Shown: piece by piece, positions 1 to 64,000 of the stretch
Layout of the letters: the number at the start of each line of letters is the position of its first letter
Numbering within the stretch: the stretch's first letter is position 1
NCBI GenBank assembly: GCA_963695895.1
Contig: CAVOIK010000014.1
Coordinates: 6,412-70,411, forward strand
DNA length: 64,000 bases
Direction: 5' to 3'
Origin: an uncultured delta proteobacterium
Lineage (GTDB): Bacteria; Desulfobacterota; BSN033; UBA1163
Program-made: the position numbers and the translations under genes
The notes under the pieces: generated by a model
Told to the model about the DNA's origin: nothing
Database searches by the model: none
The model's input: the letters and a program-made list of their open reading frames with translations, nothing else

Positions 1-1075
1 AGATAAGAAGTCAAAGGCGAACATCTCTTCACCGTCTCTTCCTGAGTTACGGATGGTCGCGTGGGAGTTGACCCGGAGTTGCAATCTCGCCTGCAGTCAC
101 TGCCGGGCCTCGGCCGAGCGGGGTCCTTATCCAGGGGAGCTCTCCGCACAGGAAGTGCTGAGGGTCATGGACGAGATTGCCTCCTTCAGCAAGCCCGTTA
201 TCATTCTGACGGGAGGAGAACCACTCCTCCGGTCTGACATCTTCAATCTGGCCCGGCATGGAACACAGAAGGGATTCCGTGTCGTCATGGCTACAAACGG
301 GACGTTGTTTACGGAAGAGATCGTTGAAGAAATGAAGGACTCGGGAATTCAGAGGGTGAGTATCAGCCTCGACGGTCCTGATGCAGAAACCCACGATGCC
401 TTTCGCAAGGTGAAAGGGTCTTTTGAAGGGTCGCTTCGAGGGATTGAGCTTCTGAAAAAGGGAGGAATGGAATTTCAGATCAATACCACCGTTACCCAGA
501 TCAACCTCCACGTTGTTCCCGACATGCTACGTCTTGCCGTCCGTCTCGGTGCCGTGGCCCATCATCTCTTTCTCCTCGTTCCCACGGGCCGTGGGAAAGA
601 ACTCCAAGACCAGGAGATCTCTGCCCTCGACTATGAAAAGACACTTCACTGGTTTTATGAGCAGAGAGATCGAGTTCCTCTCCAGCTCAAGGCCACCTGT
701 GCGCCTCACTACTACCGCATCCTTCGGCAGCGGGCCAAAGAGGAGGGGAAAAAAATAACTCCTAAAGAGTATGGCCTCGACGCTATGACCCGAGGATGTC
801 TGGGGGGTATTTCCTTTTGCTTCATCTCCCACGTGGGTCAGGTGCAACCCTGCGGCTACCTCGAACTGAATTGTGGAAATGTGAGGGAGAGGCCTTTTGA
901 TCAGATCTGGGCTCAGTCAGAGATTTTTAAAAATCTTCGAAATACGGACGGCTATCAAGGGAAATGCGGTCGATGTGAGTTCAGAAAGGTCTGTGGGGGT
1001 TGTCGCGCTCGAGCCTACGAAACCTCAGGAGACTACATGGCGGAGGAACCTTACTGCATCTATGAACCCGTTTAA
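1..1075 (+). CDS. ahbD: Heme b synthase AhbD-like radical SAM/SPASM protein (5' end lies outside the window)
   Basis: [23 protein letters not shown] (CxxxCxxC), [22 protein letters not shown] and C-terminal SPASM Cys cluster; frame stays open back to position 2. Confidence 0.8.
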
Positions 1076-2565
1076 GTCTTTCTCTGCGTTCGCGAATCAG
1101 TCTGACCTTTAAATTCATTTTGGCCATGTCGGTCCTGGTCTTGATCACCACGTTGATCTTTGGATGGTTTGTCATAGGGAAAGCGATGACCCTCCTCCAG
1201 AGTCAGTTGGACGATCATGGAAGGTTGATCGCCAACTCTTTCGATCTCTTCACCGAATCGAGCATGAATGAGCCTGATCCAGCCCTTCTCCAACGCATGG
1301 TCGAGATCATCGTGAAGGACGAGATGGTCATCCAATGCTCGTTTCGAGACCGGTCGGGAGAGCAGATGGCCCACGCCGTCAGGGAAGGAGAGTTCTCGGA
1401 CACCGACTTGATTCATGAATATATTCATCCCATTGTGTCGAAGAAGGGTCAGGTCATTGGAGCTCTTCACATCGGCCTCTCCCTGGGTAAGCTGGGAAGC
1501 GAGATCAATGGACTGAGAAGAGATATCCTTCTCCTGGCCATCGGGGTGATTGCCTTGGGGATTTTTCTCACGCTCATGTTTACGCGCATTCTCCTCCGCC
1601 CCATCGAGAAGCTTGCGGGCGCAGCCGAGAAGGTCGGTGAGGGAGAGTTGGCTATGACGGTCGATATTCAGTCGAGAGACGAAATCGGAGACCTCGCCAA
1701 AGCCTTCAACCACATGACCCTCCAGCTCAAGGAATCGAGAGACACTCTCGAGAAAAAAGTGGAAGAGCGCACCCGGCAACTGGAAGAGAACATCAATGAG
1801 TTGAACCAGGCGCGGATGGCCACGCTGCGCATGATCGAGAATCTTGAGGCTGCCAAGAGGGAGTTGGAGAAGGCGAACCGCGAGCTCAAGGAGATGGACG
1901 AAACCAAACTGAAGTTCATCGGAATGACCTCTCATGAACTGAAAACCCCTCTCACCGCGATCAAGTCGAATATTGACTTTATCCTCTCCGAGAAAGCGGG
2001 AAAGGTTCCCGAAGAGCTCAAGCTCTACCTGACGACCATTCAGAGAAATACCAATCGGATCCAGGGGACCATGGATCAGATGCTCGATCTGGCCCGGATC
2101 AAATCCGGCCGACTCTCCATTTTACGGGAACCCATCTTCCTTTCTGACGTGGTCAAGGGATACATTAACGAAATCAAACCGGTGGACAAACATCTCTCGA
2201 TCGAGATCCATATTCCCGATCACCTCCGTGTCTATGCGGATCGAAATGGCTTGCACGACATCTTCATGAATCTTCTCACAAATGCCTTTAAGTTTACCTC
2301 CGAGGGGGGGCACATCACGATCATGGCGAGCCAGAAAGATAAATTTATCCTCCACGAGGTTCATGATACGGGCATTGGCATTTCTGAAGATCAGAGCGAA
2401 AAGATCTTTGAAGACTTCTATCAGGTCGAGGGCGGTAAACATGGGGGAACAGGTCTGGGACTGGCGATCGCCAAGGCACTGGTCGAGGAACACGGGGGCA
2501 GGATCTGGGTGAAGTCCCAACTGGGAAAGGGGGCAAGTTTTTATTTCACGCTTCCTGTGGCCTGA
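1062..2565 (+). CDS. HAMP-domain sensor histidine kinase (probable start 1062 with a frameshift near 1085; ORF track 1120..2565)
   Basis: Two TM segments, HAMP ([15 protein letters not shown]), H-box SHELKTPL, N-box [10 protein letters not shown]-boxes DTGIGI and GTGLGL. Confidence 0.9.
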
Positions 2566-2741
2566 GTCAAGGTGCGCCTTGAAGCCTTTCCGACCGGCCT
2601 GCTCTGTTCCGTGCCATGATCTTTGCATTGATTTGGCGAAACAGTTACGAAAAGAGAGGTTTTCGAGTCTTAGTTTTTGGACGTTCCACGATGGCCGTCA
2701 ACCCTTGATGATCATGAAGCGTTCCTTTTGGGAGAGCGGAG

Positions 2742-3656
2742 ATGGAAGAGAACCCACAGCAGAAATTATCTAAGGGCAAAGTGCTCATCGTTGATGATGC
2801 GCCTGACACGGTGGAGATCATCAAGAAACTTCTGGTATTCGAGGGGTATGAAGTGCTCACGACCTCGACGGGCGAGGAGGGCGTCAAGAAGGTGGAACAG
2901 GAGAAACCGGAGATCGTCCTCTTGGACATCAGCCTTCCAGGGATCGACGGGAACGAGGCCTTGAGAAGGATTCGGAAGGTCGACTCCATCGTCTCCGTCA
3001 TCATGCTCACTGCCTTTGCTACGGTGGACAATGCGATCAGCGCCCTCAAGGAGGGAGCTTCTGACTTCATCAAGAAACCCTTTGAAAATGAACACCTGGT
3101 CCATTTGGTGAATCAATGCCTCGAGAAGTATCAAACCTTGAAAGAGAAAGGGAGATTGGAAGAAGAGGTCCAGAGGCTCTCGATCACAGATGATTTGACC
3201 GGGTTGTATAATTATCGTCACTTCTATAAAACGTTGGAACTCGAAATCGCCCGTTTGAAACGGCAGAGGACTGCCCTATCTCTGCTGATGTTCGATATGG
3301 ATAATTTTAAAAGATACAACGATCTCTACGGCCATCTGGAAGGGGACAAAGTCCTGAAGAAGGTTGGAGAAGTTGTGGACCGTCTGATCCGAAGCCATGT
3401 CGACTCTGGCTATCGCTACGGCGGAGATGAGTTTGCTGTGCTCCTCGTGGGCGCGACGCTCGATCAAGCCATGCCGATTGCAGAACGTCTTCGAATCTCC
3501 ATCGAACAGGCCGGATTTCGGGACATCTCGGTCAGCATCGGCGTGACGGAATTCTATCCCGATTACAATCTAAGAGAATTCGTTAGGTTAGCGGACGATT
3601 CACTCTACGCAGCCAAACATTCGGGTGGAAACCGAGTCTACGCCCATATCCGTTGA
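2742..3656 (+). CDS. Response regulator receiver + GGDEF diguanylate cyclase
   Basis: REC domain (LIVDD, LLDISLPG, KPF) followed by DDLTGLYN and RYGGDEF. Confidence 0.93.
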   Translation: MEENPQQKLSKGKVLIVDDAPDTVEIIKKLLVFEGYEVLTTSTGEEGVKKVEQEKPEIVLLDISLPGIDGNEALRRIRKVDSIVSVIMLTAFATVDNAISALKEGASDFIKKPFENEHLVHLVNQCLEKYQTLKEKGRLEEEVQRLSITDDLTGLYNYRHFYKTLELEIARLKRQRTALSLLMFDMDNFKRYNDLYGHLEGDKVLKKVGEVVDRLIRSHVDSGYRYGGDEFAVLLVGATLDQAMPIAERLRISIEQAGFRDISVSIGVTEFYPDYNLREFVRLADDSLYAAKHSGGNRVYAHIR

Positions 3657-3681
3657 GCTTCCTCCATTCCGAGAGGCAGTG

Positions 3682-6351
3682 ATGTCCAGTCGTCCTCGAC
3701 TCTTTCTGATCGATGGTTCCTCTTATATCTATCGCGCCTTCTATGCCATCGGCCATCTCTCAAATTCCAAAGGCCTTCCCACGAACGCCATCTACGGTTT
3801 CACCCAGATGCTCCTGAAGGTTCTGAAGGAGCATCAACCGGACCACATCGCCATCGCCTTCGATTCACGCGTTCCAACCTTTCGGAGCCAAGTCTACAAG
3901 GAATACAAAGCCAACCGACCTCCCATGCCGGAGAATCTGAGCCTCCAGATCCCCTATATCAAAAAGATCGTCGAGGGATACCGGATTTCGACGCTGGAGG
4001 TGGAGGGGTTTGAGGCGGATGACTTGATTGGAACGGTGACCAGGGCGGTCGAATCCAAGGCGGATGTCGTCATCATCACGGGAGACAAGGACATCCTTCA
4101 ACTGGTGAGTGATCGGGTCCTGGTGTACGATACCATGAAGGAGAAAAAGTTTGGTGTGGACGAGGTCATGGACCGCTTTGGTGTGAAACCCGAGCAGGTT
4201 GTCGAGGTCATGGGTCTTGCCGGAGACGCCATTGACAATATCCCCGGGATTCCTGGGATCGGGGAAAAGACGGCGATGACTCTCATCAAGACCTTCGGAT
4301 CCATAGACAATCTCCTGGCCCATGTGGATCAAGTTCCCCAGACAAAGTTGCGCGAGAAACTCGTGACCCACGCAGAGGTGGCGAAGCTCAGCCGGGAGCT
4401 CGCAACCATTCGCACCGACGTGCCCGTCACGGCCGAGTTAGAAAACTTTGTCCTCCCATCCGCCGACCTTCAGAGCCTGAGAGAGATCTTCAAAGCATTG
4501 GAGTTCAACAAGCTTCTAAAGGATCTTCCGGAGGACAAGAAAGCTCACGAAGAGGACTACCGCCTGATCACAGAGCAAGGGGAGTTTTCCACATTGCTGG
4601 AAGAGCTCAGTAGGGTTGGCCTATTCTCCATTGATCTAGAAACCACCTCGCCTTATCCCATGTGGGCGGACCTGGTGGGCATCAGCCTCGCCTGTGCACC
4701 CCATCAGGCCTACTACGTTCCTGTTGGGCATCAACCCGAAAAAGCCCCTGAGCAGCTTTCCCTTTCCTGGGTGCTCGAACAATTGAAGCCAGTTCTCGAG
4801 AACCCCGCGATCAAGAAGGTTGGCCAGAATATTAAGTACGAATGGATCGTCCTCAAACGTTATGGCATTGAGCTTCGGGGAATTCACTGCGACACGATGG
4901 TTGCTTCCTACCTCTTGAACCCCACCAAGCATAATCACAATCTGGGTGAAATCGCCCGGGACTATCTTGATCGAACGGTGACAGACTACAAAGAGGTCGT
5001 GGGGACCGGAGGAAAGGCCCTGACGTTTGATCAGGTCGAGCTTGACCGGGCCCGGGACTACAGCTGCGGAGATGCCGATGTGACCCTTCAGCTTTCCCAT
5101 CTGCTTCTCCCGAAGATTGCAGAAGGCGGGTTTCAACACCTCTATGAACAGGTGGAGATTCCATTGGTGACCGTCCTGGCCAAGATGGAGATGAACGGGG
5201 TCAAAATGGATGCGGATCTTCTCCGTGATTTTTCGAAGGAGGTGGAGGGTCAGCTTCAACAGAAGATGGAACGCATTTATCAGCTTGCCGGAGAAGTGTT
5301 TAATATCAACTCCTCCCAACAGCTCGGGAAAATCCTCTTTGAAAAGCTGAAACTTCCCGTCGTCAAGAAAACGAAGACCGGCTATTCCACTGATGTGGAT
5401 GTCTTGACCAAACTGTCTCTTCAGCACGACCTCCCTCTGGAGATCCTCAGCTATCGCAGCTTGACCAAGCTCAAATCCACGTACATTGATGCCCTTCCCA
5501 AACTGATCCATCCGAAGACCGGACGGATACACACATCCTACAATCAGACGGTGACCGCCACGGGTCGCCTTTCATCGAGTGATCCCAACCTTCAGAATAT
5601 TCCTATTCGGACAGAGGAAGGGAATCGAATTCGACAGGCCTTTGTTCCGGAAGAGGGATGGAGGATCATTTCTGCAGACTATTCTCAGATCGAACTGAGA
5701 ATCCTTGCCCATGTTTCGCAGGATGAGGTCTTAGTCCAGGCCTTTCGAGAAGATGAAGACATTCATGCCAGAACTGCCAGTGGCCTCTTTGGCGTTCCTA
5801 TGGACAAGGTCACTCCCGCCATGCGAAGAGAGGCAAAAGTCATCAATTTCGGTATCCTCTACGGAATGAGTTCCTATGGTCTCTCACAGCAGTTGGGAGT
5901 GGAACCGAAGGTCGCTCAGGCCTATATCGATGACTATTTTAGGAAGTACACGGGTGTTAAGGCCTATATCGACAAGAGTCTGGAGGAAGCAAGAGAGAAA
6001 GGATACGTCAGCACGCTTCTCCATCGACGCCGCTATCTCCCGGACATCCACTCTCCGTCCATACCGGTTCGGCAGGCCACGGAGAGGATGGCAGTGAACA
6101 CGCCGCTTCAAGGAACCGCAGCAGATATCATTAAATTGGCGATGATTCGCATTCAACATCGGATCGAAGACCAAGCGCTTTCTGCGAAGATGATTATGCA
6201 GGTCCATGATGAATTGGTTTTCGAGATTCTAGAGGGAGAAACTGAGAAAGTGTGTCCGTTGATCCAGCAAGAGATGGAGGCCGTGATGCCCCTCTCTGTT
6301 CCGCTGAAGGTATCGGTTTACTCAGGAAGGAATTGGGCGGAAGCGCATTAA
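3682..6351 (+). CDS. polA: DNA polymerase I
   Basis: 5'-3' exonuclease (LIDGSSYIYRAFYA), 3'-5' exonuclease (DLETT), polymerase motifs ADYSQIELR and QVHDEL. Confidence 0.98.
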   Translation: MSSRPRLFLIDGSSYIYRAFYAIGHLSNSKGLPTNAIYGFTQMLLKVLKEHQPDHIAIAFDSRVPTFRSQVYKEYKANRPPMPENLSLQIPYIKKIVEGYRISTLEVEGFEADDLIGTVTRAVESKADVVIITGDKDILQLVSDRVLVYDTMKEKKFGVDEVMDRFGVKPEQVVEVMGLAGDAIDNIPGIPGIGEKTAMTLIKTFGSIDNLLAHVDQVPQTKLREKLVTHAEVAKLSRELATIRTDVPVTAELENFVLPSADLQSLREIFKALEFNKLLKDLPEDKKAHEEDYRLITEQGEFSTLLEELSRVGLFSIDLETTSPYPMWADLVGISLACAPHQAYYVPVGHQPEKAPEQLSLSWVLEQLKPVLENPAIKKVGQNIKYEWIVLKRYGIELRGIHCDTMVASYLLNPTKHNHNLGEIARDYLDRTVTDYKEVVGTGGKALTFDQVELDRARDYSCGDADVTLQLSHLLLPKIAEGGFQHLYEQVEIPLVTVLAKMEMNGVKMDADLLRDFSKEVEGQLQQKMERIYQLAGEVFNINSSQQLGKILFEKLKLPVVKKTKTGYSTDVDVLTKLSLQHDLPLEILSYRSLTKLKSTYIDALPKLIHPKTGRIHTSYNQTVTATGRLSSSDPNLQNIPIRTEEGNRIRQAFVPEEGWRIISADYSQIELRILAHVSQDEVLVQAFREDEDIHARTASGLFGVPMDKVTPAMRREAKVINFGILYGMSSYGLSQQLGVEPKVAQAYIDDYFRKYTGVKAYIDKSLEEAREKGYVSTLLHRRRYLPDIHSPSIPVRQATERMAVNTPLQGTAADIIKLAMIRIQHRIEDQALSAKMIMQVHDELVFEILEGETEKVCPLIQQEMEAVMPLSVPLKVSVYSGRNWAEAH

Positions 6352-6439
6352 GTAAGTTCGAGAAGGCGAGTTCAGAGTTCGGAGACATTCATTTAGGCTC
6401 CGAACCCTAAACTCCGAACTTTGTTCACAAGGGGGAACC

Positions 6440-7012
6440 ATGATGAAACGCGCAAGTCTTTTTCTTCTAATTGGAATCGTCCTTGCCTCTTCGCTTGTCT
6501 CAGCTCAGGCGATCTACCGATGGGTGGACGAAAAAGGAAGTATTCATTTTACCGATGATCCGAGTCTGATTCCAGAGAAGTATCGGGAACAAATTAAGAC
6601 GGAAAAAATCCCAGCGGAGTCTCCGCCGTCTGCCCCCCAGGCGCAACCGCAGGCCGTGCCGACCGGACCTCCATCGGTAAAAGCAGCCGAGCCTTCTTCA
6701 GGACGGAAAGATGTCCTGGGTCGCGGCGAAGACTGGTGGAAGGCTCAGGCGAAGATGTGGAAGGAAAAGCTTCAGAACGCCCAAAAGAACTACGAAACGG
6801 CGAATGCTGCTGTCCAGGCCAAGCAGAAGGAAATCGATGACGCGAAATTTAAGCCCAATAGTTATATACGAAAGCTTGAGGCTGAGAAGAAAGTTCTCCA
6901 AGACAAGGCCAATGAATCGGCGAAACAGGTGGACGAGGCAAAGAACATGCTCGAGACGGGGTTGGCTCGGCAAGCCGAGGAATATTTGGCTGATCCTAGT
7001 TGGGTCAAGTGA
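6440..7012 (+). CDS. DUF4124 domain-containing exported protein
   Basis: Signal peptide then IYRWVDEKGSIHFTDDP motif, Pro-rich linker, coiled-coil tail. Confidence 0.8.
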   Translation: MMKRASLFLLIGIVLASSLVSAQAIYRWVDEKGSIHFTDDPSLIPEKYREQIKTEKIPAESPPSAPQAQPQAVPTGPPSVKAAEPSSGRKDVLGRGEDWWKAQAKMWKEKLQNAQKNYETANAAVQAKQKEIDDAKFKPNSYIRKLEAEKKVLQDKANESAKQVDEAKNMLETGLARQAEEYLADPSWVK

Positions 7013-7038
7013 CGTATCATTGACAGGGGAAGCTGAAG

Positions 7039-7258
7039 TTTCACCACAGAGACACAGAGGTCACGGAGAGAAGACTTTTGTCTGTCCAAGAATACTCGGG
7101 ACAGATAAGCCTCTGCTCGATTAAATTGCCTTGGCCGAAGGCCAGGGAGTTCATGCAGAATCGGTACCTCGCCGACTTCTCCATGACTAACATTTCTCTC
7201 AGTGTGCTCCGTGTCTCGAATGAGCCCCTGTCTTCTTGGGGCGAATGGGCGGTGAAAA
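7039..7258. repeat. Palindromic intergenic element with 9-nt-unit arms (CACAGAGAC.../...GTGTCTC) and internal hairpins
   Basis: ttcaccacagagacacagag at the left end and ctccgtgtctc...gcggtgaa at the right; internal hairpins tgtctgtcc/ggacagata and ccttggcc/ggccaggg; lies between convergent genes. Confidence 0.55.
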
Positions 7259-7329
7259 TAGTTTTGAATGTGAACTATTTCCTGCTCTTGGTAATAAGAG
7301 GAGGCACTTGCAGGTCGAAGACGAAACCT

Positions 7330-8891
7330 CTATGGATTCAGCGAGTGATTCGCCTTGCCTGACTCGTTCCACTTCCCTTTGAATTGTTGCAAGGGAAATG
7401 GGTCGACGTAAGGCACAAAAGCGAGACTGAGGTTTCCCTGGGTTAGGATGCTGGTTAGAATTTCATCAATCTCTTTCGCTGGAAGAAGTTCATAACTCTT
7501 CCAATCAAGAATCTGAACCTTCATCATCACCCGAGACGGATCTCCCACTGAACGAATAGCCCTTTGTGCCACCTCCGTCATCAGATCAATTGCTTTCTGG
7601 GAATCCAGATTAAGCTCTCGCATGGTCTGGCGGTGGTAGGCCATGATCGCGTAGTAGTCGAAATTCTTTTCTTGTGTCCTTCCGAGAGTTTGGGAAAACC
7701 AGGCGAGTGAATTCGTGGTGCTGAGGGCAGTCTCGTAGTAGAGATTGATTCCGAACTCCAGTTTCGGGTTGGAGGAACGGGCTGCAGTCATGAGCTGTTG
7801 GGCCACATTCATCAGCCAACGATTCTTCCAATCCGCCCACGCCCAGAACTGATGGGTGTAGGCTCTCACAGAGTATTTCCCTGTTTCGGATTTGTAAGGA
7901 TCGACATAAAAGAGATCGGGATGAGGGGAAAACCCGAATTCCTTCAAAAAGGCTTTGTTGGCCTCAGAGCCGAAATCCTCATTGTGCCTCAAAATGAGAT
8001 CATCCTGAAAAAGAATTCCGTCTATAGGGTAACGACCGAGGTCGCGAAAGATCCCATCGAGACGCCTGACGACATCGGGATGAAACACGTCAACCCTCGG
8101 GCAGGTTCGACTCTCTTGGTCTCAAAATTATAACTGTGAACACGGTGTTCAACATTCCCGTCCGAATTGAAGTCGGAGTACCGGGTCGTGATCCATGCGA
8201 AGAGGTCAAGTTCGTTGCGGTGACTGAGGTCTGCAAGTCTGCCAAGAACGTCATCCACCACCGGGGCATAATCCGTTTTGAAATAAACACCTTCCTCGCA
8301 ACGAGGATTCGCAAACTTGAATAGGCGGTCCCCTTTGGTTTGAAAGACTCTGACGATCAGCGTATTGACGCCCGCTTTCTTCAGTTCCTTAAGTTGTTTG
8401 TCCACATCCTCCAAGGTTTCAGAATCCAAATAAAAGATCTGCGCACAAATTCTTCTCTTGGTCTTCTTGGCCAACGATGGGGAAGATGCCGGCAAACGAG
8501 CCTGCAGGGCTGGAGTGGGCGGACGACTGGTCTCTTGCTTCCACTTCTCTCTTGCCATCTGGATGGCCTTTTCCGCTTCGTTCACTCGGTCTCCATCAGG
8601 ATATTGCCTCAGGTAGAGATTGAACTGCTGAATGGCTTCGTCAGGTTTGCCCATTCGGAGATAGGATTGCCCAATCATGTAAACCGCATAAGGAACAGAT
8701 CGGCTGGTCGGAGAAGTCTTGATGAGCTTTGAAAAGGCTTCGATGGATTCTGTGTATTTGCCTTGGTAGTAAAACTCCATCGCCACATCGTAGAGCCTCG
8801 CGGAATCAAAAGGAATGTCCTGTCCTTGATTTCCAGGGACCCCCATGAACAGGAAGAGAAAGAAAGTGCCAACAAAAAACCATTTTCGCAT
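7330..8891 (-). CDS. TPR/BamD-like domain fused to a PgaB C-terminal-like (GHL13/GH153) glycoside hydrolase domain; frameshift near 8090
   Basis: N-terminal signal + TPR (YMIGQSYL, YLRQYPDG); C-terminal GVNTLIVRVF, LFAWITTR, IDGILFQDDL, IMAYHRQ; the two ORFs overlap and continue across one frameshift. Confidence 0.7.
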
Positions 8892-9039
8892 TAGATGTTC
8901 CGGTTGTGCATTAGAATTCGAATCGCAGGAGTTGAAACGTTCTCGTTTGGATCTTTTGAATTTTGAGCATTGATATTGGTTTAGAGTTTAGCCTGCACAT
9001 CTCAGGCAGGCCTGCCTGCCACAGGCAGATGCTACGGAT

Positions 9040-10419
9040 TTAGGATTTTTCTCCTGAGAAAAGGATTTTCGTCGCTTCTTGAATCGTTCTTACCCCAATC
9101 AGTTCGATCCCCTGGATCCCCTTCATCTTGTCTTGATTTTGTTTGGGAAGAAGGCACCGTTTGAAACCCAATCGGCTCGATTCCTTTACGCGGACTTCTG
9201 GTTGACTGATTCCTCGTACCTCTCCCCCCAGGCCCACCTCTCCAAACACAACGGTCTCAGGATCGATGAGCTTATCCCGAAAACTCGAGGCGATCGAGGC
9301 AATGATGCCTAAATCCACACCGGGCTCCTCCACCTTCATCCCGCCCGCAATGTTGACGAAGATGTCATGACTCAGCAGGGGGAGGCCCAGTCTCTTTTCC
9401 ATGACGGCAGCCATCAGGGAGATGCGACTCGCATCCACTCCTTGGGCCGTTCTTCGGGGGGCCCCGAAATGCGTGGGAACGACCAGAGCTTGAAGCTCGA
9501 TCAAGATGGGTCTGGAGCCTTCGATGCATGGCATGACCACAGAGCCAGAGGCATGTTGAACCCGCTCGGAGAGAAAGTATTCGGACGGGTTGGCCACTTC
9601 CACCAATCCCGAGTCCTTCATCTCAAAGACGCCGATCTCATTGGTCGATCCGAAGCGGTTTTTGACGGCTCTCAGGATGCGGAAGGCTTGGTTCGCTTCG
9701 CCCTCAATGTAAAGAACGGTATCGACCATGTGCTCTAACACTTTCGGTCCTGCGATAAAGCCCTCCTTGGTCACATGACCGATGAGAAAGATAGGGATGC
9801 CGAGATGTTTGGCAAGATAAAGCAAACGACTCGAAGCTTCTCTCACCTGGCCAATCGATCCAGGAGTGGAGGGCAAATCAGAGGAATAGATCGTCTGAAT
9901 GGAATCGACGACCACCGTGGAGGGCCGGAGTGACTGAATGTCTTGAAGGATCTTCTCCAGGGATGTTTCGGAGACGACAAAGAGCTGAGCCGAGGCCACT
10001 CCCAATCGGTTGGCCCTCATCTTTGTTTGTTGAAGGGATTCTTCGCCGGAGACATAGAGGACCTTTGCTCCCGAGGCAGCCAGTTGGTTCATGGCCTGGA
10101 GCAGGAGGGTCGATTTGCCAATGCCAGGGTCTCCTCCCACCAGAACGAGCGAGCCAAGAACAATCCCTCCGCCCAAGACCCGATCAAACTCTCCCATGCC
10201 GATGGTGAGTCTTTCTTTTTCTTCACCTTTAATCTCAGTGAGAGGAACAGGGATGGCACTTGATTCAAGACCCAGGAGGTCCCGTTGAGGTTCTTTCTCT
10301 TCAATAATCCGTTCTTCGACGAAGGTGTTCCATTCCTGACACCCTGGACATCGACCCAGCCACTTGGGCATTTGGTATCCGCAGGACTGACAAACGAAAT
10401 GGGTCTTGGTCTTGGCCAT
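9040..10419 (-). CDS. radA: DNA repair protein RadA/Sms
   Basis: C4 zinc finger, GGDPGIGKST, KNRFG motif, Lon-like C-terminus. Confidence 0.97.
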   Translation of the reverse strand: MAKTKTHFVCQSCGYQMPKWLGRCPGCQEWNTFVEERIIEEKEPQRDLLGLESSAIPVPLTEIKGEEKERLTIGMGEFDRVLGGGIVLGSLVLVGGDPGIGKSTLLLQAMNQLAASGAKVLYVSGEESLQQTKMRANRLGVASAQLFVVSETSLEKILQDIQSLRPSTVVVDSIQTIYSSDLPSTPGSIGQVREASSRLLYLAKHLGIPIFLIGHVTKEGFIAGPKVLEHMVDTVLYIEGEANQAFRILRAVKNRFGSTNEIGVFEMKDSGLVEVANPSEYFLSERVQHASGSVVMPCIEGSRPILIELQALVVPTHFGAPRRTAQGVDASRISLMAAVMEKRLGLPLLSHDIFVNIAGGMKVEEPGVDLGIIASIASSFRDKLIDPETVVFGEVGLGGEVRGISQPEVRVKESSRLGFKRCLLPKQNQDKMKGIQGIELIGVRTIQEATKILFSGEKS

Positions 10420-10456
10420 GGGAGCGGTGTAGTGCAGGGATGATTATTTTGCGGAA

Positions 10457-10485
10457 ATCTTAACAGATAGGGCTTTGGAGGTCAA
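10457..10485 (-). promoter_or_regulatory. Sigma70-type promoter of radA
   Basis: Minus strand TTGACC-N17-TAAGAT with TG extended -10. Confidence 0.5.
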
Positions 10486-10528
10486 AAAAATAGACGAAAC
10501 AGGAAAGCCGTTCCTCTCAAATGGAAGT

Positions 10529-10561
10529 GGAGACAGAGTGCCTGCAGGGGCACTCTGTCTC
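10529..10561. terminator. Hairpin downstream of mscL (possible terminator)
   Basis: gagacagagtgcc/ggcactctgtctc 13-bp stem; U-tract is weak. Confidence 0.45.
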
Positions 10562-10639
10562 ATACTTTAGAATTTCTGTACCGATCCTTTTACCGCTTGA
10601 TCAAGTCATCCCATAGTTGCCTCTTTGTTTCGTCATTTC

Positions 10640-11095
10640 TTAGGTCGCCCTCAGCTCTGAGGTGCAATGACCACAGCGAGTTGCCTTAATGGGTATGGTT
10701 GAGAGACAGTAAGGGCACTCCTTCGTTGTCGGCACTGGAGGTGGGGCTTCTTGCTGTTTCACGAGTTTGTTGACATTTCGAATGAGCAGGAAGACCGCAA
10801 AGGCCACGATGAGAAAGGTGATGATGGTGTTAATAAAAAACCCGTAGTTGATCGACACCGCACCAGCCTCCTTGGCAGCGGCAAGAGACGCGTAGGGTCC
10901 AGCCACCTTCCCCTCCTTAAGAACCGCAAAAAGGTTGGAGAAGTCGATGTTCCCGAGCAGCAGCCCGATGGGTGGCATGATGACATCCGCCACAAATGAG
11001 TTAACGATGGTACCAAAGGCTGCTCCAATGATAATTCCGACTGCCATATCCAACACATTTCCGCGCATTGCAAATTCCTTGAATTCTTTTAGCAT
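10640..11095 (-). CDS. mscL: Large-conductance mechanosensitive channel with C-terminal zinc ribbon
   Basis: [27 protein letters not shown] signature; tail CPYC...RCGHCTS. Confidence 0.96.
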
Positions 11096-11172
11096 GAACA
11101 TCCCTCCTTTCGTATTTTCCCACTGTACCAAAGGTGGAAGCGTTTTTCAAGCATTTTGTGACCGTAGTAAGT

Positions 11173-11403
11173 AACCCCTCAGTTACCGCACAGCACACCT
11201 CGATTCCACGGAGGTTGACCTGCTCACCCGCAGCGGTCCAGTGGCGGATCCTCTTGCGAAGGACTTCACCGCGACCCTGGTAAACCATCGTGCATCAATG
11301 CCCAGAGGCTTAGTTAGGGTCACGTGTAAAACCCCGCCTCTGAAACGCGAGGACGGAGCAGGTCGACCTCCGGGGACAATGGCTGACCGGTAACTGAGGG
11401 TAC
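11173..11403 (-). ncRNA. Unidentified ~230-nt structured element, copy A (homologous to 60682..60916); strand tentative
   Basis: 13-bp perfect closing stem 11176-11188/11388-11400, 17-bp stem 11209-11225/11356-11372, further nested stems; TAGAAT -10-like box 7 nt before the 5' end on the minus strand. Confidence 0.6.
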
Positions 11404-11589
11404 CCGTGTAGCATTCTACCGCATAAAGAGCCATCCGAGACCGGCCTGTCTGTTCTACGAGGTTCATTCTCCCATCACGGAATCAAGAATGCTTCCCTGG
11501 CGGTAGTCCCCAAGCAAATGTTGACAGTGGATGGAGTTCCTCTATATACTTGGAAATCAAACAACCTCAGACAATTCAAGGGGGAAAAT

Positions 11590-13058
11590 ATGGCTGGTTC
11601 AATACCGCCGCTTCCAATTGCCAAAGGGAAAGAAGACATTTCGTTACTGCCCAAGATGGCGAACCGTCATGGCCTGATTGCTGGCGCGACCGGCACGGGT
11701 AAAACAGTATCCCTGCGGGTTCTCGCCGAGCAATTCAGTAGGATAGGGGTTCCGGTCTTCATGGCTGACGTGAAAGGAGATCTTTCGGGGCTACCATTTC
11801 CCGGGGGAGAAAACCCGAAGGTGGTTGAACGGGTTCAGAAACTGGGGCTCAAGGATTTCAAATTTGAAGGTTACCCTGTTGCGTTCTGGGATGTCTTCGG
11901 AGAACAAGGTCATCCTGTTCGCACCACGATCTCGGAAATGGGTCCTCTTCTTCTCAGCCGCATCCTCAGCCTCAACGAAGTCCAGAGCGGAGTGCTCAGC
12001 TTAGTGTTCAAAATCGCCGATGACAACGGCCTTTTGCTCCTCGATCTCAAAGACTTGCGAAGCATGGCCCAGTTCGTAGGGGATAACGCAGACCAATTTA
12101 GGACTCAGTACGGAAATATCTCAGCGGCGAGTGTGGGTGCCATCCAGCGGAACCTTCTCACTCTTGAGGAACAGGGAGGGAATCGATTCTTCGGAGAACC
12201 TGGCTTAAACATTCAAGACTTCATGCAGACCGATGGCAGCGGGAAAGGAATGATCAATATCTTGACCGCTGACCGATTGATGCAGTCTCCGCGGGTCTAT
12301 GCCACGCTCCTTCTTTGGCTCCTTTCCGAGCTCTTTGAGGAACTTCCCGAAGTGGGCGATCCGGAAAAGCCCAAACTGATCTTCTTCTTTGACGAGGCGC
12401 ATCTTCTCTTCGAAGATATTCCCAAGGCCCTGGAGGATAAGATTGAGCAGGTGATTCGCCTCATTCGTTCTAAAGGAATAGGGATCTACTTCGTCACACA
12501 AAACCCCTTGGATCTTCCTTATGTCGTCCTGGGACAGTTGGGGAATCGCGTGCAGCACGCGCTCAGAGCCTTTACTCCCAGGGACCAAAAAACGGTGAAA
12601 GCTGCTGCCGAGACGTTTCGCGCAGACCCCAAGCTCGATGTGGTCAAAACCATCACCGAATTGAGGTGTGGGTGAGGCGCTTGTCTCCTTTTTGGACGAG
12701 AAAGGGGCTCCCACCGTTGTGGAGCGGGCCTTCATCTACCCTCCTCACAGCCGACTGACTCCTCTCAGCTCCTGAAGAACGGAGCCAGATCATTCAGAAG
12801 TCAGTTCTCTACGGTCACTATGAAAAGGTCGTGGACCGAGATTCAGCTTACGAAAGACTGAAGCAAAAGACCGAGCAGATGCAAGCGGAGGAACAAGAAG
12901 CCGCAGCCGCTAAAGCACGCAAGGCCGCCCCAAGATCTCAGACCACGGATCTAGTGACAGCGGCAGCCAAGAGTGCAGCCCATGCCATCGGTAGCCAGAT
13001 CGGCCGGCAGATCATTCGGGGTGTTTTAGGATCCTTGTTCGGAGGCCGGAAGCGTTAG
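11590..13058 (+). CDS. DUF853/YjgR HerA-like ATPase; frameshifts near 12665 and 12775
   Basis: [54 protein letters not shown]. Confidence 0.9.
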
Positions 13059-13603
13059 GTTAAGGGATAGGGTAATTCCTCAAGTGTGAAAAAACGGGTC
13101 TCCATTGCTCTTAGCTCCTTCAGGATGGCGGCTGTCCCAAAGAAGGGTGCTAAGGTGACGATCTACTATGTCATGAAAGCGACCAAGATTGAAGCGAAGT
13201 AGGAGGCAAAGAAGGAGCCGGAAGAAGTATTCGAATCGCTTTCAGTATCATTTAAAGATAGGGTGGCAGCTTCGTGAATGTATGGGGCTGCCATCTTTTT
13301 TTGAGCTCTACGCTACACTCCCCTCTATTGGTTCTTTACAGCCACTCCACTCGTTGTCGTTTTGCCAACCGTTTGTTTCACGGGCAGGGCGAGCTTTGAC
13401 TGCCCTACCTTAGCTGCCTGACCTTCGCTTTTGACAACCCTCTTTATTCTTCCTAAGTATTTAAAATTAATTAAGAAACTGACCACATTCCATTTGAATT
13501 TTAGAATAAAAAAGAGGATGCCCTCGTCTAAACAGGTGAATAAGGAGGATCGAAAATGAGAGTCATCAACCTAAACAAAGGGGCTCAAAAAGGAGGGCCA
13601 AAA

Positions 13604-15599
13604 ATGAAAACGCTAAAGCTTATGATTCTAATTTCGCTTCTTATCTTTTTGCCGGGATACGGGTTTTCGTATTCTCTTGAGAATTTACGGATCAGTTTGA
13701 TCGACGGTGACGTCCAGATCAATACGGAGGACACGGGCGATTGGGTTCCAGCCTCGATCAATATGCCTCTGAGGGATGGCGACCGTGTCTGGGTTCCTGA
13801 ACAAGGAAGGACGGAACTCGAACTGATAGAAGGAACATTGCTGAGACTCGATCAGGAGTCTGCACTGGAGATTCTCACCGTTGAGAAGAACTCATCCCAA
13901 TTCTATCTGACGGAAGGCCGTGCATACGCCAATTTCACAGGAAGTCGAGGAAGTCTCTTGCAGATCGACACACCCCTGTCTTCCGTGAGGGCCTATGACA
14001 GAGCAGATTTCCGGATCGATGTGAACCGAAGCGGTCAAACAACTATTTCTGTGTACCGGGGTCTTGTCTATGCCGAAAGCCAGAGTGGCAAGACAAGAGT
14101 CGAGGCGGGGAACGCGCTTTCTGTGGCCGAAAGGAATTATGCAGAGCTTTTTCCCCTGGGGCCGGCCGATGAATGGGAGAGATGGAACAAGAACAGAGAT
14201 CGCCAACTCGCACAGCGAAAGCCTCCTTCTCGCTATCTTCCTGAGGAACTGCGTGGCTATTCGAACGATCTGGAGGAGAACGGGACATGGACCTACGCCA
14301 GGGAATACGGTTATGTCTGGAGACCCAGTGTCGTTGTGTCTGCGGGATGGGCTCCCTATCAAGTCGGCCGTTGGGTGTGGATGGCTGGCGATTATGTATG
14401 GGTTTCTTATGAGCCCTGGGGCTGGATGCCTTACCACTATGGAAGGTGGGCTTTTGTGGTGTCGTTGGGATGGTGCTGGGTTCCTCCGGTTCACGGAGCC
14501 ATCTACTGGGGTCCTGGATTCGTGGGATGGGTCTATACACCCACCTATGTGGCCTGGGTACCTCTGGCTCCAGGAGAAATCTACTACGGCCATGGTTATT
14601 ACGGCCCCCACAGCGTCAACATCACGAACGTAAATGTCACGAACATTTATGTTAACAACACAGCCTACAAGAACGTCCATGTTCATAAGGCCGTGACGGT
14701 AGTTCATCACGATACATTTGTCAATGGGAGACACAAGTACGTTGAAGCAAAGGAAAACCTCTTTCTGTCGAAGGAGGCCCATTCTGGGAGACCCAATACT
14801 ACGCCAGACAAGAACATGGCGAGGCCAGTGGTGCGAGAGATTGCTGAAATCAAGAAACCTCCTCAAACGGTCAGGCAGATTCAGGTGAAGGAATTGAAAG
14901 AGAAACGCCCGTTAGTGAAGGAAAAGGAAGCATCTGTGTTCAAGCCGGGAGCACCGCCAAAAGAAATGTTGCTTAAGCGGGTTGAGAGAAAGGAAGTGGA
15001 GCAGCCGAAAGAAATCAAACAGCCAGAGAAAGGGAAAGAAAGTACACCAACGAACCGTCCCCGTACCGCTGAACCCGAAAAGCCAGGGAAAGCGACATCG
15101 GCAGACGGAAAGACGCAAAATTCGAGCCTCTTCAGATCACAAGAGCGGGTGACAACCGGGAATGCGGAGAGAAGCACAGAAAGTAACGTAAACAAAAACA
15201 CGGAGAAACGTGAAACGACTAAGCCCACACAAAAAGAAGTGGAAAAACCCAAAGCCTATCAGCCTGTGCAGAAAGCGGTGGAGGAGCGGCGAGAAGACAA
15301 GCCTCTCGTCAGGGAAGTGCAGAGATCTCAAGAGGCTCGACCCGTGGAAAGAGAACGGGAAAGCAAAAGAGAACGTCCTCACCGAAAGAAACCTTGAGAC
15401 AAGCCGCGCATCGAGTGGAGCGGAGCAAGGAATGCAGAGCAACAGAAACTTCGCATCTCCAGAAGGAGGAGCAAAGGCAACGCCTTCAGTAACTCAATAT
15501 AGCCGAGAAACGAAGGAGCCTAAGGCAACGAAGAAAGAATCTCAACAAACTCAGGGATCAAGAATTTCAGCAAGAGAAACAGGAAAACCTTTACTGTAG
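13604..15599 (+). CDS. FecR-like + DUF6600 exported protein with charged low-complexity tail (ORF track stops at 15397; tail probably continues to 15599 after a frameshift)
   Basis: Signal peptide, WVPASINMPLRDGDRVW, Trp-rich PWGWMPYHYGRW and AWVPLAPGE motifs. Confidence 0.8.
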
Positions 15600-15625
15600 A
15601 TAAAGGATTCTCAATTCCGACGACG

Positions 15626-15668
15626 AGAGGGGAAAATCGACTGCACGGTTTTCCCCTCTTTGTTTTTT
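15626..15668 (+). terminator. Intrinsic terminator
   Basis: agaggggaaaatcg/cggttttcccctct stem followed by a T-rich tract. Confidence 0.75.
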
Positions 15669-15818
15669 CAAAGGTGCAATAAGCCAGCATGAAAAGCTCT
15701 GCAATAAGTTTCTATTCGATGTTGAAGATTTGAAGATTAGTTATACCTGCACGGATTATGACAGGTCGATCTGTGTAAAGTCGTGATCATTGACGATACT
15801 TGGGGACAATGATGGTAT

Positions 15819-15834
15819 TGGCATATTCGTTGCA
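15819..15834 (+). promoter_or_regulatory. Sigma54 -24/-12 promoter
   Basis: TGGCATATTCGTTGCA matches TGGCAC-N5-TTGCA (GG-N10-GC), 27 nt before ATG 15862 and its GGAGG RBS. Confidence 0.7.
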
Positions 15835-15861
15835 CATTTACGGTCCCGAAGGAGGACGGCT

Positions 15862-17584
15862 ATGAAGAAAATGAGGCGACTAATGATCGGGCTTATGGGT
15901 GCATTAGTTATGTCATGCTTTGTTTGTTTCAGGTCAGGCTATCCCGTCTCAGGCTGAGGCGAAACTGGTTGAAAGTCCTCCGCTGCTCTTGCGAATTTTG
16001 GATCTTCGGTCTCAAGCAGTGGGAATATGGTCGTCGTCGGAGTCCCAGGCCATGAGGGCTACAAGGGTGCAGCCTATGTTTACAGGTTGAACGGCACCGT
16101 CTGGGAGCTAGCCGCAGAGCTTACTGCAGGGGATGGCGCCGAATATGATTTCTTTGGGCAGGCTGTTTCCATCAGCGCGAACACGGTCGTCGTGGGCGCA
16201 CCCAACAATAGTGCGACAGTCAATAGTGTAACAATACCCTATTCTGGTGCTGCCTACGTCTTCAAGAACAACGGCAGTCTGTGGGAACTAAGAGCAAAGC
16301 TGACGGCTTCGGATGCTGCGACGTCTGATGGTTTCGGTGTGTCTGTTTCCACCAGTGGCAACACGATCGTCGTCGGTAGCCCAGGGCAAGGGGATATGGA
16401 TTCAGGGTGCAGCGTATGTTTATGCTCTTAACGGCACCCGTTGGGAACAGATCGCAAAGCTTCCGCAAGCCCCGGTAGACTTCAGCAACTTTGGACAGTC
16501 TGTGTCGATCAGCGGTGATATGATCGTTGTCGGAGCTCCTTATCGATACAGCTCATGACGGAACCTCTTATGCAGGCGCAGCGTATGTATTTAAACATGA
16601 CAGCACTGGATGGGTACAGATGGAAAAGCTGACCGCAAGTACAGGCGATGCCGACATGTGGGACGGTTTTGGATTTTCCGTCTCTGTCAGTGGCAATACG
16701 GTGGCCATCGGTGCTCCCTGGGATGACGGTATCACGGGCGCGGCCTATGTGTTTGCGCTTAACGGTACCCTTGGGCAACAGATGGCAAAGTTCCCGTTAG
16801 AAGGCGTCGGGAGTTATAGTTACTTCGGACAGTCGGTTGCCGTTAGCGGAGACACGATCGTCGTCGGTGCCTACGATGATGACGTTACCGATGGTCCTAC
16901 AAATTCGGGCGCAGCTTACCTTTTCAGAGCTGAAGGGACGGAATGGATAGTGGAAAAGGTAACTGCAAGCGATGCCGCTGGAGATGACGGTTTCGGATTC
17001 TCCGTTTCTATCAGTGGTGATACGGTCATCGTTGGAGCTCCTTGGGAAGAAGATGGAAGTAGTGAAGTGAGTCAAGTCATGAGTGCTGGTGCAGCCTATG
17101 TCTTCACATTAGAGAGGGGAATCAACAGAGCTTTTCGTGGACATCAGGCCCTGGTTCCTGTGTCAATCCACTCAATCCAAAGAGCCAGGGTGTACTGCCC
17201 GTGGCCATCCTGGGAACCGAGGATTTCGATGTGAAGACGATAGACCCGAGAAGCATCCGGCTGTCCCGTGAAGGAGCGGATGGTGAAGTTGCGCCCATCC
17301 GTGGTCACTACGGGGACGTGGGTAAACCGAACCAGTGTGAACCGGAGAGTCCGACGTGTTACGACTCTCTGCGCGATGGCTACAAGGACCTGATACTGAT
17401 GTTCAAAACTCAGGAACTGGTCAAAGCCTTGGAGCTCTGGGACGTGGCTGGAGAAACGGTCACGCTGACCTTAGCCGCTAACCTCAAAGAGGAATTCGGT
17501 GGCACAGCTGTCAGCGCTCAGGACGATATAAAAGTCTTAGGCAAGAAGCCCAAGCCAAAACCCCCTAAGAAACCAAAGAAATAA
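15862..17584 (+). CDS. Secreted FG-GAP repeat (integrin-like beta-propeller) protein with C-terminal PVAILG domain; several frameshifts
   Basis: About 6-7 repeats of FG.SVS.SG.T.VVGAP...GAAYVF spread over four ORFs; C-terminal DI.PGS..NPLNP..GVLPVAILG...DGYKDL. Confidence 0.8.
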
Positions 17585-17619
17585 CCCTGGTAAAAGGCCG
17601 CTGTAAATCAAACAACGAC

Positions 17620-17658
17620 AAGGGGAAATCCATTCGAACGGATTTCCCCTTTTTCTTT
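17620..17658 (+). terminator. Intrinsic terminator
   Basis: aaggggaaatcc/ggatttcccctt stem + T tract. Confidence 0.75.
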
Positions 17659-17785
17659 AGAAAATCCGCCCCACGGTTTGTTGCCCTCTGATCTCACCAA
17701 GAGCCCTCGACCTCGCTTTCTTCTGTTCCAAACTAAACCGTTTAGTGTATAATGAAGAACCGCTTAAAATAGAGGAGATTGATCT

Positions 17786-18973
17786 ATGAAAGACGGTCTA
17801 TTCAAAGAGCTGCAAGAAGGTATTCAGGAAAAGTGGCTTGCCCAAACCCTACGCGAGATGATTCTCATCCGGAGCGAAAACCCGTTCGATGATCCCCCGT
17901 CTCCTGGCTCCCGAGAAAAGGAGATGGCAGAGTATCTGATGGATCACATGTCTCGGTTAGGCCTTCGGGTTGAGGCAAAAGAGGTGAAGCCCTCAAGACC
18001 CAACGTCTTCGGTCACCTCCCAGGAAGCGAGGGAACATTCACACTCATGCTGGCAGGACACATGGATACAGCCCGGACAACCGGCTATCCCGGGGCCTAT
18101 GACGTCAAGGTCGAGGACGGCAAGATGTATGGCCGTGGATCCTGCGATATGAAGGCAGCGCTGGCCGCTTATCTGGCAGTGGTTAAGGTGTTGAAAGAGG
18201 CGAACGTTCGGTTGAAGGGAAACCTCATTGTGTGCGGAAACATCGATGAGGAATACCAGATGCTAGGCTCCAAGACCATTGGCCAGTACGGGCCGAAAGC
18301 TCACCAAGGGATTATTGGCGAGCCTACGAACCTCCAGATCTGCCCCTGCAGCAAAGGAAGAGTGAGTGCGAAGATTATCACTCGGGGCCAAGCTGCCCAT
18401 TCGAGTGTCCCCGAGAAGGGTGTCAATGCAATCGCCCACATGGCCAAGATTATCCAGGGCTTCGAAGGATACAACGAAGAACTCCTCTCCCGTCCCCCTC
18501 ACCCTCTTTGTGGCCACGGGCGGTTCATTCCGGGTGTGATCCATGGAGGTGTGCAGGTGAACATGGTCCCCGATTATTGTGAACTGGAAGTGGATCGCCG
18601 AACGCTTCCGAATGAAACGAAAGAAAAGGTTTATCAGGAATTTCACGGACGCATCCGCAGGGTGGTTCAAGAGAACCCAGAGCTCGTTTACGAAATTACT
18701 GAACCGACGTGGCTGATTGCTCCGAATGACATCTCTCCGCAGGAACCCGTGGTTCAGGCGCTGCGAGCAGCCCATCTGGCGATCAACGGTAACGATCCGG
18801 GGGTACAAGCCTTCGTCGCCGGCTCGGATGCTCCTTACATGGGATTTCCAACAGTGATCTGCGGCCCGGGATCGATTGCCCAGGCTCACACCACGTGCGA
18901 ATTCGTGGAATTGAAAGAGGTTGTGACTGCCGCGAAGATCTATCTCCATGTGATACTTCAGCTTCTGAGCTAA
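17786..18973 (+). CDS. M20 family metallopeptidase/amidohydrolase (ArgE/DapE-like)
   Basis: LAGHMDT, YGRGSCDMK, DEE, GPGSIAQAHT. Confidence 0.9.
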   Translation: MKDGLFKELQEGIQEKWLAQTLREMILIRSENPFDDPPSPGSREKEMAEYLMDHMSRLGLRVEAKEVKPSRPNVFGHLPGSEGTFTLMLAGHMDTARTTGYPGAYDVKVEDGKMYGRGSCDMKAALAAYLAVVKVLKEANVRLKGNLIVCGNIDEEYQMLGSKTIGQYGPKAHQGIIGEPTNLQICPCSKGRVSAKIITRGQAAHSSVPEKGVNAIAHMAKIIQGFEGYNEELLSRPPHPLCGHGRFIPGVIHGGVQVNMVPDYCELEVDRRTLPNETKEKVYQEFHGRIRRVVQENPELVYEITEPTWLIAPNDISPQEPVVQALRAAHLAINGNDPGVQAFVAGSDAPYMGFPTVICGPGSIAQAHTTCEFVELKEVVTAAKIYLHVILQLLS

Positions 18974-19108
18974 CGCACGGACCGATGGGGTGTTTTTGAG
19001 CCTCATGATCTTAGAGGATTTGTCCATGAGTGACTGAGCATCTTGATAAGATCTAAGAAGGTCGGTTAATGAATAGAAAACAATCTATATTCGGACGGAG
19101 TTAAATCA

Positions 19109-19720
19109 ATGGATATTCGGAAGCGCATGTCAGAAATCATTGCCTGCCAAGCAAAAGTCATCGCAGGGATCAAGGTCACGTCTGAGTTTGAAGCAGCAGT
19201 TCATGCCCTCCGTGCGTGTCGAGGCAAAGTGATTACGACAGGCATGGGCAAGGCGGGGATTATCGCAAGGAAATTCGCATCCACTCTCTGTTCAACGGCA
19301 ACTCCTGCAAGCTTTGTACACCCCAGTGAGGCAGCTCACGGCGATCTTGGATTGATGGATGAGAGGGACAGCATCGTAGCCTTCTCGACGAGCGGCAAGA
19401 CAAACGAAGTGATCGAGATGTTGGAGCTAAGCCGACATCTCGGTGTCAAGACGATCATCGGGATTACATCACACCCTGACTCGAAGTTGAGGAAAGTGAG
19501 TGATATCGTGGTGGATATGGGTGCTATTGAAGAACCCTGTTCTCTGGGCCTAACCCCCACCGCAAGCACTGCAGTCATGCTGGTCATCGGTGATGCCATT
19601 GCCCTGACGTTGATGGAACTGAAAGGCGTGACCCGCGAGGATTTTGGACTTCGCCACCACGGAGGATACCTCGGCCGCAAGACACGAACTGACAACGTTC
19701 CTCATGACAAAGACACATAA
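19109..19720 (+). CDS. SIS-domain sugar phosphate isomerase (KpsF/GutQ-like, no CBS pair)
   Basis: TGMGKAG, HPSEAAHGDLG, LTPTAST, HHGGYLG. Confidence 0.85.
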   Translation: MDIRKRMSEIIACQAKVIAGIKVTSEFEAAVHALRACRGKVITTGMGKAGIIARKFASTLCSTATPASFVHPSEAAHGDLGLMDERDSIVAFSTSGKTNEVIEMLELSRHLGVKTIIGITSHPDSKLRKVSDIVVDMGAIEEPCSLGLTPTASTAVMLVIGDAIALTLMELKGVTREDFGLRHHGGYLGRKTRTDNVPHDKDT

Positions 19721-19862
19721 TCCTTTTTTCTCCCAACGAATCTGCAAACGTTGTCACGTTTCTCCTTCGCAATGACCCAGCCTGACGAGTTACGCCTGAT
19801 CAGTCTTCGGGAGTCAAGGGTCCCCTTTTCAAAACCGAGTGTTTATGATATGAGTGCCCAGT

Positions 19863-20519
19863 ATGGAACCAGAGAACAGGGAAATTCTCTTGCGAGGGGC
19901 AGAGGCTTTTGGGATCGATCTGGCTGAAGGGGCCATTCTGGCCTTCGACATTTACCTCAGGGAGCTTCTCAAGTGGAACCAAAAGATCAACCTCACCGCC
20001 ATCCGAACAGAGAAGGGGGTCGTCATAAAACATTTTCTTGACTCCCTTTCTGTTTGCTCTCACATTCCGGGTCACACCTCGCTCCTCGATGTCGGATCCG
20101 GTGCAGGGTTCCCAGGGATTCCTTTGAAGATGGTCCAGACGTCCCTTCAGGTCACCCTGATCGACTCGGTTCGGAAGAAGGTCGACTTCCAGAAGCATAT
20201 TGTTCGCCTTCTCGGCCTGAGAGGAATTGAAGCGGTTCACGGTCGTGTACAAGAAGAAGAGGTTGTTCAGGAGATGGTTGAACGATTTGACATGACCATT
20301 TCGAGAGCGTTTTCAGATACAGCCACCTTTCTCCACCTCAGTCATCTTTTGCTGAAAAGAGGAGGGATGGCTATTGCGATGAGGGGAAAGACAACGGAGG
20401 AAGAGTTTCAGAGGCTTTCAAAGGAAGAGGGGCGACGGTACCGATTGCAGAAACATGTCTCTTTTGTTCTTCCTTTCAGCAACTTTGAAAGGACGATTCT
20501 GCTGTTTGAGAAGCAGTAA
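19863..20519 (+). CDS. rsmG: 16S rRNA m7G527 methyltransferase
   Basis: WNQKINLTAI, HFLDSL, DVGSGAGFPGIPL, SRAF; directly upstream of parA. Confidence 0.95.
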   Translation: MEPENREILLRGAEAFGIDLAEGAILAFDIYLRELLKWNQKINLTAIRTEKGVVIKHFLDSLSVCSHIPGHTSLLDVGSGAGFPGIPLKMVQTSLQVTLIDSVRKKVDFQKHIVRLLGLRGIEAVHGRVQEEEVVQEMVERFDMTISRAFSDTATFLHLSHLLLKRGGMAIAMRGKTTEEEFQRLSKEEGRRYRLQKHVSFVLPFSNFERTILLFEKQ

Positions 20520-20593
20520 GCTTTTGCTCAAAGAATCTCTTTCAACCCTATTTCTTTTGTGCTATATAATAATGACTAAAAGCGACGTCAGGA

Positions 20594-21379
20594 ATGTTGA
20601 TCGTGGCAAGAGTGATCTGTATTGCCAATCAAAAGGGAGGGGTTGGGAAGACAACCACCGCCATCAACCTGTCTGCTTCCATAGCGGTTGCCGAGAAAAA
20701 GGTCCTTCTCATTGACATCGACCCTCAGGGAAATTCGACGAGCGGTTTGGGCCTCAGGAAAGAGAAGTCGGCAGAGACCATCTATCAGGCTCTGATTCAA
20801 GGAGCTGGGTTGAAAGCGGTCATTCTGAAGACCTCTCTCCCCTGCCTGGATGTCGCTCCTTCCAATACGGATCTGATTGGTGCCGAGGTCGAGCTCATTC
20901 AGGAGAAGGATCGGGAGAAGAAGCTGGGGCAGGTGATCCAGGAGGTGGTGGAAGACTATGATTACATTTTCATTGATTGTCCCCCTTCGCTTGGGTTACT
21001 CACGATCAATTCCTTGACTGCTTCCGACTCCGTCATCATTCCGCTTCAATGTGAATACTATGCGATGGAAGGGTTGACCCAGCTTCTGAAGACGATCCAT
21101 CTCATCAAACAGGCCTTCAACCCTCGGTTGCAGATCGAGGGAATCCTCTTGACAATGTTCGATGGTCGGAATAATCTTGCCCATCAGGTTGTTGAAGAGG
21201 TGAGAAACCATTTCAAGGACAAAGTGTTCAAAACAATGATTCCACGGAATATCCGACTGAGTGAAGCCCCAAGCTTTGGAAAGCCGGTCTTGTTGTATGA
21301 CATTCACTCAAGAGGTGCGGAGAGTTACTTAGACTTAGCCAGAGAAATTCTAGCCAATGGGAAGATCAATGACAGCTAA
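20594..21379 (+). CDS. parA: Chromosome partitioning ATPase
   Basis: [37 protein letters not shown]. Confidence 0.96.
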
Positions 21380-22244
21380 ACGAACCGCTCTTGGAAAAGG
21401 CCTTGCAGCCCTCATCCCTGATCTAGGTGAGGATGAAAGAAAAGGGCTCCTCTATTGTGGGATCGAAGAGATTATTCCCAACCGCTCTCAGCCCAGAAAG
21501 CGTTTTGACGAGTGGAAACTTGAGGAACTCGCCGAATCGATAAGAGAGAAGGGGATTCTGGAGCCTCTGGTTGTTCGAAGGGTCAACGGGGGATATGAGA
21601 TCATTGTGGGCGAGCGGCGTTGGCGAGCCGCTCAAAAGGCCGGTCTCAAGGAGATTCCGGTGGTCGTCAGGGAGGCCCAGGACCGGGAGGCCTTAGAGAT
21701 TTCCCTCATCGAGAACCTCCAGCGGGAGAATCTGAACCCCGTGGAAGAGGCCGAAGGCTTCCGGCGTCTGGCCGAGGAGTTTGGGCTGCACCAAGAGGAG
21801 CTGGCGAAGCGGATTGGAAAGAATCGGACCACGATTGCCAATGCCCTCCGTCTTCTCAAACTTCCCCAGGAGGTGATTGAGCACCTCCTGCAGAGTCGGA
21901 TCACCGCAGGACATGCCCGGGCCATCCTGAGTATCGAGGTTAAGGAAAGACAGAAGGAACTCTGCCAGCTCATCGTTCAGAAGGGCCTATCCGTGAGACA
22001 GGCAGAGGGTCTCGCGAAACGGTGGTCGAAGAAACCGAAGAAGGCCGCGACTCCCGAAAAAGGGAAGAGAGAACTGACGAGTCAACTCAATACGCTTCAG
22101 GATACGCTAAGGCGACACTTGGCAACGAAAGTCCACATAGCTGCCAAGGGGAAGAAAGGGAAAGTCGAAATTGAGTACTATTCTTTTGAAGACCTAGAAC
22201 GAATCGTCGAGACCATTCTGGGAGACAAGAGGGGAAAAGCATGA
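21369..22244 (+). CDS. parB: Chromosome partitioning protein
   Basis: [27 protein letters not shown] and HTH. Confidence 0.96.
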
Positions 22245-22310
22245 CCCATGGGATCAACGCTCGATGCCGTTGGGATGCCATGCCCTCCATCCCCTTAAGG
22301 AGGAAGACCG

Positions 22311-22730
22311 ATGTTCACCAAAGGTAATGGAAAAGTACCTTCTCCTTCGGAAGAAATCAGTGCCTTTCTGGGGAAGGAGACCGTTTTTGAGGGAAAGATG
22401 ACCTTTCAGGGGGTGTTCAGACTCGATGGGAAGTTTGAGGGGGAGATCTTTGACAGTGGATCCTTAGTGATCGGTGAAACAGCCCTCGTCAAAGGAAAAA
22501 TTGAGGTCAAGACAGTGGTCGTCCATGGAGTCATCGAGGGAGATGTTCACGCCGGGGTTCGCGCAGAGATTCATCCCACCGGTAAGATCCACGGGAATTT
22601 GGCTACGCCCATCCTTTTGATCAACGAAGGAGGGATCTTTGAGGGCAACTGCAAAATGGATCGAGTGACTGGTCAGAAGGAGAATACGGACCCTCAGTCT
22701 CCGAGAGAAGAACGGTCTCTTTCGGACTAA
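22311..22730 (+). CDS. Bactofilin (polymer-forming cytoskeletal protein)
   Basis: Beta-helix repeats FEGKM..RLDGKFEGEI...EGGIFEGNCKM. Confidence 0.88.
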   Translation: MFTKGNGKVPSPSEEISAFLGKETVFEGKMTFQGVFRLDGKFEGEIFDSGSLVIGETALVKGKIEVKTVVVHGVIEGDVHAGVRAEIHPTGKIHGNLATPILLINEGGIFEGNCKMDRVTGQKENTDPQSPREERSLSD

Positions 22731-22787
22731 GACATGGGGGAAAATGATTGACAGCCGCCTTTGTGTATGTTAGGTAGAACTCGTTTT

Positions 22788-22906
22788 GTTGCCCCTGTTG
22801 TCCGCTGCTCTATGGTTCGCACGGGTTCAAATGGAACAAGAAATGATAGAGGCAGCGGAGCCAAACATCTTGGTGTGGCGAAGTCACCCAATGAGGGGGT
22901 AACGTG
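22788..22906 (+). promoter_or_regulatory. Structured 5' leader of the atp operon sequestering the first RBS
   Basis: gttgcccct pairs with agggggtaac next to GTG 22904; internal stem tccgctgc-tctat/atagag-gcagcgga; TTGACA at 22748. Confidence 0.5.
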
Positions 22907-23155
22907 AAAGAGTGGGTTGGACCTGCCCGTCTCCTCGTTACCGTAGGCTGGTATGTGGCGTTGAGCCTGATCGTTCCGGTGGGGATCGGTTATTGGCTTG
23001 ATCAGCCGAACATGCTCGGGAAGCATCCTTTGTTTACATTTATCGGCCTCGGGCTCGGGACGCTGATTGCCTTTGTCGGTTTGATTCAGATGTTGCTCCG
23101 TTATCAGGCTGAACAGGAAAGGCAAAGACAGAATCAAAAACAGACTAAGGAGTGA
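22904..23155 (+). CDS. atpI: ATP synthase protein AtpZ/AtpI family
   Basis: Two TM helices with GYWLD motif; first gene of the atp operon. Confidence 0.75.
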   Translation: MKEWVGPARLLVTVGWYVALSLIVPVGIGYWLDQPNMLGKHPLFTFIGLGLGTLIAFVGLIQMLLRYQAEQERQRQNQKQTKE

Positions 23156-23170
23156 CGCAGTTACAGCATT

Positions 23171-24123
23171 ATGGCTCGGGTCGTTCTTCCACGAATATTC
23201 ATTTTCTTGTTCATTCTTGTTCTACTCCTCTTCGGCATCGGGTTAGTCTTCGGTCCTTTAGGGTCCAGTTTTTTTGGTAATGAACCTCCAGACCTCCTCA
23301 AGGTGTCGAAGCCCCATGTTATTCTTCCGGCTGAGACCGTGTTTCATGTCGGTCACTTTCCCGTTACAAATACGCTCATCGCTTCTTGGCTCACCATGGC
23401 TGTGCTCGTGGGGGCCTCCTATCTCGCCACCCGTAAAATGAAATTGATCCCTGGCCGAGCCCAGGCCATGGCAGAGGCGGTGGTGGAAGGATTGCTGAAT
23501 TTTGTTGAGAGTGTGGCCGGAAAACGCCACGCTCGAATGCTTCTTCCTGGAGTTGCGACCATCTTCATTTATGTCATCACGAATGCCTACATGGGGCTTC
23601 TGCCCTTTTTTGGCACCATCGGATTCATCGAACACGAAGGCAGGATTGCGTTTCCTCTTCAGGGCAGCCAATACCGACATCAATCTGCCTCTCTCCATCG
23701 CCATCATGTTCCTTTATCCTTGTCGAATCGTGGGGAATGAGGGTCGTCGGAGTCTGTCCATTACACGAGTGAATTCATCAACGTCCGCCAGCTGGGACAG
23801 GGGTTGAAACAGCTCTTCACGGGAAAGATCGCGAAGGCCCCCATGAACATTCGTTTTCGGGTTTATCAGTTTGTTCGTGGGCGTCCTGGAGATCTTCAGC
23901 CACCTGACCCGCATGCTCAGCTTCACGTTTCGTCTCTTCGGCAATATGACGGCCGGTGAGATCTTGATTGCTGGTCTCCTGTTTTCTTATTCCCATGATC
24001 TTCACCATTCCTTTTTACGGGCTTGGAGTTGCTGATCGGCCTGATTCAGGCCCTGATCTTCAGCGGTTTGACCCTGGTCTTTGGAACGGTTGCAGTATCT
24101 CGCCACACGAAGAGTCAGAATAA
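23171..24123 (+). CDS. atpB: F0 subunit a; frameshifts
   Basis: PVTNTL, ANTDINLPL, SFTFRLFGNMTAGE, LIQALIF recovered across frames. Confidence 0.9.
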
Positions 24124-24155
24124 AGTAGAATAAAATGGAGAAAAGGAGGAAGTAA

Positions 24156-24388
24156 ATGACACCAGAAGTAATGAAGATGTTGTCATCGGGTTAACCGCAG
24201 GTCTCGGATTCTGCGGTCCGGCACTGGCCTTGGGGCTGATCGGTTTTTCAGCCATGCAATCCCTGGGACGCAATCCTGAAGCAAGAGGGGCCATCCTGAC
24301 CAACATGATTCTGATCGGCGCCCTCGCCGAGGCCATCGGAATTTACGTTCTGATCGTGTGTATCATTCTTGCCATGGTCGTGAAATAA
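24156..24388 (+). CDS. atpE: F0 subunit c; frameshift near 24180, absent from the ORF track
   Basis: ...GLGFCGPALALGLIGFSAMQSLGRNPEARGAILTNMILIGALAEAIGIYVL; RNP loop and carrier Glu; AGGAGG RBS. Confidence 0.93.
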
Positions 24389-24398
24389 GGAGGTGATA

Positions 24399-24511
24399 AT
24401 GATGGAGACGAAGGAGGGTTTCCCATCAGTTTAGCACTGATCTTGATCACAATCATACTGATGGTCTTTGGTTTCGCAGGATTGGTCACGTTCCTGGTTC
24501 TGCGAGTGTGA
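24399..24511 (+). CDS. Putative ~37-aa single-pass membrane microprotein (needs one extra T in the run near 24420)
   Basis: AGGAGGTG RBS, then MMETKEGF(P)ISLALILITIILMVFGFAGLVTFLVLRV*. Confidence 0.5.
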
Positions 24512-24550
24512 TTCCGCCAAATCACGCAGGCTAGAGCTGAAGAGGGTACG

Positions 24551-25059
24551 ATGGGAGGGTTTGCCAGTCTGGGCATCAATTTGCCCTTGTTGGTGGCTTT
24601 CCTGATCAACTTTATCGTCCTCTTCGTTCTGCTGAGGATCTTTCTGTACAAGCCGGTCCTCAAGATGCTCGATGAGAGGGCGAAGAAGACCAAGGAAGGC
24701 ATGGAGTTGGCCGAGGCCACCAAGAAGGAATACGAACAGGCCAAGGCGGAGGTACAGAGACAGATTGAGAAAGGGCGCCAGGAAGCCCAGGCCATCATCG
24801 CCCAGGCAGTCCAAGCGGGAGAAAGACTAAAAGAGGAATCACGAGAAGAGGCGGCCAAGCAGGCCCAGACGATCATCGACCGAACGAGAGCCGAGTTGGC
24901 GACGGAGCGGGACAAGATCGTCGGGAGGTTGCGGAAGGAATTTGTCGATATTTCGATCCTGCCGCTGAGAAGGTGATCAAGGAGACGCTCGATAAGGAGA
25001 AGCACAAGAAGCTGATCGAGGAGACGCTTCAGCAAAGCGCCGCCCTCAAGAAGAGTTAA
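24551..25059 (+). CDS. atpF: F0 subunit b; frameshift near 24960
   Basis: TM helix, YKPVLKMLDER, coiled coil, AEKVIKETLD. Confidence 0.92.
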
Positions 25060-25067
25060 CCGGGAAA

Positions 25068-25612
25068 ATGCCATAGAATCAGTTCGGGTAAACGCTATGC
25101 CCAGGCTGCCTTTGAGCTGGCCCTCGAGAGAAAGGAACTTGAGAGCTGGCAGGAAGGGCTGGAGAAGAATTGCCGAGATCACGATGGATGAAGAGCTCAT
25201 GGCTTTGCTGGAAAACCCCCGGCTTCCCTTTTCGAGCAAAGAAGACACTCTTGCAGAAACGATTGGGAGAGATCCATCCCCTGGTTCTCAACCTGGCGTC
25301 TTCTCCTCGTCAGCAAAGGAATGCTTGGGCGGCGCCGTGATATCCTCCAGAAGTTCAATGCCCTGGTGGATGCCCATCAAGGGATTGAGCGGGCGGAAGT
25401 GACAACGGCGCTCCCTCTGGGGGAGGAAGAGGAAAAGGCGATCTCTCGCCGTCTCGGAGAAATCGTTCATCGGAATGTGGTGATGGAGGGTCAGGTGGAT
25501 CCCTCGATCATCGGAGGATTCATCGCCCGGATCGGGGATACGCTAATCGACGGCAGCGTCCGTCAGAACTGGAGACGTTTGAAGAAGAGCACTGATTGAA
25601 GGGGGCCGGTAA
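25068..25612 (+). CDS. atpH: F1 subunit delta; several frameshifts
   Basis: KRYAQAAFE, LLENPRL, AEVTTA, VDPSIIGGFIARIGDTLIDGSV. Confidence 0.88.
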
Positions 25613-25619
25613 CGAGCCT

Positions 25620-25749
25620 TTGACCGGAGGTGCCCCGTAAGCCCGACTTGAGGGCGGGGTCCCTGCCTGCGGCAGGCAGGAAGGGACACAGTCATCAAAA
25701 GGAAATTACCTTCCCGGGAAGCACCGCCCTTTAGGGCGGAGAGCTTCAC
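25620..25749 (+). mobile_element. Miniature non-autonomous IS200/IS605-end-like element (family 1) between atpH and atpA
   Basis: Starts ttgaccgg..gtgccccg; ends gaagcaccgccctttagggcggagagcttcac; homologous to 45765 and 39812. Confidence 0.6.
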
Positions 25750-25769
25750 ATTTGAAGAGAGGGTTTAAG

Positions 25770-27285
25770 ATGGCAACCCGCGAACAGGATATTGTTTCTG
25801 TCATTAAAGATCAGATCGAGCATTTCGGCGCCGCCGTGACGTGTCACGAATGTCGGGACGGTGATCGAAGTCGGCGACGGGATCGCCCGCATCCACGGAC
25901 TGGGACAGGTGGCTTACAACGAACTGCTCCAATTTCCCCATGACATTATGGGCCTGGCCCTCAACCTGGAAGAGGACAATGTTGGAGCGGTCATCCTCGG
26001 CGACGGCACCGAGATCAAGGAAGGAGATGAGGTCAAGGCGACAGGAAGGGTCATCGAAGTCCCTGTGGGAGACGCCCTGATCGGCAGGGTGGTTGACCCT
26101 CTGGGCCGTCCCCTGGACGGGAAAGGGCCCATTAAGGCAGAGAAGACACGTCCGGTTGAAAGGGTGGCACCCGACGTGACGAAAAGAAGCACCCGTCGAC
26201 ACGCCGTGTCATGACGGGCATCAAGGCCATCGACAGCATGATCCCCATCGGCCGGGGCCAGCGTGAGCTGATCATCGGAGACCGATTTACCGGGAAGTCG
26301 GCCATTGTCATCGATACGATCATCGCCCAGAAGGGCCAGAATCTGATCTGTATCTACGTCGCCATCGGACAGAAGACCTCCAAAGTGGCCCAGGTCACCG
26401 CGACCCTCGAGAAATACGGCGCCATGGAGTATACGATTGTCGTGGAGGCCGATTCTTCCGACCCTGCTTCGCTCCAATACATTGCTCCTTATGCCGGCTG
26501 CGCCATGGGTGAGGAGTTCATGGATCAGGGGAAAGATGCCCTGATTATCTATGATGATCTCTATAAACATGCCTGGGCTTATCGCCAGCTTTCCCTGCTG
26601 CTGCGCCGTCCGCCGGGCCGGGAGGCCTACCCCGGAGACGTTTTCTATCTGCACAGCCGGCTGCTGGAGAGGGCCGCCAAGCTCGATAAGAAATACGGAG
26701 GCGGCTCCCTGACGGCATTGCCTATTATCGAAACGCAGCTCGGAGATATTTCTGCTTACATCCCCACCAATGTCATCTCCATTACCGATGGCCAGATTTA
26801 TCTTGAGCCGGATCTGTTCAATGCCGGGATTCGTCCGGCCATCAATGTGGGACTATCGGTCTCCCGGGTCGGTGGTTCGGCTCAACGGAAAGCCATGAGA
26901 CAGGTCGCTGGAAAGCTGAGACTGGAGCTGGCCCAGTTCCGTGAACTCGAGGCCTTTGCGAAGTTCGGGAGTGAGGAACTGGATAAGGCGACCAAGGATC
27001 AACTGGAGCGTGGCCGGCGTATCACGGAGGTATTGAAACAGCCCCAGTACATTCCCATGTCGCTGGGGAAAGAGGTCAGCATCCTCTATGCGGTCACCAA
27101 TGGCTTCATGGATGATGTCCCCGTGGAAAAAGTCATCTCCTGGGAAGAGAATTTTCACCGATTCATGGAGACCGCGTCATCGGGAGATCATCGATAAAAT
27201 CAATTCGGACTATGAAATAAAACCGGAAACGGAAGATCAGTTGAAGAAAGCGATCACAGAGTTCAAACAAGGAAGCACGAATTAG
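25770..27285 (+). CDS. atpA: F1 subunit alpha; frameshifts
   Basis: [38 protein letters not shown]. Confidence 0.96.
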
Positions 27286-28150
27286 ATGGCCAGCATTCAG
27301 GCGTTACGTCGTCGCATCAAGAGCATCCAGGGGACGACCAAGATCTACCCGTGCCATGGAGATGGTCGCGACGGCGAAGATGAGAAGAACCCAGCAACAG
27401 GCGCTTGCCGGACGGCCCGTACACTGAAAAAATACGTGAGGTGATTGCCGATCTGGCCATTGAACCCCGGATCAAAGGGAGGATCGCGCCCTTATTCCAG
27501 AAACGTGAAGTGAAAAAGATCTGCGATTGTCCATATGGGAACCGACCGAGGACTCTGCGGGGGATTGAACACGAACCTGAATCGGCTTGTGGGTAAATTC
27601 ATCCTGCAGCAAAAGGTTCCCGTCACCGTTATCACCGTGGGCCGTAAGGCGAGAACCTTTGCCCGGATTGCCAGGCTGAATGTCCGTGCTGAATTCAGCG
27701 GCACTCGGCGACCGCGCAACCCTCCAGGACACCTTGCCCATCGCAAGGGTCGTCATGGAGGATTACAGCAACGGCGAGGTCGATCTGGTCTATCTTGCCT
27801 ATCCCCGTTTTGTCTCGACCATGTTGCAGAAACCGACGATGGATGTTCTTCTTCCCATTGAGCCCGCCAGACTTCCTCAAGGACAGGTGGGTGAATATAT
27901 TTTTGAACCGGATCCTTTTGCCGTCCTCAATGAGTTGTTGCCCCGATTTGTGGAGATGGAAGTGTATCATGCGATCCTGGAACTGATTGCCAGCGAACAA
28001 TCGGCGCGGATGGTCGCGATGCGCAATGCGAGCGACAATGCGGAAGACCTGATCAAAGATTTAACCTTGTCTTTGAATAAAGTCAGACAGGAGATGATCA
28101 CCAAGGAGATCTGTGATATCAGCGGAGGGGCTGAAGCTTTAACGACGTAG
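27286..28150 (+). CDS. atpG: F1 subunit gamma; frameshifts
   Basis: AMEMVA, TDRGLCGGLN, SEQSARMVAM, RQEMITKE. Confidence 0.93.
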
Positions 28151-28171
28151 CAGGGGTAAGGAGCGAAGGAG

Positions 28172-29564
<1,393 letters not shown>

Positions 29565-29573
29565 GAAACAACC

Positions 29574-29734
29574 TGGAGTGATGGAGTAATGGAGATAATG
29601 GAATGATGGAGAAATCCAATGGGAAGAAAAGAAATATTCTTTCAGAAACTTTTTGTTCAGGCTTTTTTGCCATACTCTATCCAACACTCCAGTACTCCAG
29701 CATTCCAGTACTCCAATACTCCAACACTCCAATA
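29574..29734. repeat. Inverted arrays of ~8-nt units (TGGAGTAA... / ...ACTCCAGT) between atpD and atpC
   Basis: tggagtgatggagtaatggagataatggaatgatggag followed by ccaacactccagtactccagcattccagtactccaatactccaacactcca. Confidence 0.75.
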
Positions 29735-29749
29735 ATTTGGTTTTGAACT

Positions 29750-30175
29750 ATGGCTACATTCCGATTGGAAATCGTCACTGCGGAGAGAATGGTCTATTCT
29801 GACGACGTCACTGCGCTCATTGCCTGGGGTGTGCAGGGACAGTTGGGCATTCTTCCCCATCATGCTCCCTTGATGACGATGCTTCAACCCGGGGATCTCC
29901 TGATACGAAAAGATAAGGAAGAAGAAGTCCTCGCGGTCAGCGGCGGCTTCCTCGAAGTGCGTCCTGACAAAGTGATTGTCCTGGCCGATGCCTGTGAACG
30001 GGCTGATGAAATTGATATCGCGCGTGCCGAGGAGGCAAAGAAGCGTGCCCAGGAAACGATGAAGGCAGGGCCTCTGACTGCAGATGCCGCAGCCGCTGAG
30101 GCGGCGTTGCGCCGCTCCCTTGCTCGACTGAAAGCCGCTCAGCGAAAACGGCGCAAACCGCTGGGACCCACGTAA
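29750..30175 (+). CDS. atpC: F1 subunit epsilon
   Basis: EIVTAER, GQLGILPHHAPL, SGGFLEV. Confidence 0.95.
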   Translation: MATFRLEIVTAERMVYSDDVTALIAWGVQGQLGILPHHAPLMTMLQPGDLLIRKDKEEEVLAVSGGFLEVRPDKVIVLADACERADEIDIARAEEAKKRAQETMKAGPLTADAAAAEAALRRSLARLKAAQRKRRKPLGPT

Positions 30176-30272
30176 CTCCAATACACTCCTCTAGAACGTT
30201 TAGCACCTCCAATATTAGGATCGATATTCACCGTTCCACAGAGCATCCAGAAACTCCCTGTATGGCAGTGCT

Positions 30273-30372
30273 GTCGCGGGCAAGTCGGCTGGATGCCCCA
30301 CGGGCAAGAAGCCGACCCTATAATCATATCTTCATTTCCCGGAAGCGCCGCCCTGCGGGCGGGAAGCTTCAT
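30273..30372 (+). mobile_element. Miniature IS200/IS605-end-like element (family 2)
   Basis: cgggcaagtcggctggatgcccc ... atttcccggaagcgccgccctgcgggcgggaagcttcat; matches 52293. Confidence 0.6.
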
Positions 30373-30656
30373 TCCTTCGAATTTTCTGATCCTCGGCTCA
30401 AGAGTGACATACAGATACCGTTTCAACCTCTTTTCCTCAGAGATCGGGAAGATTGAAAACCCGCTTGATAGAACTCTTGTTCCGTGTTACTTGCCTTTGT
30501 CACCGTCATCGTCAAATATCATGACATTTGACGACGGTTTCGTCAGTATCTCAATCAGTCTTGAGGCCTTGGAAGGACAAAACGAGTGTCGCGAACAGAT
30601 TTGTCATAATTCTATCTTTTTGGTATATTAGGACAACTCTCCTTAGGCTGGAAACA

Positions 30657-30842
30657 ATGCCAAAAATGAAGCCTAATTCGGATATTAGGCGCTTTGCAAG
30701 ATATCGAGCAGTTCTCACCGCGCTGCTAGAGGTAGATTCCTTCCGCAAGCCAGAAATCTATGAGATGCTGAGAGATGAAAAACCTTGGGAGTGTTTGATA
30801 TTTGGAAATCCAATGCAAATGAACAACAAGGGTTTATTGTAA
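30657..30842 (+). pseudogene. Short, probably truncated hypothetical ORF at the island edge
   Basis: Promoter-like TTGTCA-N17-TATATT at 30601-30629; ORF runs into lower-GC sequence and stops. Confidence 0.35.
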
Positions 30843-30908
30843 ATGGATCATGCGTGGTCCTATTCTCAATGGCTTCGATTGCAGATCCCCTTGGAATCTA
30901 GAGAGTCA

Positions 30909-31841
30909 ATGGGGATTATTAACGAGTATGAAGGGATAAAAGTAGTTCTTACCCACCCAGGCCATTGTGCCGGCCTTATCTATGGGAATTCATTGTTCTT
31001 GGGCCCATTACTCATAGGCTTGGAGGAGAATCCATGGATGCTGCTCTCTGTCTCTCGGAAAGAGGAAAATATTAAATTGCATATCAACGCTGAACTTGCT
31101 ATCGAAATCGATAATGGTAGAGTTCTTTTTAAATTAGACACTTTCAAAGTAGAAAGAGGTAGTAGCCCCAAAGAAGCAATTGAAAGTCAGGATCTGTCAA
31201 AATGGGTGGAGAAAAGGAAGGGTATGTTTAAAAGGAAAGCCCAACCCTCAAAGGATCGGGTGTCTTTGACTCTTGAAGAACAACAGAACCAACTTGTGGG
31301 GAGACTGAGAGCGTTAGAAGAGTTGGTGCAGGAATTTGATAAAGGGAAGAGATGTTTTTTTGGAGACATTGTGGCAACTCTGCGATCGTTACTTTTTTAC
31401 AGAAGCAAAGGGAGGAATTTCGACCCTTTGCTTTTAAGAATTGCTGCATTCAAAGAAGCTACCTTACCAGTTTATATTCCACCAAAAAACGAAGACCTTA
31501 TCGGCCAAACAATTACCAACGCAAAAGAACTTCCTGAATTCTTTGGACTTGCCTGCGCTACAATCCAACCGGAAATTCCTTGTATTCTGCTGACCGATTT
31601 TCAGGAATACCTGGAAAGTCCTTCTCTATTCTACAAAGGAGAACCTATTTCGCCGCTTTCCTTGATTGGTAGGGTGGCAGATACCCAGAGTACAGCGCAC
31701 TTTGATCAAAGTGTACCTGAAGACGTAGAAGGTATTAAAAGTACACCGATTACTTTTGGGAAGAACCATCTTGAGTATTACATTATGAAGTTAGCCGAAC
31801 TAACCCTTTCGCTGGGCAAAAAACTTGTGGAATCGTCCTAA
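30909..31841 (+). CDS. Lower-GC hypothetical protein
   Basis: Uninterrupted ~310-aa ORF with AT-rich codons; C-terminal RVADTQSTAHFD. Confidence 0.7.
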   Translation: MGIINEYEGIKVVLTHPGHCAGLIYGNSLFLGPLLIGLEENPWMLLSVSRKEENIKLHINAELAIEIDNGRVLFKLDTFKVERGSSPKEAIESQDLSKWVEKRKGMFKRKAQPSKDRVSLTLEEQQNQLVGRLRALEELVQEFDKGKRCFFGDIVATLRSLLFYRSKGRNFDPLLLRIAAFKEATLPVYIPPKNEDLIGQTITNAKELPEFFGLACATIQPEIPCILLTDFQEYLESPSLFYKGEPISPLSLIGRVADTQSTAHFDQSVPEDVEGIKSTPITFGKNHLEYYIMKLAELTLSLGKKLVESS

Positions 31842-32177
31842 TAGGGTAATCAGTACAGAGCTTGAGGGCAGGGTTGCGCATATGTATTTAACCACTAACC
31901 GCCCCTAAATTTTTAAGGAAGTCACCTCCCTGCCCCGGAGTCTTTGTGCAGGTTGAGGTTTATTGCAGAGGATTTGGGAGAAGAAAAAGAACTCAACGAC
32001 GATGCGATAGCCACGAAAATCTGAACAGAAGGCCAAAATCGCAGGCACTGTCTGCCGAATCTGCCTGCGGCCAAAAACCCAGACACTGTCTGGGCAATTT
32101 TATGATCGTCTAGAAAACGCGGCCATGAACAAAACCGCGACACGTGTCCCGGTATTACTGGAGAAAGGGACAAGAAT

Positions 32178-32489
32178 ATGAAGACTTTCAAGGAAAGGGG
32201 CCCAAAATACGCCGCCGGGATCGACAAAGCACTTCGGCGTGCCGCTCAACGGGCGGAGCTGACAGCGGCGGCAACTGGAACTCGGCTGGTGATTTATGAG
32301 AAAGGGCGGATCAGGCGTCTACCGCCTCCGTTAAAGCTGAAGACCCTAAGAATGAAAATGATGCGAGGCATGCGAACAGAACTGGCCATGCCTTCCAAAG
32401 AATATTCGCACCTGAACTTAGAAGAATTGCAGGCCGGGGGAAAGTATACCGCGGTCGCCGAGAAGGGTACAAAGTACGGCTCCAAGTGA
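32178..32489 (+). CDS. Small hypothetical protein (antitoxin-like)
   Basis: Purine-rich RBS; ALRRAAQRA...TGTRLVIYEKGRI resembles small partners of zeta/AAA toxins. Confidence 0.5.
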   Translation: MKTFKERGPKYAAGIDKALRRAAQRAELTAAATGTRLVIYEKGRIRRLPPPLKLKTLRMKMMRGMRTELAMPSKEYSHLNLEELQAGGKYTAVAEKGTKYGSK

Positions 32490-32562
32490 TGTTCTAGGGT
32501 CAGGGTTGCAGATATGCGTCTAGCCCCTGACCGCCCCTGAAATTTAATAGAGGGGCAGATCT

Positions 32563-32734
32563 CACATATTTTGGATTGGTCTTTCCTGCTCCGAGACGAA
32601 AGCCTTGAGGAATCCGACAACCTCCCTGACCCCGGAGTCCTTGCACAGGAGATTGTAGATGATCTCGAAGCGGCCCTGGAGCAGTTCCGTCTGATCGCAG
32701 AAGACCTGGGGGAAGAGAAGGTAACAAACGAATG
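32563..32734 (+). pseudogene. 3' remnant of a type I restriction-modification methyltransferase subunit (hsdM); a more degenerate copy lies at 31922..32000
   Basis: Translates LRDESLEESDNLPDPGVLAQEIVDDLEAALEQFRLIAEDLGEEK, typical of an HsdM C-terminus; no upstream coding region. Confidence 0.75.
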
Positions 32735-32767
32735 AATTGAGCCAGCAGATAGCCCATAGAATTCCTC

Positions 32768-32796
32768 TTGACAAAGGTATCAATTGATACCATAAT
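32768..32796 (+). promoter_or_regulatory. Sigma70 promoter with 16-bp palindromic operator
   Basis: TTGACA-N17-CATAAT; GGTATCAATTGATACC perfect palindrome at 32776-32791. Confidence 0.75.
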
Positions 32797-32800
32797 AGAA

Positions 32801-33154
32801 ATGATACGTCCATCCTACAAAGAGATAAATCAGAAGATAAAACAGGCGGAAAAAGCGATCTCAGAGCATCGGATATCGCTTATTAACCCGATTAGCATTG
32901 CCACAGATGCACTGGAATTGGGTTTCTGCGTCGAAGGCATTGACAGTATCCTCATTAAGCTCTTGGAAGAGATAACACCCAGAGATTATCTGGGACAATC
33001 CCCTCCTCAGAGATCTTATGAGGATAAAATTACTGGATGTGAGCTTTATCCCTTTCGATGGATGAGCAGGCACCTGGGTTGTAGAGTCTATTTGAAGTTT
33101 ACTTTAAAAGAGAGTCACTTTTGGCTCGTGTCTTTACATGAGGACCGGACATAG
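32801..33154 (+). CDS. MqsR-like (RelE-fold) toxin
   Basis: 117 aa, C-terminal VYLKF...LVSLHEDR, upstream of an MqsA-like gene. Confidence 0.65.
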   Translation: MIRPSYKEINQKIKQAEKAISEHRISLINPISIATDALELGFCVEGIDSILIKLLEEITPRDYLGQSPPQRSYEDKITGCELYPFRWMSRHLGCRVYLKFTLKESHFWLVSLHEDRT

Positions 33155-33170
33155 AAAGTGGGTGATAACG

Positions 33171-33989
33171 ATGAAAGAAACGAGAATGAACTGCCCCAGT
33201 GGGCATGGAAAAATGGTGATCAAGAGATCTGAAAAAAAGATCAGATTTCGGGGCGTTGATTTGAAGATTCCTGTGGAACAATATTTGTGTCCTGTTTGCG
33301 GTGTGGAAGCAGGTACGATTGATCAGACAGCTAGCACGCAGAAGAGTATTTCAGATGCTTATCGCAGAGCTGTAAGTTTGTTGACTGGGAAGGAAATTGT
33401 TGAGGCGCGAAAAAAGTTGAATTTAAATCAGCAGGCTCTCGCCAGGCAAATGAATGTTGGAATTGCCAGCATCAAAAGATGGGAGGGGAGTCAGATTCAA
33501 AGCAAATCCATGGACCACGCACTCCGTTTGGCGCTGGCAGGCCAAACCTCAGGAGATATTTGCATGGGTAACAGGACATTTTCGATTCCGAGGATAAAGC
33601 TAGTGCTGAAGGAGTTTGAGTCAGTACTTGGGAAAAACATTCTCAAGAAAAATGACAAGATGCTCTTTGCCGCGAAGTATCTTTGGTATGCAGACATGGT
33701 TGCCCACAGGGAATTAGGAGAAAGTATGACTGGGTCCACTTACGCTGCCCTTCCTTTTGGGCCTCAACTAAATAACTACAGGGATTTGATCGCCGACATC
33801 ATGAAGGCGGACGAATCGAACGCTAAGTCTCTTACTTCAGAGGAGAAAAGAATTATTACCCGAATTGCGATGAAATTTCCCAAAGAGCAAATGGTTTATG
33901 ATGCTGCTCACAGAGAAAGCGTCTGGAAGAGACAACCCAATGGAGCGATCATTCCGTATTCGGATTCGTCAGAGTTGACCCAAGTATAA
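33171..33989 (+). CDS. MqsA-like Zn-finger/HTH antitoxin with C-terminal DUF4065 (Panacea/SocA) domain
   Basis: CPSGH...CPVC, ARKKLNLNQQALA..IASIKRWE HTH, KYLWYAD...MTGSTYAALPFGP. Confidence 0.8.
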   Translation: MKETRMNCPSGHGKMVIKRSEKKIRFRGVDLKIPVEQYLCPVCGVEAGTIDQTASTQKSISDAYRRAVSLLTGKEIVEARKKLNLNQQALARQMNVGIASIKRWEGSQIQSKSMDHALRLALAGQTSGDICMGNRTFSIPRIKLVLKEFESVLGKNILKKNDKMLFAAKYLWYADMVAHRELGESMTGSTYAALPFGPQLNNYRDLIADIMKADESNAKSLTSEEKRIITRIAMKFPKEQMVYDAAHRESVWKRQPNGAIIPYSDSSELTQV

Positions 33990-34072
33990 TAAGGCGTTTT
34001 CGGAGACGTTACCTTGCTGTGGGAAAGAAAAAAGAAGCGAAGATTGCTTACCGAGGGTCCTGTTACGGGAGG

Positions 34073-34165
34073 CAAGACGAATTTTGATCTCTATCTGAAG
34101 GAACAGTTGGAGATCCGGGGTTTGCAGAACACTTCGAGGAGGCTGGTGAAGCTTGGGACATTGAT
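34073..34165 (+). pseudogene. Fragment of an HTH antitoxin (HigA-like N-terminus)
   Basis: KTNFDLYLKEQL(E)DPGFAEHFEEAGEAWDI across a frameshift; no start codon and no HTH part. Confidence 0.5.
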
Positions 34166-34366
34166 TTTCGAGTATTTCAATTAGGGACACATCCCATTTA
34201 TCTGTCGCAAACATGGAGTCACCGAGACTATCCCGTGCACTCTCGCAAGAATGGATCAGGATAGTCACTTAGGTGATTTTCGATGCAGTTCCTACCAAGT
34301 AACCATTTGAATAAAAATGTGGACAAAAAAGAGTTATGGGATCCATATTACGAGAAGGGAACTTGA

Positions 34367-35785
34367 ATGAAAGATTCTGTGTTTGAAGCGTTTCGGCAAT
34401 TGAATCGGGAGAATCTTCATCGCATCTGGCGATGTGCCCGCGATGAAAAGTTGGAAGATTTGAACGAGGAAGAGCAACGGCTTGGCCAGATCATGCTCCA
34501 GCACTCGGAGGAGTATTTCAATCAGTTTGAATTTGCCGATGTCGTGGCTGATCGAGAGTTCGATCCGGAGAGCGAGGTTAATCCGTTCCTGCATATTACC
34601 CTGCACGCCGTCATAGAGAACCAGCTCAGGGACCGCGATCCCATCGAGGCGTTTCAATTCTATAATGCCATGATCAAGAACAAATGCACTCGCCACGAGG
34701 CCATACACCTTCTGATGGCTATTCTAATCAGATTCCTATTCCCCATGCTTAAGACGCAAAGTACGTTTCCGCTTAATCGCTACTCGCGAGCTTTTGAAAA
34801 AATACAAATCTCGGAAACCAGATAAGATTATTGGACTTCTGGAAGACGAACCGGATCCGGTTGAGAGAAAAGAATCCAAAAACTACTCAGGTTCTGGACG
34901 AGATGCTTTCGGCATTGGAAAACCAAAAGTTCCGATCCATCGACGAGGCTCAAAACTTTCTAGACGCCTGGACAGCGAGGAGAAATGCAGAGCCCGTGCC
35001 TGAATTTCTGGGGTTATCGCCAGAGCAGATGCATCGTGTTCTTTATCGGCCCTTTGAGGACACTTCGGATATTGTCACGCTGAACAAGAATATTTCCAGG
35101 GAGGAGATTGCAGAGGTTCCGGTGGTAAGGGAGACCGTCTATTTCTTGAAGCGACTTAGTGAGTTGGAGCCTCTCAAGGCTACGGTAAAGGGTAATCTTC
35201 CAAGGGCATTCGCCCAAGAGATGCACAGGGTATTCTCCCGAAGTTCCTGGTTTCGATTATCCCATCATGTCAGAGCAAGATGACTGGAAATTATCGGCAT
35301 TACGCTATGTCCTCGATGTGGGCGGATGGATCAAGAAACGCAACCAAAAGTTTTCGCTGACTCGCAGAGGACGAAATGTGGTCAAGAATGGATTTGGCCC
35401 AGACGATTTTTTTCATCTCCTGGATACATATCTTCACAGGTTCAACTGGGCTTCTCAGGATTTTTATCCGAGCCTGGACATCATCCAACAGGGAGTTCTC
35501 TTTTCCTGCTATCTCCTCCACCGGAAAGCAAATGCATATATTCACGCTGATGAGCTGGCCAAGTGTTTTATCCAAGCATTTCCTAATATTTTGAACACGG
35601 TGGAGGAAGATCCCTTCAGTGAGTCCGGAACCATTGTGCACAGGGCGTACTGCGTCCGTTTCCTTGAACGTTTTCGTGCCTATTTCGGACTTGTGACGAT
35701 TAAAACAGAGCAAAAACCTCCCTTCGTTGTCAATTACGAGGTACAGACAACTCCTCTCTTCAAGAACGTGCTTCTGTGGAAATAG
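34367..35785 (+). CDS. DUF1841-domain protein probably fused to a longer hypothetical C-terminus (frameshifts)
   Basis: NPFLHITLHAVIENQL (DUF1841) followed by overlapping ORFs 34794, 34831 and 35267 (EFLGLSPEQMHR, FNWASQD). Confidence 0.6.
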
Positions 35786-35870
35786 GGAATGACTCTCTTT
35801 CTTTGTGGAACAATCTGCACCCCGTGGTGTGTTAGTGTGATCAGGGACGAGATCCTATAACGTGAGGTAA

Positions 35871-36479
35871 ATGCCCATGGCAAAATGTGTGACGTGTGGA
35901 GAGCGGAAGGGCAATCGGCTCTGCCCGGGAGTCAATGGGAACATCTGCTCTTTATGCTGCGGAACCAAGAGGCAGAAAGACATCGAATGTCCTCGATCCT
36001 GTGACTATTTGATGAAGGGGACCGAGTATCAGTTGGATCGGGACGTCACACGAAAGATCAACGAAGATCTTCACGCGCAGTCCGAAGACGTATTCCAGAT
36101 GGAAGAGGTTATCCCCTTTGTTATGTCCATAGAAAGGTTCTTTGTTGACCAGTTTTATCATGATCGAAAGGTTAACGATGATCACCTCCATGAGTCCCTG
36201 AAAAAGATTTATGCCTTTCAGTCCGGGAAACTCCCTGTCTTGGAAGCGGAGAATGAGATCGAAAAAGTAATCTTTAAGAAGTTTCATGAAGTAGATAGAA
36301 AGGCCAACAATCTTGGGGAGAGTTTGAAGGCCAGAGCCATCCTGAGGATCATCAAGTCGATTCGGTCTTCGTCGGGCGGCGTCTTAGGAAACCGGAACTA
36401 CATCGAAATGATCTGTAGCCAACATACGGGCAAGGGGAGATGGGCAGGCTTGGTCGAGAAACTGGAGCCCAATGAGTGA
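35871..36479 (+). CDS. Hypothetical protein with Cys-rich N-terminal zinc-binding domain
   Basis: CVTC..RLCP..ICSLCCG..IECP..CDY; GAGGT RBS. Confidence 0.75.
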   Translation: MPMAKCVTCGERKGNRLCPGVNGNICSLCCGTKRQKDIECPRSCDYLMKGTEYQLDRDVTRKINEDLHAQSEDVFQMEEVIPFVMSIERFFVDQFYHDRKVNDDHLHESLKKIYAFQSGKLPVLEAENEIEKVIFKKFHEVDRKANNLGESLKARAILRIIKSIRSSSGGVLGNRNYIEMICSQHTGKGRWAGLVEKLEPNE

Positions 36480-36521
36480 GGGGTGTCCTCACCAATCCGA
36501 AACTTGGAGAGAGAAAAGCCG

Positions 36522-36764
36522 ATGGTAAAGACTAAGACCAGGAAATTAGCGGCCCCATCTAAAACTCACAAAAAAGTTACCTGGCAGAATATTTGTCCCA
36601 CTTGCGTCAAGTATGATCATCCTGATCACTCTCCAGACTGCGACCTGTGTCGCCAATTCGGAGTGACCGAGGACATCCTGTGTACTCTAAACAGGATGGA
36701 TCAGGAAGGTGACCCAGGCGATTTTCAATGCGACGCCTACCAACCCAAGCATCCACGGCAATAA
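36522..36764 (+). CDS. Small Cys-rich hypothetical protein
   Basis: CPTC, CDLC, LCTLNR.DQ, FQCDAY. Confidence 0.6.
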   Translation: MVKTKTRKLAAPSKTHKKVTWQNICPTCVKYDHPDHSPDCDLCRQFGVTEDILCTLNRMDQEGDPGDFQCDAYQPKHPRQ

Positions 36765-36922
36765 AAGTCCCTCTCTTCCTCTCAAAGTGCATTAGAGACA
36801 CCTCCCATATTTACAGCGATCCCCTTTTTCCTGGGGAGGAAGCTCGGTAGAGCCTTTGCACTTAGGAGCAGGTAATAGGCCGGTGTCAGGGGTGCCAATA
36901 TCAATCTGACTCCCGCCAACTT

Positions 36923-39622
36923 CTATCTTAGGGCCGCCCACAATTTCTCTACCAACGAAACCGCTTCTTTCTCCGGCAGGCAGTATTTCATCTCCAAGAA
37001 TCGCTTTCTGAATTGAGAGACCTCTTTGGCCACATTTCGGTTGTGCAGAATCACCTGGCTCATGTATTCGGCCAATTCTCCAAAATCCTTCTCCTTCATT
37101 CCGAATCGGGTCATTTCCTGAACGCCCGTCCGCAGACAGCTGGCAGCGGTAAATCCTTCGTCATCCGGTGCTCCCTGATAGTTGACGATGACGTTGTTCT
37201 GCTCCAGTCGTTCAGCCACCTCAGGTCCCTTCCCATAACCAACCCGGATGATCACCTGGTGCGTTTCCGTGTAATCGATTCGCGGGTCTCCTTCCACCTT
37301 TAACCCTTGGTCTTTCAGGGCTCTTGCAAAGGCCTTGGCGTTGGAGACGACAGCCTTTTGATAATCCGATTTGAAAACATTCATTTCATAGGCAGCCATC
37401 AAAAGACCGAGCAGCGTCCCCAAGTGGTGATTGCTCAGGCTTCCAGGAAAGACTCGGCGTGTAATGGCATCCCAGAGCTCCTCGTACTCAGTTCCTTCGG
37501 ACATGTTGCTGGCGACAACGCCTCTTTGGGATCCGAAGAGGGTCTTATGGGTCGATCCTGTTACGATGTCTGCTCCTTCCTTGAAAGGTTCTTGGAAGGT
37601 GGGACCTACCAACCCCAAGACATGGGCCATGTCGTAATGGATCAAAGGTCTTGGATTCATCTCGGAGATCATCTGAGCGATCTCCTTCACGGGCTCCTTG
37701 TGAATGATCATGCTCTTACCCAGAACGATGAGCTCCGGTTTGTGGAGATCGAGAAGTTCGGGTAATTTCTTCAGATCGATCTGATACGGATTGTCCTCCA
37801 AGACGGGGAATTCAACCACCGCCGGTCTTTCAGTCACTGGATCGATCGAGACAAAATCCCTGAGTGCTCCCATGAACTGGGCGCTCAGATGGCCTCCTCG
37901 GCCGAGGTGGTGGTTGATGACCTTCCGGATTCTTCTCGGTTCACTTTTTCGATCCAGTCGGTTGAGGTAGTCAACCATGCCGCTAAAAACCGCAGCGTTG
38001 GCCATCTGACCGCTGATCACTCGCGTCTCCACCTCAGAGCAGCCCAGGAATTCTCGGAGTTCCTCGATGAGGCGGACTTCCACTTCTTCGATGAACTTGG
38101 TTCCCTGATAGTAGAAGACCTCTTGCCCTCCAAAGGCCTTCATCTCTCGGTGTTCGGCGTACCGACCCGAGGGATCCATGATGGTGAGCAGTCGGACAAG
38201 CAGGGAAGGGGTTGTTTCAGAAGGAATCAAGTTGATCGTCTCTTTCTGTCTCCAGAGGGTGTTCTGGGTCGCTTGGTTCACCAGATGTGTCGCCAACGCT
38301 TTGAGATCTCTTTCAGACGGGTTTCTTGACTCGAACCTCTTCAACAAAGACAGGACGCGCATAAGGCGGTGCCTCTCCCGAGAGGTGCCTTTCGACAATC
38401 ACCGCTTCAAAAGACTTTCCGCGATGTTGAATCTCCATCTTCTGTCCTTCCTCCAGGTCCGCATCGAGATAGGCCAGGGCGATGGGCCTCATCTTTTTCT
38501 CGTCGGAAGGTCCAGAAAGGATTCCTGTATCCGGGAAGACCCAGTAGGGAACCATGGTTCCACTGGTGACATGTCCTGACGGGTCCTCCGTTTGCGAAGA
38601 CCTCATATCCCTGTCTGGCAATCCCCTGTCCTGTCACAGTAATAGGTTGAATCCTCTTGGGAACCGCCTGTTTTTCTTTTGGGGGAAGAGCCAGACGATT
38701 CTCTCGTGCTTTGACTTCTTCAAACTGTCTGTCTCAGTGCTTCACGGCCAATGTACTCACCCTTGAGACTCGAGAAGCTCATGGCCAATCGGGCCACTGA
38801 AGGGACCGCATAGATCGGAATTTCTTTCCCTTGGACATCGAGCCCGAGCTCATGACCATAGAGAGGAAGCCCTGCCTCGAGTCTCAGGGTATCTCGTGCG
38901 CCCAAACCCACAGGAACGATCCCGCGACCTTCTCCCACAGAGAGAAGATGTTCCCAAACCTCTTTCATCCGTTCCGTTGGAATGAAGAGCTCGAAGCAGA
39001 GAGGTTCTCCGGTGTAGCCTGTCCTTGGGATAGTTACCCAGGCCCCATTGAACTGACAAGCCTTCAGCCGGTTTCTCCAGGGATCGGGAAGTCTTGAGCG
39101 AGTCTGTCGCAGAATGTCTTCCAGAACTTCCTTCGATCTCGGTCCCTGCAGCGCCACCATGCCGATCACATCGGTCTTGTCCTCAACGGTGACCTGTGGA
39201 AATTTCTTCTTCTGCTCCATAAACCATTCCCAGTCCTTGTCTTTGTTGGCGGCATTGACGACCAGAAAGTAGCCGGATGGATCAGTGGGGTCATCCTCAC
39301 TCAATCGGTAGAGATAGGCATCGTCAATGGCCCCACCCCGTTCATTGGGGATCAAGGTATACTGAGCCATGCCCGGATCGAGAGCGAGGGCATTATTGGT
39401 CAGGACGTGCTGGAGAAAGGGGATGGTGTCTTTTCCACGAATCAAGAAACGGCCCATGTGCGAGATATCGAAGAGACCGCCGTATTTTCGCGTGCTGAGA
39501 TGCTCGTCGATAATTCCCCGTTTGTAGGCCACAGGCATCTCCCATCCCGCGAATTCGACCATTTGCCCGCCGTGCTCCTTGTGCCATGCATTCAAGGGTG
39601 TCTTCTTCAGGTTCTTTTCCAT
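36923..39622 (-). CDS. gcvT-glyA: Fused aminomethyltransferase GcvT - serine hydroxymethyltransferase (~890 aa; 3 frameshifts)
   Basis: GcvT motifs (FAGWEMPV, FDISHMG, TGYTGE, GLGARDTLRLEAG) run via GHVTSGT...PPYARP into SHMT motifs (LIPSE, GGHLS, DMAH, GSTHKT) with no intergenic gap or separate RBS. Confidence 0.85.
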
Positions 39623-39811
39623 CTAAGAACTCCTTCCTGCGCCGCACCTTTCCTGTCCCATGTCGGCTGCAATCTTATTTTTATAAAATATTAGGCGTCA
39701 CGTCAAACAGAAAATGATTCCCTCTTGCAAGTTGCCGATCTCGCAATCCTGCCAATGCCCAAGCCAAGGCATGTGATTTATTAGGCCATTGATGAGACTC
39801 AAGGCTAGGAA

Positions 39812-39863
39812 GCGAAGCTCCACGCCCTCAAGGGCGGAGGTTAACGGGGCACTTGCCGGTCAA
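39812..39863 (-). mobile_element. Internally deleted family-1 miniature element
   Basis: Reverse complement ttgaccggcaagtgccccg...cgcccttgagggcgtggagcttcgc. Confidence 0.55.
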
Positions 39864-39975
39864 TGTTTTCTCTCAGGGGAAAGGCGCGTGTCAAGCAAGA
39901 AAGCCCCCGGGGCTCTCTTGTTTGACGACGGAGGATATAGATAACTAGGGGGCAACTCGACTCGCACTTTGGCGA

Positions 39976-40539
39976 TTATTTAACGACCTTGGGTTCTCCG
40001 ATAGGAAGAACCTTTCTCCCGTGGGATTCGTTGATGACCTCCGCCATCGCAAGATAGATGGCAGAGCAACCGCAAATAATTCCTTCTAACCCCGCAAGGG
40101 TTCCAATAGCCGCACTACCTGTCCAGTCGCGTATTGCGAGAAGCCAGAATAGAATGAACAGGGAAAGAAAAATAAACTGTAGGCATCTGTTTTTCCCAAA
40201 TGTGCCTATCCACATGAAAAAGGTGAAGGTCCCCCAAACAAAAAGATACCATCCCATGAAGGCTGGCGAACTCGGGAAATCCTTGAACACAATGATGAAG
40301 ACCAGGGTCAACCAGAAAAGACCGTAGGAAGTGAAGGCGGTTAACCCAAACGTGTTGCCTTTCTTAAATTCAAGAATCCCGGCAATGATCTGCGCGATTC
40401 CGCCGTAGAATATTCCCATTGCCAGTATCAACGATGCGATTGGGAAAAAGCCCGCATTGTGAATGTTGAGCAGCACAGTCGTAGTTCCAAACCCCATTAA
40501 GCCAAGCGGTGCAGGGTTTGCAAGTTTTTCTCCTTCCAT
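39976..40539 (-). CDS. satP: Acetate/succinate uptake transporter (GPR1/FUN34/YaaH)
   Basis: LANPAPLGLMGF, NTFGLTAFTSYG.FW. Confidence 0.92.
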   Translation of the reverse strand: MEGEKLANPAPLGLMGFGTTTVLLNIHNAGFFPIASLILAMGIFYGGIAQIIAGILEFKKGNTFGLTAFTSYGLFWLTLVFIIVFKDFPSSPAFMGWYLFVWGTFTFFMWIGTFGKNRCLQFIFLSLFILFWLLAIRDWTGSAAIGTLAGLEGIICGCSAIYLAMAEVINESHGRKVLPIGEPKVVK

Positions 40540-40924
40540 ATCGATTATCCTCCTTTCCGATGAATGATCTCTTGGTTTAACGTTAACATTCTGTGCATTA
40601 TTTCACTTCTTGCGTATTTACTTAATACGTCAGACTGGTTTTTGTCAAGGATTTCTTCCTAGAAAAAGTGAATTTTTACACAATTTGAACTTAGAAATTA
40701 TTCGCTAATAATATCAAAATATTACGTATACAATGAAGACTTAAAGCTCGATCATTTTGAGCTCTTAACTGTGCGAGGAAAGGTTCTGGTTTGCCCAAAA
40801 GTGAATTCGTTAACAAGCAAATCCTCACTTGATTTTCGATCGGTGTGTTATAGAATAGTTAGCAATTTTGTTGATCAAGGAAAGAGTAAGAAAAAATTCA
40901 TGAAGTCGATCGGAAAGGAAAATC

Positions 40925-42013
40925 ATGTTTGAAACAATGATCGGAAGACACAAGACAGAAGTCGATACTCCGGCCTTGCTGCTCTACATGGATGAAGTTG
41001 AGAGGAATATCAAGACCATGGCAACCTACTTCGCTGATAAGCCGTGTAAGCTCAGGCCTCACGTAAAAACACACAAACTCCCTTGGATTGCCCACAAACA
41101 GATTGAGGCAGGAGCAATTGGCATCACCTGTGCCAAGCTTGGGGAGGCAAAGATCTTTTTCGAAGCAGGAATCAAGAATGTCCTCGTTGCCAATGAGATC
41201 GTGGGAGGCACGAAGATCCAACGGTTGGTCCACCTTGCGGGTTATGGAGATCTTATTGTCTGCGTGGATCAGTTTGAGAACGCTAAGGAGATCTCGGAAG
41301 CAGCCGGAGAGCACGATCGGAAGATAAATGTTCTTGTAGAGGTCGATGTCGGCCTGGCCAGGTGCGGAGTGAAACCGGGCAAACCTGCTCTGGAGCTGAT
41401 TCAAAAGCTATCTCAACTGAAGCACCTCAGATTTCGAGGCGTCATGGGTTACGAAGGCGGAATGTTTATCGAGCATCTGGAGGAAAAGAAGAAACAGACT
41501 CAAGAGTGCAACCAGCGCCTCGTCGAGACGAAAGAACTGATCGAAAGAAACGGGTTCCCTGTGGAGATCGTGACAGCCGGAGGGTCGAATACATTCAATC
41601 TTACTGGGACTTGCCTCGGGATCACGGACATCCAGGTAGGGTCCTACGTGACGATGGACAGCCATAACCGGTATTATGGTCTCCACTTCGAGCAGGCCGT
41701 CACCGTCCTAGCGACAGTGATCAGCCGTTCCGAAAAAGGGAGAGCCGTAATCGACGCCGGGATGAAGTCGCTTTCTTCGGACAACGGGTTCCCTGTTTGC
41801 AGAGATTCCGGCATCACGGTGTTTAAGCTGAACGAAGAGCATGGCCATATCAAAATCGAGAACCCTGAGCACGATCTTCGAGTAGGGGATAAGATTGAGA
41901 TTATCCCAAGCCATGGCTGCACAACGATCCCTTTCTATGACCGTTATGTAGTGATTCGGAACGATCGGGTAGAGTCTGTCATGGAGATTCATGCCCGCGG
42001 TGCCAATCAATAG
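40925..42013 (+). CDS. DSD1-family PLP enzyme (D-threonine aldolase/D-serine dehydratase-like)
   Basis: DTPAL, RPHVKTHK, RCGV, DAGMKSLS.D, EEHG, PSHGC. Confidence 0.88.
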   Translation: MFETMIGRHKTEVDTPALLLYMDEVERNIKTMATYFADKPCKLRPHVKTHKLPWIAHKQIEAGAIGITCAKLGEAKIFFEAGIKNVLVANEIVGGTKIQRLVHLAGYGDLIVCVDQFENAKEISEAAGEHDRKINVLVEVDVGLARCGVKPGKPALELIQKLSQLKHLRFRGVMGYEGGMFIEHLEEKKKQTQECNQRLVETKELIERNGFPVEIVTAGGSNTFNLTGTCLGITDIQVGSYVTMDSHNRYYGLHFEQAVTVLATVISRSEKGRAVIDAGMKSLSSDNGFPVCRDSGITVFKLNEEHGHIKIENPEHDLRVGDKIEIIPSHGCTTIPFYDRYVVIRNDRVESVMEIHARGANQ

Positions 42014-42089
42014 GCAAAGAACATAGCGCAGAGCGCGAAGCACGAGAGGCAAACATACATCCTGCGTAAAGGAGAAAGGAGCAGAATAT

Positions 42090-42665
42090 ATGAAAGTGGT
42101 TGCGTTCAACGGAAGTCCAAAGAAAGAGGGGAACACGTACTTACTCGTTCAAAAAGTGTTTGGTGAGCTTCAGAAGGAGGGAATCGAAACAGAATACGTC
42201 CACATCGGCGGAAAATCTCTCCACGGGTGTACGGCATGCCTTCGCTGCAAGGAGAACTTGGATAAGAAATGTGCATTGCCGGACGACGGACTGAACTCCT
42301 ACATCGAGAAGATGGAGAAAGCGGAAGGAATCATTCTGGCCTCTCCGGTCTATTTCAGCAATGTCACCTCGGAGATGAAGGCGCTTATAGACAGGGTAGG
42401 GTTTGTGTCAAAGGCGAACGGAACGCTTCTTAGACGAAAGGTGGGAGCAGCGGTGATTGCCGTGAGGAGAGCGGGCGCGACCATGGTCTACAGTGACATA
42501 AATTTCTTCTTCGGCATCCAGGAGATGATCATCCCCGGTTCCTCCTATTGGAATTTTGGAATCGGGAGGCTCCCAGGGGAAGTTCTCAAGGATGACGAAG
42601 GAATAAGCACAATGGAGACCCTGGGAAAGAATATGGCCTGGCTCTTGAAGAAGCTCTACGGTTAA
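42090..42665 (+). CDS. Iron-sulfur flavoprotein / flavodoxin-family FMN reductase
   Basis: NGSPKKEGNT, CTACLRC...C, SPVYF, PGSSYWN. Confidence 0.9.
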   Translation: MKVVAFNGSPKKEGNTYLLVQKVFGELQKEGIETEYVHIGGKSLHGCTACLRCKENLDKKCALPDDGLNSYIEKMEKAEGIILASPVYFSNVTSEMKALIDRVGFVSKANGTLLRRKVGAAVIAVRRAGATMVYSDINFFFGIQEMIIPGSSYWNFGIGRLPGEVLKDDEGISTMETLGKNMAWLLKKLYG

Positions 42666-43598
42666 GGCGTGACAGGCGCTGATGTAGAAGCATTCGCAAT
42701 CCTTTTTCTCCAATTCACAAGATAGATTCCAAGACACACCAGGGGGAGCCCTATCATGAGGGAAACGGTGAGTTCCTCCTTGAGGAAGAGGATTCCAAAA
42801 AGGACGCCGAATATAGGCGTGAAGAACGTGAAGGCGGAGAGCCTGCTCACGGAATAGCTGTGGATCAGTTTGAACCAAATGAGGAGGCTGATAAAGGCTA
42901 CAATAACTGATTGGTAGAACATGAAGGTAACGATGGAGAAGTTGATCTGGTAAACCCAATCCTTCTCAAGAATCAGGCTCACAATGAGCAAAATCGGCGT
43001 AGAGAAGATAAGCTGATACAGAAACGTATTGATGGGGTGGATCTTCTCTGCCATGAACTTCTTAATGTAGACCGTTGTTGCTCCCCAGAAGACAGCCGCC
43101 ATGATCTGGAGGACGTCCCCCAGGAGCATGGTTTCCTTTGCCGCCTTAGGTTTTCCTTGAAACACGATATAGACGCCCGATAAAGGCAAGAACTAGGCCC
43201 ATTGTCTTCTGAAAGGTGAGGCGATCCCCTCTGAGAAAGAGATGGGCTCCGATCGCCACTACGAAGGGGCGGTATAGACAAAAACCACGGAACGCGCGGC
43301 ATCCGTATAAAGCATTCCAAAATAGATGCACGCGAACTCCAAGCCGAAGAGAAGTCCTACCATGAATCCATGAAAGAGCATAATGTCGGTATGGAATAGT
43401 TTCTCGCCCTGTTGGAGACAATAGATCACGCCACAGATCGAAGCGATCAAGGAGCGCAGGGTCGAGGCAAAGACCGGAGCGATTCCTTCGTTGGTGAATC
43501 TTGATGGCCGTGTAGTTGAATCCCCAGAGAGCGGTCAGAATCGTGATGGTGATGATGGCCTTGGGATCCAAGAACTCTTTGCTCTGCGATGTGGCCAT
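42662..43598 (-). CDS. DMT/EamA family transporter; frameshifts
   Basis: Multiple TM helices; YTAP, FTFFTPIFGV. Confidence 0.85.
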
Positions 43599-43620
43599 GT
43601 TGCGCCTCGTTGGTTGAAGG

Positions 43621-44813
43621 TCAGAGATAAACCACGTCCTTTGGGGATTCGGTCACCCTTTCGAGGCCTTGCTCCCTCACGATGAAATCTACTTCGATGC
43701 CTACAGCGCCTTCATTCGGGAAAACAAATTTGGGCTCAAAAGCAAAAACCATTCCGGACTCAAGTGGCTTTTTTTCTCCTCTCCTGAGGATGGGCCATTC
43801 ATTGATCTCGAGACCCAACCCGTGCCCGACAAAAGAGACTTTTCCCTGTCCATAGCCCATAAAGTTTGGTGCCAGCCCCTCTTTCTCAGCAATCTCTTGC
43901 ATTCGTTCGTAGATGTGGCCGGGGAGTTCCCCAGCTCCGGCAGAGGATTCCATCTCGGCAATCATGTGGAGTGCGACCTGACAGGCTTTTTCAAAATGGC
44001 TTTTCAAGCGGCCTATGACGAATGTCCGGGTCTCATCAGTGACGTAGCCGTTATATCCGACGCCATAATCTATGACAATCGGCTGATCTCTCTGGATCTT
44101 CTTCATAGAAGAGCCTTGAGCAATGGCCGGGGTTGTCCCGTAACCCCCCAGGGGGGTATCGCAATAAGACGTCCCGCTTGCACTCTCTCCAGAGAGGACG
44201 TGAATATTCATCATCTCCTGGTTAAGCCCCCTCATCCTTAGCAGGCCTTGATGCCCCATGGTCCTTCCCAAAGAAGTCAAAATTCCATCGAGTTCCACTT
44301 CGGTCATTCCCTCTCGAAGGTGATGTCTCACTTCGGAAAAAACACGAGTCACAATCTGCCCAGCCCTTTTGATCTGGGAGATTTCGAATTCGCTCTTGAC
44401 GCTTCGGATCTTCTTCATCTCCGGAGACAGGTCAACCATCTCCCAATCCTTGAAGAAGGTCTTGATCCTGTTGAACAGGGCAACGGGAATTACGTCAAAC
44501 TCGAAACCCACCCTGGTTCCCCTAAACCCATGTTCGCTCACCAAACTAGGAAGAGCTTTGAGAGATGGTGTTTGGATGCATTTCAGGGGAGTCTCTCCGA
44601 CGGCCCTTTCATAGTTCTTCTCGACAAAGAAGACCGCATCTCTGTCTGGCTTGGGACGAGGAGGTACCCTCTCTGTATCGAGCCGCTGAAATAGAAGAGA
44701 TCCACATTCTGAATGACGAAGGCGAGATCAATCTCCTTCTTTGCCATCTCTTCTTGAAGGCGTTTGATTCTTTTGTTTATCTCATCTGAAGGGGTGAGCT
44801 CGTATGCCGTCAT
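43621..44813 (-). CDS. Xaa-Pro peptidase family (M24); frameshifts near 44600-44650
   Basis: RSVKSEFEI, GYVTDETRT, GHGLGLE, FEPK, GIE. Confidence 0.87.
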
Positions 44814-45096
44814 CACTTTTTACTCCATAGTCTATGCGTTGAAATGCGACCGTCACTGTATCCTTCTTGTATCGCAAATAGCTGCGATCTGTCAATGTCC
44901 TCTACCTGCAAATTGACAGGTAACTTCCTTTTTGATATAGGTTTTTCGTTGGTATGTTCATTTCCACTCCGTGGCCATTGGCCGTGTAACAATACGACTC
45001 AGGGGAAGCATTCTTTCTCTTGACGGTGTGCCTCTTAATGGGTGACCCTTCCGCCTTCCTATTGTGACATCGGTAAGTTGGAGGAAGAGGGGTGAG

Positions 45097-45693
45097 ATGA
45101 AAGTGACAAGTCAGACTAAAGAACTTCGTGGGAGTTTCAAGCGCTGACGCCTAAGAGATGGACCGACTTTGAGGAGCTTTTCGGTCCGCACGGTGCTACC
45201 GGCGGTTGTTGGTGCATGTGGTGGAGATTAACGAACAAGGAATTCGATGCCCAGAAGGGTGAAAGAAACCGGAGAGCGATGAAGGCCATCGTTGAACTCC
45301 GGTCGTGTTCCGGGTATTCTCGCGTACCACGACGGGCACGCAGTGGGCTGGTGTTCAGTGGCTCCACGAGAAGAGTTTCCAAGGCTGGAACGGTCCAGAC
45401 TCCTGAAGCCGGTGGATGATCAACGGGTTTGGTCTGTCGTGTGCTTTTTTGTTGCGAAAGAGTACCGAGGTAAAGGAGTTGCCAAGCGGTTGTTGAAGGC
45501 AGCGGTGGAATATGTGAGAGAGCAGGGCGGCAGCATTTTGGAAGGCTATGCAGTCGAGCCGAAGGCCGGAAAGATGCCCGACCTCTTTGCATACCATGGC
45601 CCTGCTTCTCTCTACCGCAGTGTGGGATTCAAGGAGGTTGCGCGCCGTTCTGAAACGAGGCCGATGATGCGATCTCTGATTGTGAAAAAATAG
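45097..45693 (+). CDS. GNAT family N-acetyltransferase; frameshifts
   Basis: GGCWCMWWR, GWCSVAPR, WSVVCFFV, YRGKGVA. Confidence 0.85.
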
Positions 45694-45764
45694 AAAACGG
45701 GAACCAACATTGCAGCTATTGAAAAATCTTCCGTCTCCCTGCTAATACAAACGCATTAAGTAAA

Positions 45765-45873
45765 TTGACCGGCAAGTGCCCCGCAAGCCCCACCTTGTAA
45801 GCGGGGTCAAGGGGCACAATTAAGACGATATTTCCTTTCCGGGAAGCCCCGGCCTGTGGCCTGGGAGCTTCAC
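45765..45873 (+). mobile_element. Miniature IS200/IS605-end-like element (family 1)
   Basis: ttgaccggcaagtgccccg ... gggaagccccggcctgtggcctgggagcttcac. Confidence 0.6.
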
Positions 45874-45885
45874 ATTTTTAGATTC

Positions 45886-46060
45886 TTGTGAACCATCGTC
45901 CTATCGCTTCACAGCCTCCGCAGTGACCCTTTTCAGGTTCGCAGGCGGGGAATTCCTTTCCCCTTCCAGCCTCTAAAGGGCTGGCTTTCCCCTTCCTGTT
46001 CACCTGAATGGGTGACCCCACTGCTCCCGGCCAGTTTCGCTCCGGGACAACGGTTCACAA
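45886..46060 (-). ncRNA. Unidentified 175-nt rod-like structured RNA candidate
   Basis: 16-bp closing stem with G-U pairs on the minus strand, nested stems and a GAA/GAA internal loop; no ORF. Confidence 0.5.
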
Positions 46061-46594
46061 TGTAAGAAAATTTCTTGCATCTGTATTATTTTCATAAGGG
46101 GAGTCGAAAAAGGGCACTTTCCCTCTCTTCATAGATGTAAAGCCCAGTCCAATGGCATGAAAATTCGGTGTTTTTGCGAAGAGTTTCCTCCTGGCATTGA
46201 AATTGCTAACTATTCCAAGACAGTCTAAAGAATCCAAAAAAGGGAAGGTCGAAACGGGCGAGGGAAACGAGATTGGGTCACCTATCAGGAGATGGTATCC
46301 AGCACAATGGAAGATGTGTTCGAGGCCACAAAAGGGCTAAGAAGGACACAGCCATCAGGATTTACCTGCCGGGGATCATGGAATCCATCGAACCCTTCCG
46401 GCTAAGCGCCGCCCATACCGAGGCGCCTCAAGGTTCTAAGACCAGTTGGGCTGTTAAGAAAACAGGAACTGGTCTGACCACGGGCTTGCGCTCTCCTCAT
46501 GAGGAAGGAGAATGACGCCGGAATCGGTTCACGGCTGGTTCGAGATTGGATATCACTCAGATGAAGGTCATCTCGTCCCTCGCCGTCCTATCGG

Positions 46595-48949
46595 TCACCC
46601 CTTCAGATACTTCATGATCGCCTTAAACTGACTCTTCCCGTCGAGGCCTGCCTCCCTGAGCACCATGTAGGCTTGGCCACTTCCGAGATAATGACCCTTC
46701 TGAAAAGGATGGAGGGTCAGGTGCCTTCCTCGCTCAGAGCGTACCCATCGATACATCGTGGGGAGTGTGAAGCCCGTGATCCCCATGGCTCTCTTGGCAT
46801 GCTCTTCCGGAAAAATCTTCTCTTGTTGAGACTTCGACAACAAGTCGAAAAGCTCGGCGCTGGCCACATAGTAAACGTTCAGGTCTATTTTTTCTTTTTC
46901 AATCAAGGGAAGGGCTTCTTCAATAAAAGCATAACCCACCTCGCTCCCCTGAAGGACAAGCACTCCAGCTGATTTCTTCTGACCCTGGCGAAGCAGATAG
47001 ACTCCAGCGACCGCATGGGTCGGAGGCGGAAGGCCCAGGGCTTTACGATCAACTACCTTCTCATTGGGTCGAGTGACAAAAGGTGCGATCATCGCAGGAC
47101 GTTTGCTCAGAGCGGTGGAAACGAGTGGCCAGAGTTCCTGTGGGTCCCACGGGGTGAGGGTAATCATGGTTCCCCTAGGAAAATTTTCCTGCAGGAGTTG
47201 TAGAGCCTGGGGATCGGCATGCGTAGGTCCATCCTCTCCTGTCTTAAGACCTGCGTGAGCACAGACAAGAATCATGGGTCGATAAGGTCTTTCTGCAAGC
47301 TGTTGGCGAGCCTGATTCCCGATGGCGTGAAGCCGCGAAGCGATATGCCCGAGAGGTGCAATAAAGGCGCCATAGGAAGAACCCACTCCGATATGGTGAC
47401 CATAGCTCGAGATCCCTGAGAGCACTCCTGAGATGGCATCTTCACAGATGCCGCCGACAGTCATAAGGCGCGCGCCAGGGTTTGTTGCGGCGTTGTAGTA
47501 ACCGTCTGGGAAACCTTGCCCAGCCATGTTGACGCTTGTCGAGCCGAGGAGATCGGCTGCCGCGGTAAGAATCGCTCCGTGACTGGTCTTGTTATAGTAC
47601 TGAAGGACCCGACCCATCTCTGCGCGCAGTGTAGTGGTCTTCCCAGGAGCCAGCACCAGTTCCTGGGGGATCGTCCCTTTGGTCTTGGCTGCCATATCGA
47701 AGATGGCCTCAACGGAGGGGGCACTGTCCCGAGGCTTACGATGACGGTCATTGAGCCGGTTTCGTGCGTCAACGACTTTTCCAGCCAGCGCGTCAACCAT
47801 GGAACGATTCTTTTCAAGGGCAGTCCGGATGACAGTGAGAGACTCCCAGAAGCACTCCTCCATCACTTCGGTTTCTTTACCTCCTCCACACCGCTGATTT
47901 GCTGTTTCACACTTGGGAAGCTTCTGCTCCGTAAGTCCAAGGAGAGGTTTCAGGGCTTCAAAAAAGCCATCCGCGCAGAGTTTGTGTCCGGCACCGTGGG
48001 AGGCCTTTCCTTCCATTCCATACTTCCAGCCTTTGATTGTCCGGTAGACAATCGCCGTAGGCTGGTGGTTGCTCATCGCCAAGGCCTTGCGCTGGGCAGC
48101 CGCAATCTGTTGCCAGTCCTTACCATCGGGAACATAGATCACGTTCCAGTCATGGAGATAGGCAAATTCGATGGGATCCCACTGCACATAGTCGCCGGGT
48201 GTTCCGTCCTCGCGACACACCCGGTTTGAATCGATGGAGGCCTGATTCCAGTCCAAATGGAAGATCGCATTCTTCAGCGAGGCTGTTCCGGCCGCCGCGA
48301 AAGCCTCACTCACGCGTCCGGGCGTCATGCCACCCTCGCCCTCCACGATGTGAACCCTGGGAGGATCGTTAGCATAAAAATCCATCGCTCCAAGAGCCAG
48401 TCCCAGAGAGGCACCCACACCCACCCCTGAGGCCCCTGTTGAGATTCGAATGAACGGAGTTGCCGGGGTTGGATGGCCATCGAGGGGTTTCGCATGGAGC
48501 TTCTTGAAGAGCGGAGTCTTAGTAATGGGGTTTCGACGAAAACCGAGTAGGTCTTCAAGACGAAGCTGGTAGCGTTCCTCCTTCGGCAGGAGGTTGGGTG
48601 CTCCGATGCGGACGATCTCATTTCGCAATGCCCACAAAGAGTAGAGACCGAGGGCCTTGTGGCCGGCCGCATAGGAGATGATATCTGCATCATCCCGGTC
48701 AGGATCGGAGAAGTCGTAATCCATGGTGTTGAAAAGAATGTTCGTAACGAACCGGCCAGAGGAGATGGAGCCCCCTGGGTGACCTGAAAGGGGAACATAG
48801 TTATAGAGAAGAGCACAAAGGGACCGATAGATGAGATCGAACGTCTCGAGATGCTGAACCTGATCGGATGAAACGGGAGGGTCACCTTTCTTCATCTCCT
48901 CCGTAATGTCAACATAGACAGCCCGTCTTGATTTCAACTCGAATCCCAT
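46595..48949 (-). CDS. Transketolase-like ThDP enzyme (divergent, single chain)
   Basis: SGHPGGS, GHP, STG..G.G, GEG...DWN, GEDGPTH. Confidence 0.8.
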   Translation of the reverse strand: MGFELKSRRAVYVDITEEMKKGDPPVSSDQVQHLETFDLIYRSLCALLYNYVPLSGHPGGSISSGRFVTNILFNTMDYDFSDPDRDDADIISYAAGHKALGLYSLWALRNEIVRIGAPNLLPKEERYQLRLEDLLGFRRNPITKTPLFKKLHAKPLDGHPTPATPFIRISTGASGVGVGASLGLALGAMDFYANDPPRVHIVEGEGGMTPGRVSEAFAAAGTASLKNAIFHLDWNQASIDSNRVCREDGTPGDYVQWDPIEFAYLHDWNVIYVPDGKDWQQIAAAQRKALAMSNHQPTAIVYRTIKGWKYGMEGKASHGAGHKLCADGFFEALKPLLGLTEQKLPKCETANQRCGGGKETEVMEECFWESLTVIRTALEKNRSMVDALAGKVVDARNRLNDRHRKPRDSAPSVEAIFDMAAKTKGTIPQELVLAPGKTTTLRAEMGRVLQYYNKTSHGAILTAAADLLGSTSVNMAGQGFPDGYYNAATNPGARLMTVGGICEDAISGVLSGISSYGHHIGVGSSYGAFIAPLGHIASRLHAIGNQARQQLAERPYRPMILVCAHAGLKTGEDGPTHADPQALQLLQENFPRGTMITLTPWDPQELWPLVSTALSKRPAMIAPFVTRPNEKVVDRKALGLPPPTHAVAGVYLLRQGQKKSAGVLVLQGSEVGYAFIEEALPLIEKEKIDLNVYYVASAELFDLLSKSQQEKIFPEEHAKRAMGITGFTLPTMYRWVRSERGRHLTLHPFQKGHYLGSGQAYMVLREAGLDGKSQFKAIMKYLKG

Positions 48950-48961
48950 AATACGCTCCTT

Positions 48962-49852
48962 TCATTGACTGATAGTTTTTGCAACTTGATGGTTGGCGTG
49001 GCCCTCAAACAACTGAGAGGCGTGGAAAGAACTTCGAACAAAAGGACCGGAAGCAACTCCTTTGAACCCCATCCCTTGAGCTGTTTGCCGATAGTCTTCG
49101 AATTCTTGAGGGGGAACGTATCGAACGACCGGCAACCGTTCCGAACGAGGCTGAAGATATTGGCCAATGGTTAGGAGGTCACACCCCACTTCCCTCAGGT
49201 CGGTGAGGAGATTCAAGACTTCCTCTTGGGTCTCTCCAAGGCCGAGCATGAACCCGGACTTCGTCAAGACAGATGGCTCAATCTCTTTTGCCCGTTGAAG
49301 TAATTCGAGAGACCTTCTGTAGTCGGCCTGCGGTCGAACCTGGGGGTAGAGTCGAGGGACGGTTTCTATATTGTGATTCAGAACATCGGGTTGCTCCTTC
49401 AGGACTGTTTCGAGCGCGGTTCGATCCCCCTTCAAATCAGGAATTAGAACTTCGATCTTTACTCCGGGATCCAAAGCCCGGATAGCCCGAATAGCTTCCG
49501 CATAGTGCGATGCGCCCCCATCCTGAAGGTCATCCCGGGTTACGGAAGTCAAAACCACGTATTGGAGTTTCAATTCCCCAACCGCTCGGGCTACTGTCTC
49601 TGGTTCTGATTCGTTCAAAGGGAGCGGAGTGCCACGTTCGACGGCACAAAAACCACAGTTCCGTGTACACACTCGGCCAAGAATGAGAAAGGTAGCTGTT
49701 CCTCTTGAGAAACAATCCCCCAAATTTGGGCAGCGTGCCTCTTCACAGACCGTATGGAGATTCCCCCGTCCGAGGATTGCTTTTACCTTCTCGATCTCCT
49801 GGATCGGAGGAATTCGTTTCTTAAGCCAAGACGGTTTCTTTAGAGCTTCCAT
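48962..49852 (-). CDS. lipA: Lipoyl synthase
   Basis: CEEARCPNLGDC, CTRNCGFC, VRSSFHA. Confidence 0.96.
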   Translation of the reverse strand: MEALKKPSWLKKRIPPIQEIEKVKAILGRGNLHTVCEEARCPNLGDCFSRGTATFLILGRVCTRNCGFCAVERGTPLPLNESEPETVARAVGELKLQYVVLTSVTRDDLQDGGASHYAEAIRAIRALDPGVKIEVLIPDLKGDRTALETVLKEQPDVLNHNIETVPRLYPQVRPQADYRRSLELLQRAKEIEPSVLTKSGFMLGLGETQEEVLNLLTDLREVGCDLLTIGQYLQPRSERLPVVRYVPPQEFEDYRQTAQGMGFKGVASGPFVRSSFHASQLFEGHANHQVAKTISQ

Positions 49853-49881
49853 TTCTTTATGGGGACCTGCGCTCTTTGTTC

Positions 49882-51294
49882 TTAGCCCTTCGCTGAGGGG
49901 CGAAGCGGTTTCGGAAGGTGAATGGCCGAGCCGTCCGCGTCAAGGGCCGCTTCCTTCAGGGCTTCCGAGACAGTCGGATGCGCCTGCATCATCTGTCCGA
50001 AGTCTCTCAGCCTAATTCCCTGCCTCATCAACGAGCCTGCGATTGAAACAAGCACGCTTGCTTCGGGTCCGATCATATGAACGCCTAAAACCTCATCGTT
50101 CTCCTTGCTTGCAATGACCTTGACCAACCCCTCTGTCTCACCCGAGATGACAGCGGTTGGGTTCGATCGAAATGGAAAACGACCCATCTTGATCTCACCC
50201 CTCGTCCGGGCTTCTTTTTCTGTGAGTCCGATGGATGCGATTTCAGGATAGGTAAAGATGCACAAGGGGACCGGATGATTCTCCATCGACCGATTTATTC
50301 CCATGGCGTTCTCGGCAGCAATGACGCCCTGTTCAGAGGCCACGTGGGCGAGGAGAATTCCTCCTGTGGCATCGCCAATGGCGTACACATTCGGAGCCGT
50401 GGTTTCCATCTTCGAGTTGACATGGATTCCTTTGGGAGAAATCTCCACTCTCGCCTTTGAAAAATCGAGATCGAGATTCGGTCCTCTTCCCACAGAGACA
50501 AGAACCTTATCTGCCATTATCTCTTGAATTCCCTGAGGGGCCTTAACGAAAAGCCTCAATCTGTCCCCAGCGGAGGAGATCTCCTCGATCGTTGACTGGG
50601 TCAGGATCTTCACTCCATCCGCCTCTATCACCCTTCGGAATTGGCGGATTATCTCGGCTTCGAGACCCGGGAGGATATTTTCGAGGACCTCAACGATCGT
50701 CACTTTTGAACCGAGGATAGTGAGAAGAGTGGCAAACTCCATGCCGATATATCCTCCACCGACGATGACGACCTCACGGGGAATCTTCTTCAGCTCCAAG
50801 GCCTCGTCGCTGGTGATGATCTTTTCGCCGTCAGGCTGAAGATTGGGAAGACTCTTTGAGTGAGACCCTGGAGCCAGGATGATCGCATCCGCATCAAGAA
50901 CTTCTCTCTTATCTCCTGCGCCCGAGAAAACGACCTGATGAGGAGCGAGCAGATCCGCCCTGCCTTGCTTTACCGTGACCCTTTGAGATTGAAGCAGAAT
51001 CTCGATTCCGTTAACCAGATCTTGAACCACCTTGGCCTTTCGTTCCATCATCGACGGCCAGGGATCCAAATCGGGTTGGAGGAGCCCTCGAAAGACAGGA
51101 GAGTGCCCCATCTTGCGAAGCATCTTGGCATCTGCAAGAAGCGCCTTGGTTGGGATGCATCCGTGGTTAAGGCAGGTCCCACCGATTTTATCCTTCTCAA
51201 TCAAGGTAACCCGGGCCCCCAACTGGGCAGCCCGAATCGCCGCCACGTAGCCTCCAGGACCTCCTCCAATGATAACAACTCGTTTAGGGTTCAT
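49882..51294 (-). CDS. lpdA: Dihydrolipoyl dehydrogenase
   Basis: GGGPGG, GGTCLNHGCIPTK, AHPTVSE. Confidence 0.95.
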   Translation of the reverse strand: MNPKRVVIIGGGPGGYVAAIRAAQLGARVTLIEKDKIGGTCLNHGCIPTKALLADAKMLRKMGHSPVFRGLLQPDLDPWPSMMERKAKVVQDLVNGIEILLQSQRVTVKQGRADLLAPHQVVFSGAGDKREVLDADAIILAPGSHSKSLPNLQPDGEKIITSDEALELKKIPREVVIVGGGYIGMEFATLLTILGSKVTIVEVLENILPGLEAEIIRQFRRVIEADGVKILTQSTIEEISSAGDRLRLFVKAPQGIQEIMADKVLVSVGRGPNLDLDFSKARVEISPKGIHVNSKMETTAPNVYAIGDATGGILLAHVASEQGVIAAENAMGINRSMENHPVPLCIFTYPEIASIGLTEKEARTRGEIKMGRFPFRSNPTAVISGETEGLVKVIASKENDEVLGVHMIGPEASVLVSIAGSLMRQGIRLRDFGQMMQAHPTVSEALKEAALDADGSAIHLPKPLRPSAKG

Positions 51295-51438
51295 GATCGG
51301 AATCTCAAGATCCAAATTCCAAATGACCAAACACTTTGGAACAACGTCGGGAATTAAATGATCAGAAATTATTCCGCACTTGCCACCAATGAATGAGTAT
51401 TTCTTCTAGCCACCTGCATATGACCGAAATCAAGGGAC

Positions 51439-52164
51439 CTACCCGCCTATCCCGCTAAGGCGGGACGTCTCATCAAGCCGACTTGCCCGTGAGGGTACAA
51501 TCTCTTCAAGACGTTTTTCTTCCCAGCGCCTTTCGAAGATCTGCTCAAAGTGGAAATGGACTCTTTGATAAAGTCGATCCCGAGAAACGTTCGTTCCGAG
51601 AGTCTTTGCCATCGAGGTCATTCTGATTCCTTCGAGGCCGCAGGGATTGATCAAATCAAAGTAAGTGAGATCCGTTCCGTAATTCAGGGCGAGGCCGTGG
51701 AAAGAGACCCAGCGTTTCACCGCGACTCCAACGGAGGCAATCTTTTGTCGGTCAACCCAGACCCCTCTGTTCAAAGAATCCCTTTTGGCAGAGATGCCAA
51801 AATCGGACAGAGTCCGGATGATGACCTCTTCAAGTTGTTCTATATATCTGACGAGTTTCCAACCGTATTCCTTGAGGTCAAGGATCGGGTAAACGACGAG
51901 CTGCCCTGGGCCGTGATAAGTAACCTCTCCCCCTCTTTCGATGTGAAAGATAGGAATGTTCCGTTTGGCTAAGGTTTCTGAAGAGGCGAGGAGATGGGTT
52001 CGGTTACCACGGCGCCCAAGTGTTAGGACATGGGGATGCTCAAGAAACAAGAGTAGATCAGGAACCTGCCCTTCAACTCGCTTGGCCCACAGTTCGAGCT
52101 GAAGATCCCACGCCTTTTTGTACTCGATCAGACCGAGATTGAAGAGATATCCTTTGTGCTCCAT
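51439..52164 (-). CDS. lipB: Lipoyl(octanoyl) transferase
   Basis: LEHPHVLTLG, RGGEVTYHGPGQ, HGLALN, PCGL. Confidence 0.95.
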   Translation of the reverse strand: MEHKGYLFNLGLIEYKKAWDLQLELWAKRVEGQVPDLLLFLEHPHVLTLGRRGNRTHLLASSETLAKRNIPIFHIERGGEVTYHGPGQLVVYPILDLKEYGWKLVRYIEQLEEVIIRTLSDFGISAKRDSLNRGVWVDRQKIASVGVAVKRWVSFHGLALNYGTDLTYFDLINPCGLEGIRMTSMAKTLGTNVSRDRLYQRVHFHFEQIFERRWEEKRLEEIVPSRASRLDETSRLSGIGG

Positions 52165-52292
52165 GAGTGATCCACAATGCAGTTCAGCACCGATGCCCAA
52201 GTGCCAATGATTAAATAATCACCAAAATTCCAGGATTCAAAACCTTAAAAAATTCGATTAACACCACGCTGTTCATTCGTTTTGGATATTCG

Positions 52293-52420
52293 GTCACGGG
52301 CAAGTCGGCTGGATGCCCCGCCTTGCCTGCCTGCGGAGGCAGGTAAGCGGGGAGGAAAGCCGACTTTGTAATAATGTGTACATTTCCCGGAAGCCCCGCG
52401 CTGTGCGCGGGTGGCTTCAT
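52293..52420 (+). mobile_element. Miniature IS200/IS605-end-like element (family 2) with nested CCTGCC palindrome
   Basis: gtcacgggcaagtcggctggatgcccc ... atttcccggaagccccgcgctgtgcgcgggtggcttcat. Confidence 0.6.
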
Positions 52421-52458
52421 TGAGAATTATTTGGAGCTTGGGATTTGGTTATGGGTGT

Positions 52459-53940
52459 TCATTCTCCTTTTGTCCATTTCAATTTCGGTTTTCGTGCCGC
52501 GAGAACCTCGTCAAGCCTCCTCACCTTAGCCCTTTGGGGTGCCTGATGAAGGAGTTCTGGTTGCTCCTCAGCTTCCTTGGCGATCTGGATCATGGTCTCA
52601 ACGAAACCATCGAGATTCTCTTTGCTCTCTGTTTCGGTAGGCTCCATCATTAAGGCCCCCTTCACCACCAAGGGGAAATAAATCGTGGGAGGATGATACC
52701 CGTAATCAATCAACCTCTTCGCAATATCGAGTGTGCTCACATGGTGCTTTTCTTGGAGCCGGTCAGTGAAGACACATTCATGCATGCAGCGGCGGTCATA
52801 CGGAAGGTGATAATAACCCTTTAGTCTTGCCATGAGGTAGTTCGCGTTGAGCACAGCCATCTCACTGGCTTTCTTCAAGCCCTCTGCTCCCATGGAGAGG
52901 ATATAGGCATAGGCTTTCACGGCCACACCGAAGTTTCCGTAAAAGGCCCTGACCTTGCCAATGCTCTGGGGCCGATCGTAGCTGAGTCGATAGTCGCACC
53001 CTTGTTTTTCGATCACAGGGACTGGAAGAAAAGGGGCGAGAGTGTTCTTAATTGCCACAGGTCCTGATCCCGGACCTCCTCCGCCGTGAGGCGTGGAAAA
53101 GGTTTTGTGAAGGTTGATGTGAACCACGTCAACCCCAAGGTCACCCAACTTCGCAATTCCCATTAATGCATTCAGATTGGCTCCGTCACAATAAACAAGG
53201 CCTCCCTTATGGTGAACAATCTTGGTAATTTCTGCCAGATTCTCCTCGAAGAGACCGAGCGTGTTTGGATTCGTGACCATGATGGCTGCCACATCTTCAT
53301 CCATCAGCTTAGCCACGTCTTCGGGGCCGATCACACCTCTCTCGTTGGATTTGAGTCCCACCGTCGAGAAAGAGGCAATGGTTGACGTGGAGCAGTTGGT
53401 CCCGTGCGCTGTATCAGGTACGAGGACCTTGTGACGTCGCTCTCCTCGGGCCTTCAGACAAGCCCGGATCATCATCATTCCCGTAAGTTCACCATGAGCG
53501 CCAGCCGCCGGCTGGAGCGTGGCCTGATCCATCCCTGTCACTTCGGCAAGAAAAGTCTGGAGTTCAACCATCAACCGCAGCACCCCTTGAGAGAGATCCT
53601 GGGGCGTGTAGGGATGAAGATGAGCGAACCCACTCATCCGGGCGACCTCCTCGTTCACTTTCGGATTGTACTTCATCGTACAGGATCCCAAGGGATAGAG
53701 ACCGCTGTCCACTCCATAGTTCCACTGGGAAAGCCGTGTGAAATGACGGACGACATCCACCTCGCTCAACTGGGGAAAGCCTTCAAGGTCCTTTCTCAAC
53801 AGGCGGGAGGGGATGAGGTTACTTGCCTGGACTTCTTCTACATCCCATCGAGGCAAAGAATACCCCTTTCTGCCTTTGCTTCCTTGTTCAAAAACCAGAG
53901 CTGCCTCTTGAATAAGGCCTCGATCGTTTGTCTTCTTCAT
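52459..53940 (-). CDS. gcvPB: Glycine dehydrogenase subunit 2
   Basis: PLGSCTMKYNP, NLHKTFSTPHGGGGPG, EPTETE. Confidence 0.96.
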   Translation of the reverse strand: MKKTNDRGLIQEAALVFEQGSKGRKGYSLPRWDVEEVQASNLIPSRLLRKDLEGFPQLSEVDVVRHFTRLSQWNYGVDSGLYPLGSCTMKYNPKVNEEVARMSGFAHLHPYTPQDLSQGVLRLMVELQTFLAEVTGMDQATLQPAAGAHGELTGMMMIRACLKARGERRHKVLVPDTAHGTNCSTSTIASFSTVGLKSNERGVIGPEDVAKLMDEDVAAIMVTNPNTLGLFEENLAEITKIVHHKGGLVYCDGANLNALMGIAKLGDLGVDVVHINLHKTFSTPHGGGGPGSGPVAIKNTLAPFLPVPVIEKQGCDYRLSYDRPQSIGKVRAFYGNFGVAVKAYAYILSMGAEGLKKASEMAVLNANYLMARLKGYYHLPYDRRCMHECVFTDRLQEKHHVSTLDIAKRLIDYGYHPPTIYFPLVVKGALMMEPTETESKENLDGFVETMIQIAKEAEEQPELLHQAPQRAKVRRLDEVLAARKPKLKWTKGE

Positions 53941-53961
53941 ACCCGCGTCCTCGTCAATAGG

Positions 53962-55332
53962 TTATTTCGAGTTTAGGATCTCCCTCACGGCTACAGCCCA
54001 GCGATCAATCTCCTCTTTTGTGTTTGTCTCTGTCACCGTCACGAGAAGATGCTGATTGAGTTCAGGGTAATATTTTCTTAGGGACAGACCTCCTAATATC
54101 CGTTGTTTCGTTAACGCTCCAAGGATTCTTTCGGGCTCTCGTTCGATCTCCAAAACGAATTCATTGAATGTGGGAGAAGAGAAGTGAACTTTACAGCCTC
54201 GAACCTGAGAAATGGTCTTCTTCGCATATTCTGCCTTGCTCAAGTTCATCAAGGCTAATTCTTTTAACCCTCTTTTCCCAAGGATTGAGAGGTAAACAGT
54301 GGCCATCAGGGCGCACAGTCCTTCGTTGGTGCAAATGTTCGAGGTGGCGCGTTCCCTTCGGATGTGCTGTTCTCGTGTTGCCAGGGTGAGCACAAACCCC
54401 CTTCTTCCCTCTAAATCGACGGTTTCACCAACCAAACGACCGGGCATTTGGCGGACGAATTTGTCCCAGGTTGTGAAGATTCCAAGATAAGGCCCGCCGT
54501 AGGAAACAGGGATCCCAAAACTCTGCCCTTCTCCAGCCACGATGTCCGCTCCCAAAGGACCGGGAGGTGCCAGGATGCCATAGGCCGCTGCTTCGCTGAA
54601 GCCGACGATAAACAACGCTCCTTGTTGATGAGCCTTCTCGGCAATGGATTGGAGGTCTTCAATCGCGCCGAAAAAGTTTGGACTCTGAATGACGACTGCG
54701 GACACATCTTCACCCAGGTGATCAGAGAGAGCCTTTGGGTCTGTCGTTCCTTCTTTCTTTTGATAGGGAATAGGGACGATCTCTTGCTGATCCGGATCGA
54801 TGTAGGTCTGAATCACTCTCCGGTATTCCGGATGGACCGCCTGGGAGAGGAGAATCTTCTTCCGTTTGGTGATGCGTTGGGCCATGAGTACCGCTTCAGC
54901 GAGACTCGAAGCACCATCATACATCGAGGCGTTTGACACCTCCATCCCAGTCAATTGACACATCAACGTCTGATATTCGAAAATGGCCTGAAGCGTTCCT
55001 TGGCTGATTTCAGGCTGATAAGGAGTATAGGCGGTGTAGAATTCGGACCGAGACGTGAGATCTGAAACGACCGATGGGATGAAGTGATGATAAGCTCCTC
55101 CTCCGAGGAAGCTGCTCCATCGTTCTCCTGAAACGACAGGGGATTGAAGCCCTTGCATGTGCCGCAGAAGATCGGGTTCAGAGAGAGGGGGAGGGAGGTT
55201 CAGAGGTTTGTTGAGCCGGTACTTGTTAGGGACAGGCTCGAAGAGATCCTCAGTGGTCTTGACACCGATCGCCTCAAGCATCTCCTTACAATCTTCTTCT
55301 GTGTGAGGAATGTAGCGCGCAAAGTCTTGCAT
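53962..55332 (-). CDS. gcvPA: Glycine dehydrogenase subunit 1
   Basis: YIPHT, FYTAYTPYQPEISQG, TREQHIRRERATSNICTN. Confidence 0.95.
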   Translation of the reverse strand: MQDFARYIPHTEEDCKEMLEAIGVKTTEDLFEPVPNKYRLNKPLNLPPPLSEPDLLRHMQGLQSPVVSGERWSSFLGGGAYHHFIPSVVSDLTSRSEFYTAYTPYQPEISQGTLQAIFEYQTLMCQLTGMEVSNASMYDGASSLAEAVLMAQRITKRKKILLSQAVHPEYRRVIQTYIDPDQQEIVPIPYQKKEGTTDPKALSDHLGEDVSAVVIQSPNFFGAIEDLQSIAEKAHQQGALFIVGFSEAAAYGILAPPGPLGADIVAGEGQSFGIPVSYGGPYLGIFTTWDKFVRQMPGRLVGETVDLEGRRGFVLTLATREQHIRRERATSNICTNEGLCALMATVYLSILGKRGLKELALMNLSKAEYAKKTISQVRGCKVHFSSPTFNEFVLEIEREPERILGALTKQRILGGLSLRKYYPELNQHLLVTVTETNTKEEIDRWAVAVREILNSK

Positions 55333-55719
55333 TATGATTCCTCCGGTATCAACCCTTGATAGGCTTTGGGCTGACAAGAGCCCCTTTAGGTCATCCTTGT
55401 TCTGAACCGCTATCTTGATCATCCATCCCTTGCCAAAAGGATCTTCGTTGACGTATTGGGGATGGTCTTTCAAACTGGAGTTGATTTCAGTCACCTTTCC
55501 TGTCACGGGCGAATAGATGTCAGCCAGCGTCTTTACGGACTCGACGACTCCAAGCGTGTCGCCCTTCTTGATCTGGAGTCCGACCTCAGGAAAGTCGACG
55601 TAGACGATGTCTTTCAATTGACTCTGCGCATAGTCTGTGATTCCGATCACCGCTATTTCACCCTCAACCTTCACCCATTCATGGCTCTCCGTGTAGAACA
55701 CTCCTTCTGGAAATTGCAT
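55332..55719 (-). CDS. gcvH: Glycine cleavage H protein (one extra A near 55367)
   Basis: YTESHEW, GITDYAQ, VESVKT lipoyl-Lys, DPFGKGW; corrected end AYQGLIPEES* overlaps the gcvPA ATG (TAATG). Confidence 0.93.
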
Positions 55720-55791
55720 CGATTCTCCTCCTTCTTTTTTCATCCCAATGCTTTCATCCAAGTTTACTCCCCACGATCCGGTCTTCACTTT

Positions 55792-57091
55792 CTAATAGAG
55801 ATGTTCTCCTTTTTTGGAAAATTTCTGGAAGCCTTCTTTGTTCTGAGCTGCCGCTGCAATCCGCTTGACCCCTTCTCTGAGGGATTCCGTATCCGTGGCG
55901 ATGGAGATCCGTAAATAGTGGAGGTCTTCGGTTCCGATTCGTCCGAACGATTTTCGGTCCAGAGTCGCTACTTGGTACTCATAAAGGAGGAACAGTTGAA
56001 AAAGGGTTGAGGGACTCGTCTTCTTCTGGATATCCGAGGGAAGGCTTCGGTAGGCGTCAAAAATACCTAATTGTTCGCAGACGCCACGGATATTCGGAAA
56101 AACATAGAAGGCTCCCTTCGGGTTCTGGCAAGTGAATCCCTTTGATGGCATTGAGGCCGCTCACCACCAGATCTCTCCGTTCCTGAAAGGCGCTCACCAT
56201 CTTTTGAATCGCGCCCCGGCTCAAAGGAGACTCAATGCCTAGACGGGCTCCCTCCTGATTGTAAGCGGCGGTGCAGGAGAAATAGTTGATGTTGAGGTTC
56301 TTGAAGATTTCGGCCTCCTCCACCGTCGGGAAAAGAGCCCAGCCGATTCGACCTCCGGTCCAGGAAAAACTTTTCGATGCTCCGCTCACCAGGACCGTTT
56401 TCTTTTCCATCCCCGGGTAGGAGATGATGCTGTGATGCTCGGCCCCATCGAAGAGGATATGTTCGTAAACCTCATCGGAGAAGATGCGGATATCATCGGA
56501 GCATTTCTTCCGAATCACCTCAGCGATCTCTTGAAGTTGACCTTTGGAAGCCACCCCTCCTGTGGGGTTGGATGGAAAGTTAAGAAAGATCATCTTCGTC
56601 TTCTTGTTGAGCAAGGGAGCCAGTTCCTGACCTGAGAGGCTGAAGTTCTTCTCCTCCTGCAAATGAATGGGAACGGGTTTAGCCCCGACATAATTGATGA
56701 AGGATTCATAGATAGGAAAGGCGGGACTGGGATAGACGACCTCATCTCCTGGATCGCAGTAAGTCTGCTGACAAAAGCCAATGGGAGGCTTTGCACCCGG
56801 GAAGACAACGACGCGCTCAGGAGTCGCTTGAATTCCCCGTGTCTCGCTCAGATGCTTCGCAATGGCTTTGCGAAGAGGAAGAATTCCCTGAGGATCGCAG
56901 TAATGGGTATTGTCGAGATCAATCTGTCTCTTGACCTCTTCCTTGATGTGTTGGGGCACAGGAAAATCGGGCTCTCCCAGATTGCACTTGATGACCTTTT
57001 TCCCCTGATCCTCCAGCCACTTGATTTGCGGCCCTATTTTGAATGCATTCTCTGTATCGATGAGTCCAATGCTCTTTGATAGCAAACTCAT
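55792..57091 (-). CDS. Class I/II PLP aminotransferase; frameshift near 56135
   Basis: GEPDF, NFPSNPTG, DEVY, SKSFSWTGGRIG, PKGAFY.FPN. Confidence 0.9.
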
Positions 57092-57172
57092 AGTAGCCTC
57101 CTTGTTAAAACGGCGACGCTACGTGCCGATAAAGCAAAGCAATAATCCTGGCTTGTTCCGAGACTTGAACAT

Positions 57173-57213
57173 AAAAAAAGGAGGAAGACGATTAACCTCA
57201 ATCGTCTTCCTCC
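57173..57213 (-). terminator. Riboswitch expression-platform terminator
   Basis: Minus strand ggaggaagacgatt/aatcgtcttcctcc followed by a T run; 5' arm overlaps aptamer 2 P1. Confidence 0.8.
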
Positions 57214-57434
57214 TGTCTTTTGACCTGAGAGATTATCCCTAAATGATTCAGGGTTTTCCCCGTCGGTGTCCAACCCGTCGGCTTAGGCTCGGGGTAAACC
57301 CTGAGCAAAGTCGAAGGGCTGAATCTTTCCAGGATGTGACCTGAGTTACAGTCCTTTTGCCTGAGAGTTTCATCCTGATTCCAGGATTTGCCCCTTCGGC
57401 GCCCCCTCTTTTTAATGGGGGTCTCTCCTGTAAC
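57211..57434 (-). promoter_or_regulatory. Tandem glycine riboswitch
   Basis: Aptamer 1 ACAGGAGAGA..CGCCGAAGG.GCAA..CTCTCAGGCAAAAGGACTGT; aptamer 2 CTGGAAAGA..CACCGACGGG..CTCTCAGGTCAAAAGACAG; upstream of gcv genes. Confidence 0.92.
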
Positions 57435-57442
57435 CTACAAAC

Positions 57443-57471
57443 ATCTTATTACTGTTTGAAAATCATGTCAA
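57443..57471 (-). promoter_or_regulatory. Sigma70 promoter of the glycine operon
   Basis: TTGACA-N17-TAAGAT directly upstream of the riboswitch. Confidence 0.7.
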
Positions 57472-57489
57472 GAAACGATCTCAAGCCTC

Positions 57490-58002
57490 CTATTTTCTGA
57501 GAAAGACAACCTCCTCAAGGCCCTTTCGCTCTCCTTCACCTCCGCTTTCCGCCGGGTAGCCAATAGCAAATACAGCCATCAGCTCAAACTTTTCAGGAGC
57601 ACCACACGTTTCTCTCACCTTCTCTTTGTTCTTAAGGATTTGTCCGATCCAGGTGGCTCCCAGCCCCAAGCTGTGGAGCGCCAGCCACATGTTCTGAAGG
57701 CAGGCTCCCATGGCTCTGAGCATCCTTGATCGTGTCAAACGTCACATTATGGTCGAGAAACACGGGGATGATCACGGGTGCATTGTTCACAATCTCGGTC
57801 TGATGGTTTCGTTTGCCAATCTCGGCTTTCAGTTTCTTGTCCCGGATCACCGCAAAGCGCCAAGGCTGATTGTCCATACCCGAGGGCGCCCAGATTCCGG
57901 CAGTCAGGATCTTCTCGATGATATCATCGGGAACATCTTTGTCTTTGAAACTTCCGAATACTTCTGCGCGTCCGAATCGCCTCTAGTACTTCCACGAGAC
58001 AT
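57490..58002 (-). CDS. Nitroreductase family protein; frameshifts
   Basis: IRTRRSIRKF, WAPSGMDNQPWRF, QNMWLALHSLGLG, IGYP. Confidence 0.85.
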
Positions 58003-58301
58003 TCCTCCTCTTAAAAAAGTCATTAAGTTATTGGTCAATAAGTCATTACAGACATAATTATTGAGGTATTAACCAGCAAGCTGTCAAGACCCAAGTACTG
58101 CTGTCATGTTGTTTGTCATTAAGCCATGATGATCTTAATGACGAATGACTCAATGACCGATGACCCAATGCTCCTTGTCTTCTTCCCTCGCGGTTCTGTT
58201 TTCTGAAATTTTCTGAGATTTGAATTGAAAAATTCTGAATGGGGTGGTAAAGTTTTAGAAGAGGGTGTTTCTCAGCAAAGAGTTAAGCAATATTTCTCAC
58301 C

Positions 58302-60614
58302 ATGTCCTTCATGAAAGAGGAGCAAAAAGTAATGGGTTCGATTCATCTGACAGACAACGCACTGACGGTGCTTCAGAAACGATATCTGAAGCGGGATCTT
58401 GAAGGAAATGTGGTCGAAACACCGGAGGACATGTTTGGCCGTGTGGCAAGGAATCTTGCGCAGGCCGATCGCCTCTACGATCCTCAGGCGAATCTCGACG
58501 CCACGTCAGAAGAGTTCTACAGTCTCATGACCTCGCTCGACTTCATGCCCAACTCCCCCACGCTCATGAATGCGGGGAGAGAGCTTCAACAACTCTCGGC
58601 CTGTTTTGTCCTTCCTGTCGGCGACTCCATGGAAGAGATCTTCGATGCGGTGAAACAAATGGCCCTGATTCAGAAGAGTGGAGGAGGAACGGGCTTTTCT
58701 TTTTCAAGAGTTCGACCCAGGAACGATGTCGTGGGTTCCACTCAAGGGGTGTCGAGCGGTCCCGTCTCCTTCATGAGAGTCTTTGATGCTGCGACAGAAA
58801 CGGTAAAGCAGGGAGGAACCCGTAGGGGTGCGAACATGGGCATCCTTCGAGTGGATCATCCTGATGTTCTCGATTTCATTCAATGCAAAGAAGGAGATCA
58901 TCATCTCAACAACTTCAACATTTCCGTTGCCGCGACCGATGAATTTATGGAAGCAGTGAGAAAAGGGGTGGATTACTCTCTTCGCAATCCGAGATCGACC
59001 GAACCCGTCCGGACCCTCCATGCTCGGGACGTCTTCGACAAAATAGTTTTCCACGCCTGGAAAAACGGGGATCCTGGGATTATCTTTATCGATCGGATCA
59101 ATCGGGAGAACCCAACGCCTCAGATCGGCCAGGTAGAGAGCACCAACCCTTGTGGTGAACAACCACTCCTTCCTTATGAATCTTGCAACCTGGGATCCAT
59201 CAATCTCGCCAATATGGTGAGGAATGGAAAGGTAGACTGGGAAAGACTCGGTTCCGTGACCGAGAGAGGAGTCCATTTCCTGGACAATGTGATCGACATG
59301 AATCGATACACCCTTCCTCAGATCGAAGCCATGACGAAGGCGAATCGGAAGATCGGATTGGGTGTGATGGGTTTTGCCGATCTCCTCATCCGCCTGGGAA
59401 TCCCCTATGACGGCCTGGAGGCTTTGAAGCTGGGCGAAGAGATCATGGCCTTCATCCAAGAGCGAGGGAGAAAAGGGTCCAGAGAATTGGCGTTGAAACG
59501 AGGATCATTCGCCAATTTCAACGGCAGCGTTTTGAACGGCCAATGGGATGCGATGAGAAATGCCACCGTCACAACGATTGCCCCTACGGGGACGATTTCG
59601 ATCATTGCAGGGGTGTCTTCGGGAATTGAACCTCTCTTTGCTGTGGCCTTCAAACGACATGTCCTCGACGGGAAGGAGCTTGTGGAGGTCAACCCTCTCT
59701 TTGAGGCGATGGCCTGGCGCGAAGGGTTTTACTCTGAAGAGCTGATGAAAAAGATCGCTCAGGATGGAAATGTTCAAGAACTGGACGAGGTTCCCGAAAA
59801 GATCAGACAGCTTTTCGTGACCGCTCACGATATTTCTCCGGAAGATCACATCCAGATGCAAGCGGCATTTCAGAGGCACACCGATAACGCTGTTTCGAAA
59901 ACGGTTAATTTCCCCGAGGATGCTTCCGTGGATGAAGTGGCGAAGGTTTACGAGCTTGCCTATGAGCTGGGGTGTAAAGGCGTGACCATTTATCGAGACC
60001 GAAGCCGCGCGGTCCAGGTGCTTTACAAAGGTGTGGCAGAGGCCGGTCAGGAGAAATTGAAGGCTGAAGTGGTAGTCACCGTCGTCGAAAAAGGACCCCG
60101 GGCTCGACAGGATGTCATCCATGGATCGACCCGAAAAATCCGCACGGGGTGCGGCAATCTTTACGTGACCGTGAACGAAGATGAGGATGGGAATCCTTTC
60201 GAGATCTTCAACCAGATCGGTAAAGCAGGAGGGTGCGCCGCCTCACAGTCTGAGGCCATTGGTCGTCTGGTCTCTTTGGCATTTCGGTCTGGAGTGACAC
60301 CGTTAGAGATCGTACGGCAACTCAAGGGGATCAGTTGTCATACCCCCGTTTGGTATCGCGAGGGGAAGGTTCTCTCCTGTGCCGATGCAGTCGCCAAAGC
60401 CATCGAGTGGCATCTTCAGGAAGAAAACGGAGTTGCCGGCGTCCGAGGAACAGGAAACTCCATCCCCAATAACCGAGCCCATAGAGAAGTAAGTCTTCCA
60501 ATAGACAATACGATCCCCATCTTTCAAAGAGGGGCTTGTCCAGAGTGTGGAGGCCCCTTGATCTTCGAAGAAGGATGCGTGAAGTGTTTGTGCGGTTATT
60601 CGGATTGTGGATAA
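58302..60614 (+). CDS. nrdJ: Vitamin B12-dependent (class II) ribonucleotide reductase with TSCPD domain
   Basis: PNSPTLMNAG, LSACFV, TNPCGE, TIAPTGTIS, AVSKTVN, C-terminal CPECG..EGC..CGYSDC. Confidence 0.95.
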   Translation: MSFMKEEQKVMGSIHLTDNALTVLQKRYLKRDLEGNVVETPEDMFGRVARNLAQADRLYDPQANLDATSEEFYSLMTSLDFMPNSPTLMNAGRELQQLSACFVLPVGDSMEEIFDAVKQMALIQKSGGGTGFSFSRVRPRNDVVGSTQGVSSGPVSFMRVFDAATETVKQGGTRRGANMGILRVDHPDVLDFIQCKEGDHHLNNFNISVAATDEFMEAVRKGVDYSLRNPRSTEPVRTLHARDVFDKIVFHAWKNGDPGIIFIDRINRENPTPQIGQVESTNPCGEQPLLPYESCNLGSINLANMVRNGKVDWERLGSVTERGVHFLDNVIDMNRYTLPQIEAMTKANRKIGLGVMGFADLLIRLGIPYDGLEALKLGEEIMAFIQERGRKGSRELALKRGSFANFNGSVLNGQWDAMRNATVTTIAPTGTISIIAGVSSGIEPLFAVAFKRHVLDGKELVEVNPLFEAMAWREGFYSEELMKKIAQDGNVQELDEVPEKIRQLFVTAHDISPEDHIQMQAAFQRHTDNAVSKTVNFPEDASVDEVAKVYELAYELGCKGVTIYRDRSRAVQVLYKGVAEAGQEKLKAEVVVTVVEKGPRARQDVIHGSTRKIRTGCGNLYVTVNEDEDGNPFEIFNQIGKAGGCAASQSEAIGRLVSLAFRSGVTPLEIVRQLKGISCHTPVWYREGKVLSCADAVAKAIEWHLQEENGVAGVRGTGNSIPNNRAHREVSLPIDNTIPIFQRGACPECGGPLIFEEGCVKCLCGYSDCG

Positions 60615-60681
60615 GAGAAGCGTGGACACGTCGGGCCGCTCTGACGGGGGAGAAATGGAAACGGAGTTTGGCAGATTTTCA

Positions 60682-60916
60682 GTACCCCGTCAGTGACTGG
60701 GTCACGCGGTCGTCCACGGAGGTCGACCTACTCCGTCCTCGCGTTTCAGAGGCGGAACTTCACAGGTGAGCCTAATGAGCCTCTGGACTTTGATGGACGA
60801 TGGTTTGCCAAGGATCGCGAGGAGGTCCTTCGCCGTAGGATCCGCCACTGAACCGCTGCGGGTGAGCAGGTCAACCTCCGTGGAATTAAGGTGTGCCGTG
60901 CGGTAACTGAGGGGTT
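60682..60916 (+). ncRNA. Unidentified ~235-nt structured element, copy B (homologous to the reverse complement of 11173..11403)
   Basis: Long near-identical blocks shared with copy A and the same nested stems. Confidence 0.6.
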
Positions 60917-60970
60917 TCGGTTTTCAAATCCTGGATAGGTAGGTTCATTAACTCATGAAAGGAGGCAAGA

Positions 60971-61159
60971 ATGGCTGTTAAGAAAGCTGTAAAAAAGGTG
61001 ACGAAAAAGGTTGCTAAGAAAGGTGTGAAGAAGGGCGATGTGTACAAATGTGGCGTGTGCGGACTGGCAGTGAAGGTCGACGCCCTCTGTGGGTGTGTGG
61101 ACACCTGTGACATCGTCTGTTGCGAAAAGCAGATGAAGCCTGCGAGAAAAAGGGCTTAG
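60971..61159 (+). CDS. Small protein: Lys-rich N-terminus + desulforedoxin-like Cys domain
   Basis: AGGAGG RBS; GDVYKCGVCG...CGC..C.IVCCEKQM. Confidence 0.75.
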   Translation: MAVKKAVKKVTKKVAKKGVKKGDVYKCGVCGLAVKVDALCGCVDTCDIVCCEKQMKPARKRA

Positions 61160-61369
61160 TGGTCTGAGCGTGCCCCCGCAAGCCTTGCCTCCAGAAGCCT
61201 TGAGGAGGGCAGACGCTTCGGCGAGGGCAGGTCCAAAGTTCTCCAAAAGAGCCCTCCTTACGGGCCTGGTTGTATTTCTGCGGGGATTGGTCTTTTCACA
61301 CCTTCTCAGCGGTTACGCTCCAGAGACGATAGGCCCTGACGGCTACCAATCGAGAGTATTGATCGAAAA

Positions 61370-62989
61370 ATGATGGAAGAGATTTCCACTGATATCCTCG
61401 TCATCGGAGGAGGACTGGCCGGAGTTCTCTCTGCCTTGGAGGCAGAGAAGTCGGGCCTGGATGTCCTCATCGTGGGAAAATTTGCAATCGGCCTGGGGAC
61501 GAATACGTCCTTGGGAAGCTTTTTCACGGCTGCGAACTCACGTTTTTCCAAGCAAGATCATTTCGAGGCAACCGTAAAAGCGGGCAAAGGATTGTGCAAT
61601 GTTAATCTCGTTAAGGTTCTTGTTGAAAATGGCCCCACGGCCATAGGAGCTCTCACAGCCTATGGGGTTCCCATGATCGAAAGAGGAATCGGGTACGGGA
61701 TTGATCTACCGGAACATTCTGCCCAGCTCCCGGGAGTGGTGTTGATGAAGGGTCTTGTCGAGAGATTGCGAGGCAGTTCGACCAGACTCTTACCGGGGTT
61801 GACGATCTTCGATCTTGTCATCGAGGAAGGAAAAATTCAAGGAGCTTTTGGATTCTTCAAAGATGGGAAACCCTGTCTCATCAGGTCGAAAGCCACCGTT
61901 CTGGCAACGGGAGGAGCAGGGGCGATTTATCAGCGAAACGACAATCAGAGAAGCATCCTTGGCGATGGATACACCCTTGCCTTACGAGCCGGTCTTCCGA
62001 TTTACGACCTGGAATTCGTTCAGTATTATCCCTTCGTTCTGGCAGAACCCCGACTCTCGAGCTTCATCCTTGACGCAGAGCCCAAGGAAGGGAGGCTGAT
62101 GAACGAGAAAGGACAGGATCTTCTCGAGGTGTTGGGTATCGAGCAGAATATTCATCAAGCGATTATGACACAGAGAGATCGCCTCTCCATCTTCCTTTAC
62201 GAGGCTTCTCAAAAAGGCGATGTCTATTATGATCTAACGCAGGTTCCCGAAGAAGCATGGAGCCATTTTCCTCTCAATTTCCTGAGAAAATCAAAATTTC
62301 CTTTTCGTGAACGCCCCTTTCTGATTTCGCCCGCAGTCCACTTTTTTATGGGAGGGGTAGAGACAGATGAGAAGGGAGCGACGGGGATTCCCGGTCTCTT
62401 TGCAGCCGGCGAGGTCGTATGGGGGTTGCATGGGGCGAATCGCCATGGAGGGAATGCACTCACCGAATGTGCTGTCTTTGGGATCATTGCAGGCCACTCT
62501 GCCGCTGAATATGCCCGTCAGAGAGAAAGCCAACAAGGCCAGGGGGTCGCTCCCGAGCCCCTGACGCGGAAGTGGGAAAGGAAGGCCAATCATTACCTCA
62601 GGAGAAGGAGAGGGGTCTTCGATCACCCGAGAGATCTTTTGAAGGGGTTAAAGAGTCTTGCCTGGAAATACGCTGGACCTGTCCGCGAGGAGAAGTTTTT
62701 GAAAGAGGGTCTTGATCATTTGGTTTCTTTGGAAAAAAGAATTGAACAGGTTTACCCGGCTACTCCCAGTGAGCTTTTTCGGAAGAAGGAGCTGGAGAAT
62801 GTTAGCCTTCTCATTCGGGCGATCCTGGAAGGGAGCCTGCTTCGAACAGAAAGTCGAGGCTCGTTCTATCGCGCGGATTTCCCTCAACCGGATGATTCTC
62901 ATTGGCTCAAGCACACCTGCTACCGGTTAGAAAAAGGGGAACTCAAAATTACCCACCCACCGACGAAGCCTCCTCCATCAGTTCATTGA
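61370..62989 (+). CDS. FAD-dependent oxidoreductase, fumarate reductase/SdhA/TfrA family
   Basis: IGGGLAG, LATGG, HFFMGG, GLFAAGE..G.HGANR.GGNAL, RTESRG. Confidence 0.85.
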   Translation: MMEEISTDILVIGGGLAGVLSALEAEKSGLDVLIVGKFAIGLGTNTSLGSFFTAANSRFSKQDHFEATVKAGKGLCNVNLVKVLVENGPTAIGALTAYGVPMIERGIGYGIDLPEHSAQLPGVVLMKGLVERLRGSSTRLLPGLTIFDLVIEEGKIQGAFGFFKDGKPCLIRSKATVLATGGAGAIYQRNDNQRSILGDGYTLALRAGLPIYDLEFVQYYPFVLAEPRLSSFILDAEPKEGRLMNEKGQDLLEVLGIEQNIHQAIMTQRDRLSIFLYEASQKGDVYYDLTQVPEEAWSHFPLNFLRKSKFPFRERPFLISPAVHFFMGGVETDEKGATGIPGLFAAGEVVWGLHGANRHGGNALTECAVFGIIAGHSAAEYARQRESQQGQGVAPEPLTRKWERKANHYLRRRRGVFDHPRDLLKGLKSLAWKYAGPVREEKFLKEGLDHLVSLEKRIEQVYPATPSELFRKKELENVSLLIRAILEGSLLRTESRGSFYRADFPQPDDSHWLKHTCYRLEKGELKITHPPTKPPPSVH

Positions 62990-64000
62990 TGAACTGTGCC
63001 GTGGTGCGAATCCTGAAATTCTGCCGGCTCCGCTTGGCGTTCATGAGATTGTGGACGCAGGAGTTACACTCTGTCAGGATGATCTCGGCACCCACCTCTT
63101 CCGCTTCCTGAAGTCTCCGACGTGCCATGGCAATGGAATTCTTGGGGTAAGCACCTCTCACCCCGCCGCCTGCACCGCAACACAGCGCGTCGGCTCGGTT
63201 GTGACGCATCTCGACAAAGTTGGGTGCGATCTGTCGGATGACCTCTCGAGGCTCTTCGTAGATTCCGAGGTGTCTCCCGAGATCGCAAGGATCATGGTAG
63301 GTCACACGTTTTTCAGTCGCTACGCCGAAGCGGAATTCTCTCAGGAAGGAAATCATGGGGAGGATACGAAGCGATCTCTCCTTCAAGGCGGCATAAGAGG
63401 GATGATGCGTAAAGGTCCGAAAGCAATAGGGACAACCGGTGATCACGGTGCTCGCTCCCGTAGCCAGAATGGCATCAGTGTTTTTTTGAACCAGAGTCTT
63501 ATTTATCTCGTATCCGATGTCTTCGAGCGCGCCGCTGCAGCAGACTTCATCGATTAAGGTGAAATTGACCTGAAGGCGGTCTAATAGTTTTAAGGCACTT
63601 AACGTCGCTTCTTTCTCTCTGTAAGTGCCCACACAGCCCACAAAGTAGACGACATCGGCCTTCCTGTTCTTGTCCCTGCCGAAAATCTTCAGAATTCGTC
63701 TCGCCATAGATGTTCTTCTGTTTCTTGAGAACCTCATTCATTTCTTTCAAAGCGGGGTGGCATGAGCCGATCCCCACCATGTCTTTCCTCACTTTCCTGA
63801 TCATGTCGGGCACGGTGACACCCGAGGGACAAGTCTTTTCACAATGGCCGCAGGTGGTACACTGAAAGAGAGTTTCGATCAATTCATCGTTCAGAGGGAT
63901 TCTCTTCTCCGAGACCTCCTTCAGAATGAGCATCTTGCCGCGAGCATTGTAGGAAGGGCGGAGGGTGACACCGTAGACCGGACAGACAGCCTGGCAAAAG
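62949..64000 (-). CDS. (Fe-S)-binding protein with 4Fe-4S dicluster and two CCG domains (GlpC/HdrD-like); 5' end outside the window, frameshift near 63690
   Basis: C.AVCP, CTTCGHCEKTCP, VGC..CCSG..CPYC, YHDPC..CCGAGGG..CNSC. Confidence 0.85.

Follow-up and report, generated by a model that had tools for sequence, protein, structure and literature searches.

A riboswitch-like hairpin repeat of Syntrophorhabdus-like bacteria is very probably a MITE with IS66/ISBst12-type ends

Introduction

A stretch of roughly 230 nt with the look of a structured RNA lies at two places, 49 kb apart, in the window analysed here (64,000 nucleotides from an uncultured delta proteobacterium), and one of the two copies stands next to mscL. 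What kind of genetic element is it? A preliminary description, made from the letters of the DNA, favoured a new riboswitch, leader or non-coding RNA, and named a palindromic mobile element as the last of its alternatives.

The last-named alternative turned out to be the right one, given many copies and target-site duplications, and we hold with high confidence that the element is a MITE (a small non-coding transposon). MITEs are an ordinary kind of bacterial repeat, and the locus is not a new regulatory RNA. Several lines of evidence support this reading together: the element is multi-copy, its ends are inverted repeats, it is flanked by duplications, its neighbour genes are unrelated from copy to copy, and its ends are common to IS66-family elements of sister genomes. 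Judged from these sequence comparisons, the MITE is probably mobilised in trans by a transposase of the ISBst12 group (IS66 family). The interior of the element is conserved more strongly than its ends, which leaves a smaller question, treated below after the evidence for mobility and the evidence bearing on an RNA role.

Results

Two copies in the window

Copy A occupies the divergent region between mscL (10640-11095, -) and a gene for a HerA-like ATPase (11518-12675, +), and copy B lies between a ribonucleotide reductase gene (58302-60614) and a small Cys-rich ORF of 62 aa (60971-61159, +); their parts are listed in Table 1. The small ORF, directly downstream of copy B, is Lys/Cys-rich and has a good ribosome-binding site, and its Cys pattern is, by eye, one that we take to be reminiscent of desulforedoxin-type metal sites.

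Table 1. Features of the two MITE copies (positions in the window)
Feature	Position	Strand	Remarks
MITE copy A	11171..11403	-	233 bp; limits from sequence alignment and family profile
Copy A terminal inverted repeat, mscL side	11171..11186	-	consensus matched exactly
Copy A 3' conserved internal block	11224..11248	-	match to the core pattern
Copy A 5' conserved internal block	11334..11357	-	from sequence
Copy A other terminal inverted repeat	11388..11403	-	degenerate, minus one base
Copy B left target-site duplication	60674..60681	.	GATTTTCA; 7/8 identical to 60919-60926
MITE copy B	60682..60918	+	237 bp; limits from sequence alignment and family profile
Copy B left terminal inverted repeat	60682..60697	+	3 mismatches against family consensus GTAACCCCTCAGTTAC
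Copy B 5' conserved internal block	60732..60755	+	TCCGTCCTCGCGTTTCAGAGGCGG
Copy B 3' conserved internal block	60841..60865	+	TCCGCCACTGAACCGCTGCGGGTGA; best-conserved part of the family
Copy B right terminal inverted repeat	60903..60918	+	1 mismatch against consensus
Copy B right target-site duplication	60919..60926	.	GGTTTTCA

Much of what had been said of the two copies themselves was borne out. Reverse-complemented, copy A can be aligned with copy B over its full length (11171-11403 against 60682-60918), the shared sequence blocks that had been quoted are found in both copies, and the mean column identity is 86% when flanks are included (reverse complement of 11150-11430 against 60660-60940). 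Both copies fold into long imperfect rods, at -126.6 kcal/mol for copy A (z -8.2) and -115 kcal/mol for copy B (z -4.8), with none of 200 shuffled sequences folding as stably. The long rod results from two arms of about 95 nt each that are inverted copies of one another. The expectation that neither copy belongs to a known RNA family also held: a check against Rfam 15 gave no match at threshold for copy A or copy B, and the rows returned at E up to 10 were at chance level (best E 3-8). The sole match at gathering level in the whole window is a glycine riboswitch aptamer at 57339-57440 (-), with 74.5 bits against a gathering score of 32.

A multi-copy family

The element had been described as present twice, which is wrong even for the genome that the window comes from (G000; 2.8 Mb in 38 contigs, 74% complete). 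BLAST against this genome gave seven full copies and several pieces, and a search with a profile built from diverse copies gave 9 long copies and 11 fragments, a count that excludes 4 further rows recognised as reverse-strand echoes of the palindrome. About 19 copies, forming a diverged subfamily of about 260 bp, occur in a genome of the same family and another genus (G016). Across the class, the 25-nt 3' core pattern (up to 3 mismatches) was present in 7 of 68 genomes, with 10 matches in G000, 19 in G016 and 1 in each of five genomes belonging to two further genera; the reversed pattern, used as a control, had 0 matches in the same 68 genomes.

Beyond the class, a scan of one genome per species returned 16 stretches, 11 of them in a MAG titled 'uncultured delta proteobacterium' and one each in MAGs titled Thermodesulfobacteriota, Syntrophaceae, Syntrophorhabdus and Nitrospirota. 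A Treponema-titled stretch (L098) lacked the features of the element and was taken as a chance match. At least 120 metagenome stretches carry the core; among the 80 metagenome loci listed, 50 are near full length (at least 200 profile positions) and the remainder are mostly truncated by contig ends. A distant DNA search of a plasmid collection with the element gave zero matches.

Identity among copies is 80-95% inside one genome and about 60% between genera, a combination that, on sequence grounds, reads as the pattern of amplification and not that of conserved leaders. One copy in the Nitrospirota-titled MAG (L092:1546-1784) is 97% identical to copy B and has a 7/8 duplication of its own, and its 8-kb flanks have zero DNA similarity to G000. 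This copy fits either recent horizontal spread or a binning error, Nitrospirota being here the title of a MAG only.

Ends and target-site duplications

The terminal inverted repeats are 16-18 bp long, with the consensus GTAAYCCCTCAGTTAC(S)G (short form GTAAYCCCTCAGTTAC). Exact matches to the 16-mer end number five in G000 and 7 in G016, and at up to 2 mismatches G016 has about 39. Outside these ends lie repeats of 8 bp, such as CGGAAGAA at copy E, AAAATTTC at copy F, and GTCGCGTG, ATCCTGCG and TAAGAATC at others; at copy A the duplication has decayed, as a comparison of its flanks indicates. Inverted-repeat ends flanked by duplications of a constant 8 bp are the signature that a DDE transposase leaves on insertion.

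Where a script located both ends (24 elements, with 7 further elements left out for having one or both ends too degenerate), the 8-bp flanks were identical at 8/8 in 9 and at 7/8 in 4. A larger set comprised 53 distinct elements, 231-281 bp in length, with both ends on the contig; in exact register 13/53 of these had 8/8 and 12/53 had 7/8 identical flanks (25/53 at 7-8 of 8), and allowing ±2 registers the figures rose to 21/53 and 13/53. Mismatched flanks, taken at the best of 25 registers, reached the same levels in 10 and 12 of 2000 cases (22/2000, about 1%).

The ends and flanks also bear on whether the element is a palindrome of REP/RAYT type, or one derived from IS200/IS605, that is moved as single-stranded DNA by a tyrosine (HUH) transposase. 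Such an origin would suit the long hairpin and the small GTAAC...GTTAC hairpin that, by reading, is possible at each end, but 8-bp duplications are the rule here and REP/RAYT and IS200/IS605 elements, to our knowledge, generate no target-site duplication; moreover, the ends are true inverted repeats, common to a DDE IS66 element. We regard this origin as extremely improbable. The GTTAC/GTAAC ends had likewise suggested an attC site, a candidate that was dropped in view of the conserved interior and the duplications.

Public runs bear on the occupation of one site. DNA contigs from runs X1 and X3 extend across copy B's right end, which shows the filled site to exist in the two sets of samples. 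In one X1 contig, 60619 is connected to 60953 through about 89 letters (shorter side 30 letters, likeness set at 90). The spacer minus the element and one duplication is 333-245=88, close, in a comparison of lengths only, to those 89 letters, and the contig is a weak hint of an element-free allele at copy B.

A likely IS66-family partner

The element is small, and tblastn with IS66 transposases found no transposase gene in it. According to the ISfinder summary, IS66-family elements have ends GTAA and direct repeats of 8-9 bp; the MITE's ends start GTAA and its duplications are 8 bp, as in the IS66 family and its ISBst12 group. Excerpts of two reports give concrete cases: ISDge4, a member of the ISBst12 group, ends in GTAACTGCTCAGCA, makes an 8-bp direct repeat and encodes a transposase of 449 aa (PMC12898284), and further IS66 ends start GTAAGCG or GTAACCG, i.e. 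GTAA (PMC12888890). As far as these excerpts describe the ISBst12 group, the MITE is like it in its ends (GTAAC..CTCAG) and its 8-bp direct repeat, and the group's single transposase ORF of about 450 aa is matched at L057 and L058 (450 and 460 aa), with an end identical to the MITE's. Unlike these elements, the MITE lacks a transposase, and its interior bears no relation to theirs.

When 30 listed IS66 loci were screened for the 16-mer end at up to 3 mismatches, four came forward. At L057 the exact 16-mer stands 14 nt downstream of the stop codon of a 450-aa ORF with a DDE_Tnp_IS66 match (E 6e-40), and in BLAST this end is 100% identical to the ends of copies E and F over 19-21 nt, with nothing farther inward. 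At L071 the 16-mer, with 1 mismatch, follows a C-terminal transposase fragment. A complete IS66-family element of 2435 bp from a sister genome (L059:106-2540) has 22-bp inverted repeats of the MITE's type, a pair of 16-mer-like sites with 3 mismatches, one at each element end. L079 has one such site only, at 3 mismatches. By arithmetic, about 0.002 sites with at most 1 mismatch would be expected by chance in the roughly 90 kb screened. One further genome (G051) holds both a half copy of the element and an IS66 end. In all the IS66 elements found, likeness to the MITE is confined to the terminal 19-24 nt and stops short of the interior.

As an observation apart, L059 encodes, besides its 459-aa IS66 transposase, an upstream ORF of 296 aa that matches the Pfam families DruA (Druantia, E 2e-29) and Mom (E 1e-8), a first ORF unusual for IS66.

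Matches to Pfam DDE_Tnp_IS66 occur in 20 of the 55 genomes of the family. None (PF03050) was found in G000 (74% complete) or G016 (81%), the MAGs richest in copies; since both are incomplete, and multi-copy insertion sequences are often absent from MAGs, the missing match does not demonstrate absence. Four extra sites in G000 resembling the terminal inverted repeat (C2, C12, C3, C25), checked for a parent insertion sequence, had no transposase, and tblastn with two IS66 transposases as query gave nothing in the 80 metagenome loci listed. An IS66-family transposase is, in our assessment, the likely partner of the MITE.

Evidence bearing on an RNA role

The reading that the preliminary description put first holds that the element is a cis-regulatory leader or riboswitch, an RNA made as part of the transcripts of mscL and other downstream genes, which responds to a ligand by switching between two helices. 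Several observations speak for it at first sight. The rods are stable and their arms covary; element and called downstream gene are co-oriented in 24/30 cases by crude ORF calls; and G·U pairs number 315 on the + strand (that of copy B) and 183 on the other, and in 22 of 31 elements it is the + strand that folds more stably (Wilcoxon p 0.01, among copies that share ancestry). Transposon ends, target-site duplications, the likeness of copies within genomes (80-95%) as opposed to between genera (~60%) and the lack of an Rfam match stand against it, and the apparently favourable figures change their meaning on closer inspection.

The orientation figure is largely a matter of geometry. ORF calls around 31 elements (at least 90 aa, greedy by length) placed 14 between divergent genes, 9 in tandem with the genes, 5 in tandem against them and 1 between convergent genes, with a call missing on one side for the other 2; the convergent case is copy B, hand-corrected to tandem and pointing with the genes, its 62-aa ORF lying below the length cut-off. 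Divergent spacers score 'same' in either orientation, and the raw 24/30 is therefore mostly geometry; the informative tandem count is 10:5 (two-sided binomial p about 0.3, by arithmetic). Apparent placement upstream of genes is likewise in the main an effect of geometry. The near-absence of convergent sites is real, and fits insertion into, or tolerance in, longer promoter-side spacers. Nor are the downstream genes related: those checked are mscL and the Cys-rich 62-aa ORF, which has no Pfam match, others are by eye, from their N-termini, FtsH-like, XRE-like and response-regulator-like, and a position upstream of functionally related genes is not constant across copies.

The excess of G·U pairs goes back to shared ancestry within subfamilies, and in the C6/C33b/G023 subfamily it runs the other way. 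It had been argued that most substitutions preserve pairing through G-U and so reveal selection on RNA, but changes after insertion, counted as departures from each subfamily consensus, have no G·U bias: single changes at Watson-Crick pairs gave 70 G·U, 77 A·C and 88 other mismatches in the G016 subfamily (17 copies), and 30, 19 and 51, respectively, in the G000 subfamily (8 copies). In the two subfamilies, substitutions per site come to 0.13 and 0.11 where bases are paired, and to 0.18 and 0.16 where they are not. Inserted copies decay with little regard to pairing and without strand preference.

The mutually exclusive helix CAGAGGC/GCCTCTG, likened to a switch, does exist in copies A and B; as a family trait it fails, being found in 11 of the 47 elements with a locatable 5' block (out of 65 examined), all 11 of them members of the G000-type subfamily. 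The TAGAAT proposed as a -10 box before copy A lies outside the element and was missed by a promoter scan, and the only promoter-like site on the mscL strand (11150->11122, a consensus match only) falls between the element and mscL, so that it is downstream of the element. Three metatranscriptome runs cover small shares of the window. Short RNA-library contigs of run X18 lie on parts of the element, the one at the right flank reaching 30 letters past the end where 31 are needed for bridging, and DNA carry-over is possible for them. With the strand-specific tests of RNA selection negative or inconsistent, a riboswitch, leader or non-coding RNA finds no support, and we consider the riboswitch reading very improbable.

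The conserved interior

The interior of the MITE is set apart by two blocks, each lying about 50-75 nt in from its end and each an imperfect inverted copy of the other. Among cluster consensuses (65 elements in 26 clusters, 85% single linkage), conservation is 0.84 and 0.90 in the internal blocks, 0.73 and 0.72 in the terminal repeats, 0.52 and 0.62 in the stems and 0.57 in the apical part. In an alignment of 17 representatives the invariant columns all lie in or beside the blocks, and none in the ends. RNAalifold on the same 17 kept 24 pairs, 9 of them with compensatory changes; covariation is seen in the stems that connect blocks and ends, where a position can have as many as four Watson-Crick pair types, and one pair position displays CG, AU, UA and GC. 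A TTGACA in the apical part is also conserved, with no promoter-like spacing after it by eye. The blocks are absent from the ends of three IS66 elements that have the same terminal repeat.

Many copies, target-site duplications and a lack of covariation had been named beforehand as what would mark the element as a MITE; the first two were found, but 9 of the 24 consensus pairs covary across subfamilies. Inverted-repeat arms of a transposon can covary without any RNA role. Simple decay of a deleted insertion sequence, on the other hand, explains neither the conservation of the blocks nor the compensatory changes, and source lineages seem to have been selected for arm complementarity and for the blocks. 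Block conservation and arm covariation together suggest a constrained hairpin or a binding site, for which possible causes are a hairpin of single-stranded DNA or RNA, a symmetric protein site and, in part, gene conversion between the arms.

One may go further and suppose that the MITE carries a working module, in which the blocks pair into an asymmetrically looped helix working as RNA or as single-stranded DNA; such a module could also be a site for a host factor or transposase away from the ends, or a small RNA. Blocks conserved above the ends, invariant columns confined to the blocks and their surroundings, covarying block-to-end stems and the conserved apical TTGACA speak for such a module. 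The blocks are missing, however, from the ends of IS66 elements, so that they are dispensable to the partner, individual copies decay regardless of pairing, the TTGACA lacks promoter-like spacing, and common descent with gene conversion between the arms could produce part of the pattern. We think such a module unlikely, though with a real chance of being right. A shade more doubtful is the candidate claim that the element goes beyond a reduced insertion sequence, its blocks TCCKTCCTCGCGTTTCAGA... and TCCGCCRCTGAAMCGCTNNGGGTGA, kept in a covarying hairpin, being a functional nucleic-acid module lacking in IS66-type elements. Such a module may serve, on folded single-stranded DNA, as the site of a protein that belongs to the host or is accessory to the transposase, or it may be a small structured RNA borne by the MITE.

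Discussion

If the element is a MITE with an ISBst12-group partner, its life cycle can be outlined as follows. The DDE transposase, supplied in trans, would bind the element's ends, excise or copy the element, and insert it at a staggered 8-bp cut. Lineages still transposing would retain the complementary arms and the two internal blocks, and a hairpin or a symmetric protein site is therefore probably required for movement; copies, once inserted, would decay about neutrally. Any effect on mscL or on the small ORF downstream of copy B would be a by-product of a very stable hairpin, not a designed switch.

Published MITEs offer parallels, as far as the portions of two reviews available to us describe them. 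Chunjie, of Geobacter uraniireducens Rf4, is likened here by its published description: it has a host of deltaproteobacterial type and lies mostly in intergenic DNA, is 178-235 bp long with 21-bp terminal inverted repeats and flanking direct repeats, has predicted RNA hairpins of -98 to -130 kcal/mol, and is present in tens of full and many partial copies (Chen et al. 2008 via PMC3184786, PMC10969869). By analogy in size, ends, duplications, copy structure and predicted hairpin energy, our element appears to be a close analogue of Chunjie; the two differ in that Chunjie has 9-bp direct repeats and is A+T-rich, whereas the MITE here has 8-bp duplications, G+C-rich stems and GTAA ends of IS66 type. 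The terminal repeats of Nezha, a cyanobacterial MITE, match an insertion sequence known only from another species, and mobilisation in trans by a related transposase was inferred; it differs in IS family, in length (130-170 bp) and in host (PMC3184786). In bcr1 of the Bacillus cereus group, a small mobile repeat, compensatory base changes preserve a double-stranded structure, as in our element, and it differs in having 5-bp direct repeats and in that its transcription has been demonstrated (PMC3184786).

A MITE with IS66/ISBst12-type ends in Syntrophorhabdus-like bacteria would add to a known kind of element. A limited literature check found no description of the element and no paper on an IS66-derived MITE family (PMC3189936 names IS66 twice, outside this scope), and the word 'IS66' is absent from the main text of a 2024 review of prokaryotic MITEs (PMC10969869); IS66-linked MITEs seem to be little described. 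The outcome removes a false riboswitch candidate and supplies a usable definition of a repeat family through its ends, its duplication length and its core pattern. That family breaks assemblies and litters the intergenic regions of Syntrophorhabdus-like bacteria of sediments and wetlands, and its interior, conserved above its ends, poses a small question of what a MITE requires in order to move.

Variant copies

Several copies depart from the common form. Copy G (L006; G000 C33:31317-31562) contains a 14-nt insertion, CCTCGCGGTGCACCG, in which a portion of the 5' conserved block is repeated, and its right end is degenerate. Outside the window, at G000 C2:~36040-36091, a mini derivative of about 50 bp consists of hardly more than both terminal repeats and sits 125 nt off a contig end. 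Four metagenome copies (L103, L107, L138, L168) represent a longer subfamily with an internal insertion or duplication, about 95 extra bases separating profile positions ~6-80 from 71-253. Another metagenome copy (L118:3336-5187), the sole example of such widely spaced arms among the 80 loci listed, is split by about 1.7 kb, its apical part replaced by an unrelated insert with a 356-aa ORF whose N-terminus (…LGLDVHK…) is, by eye, like that of an IS110-family transposase.
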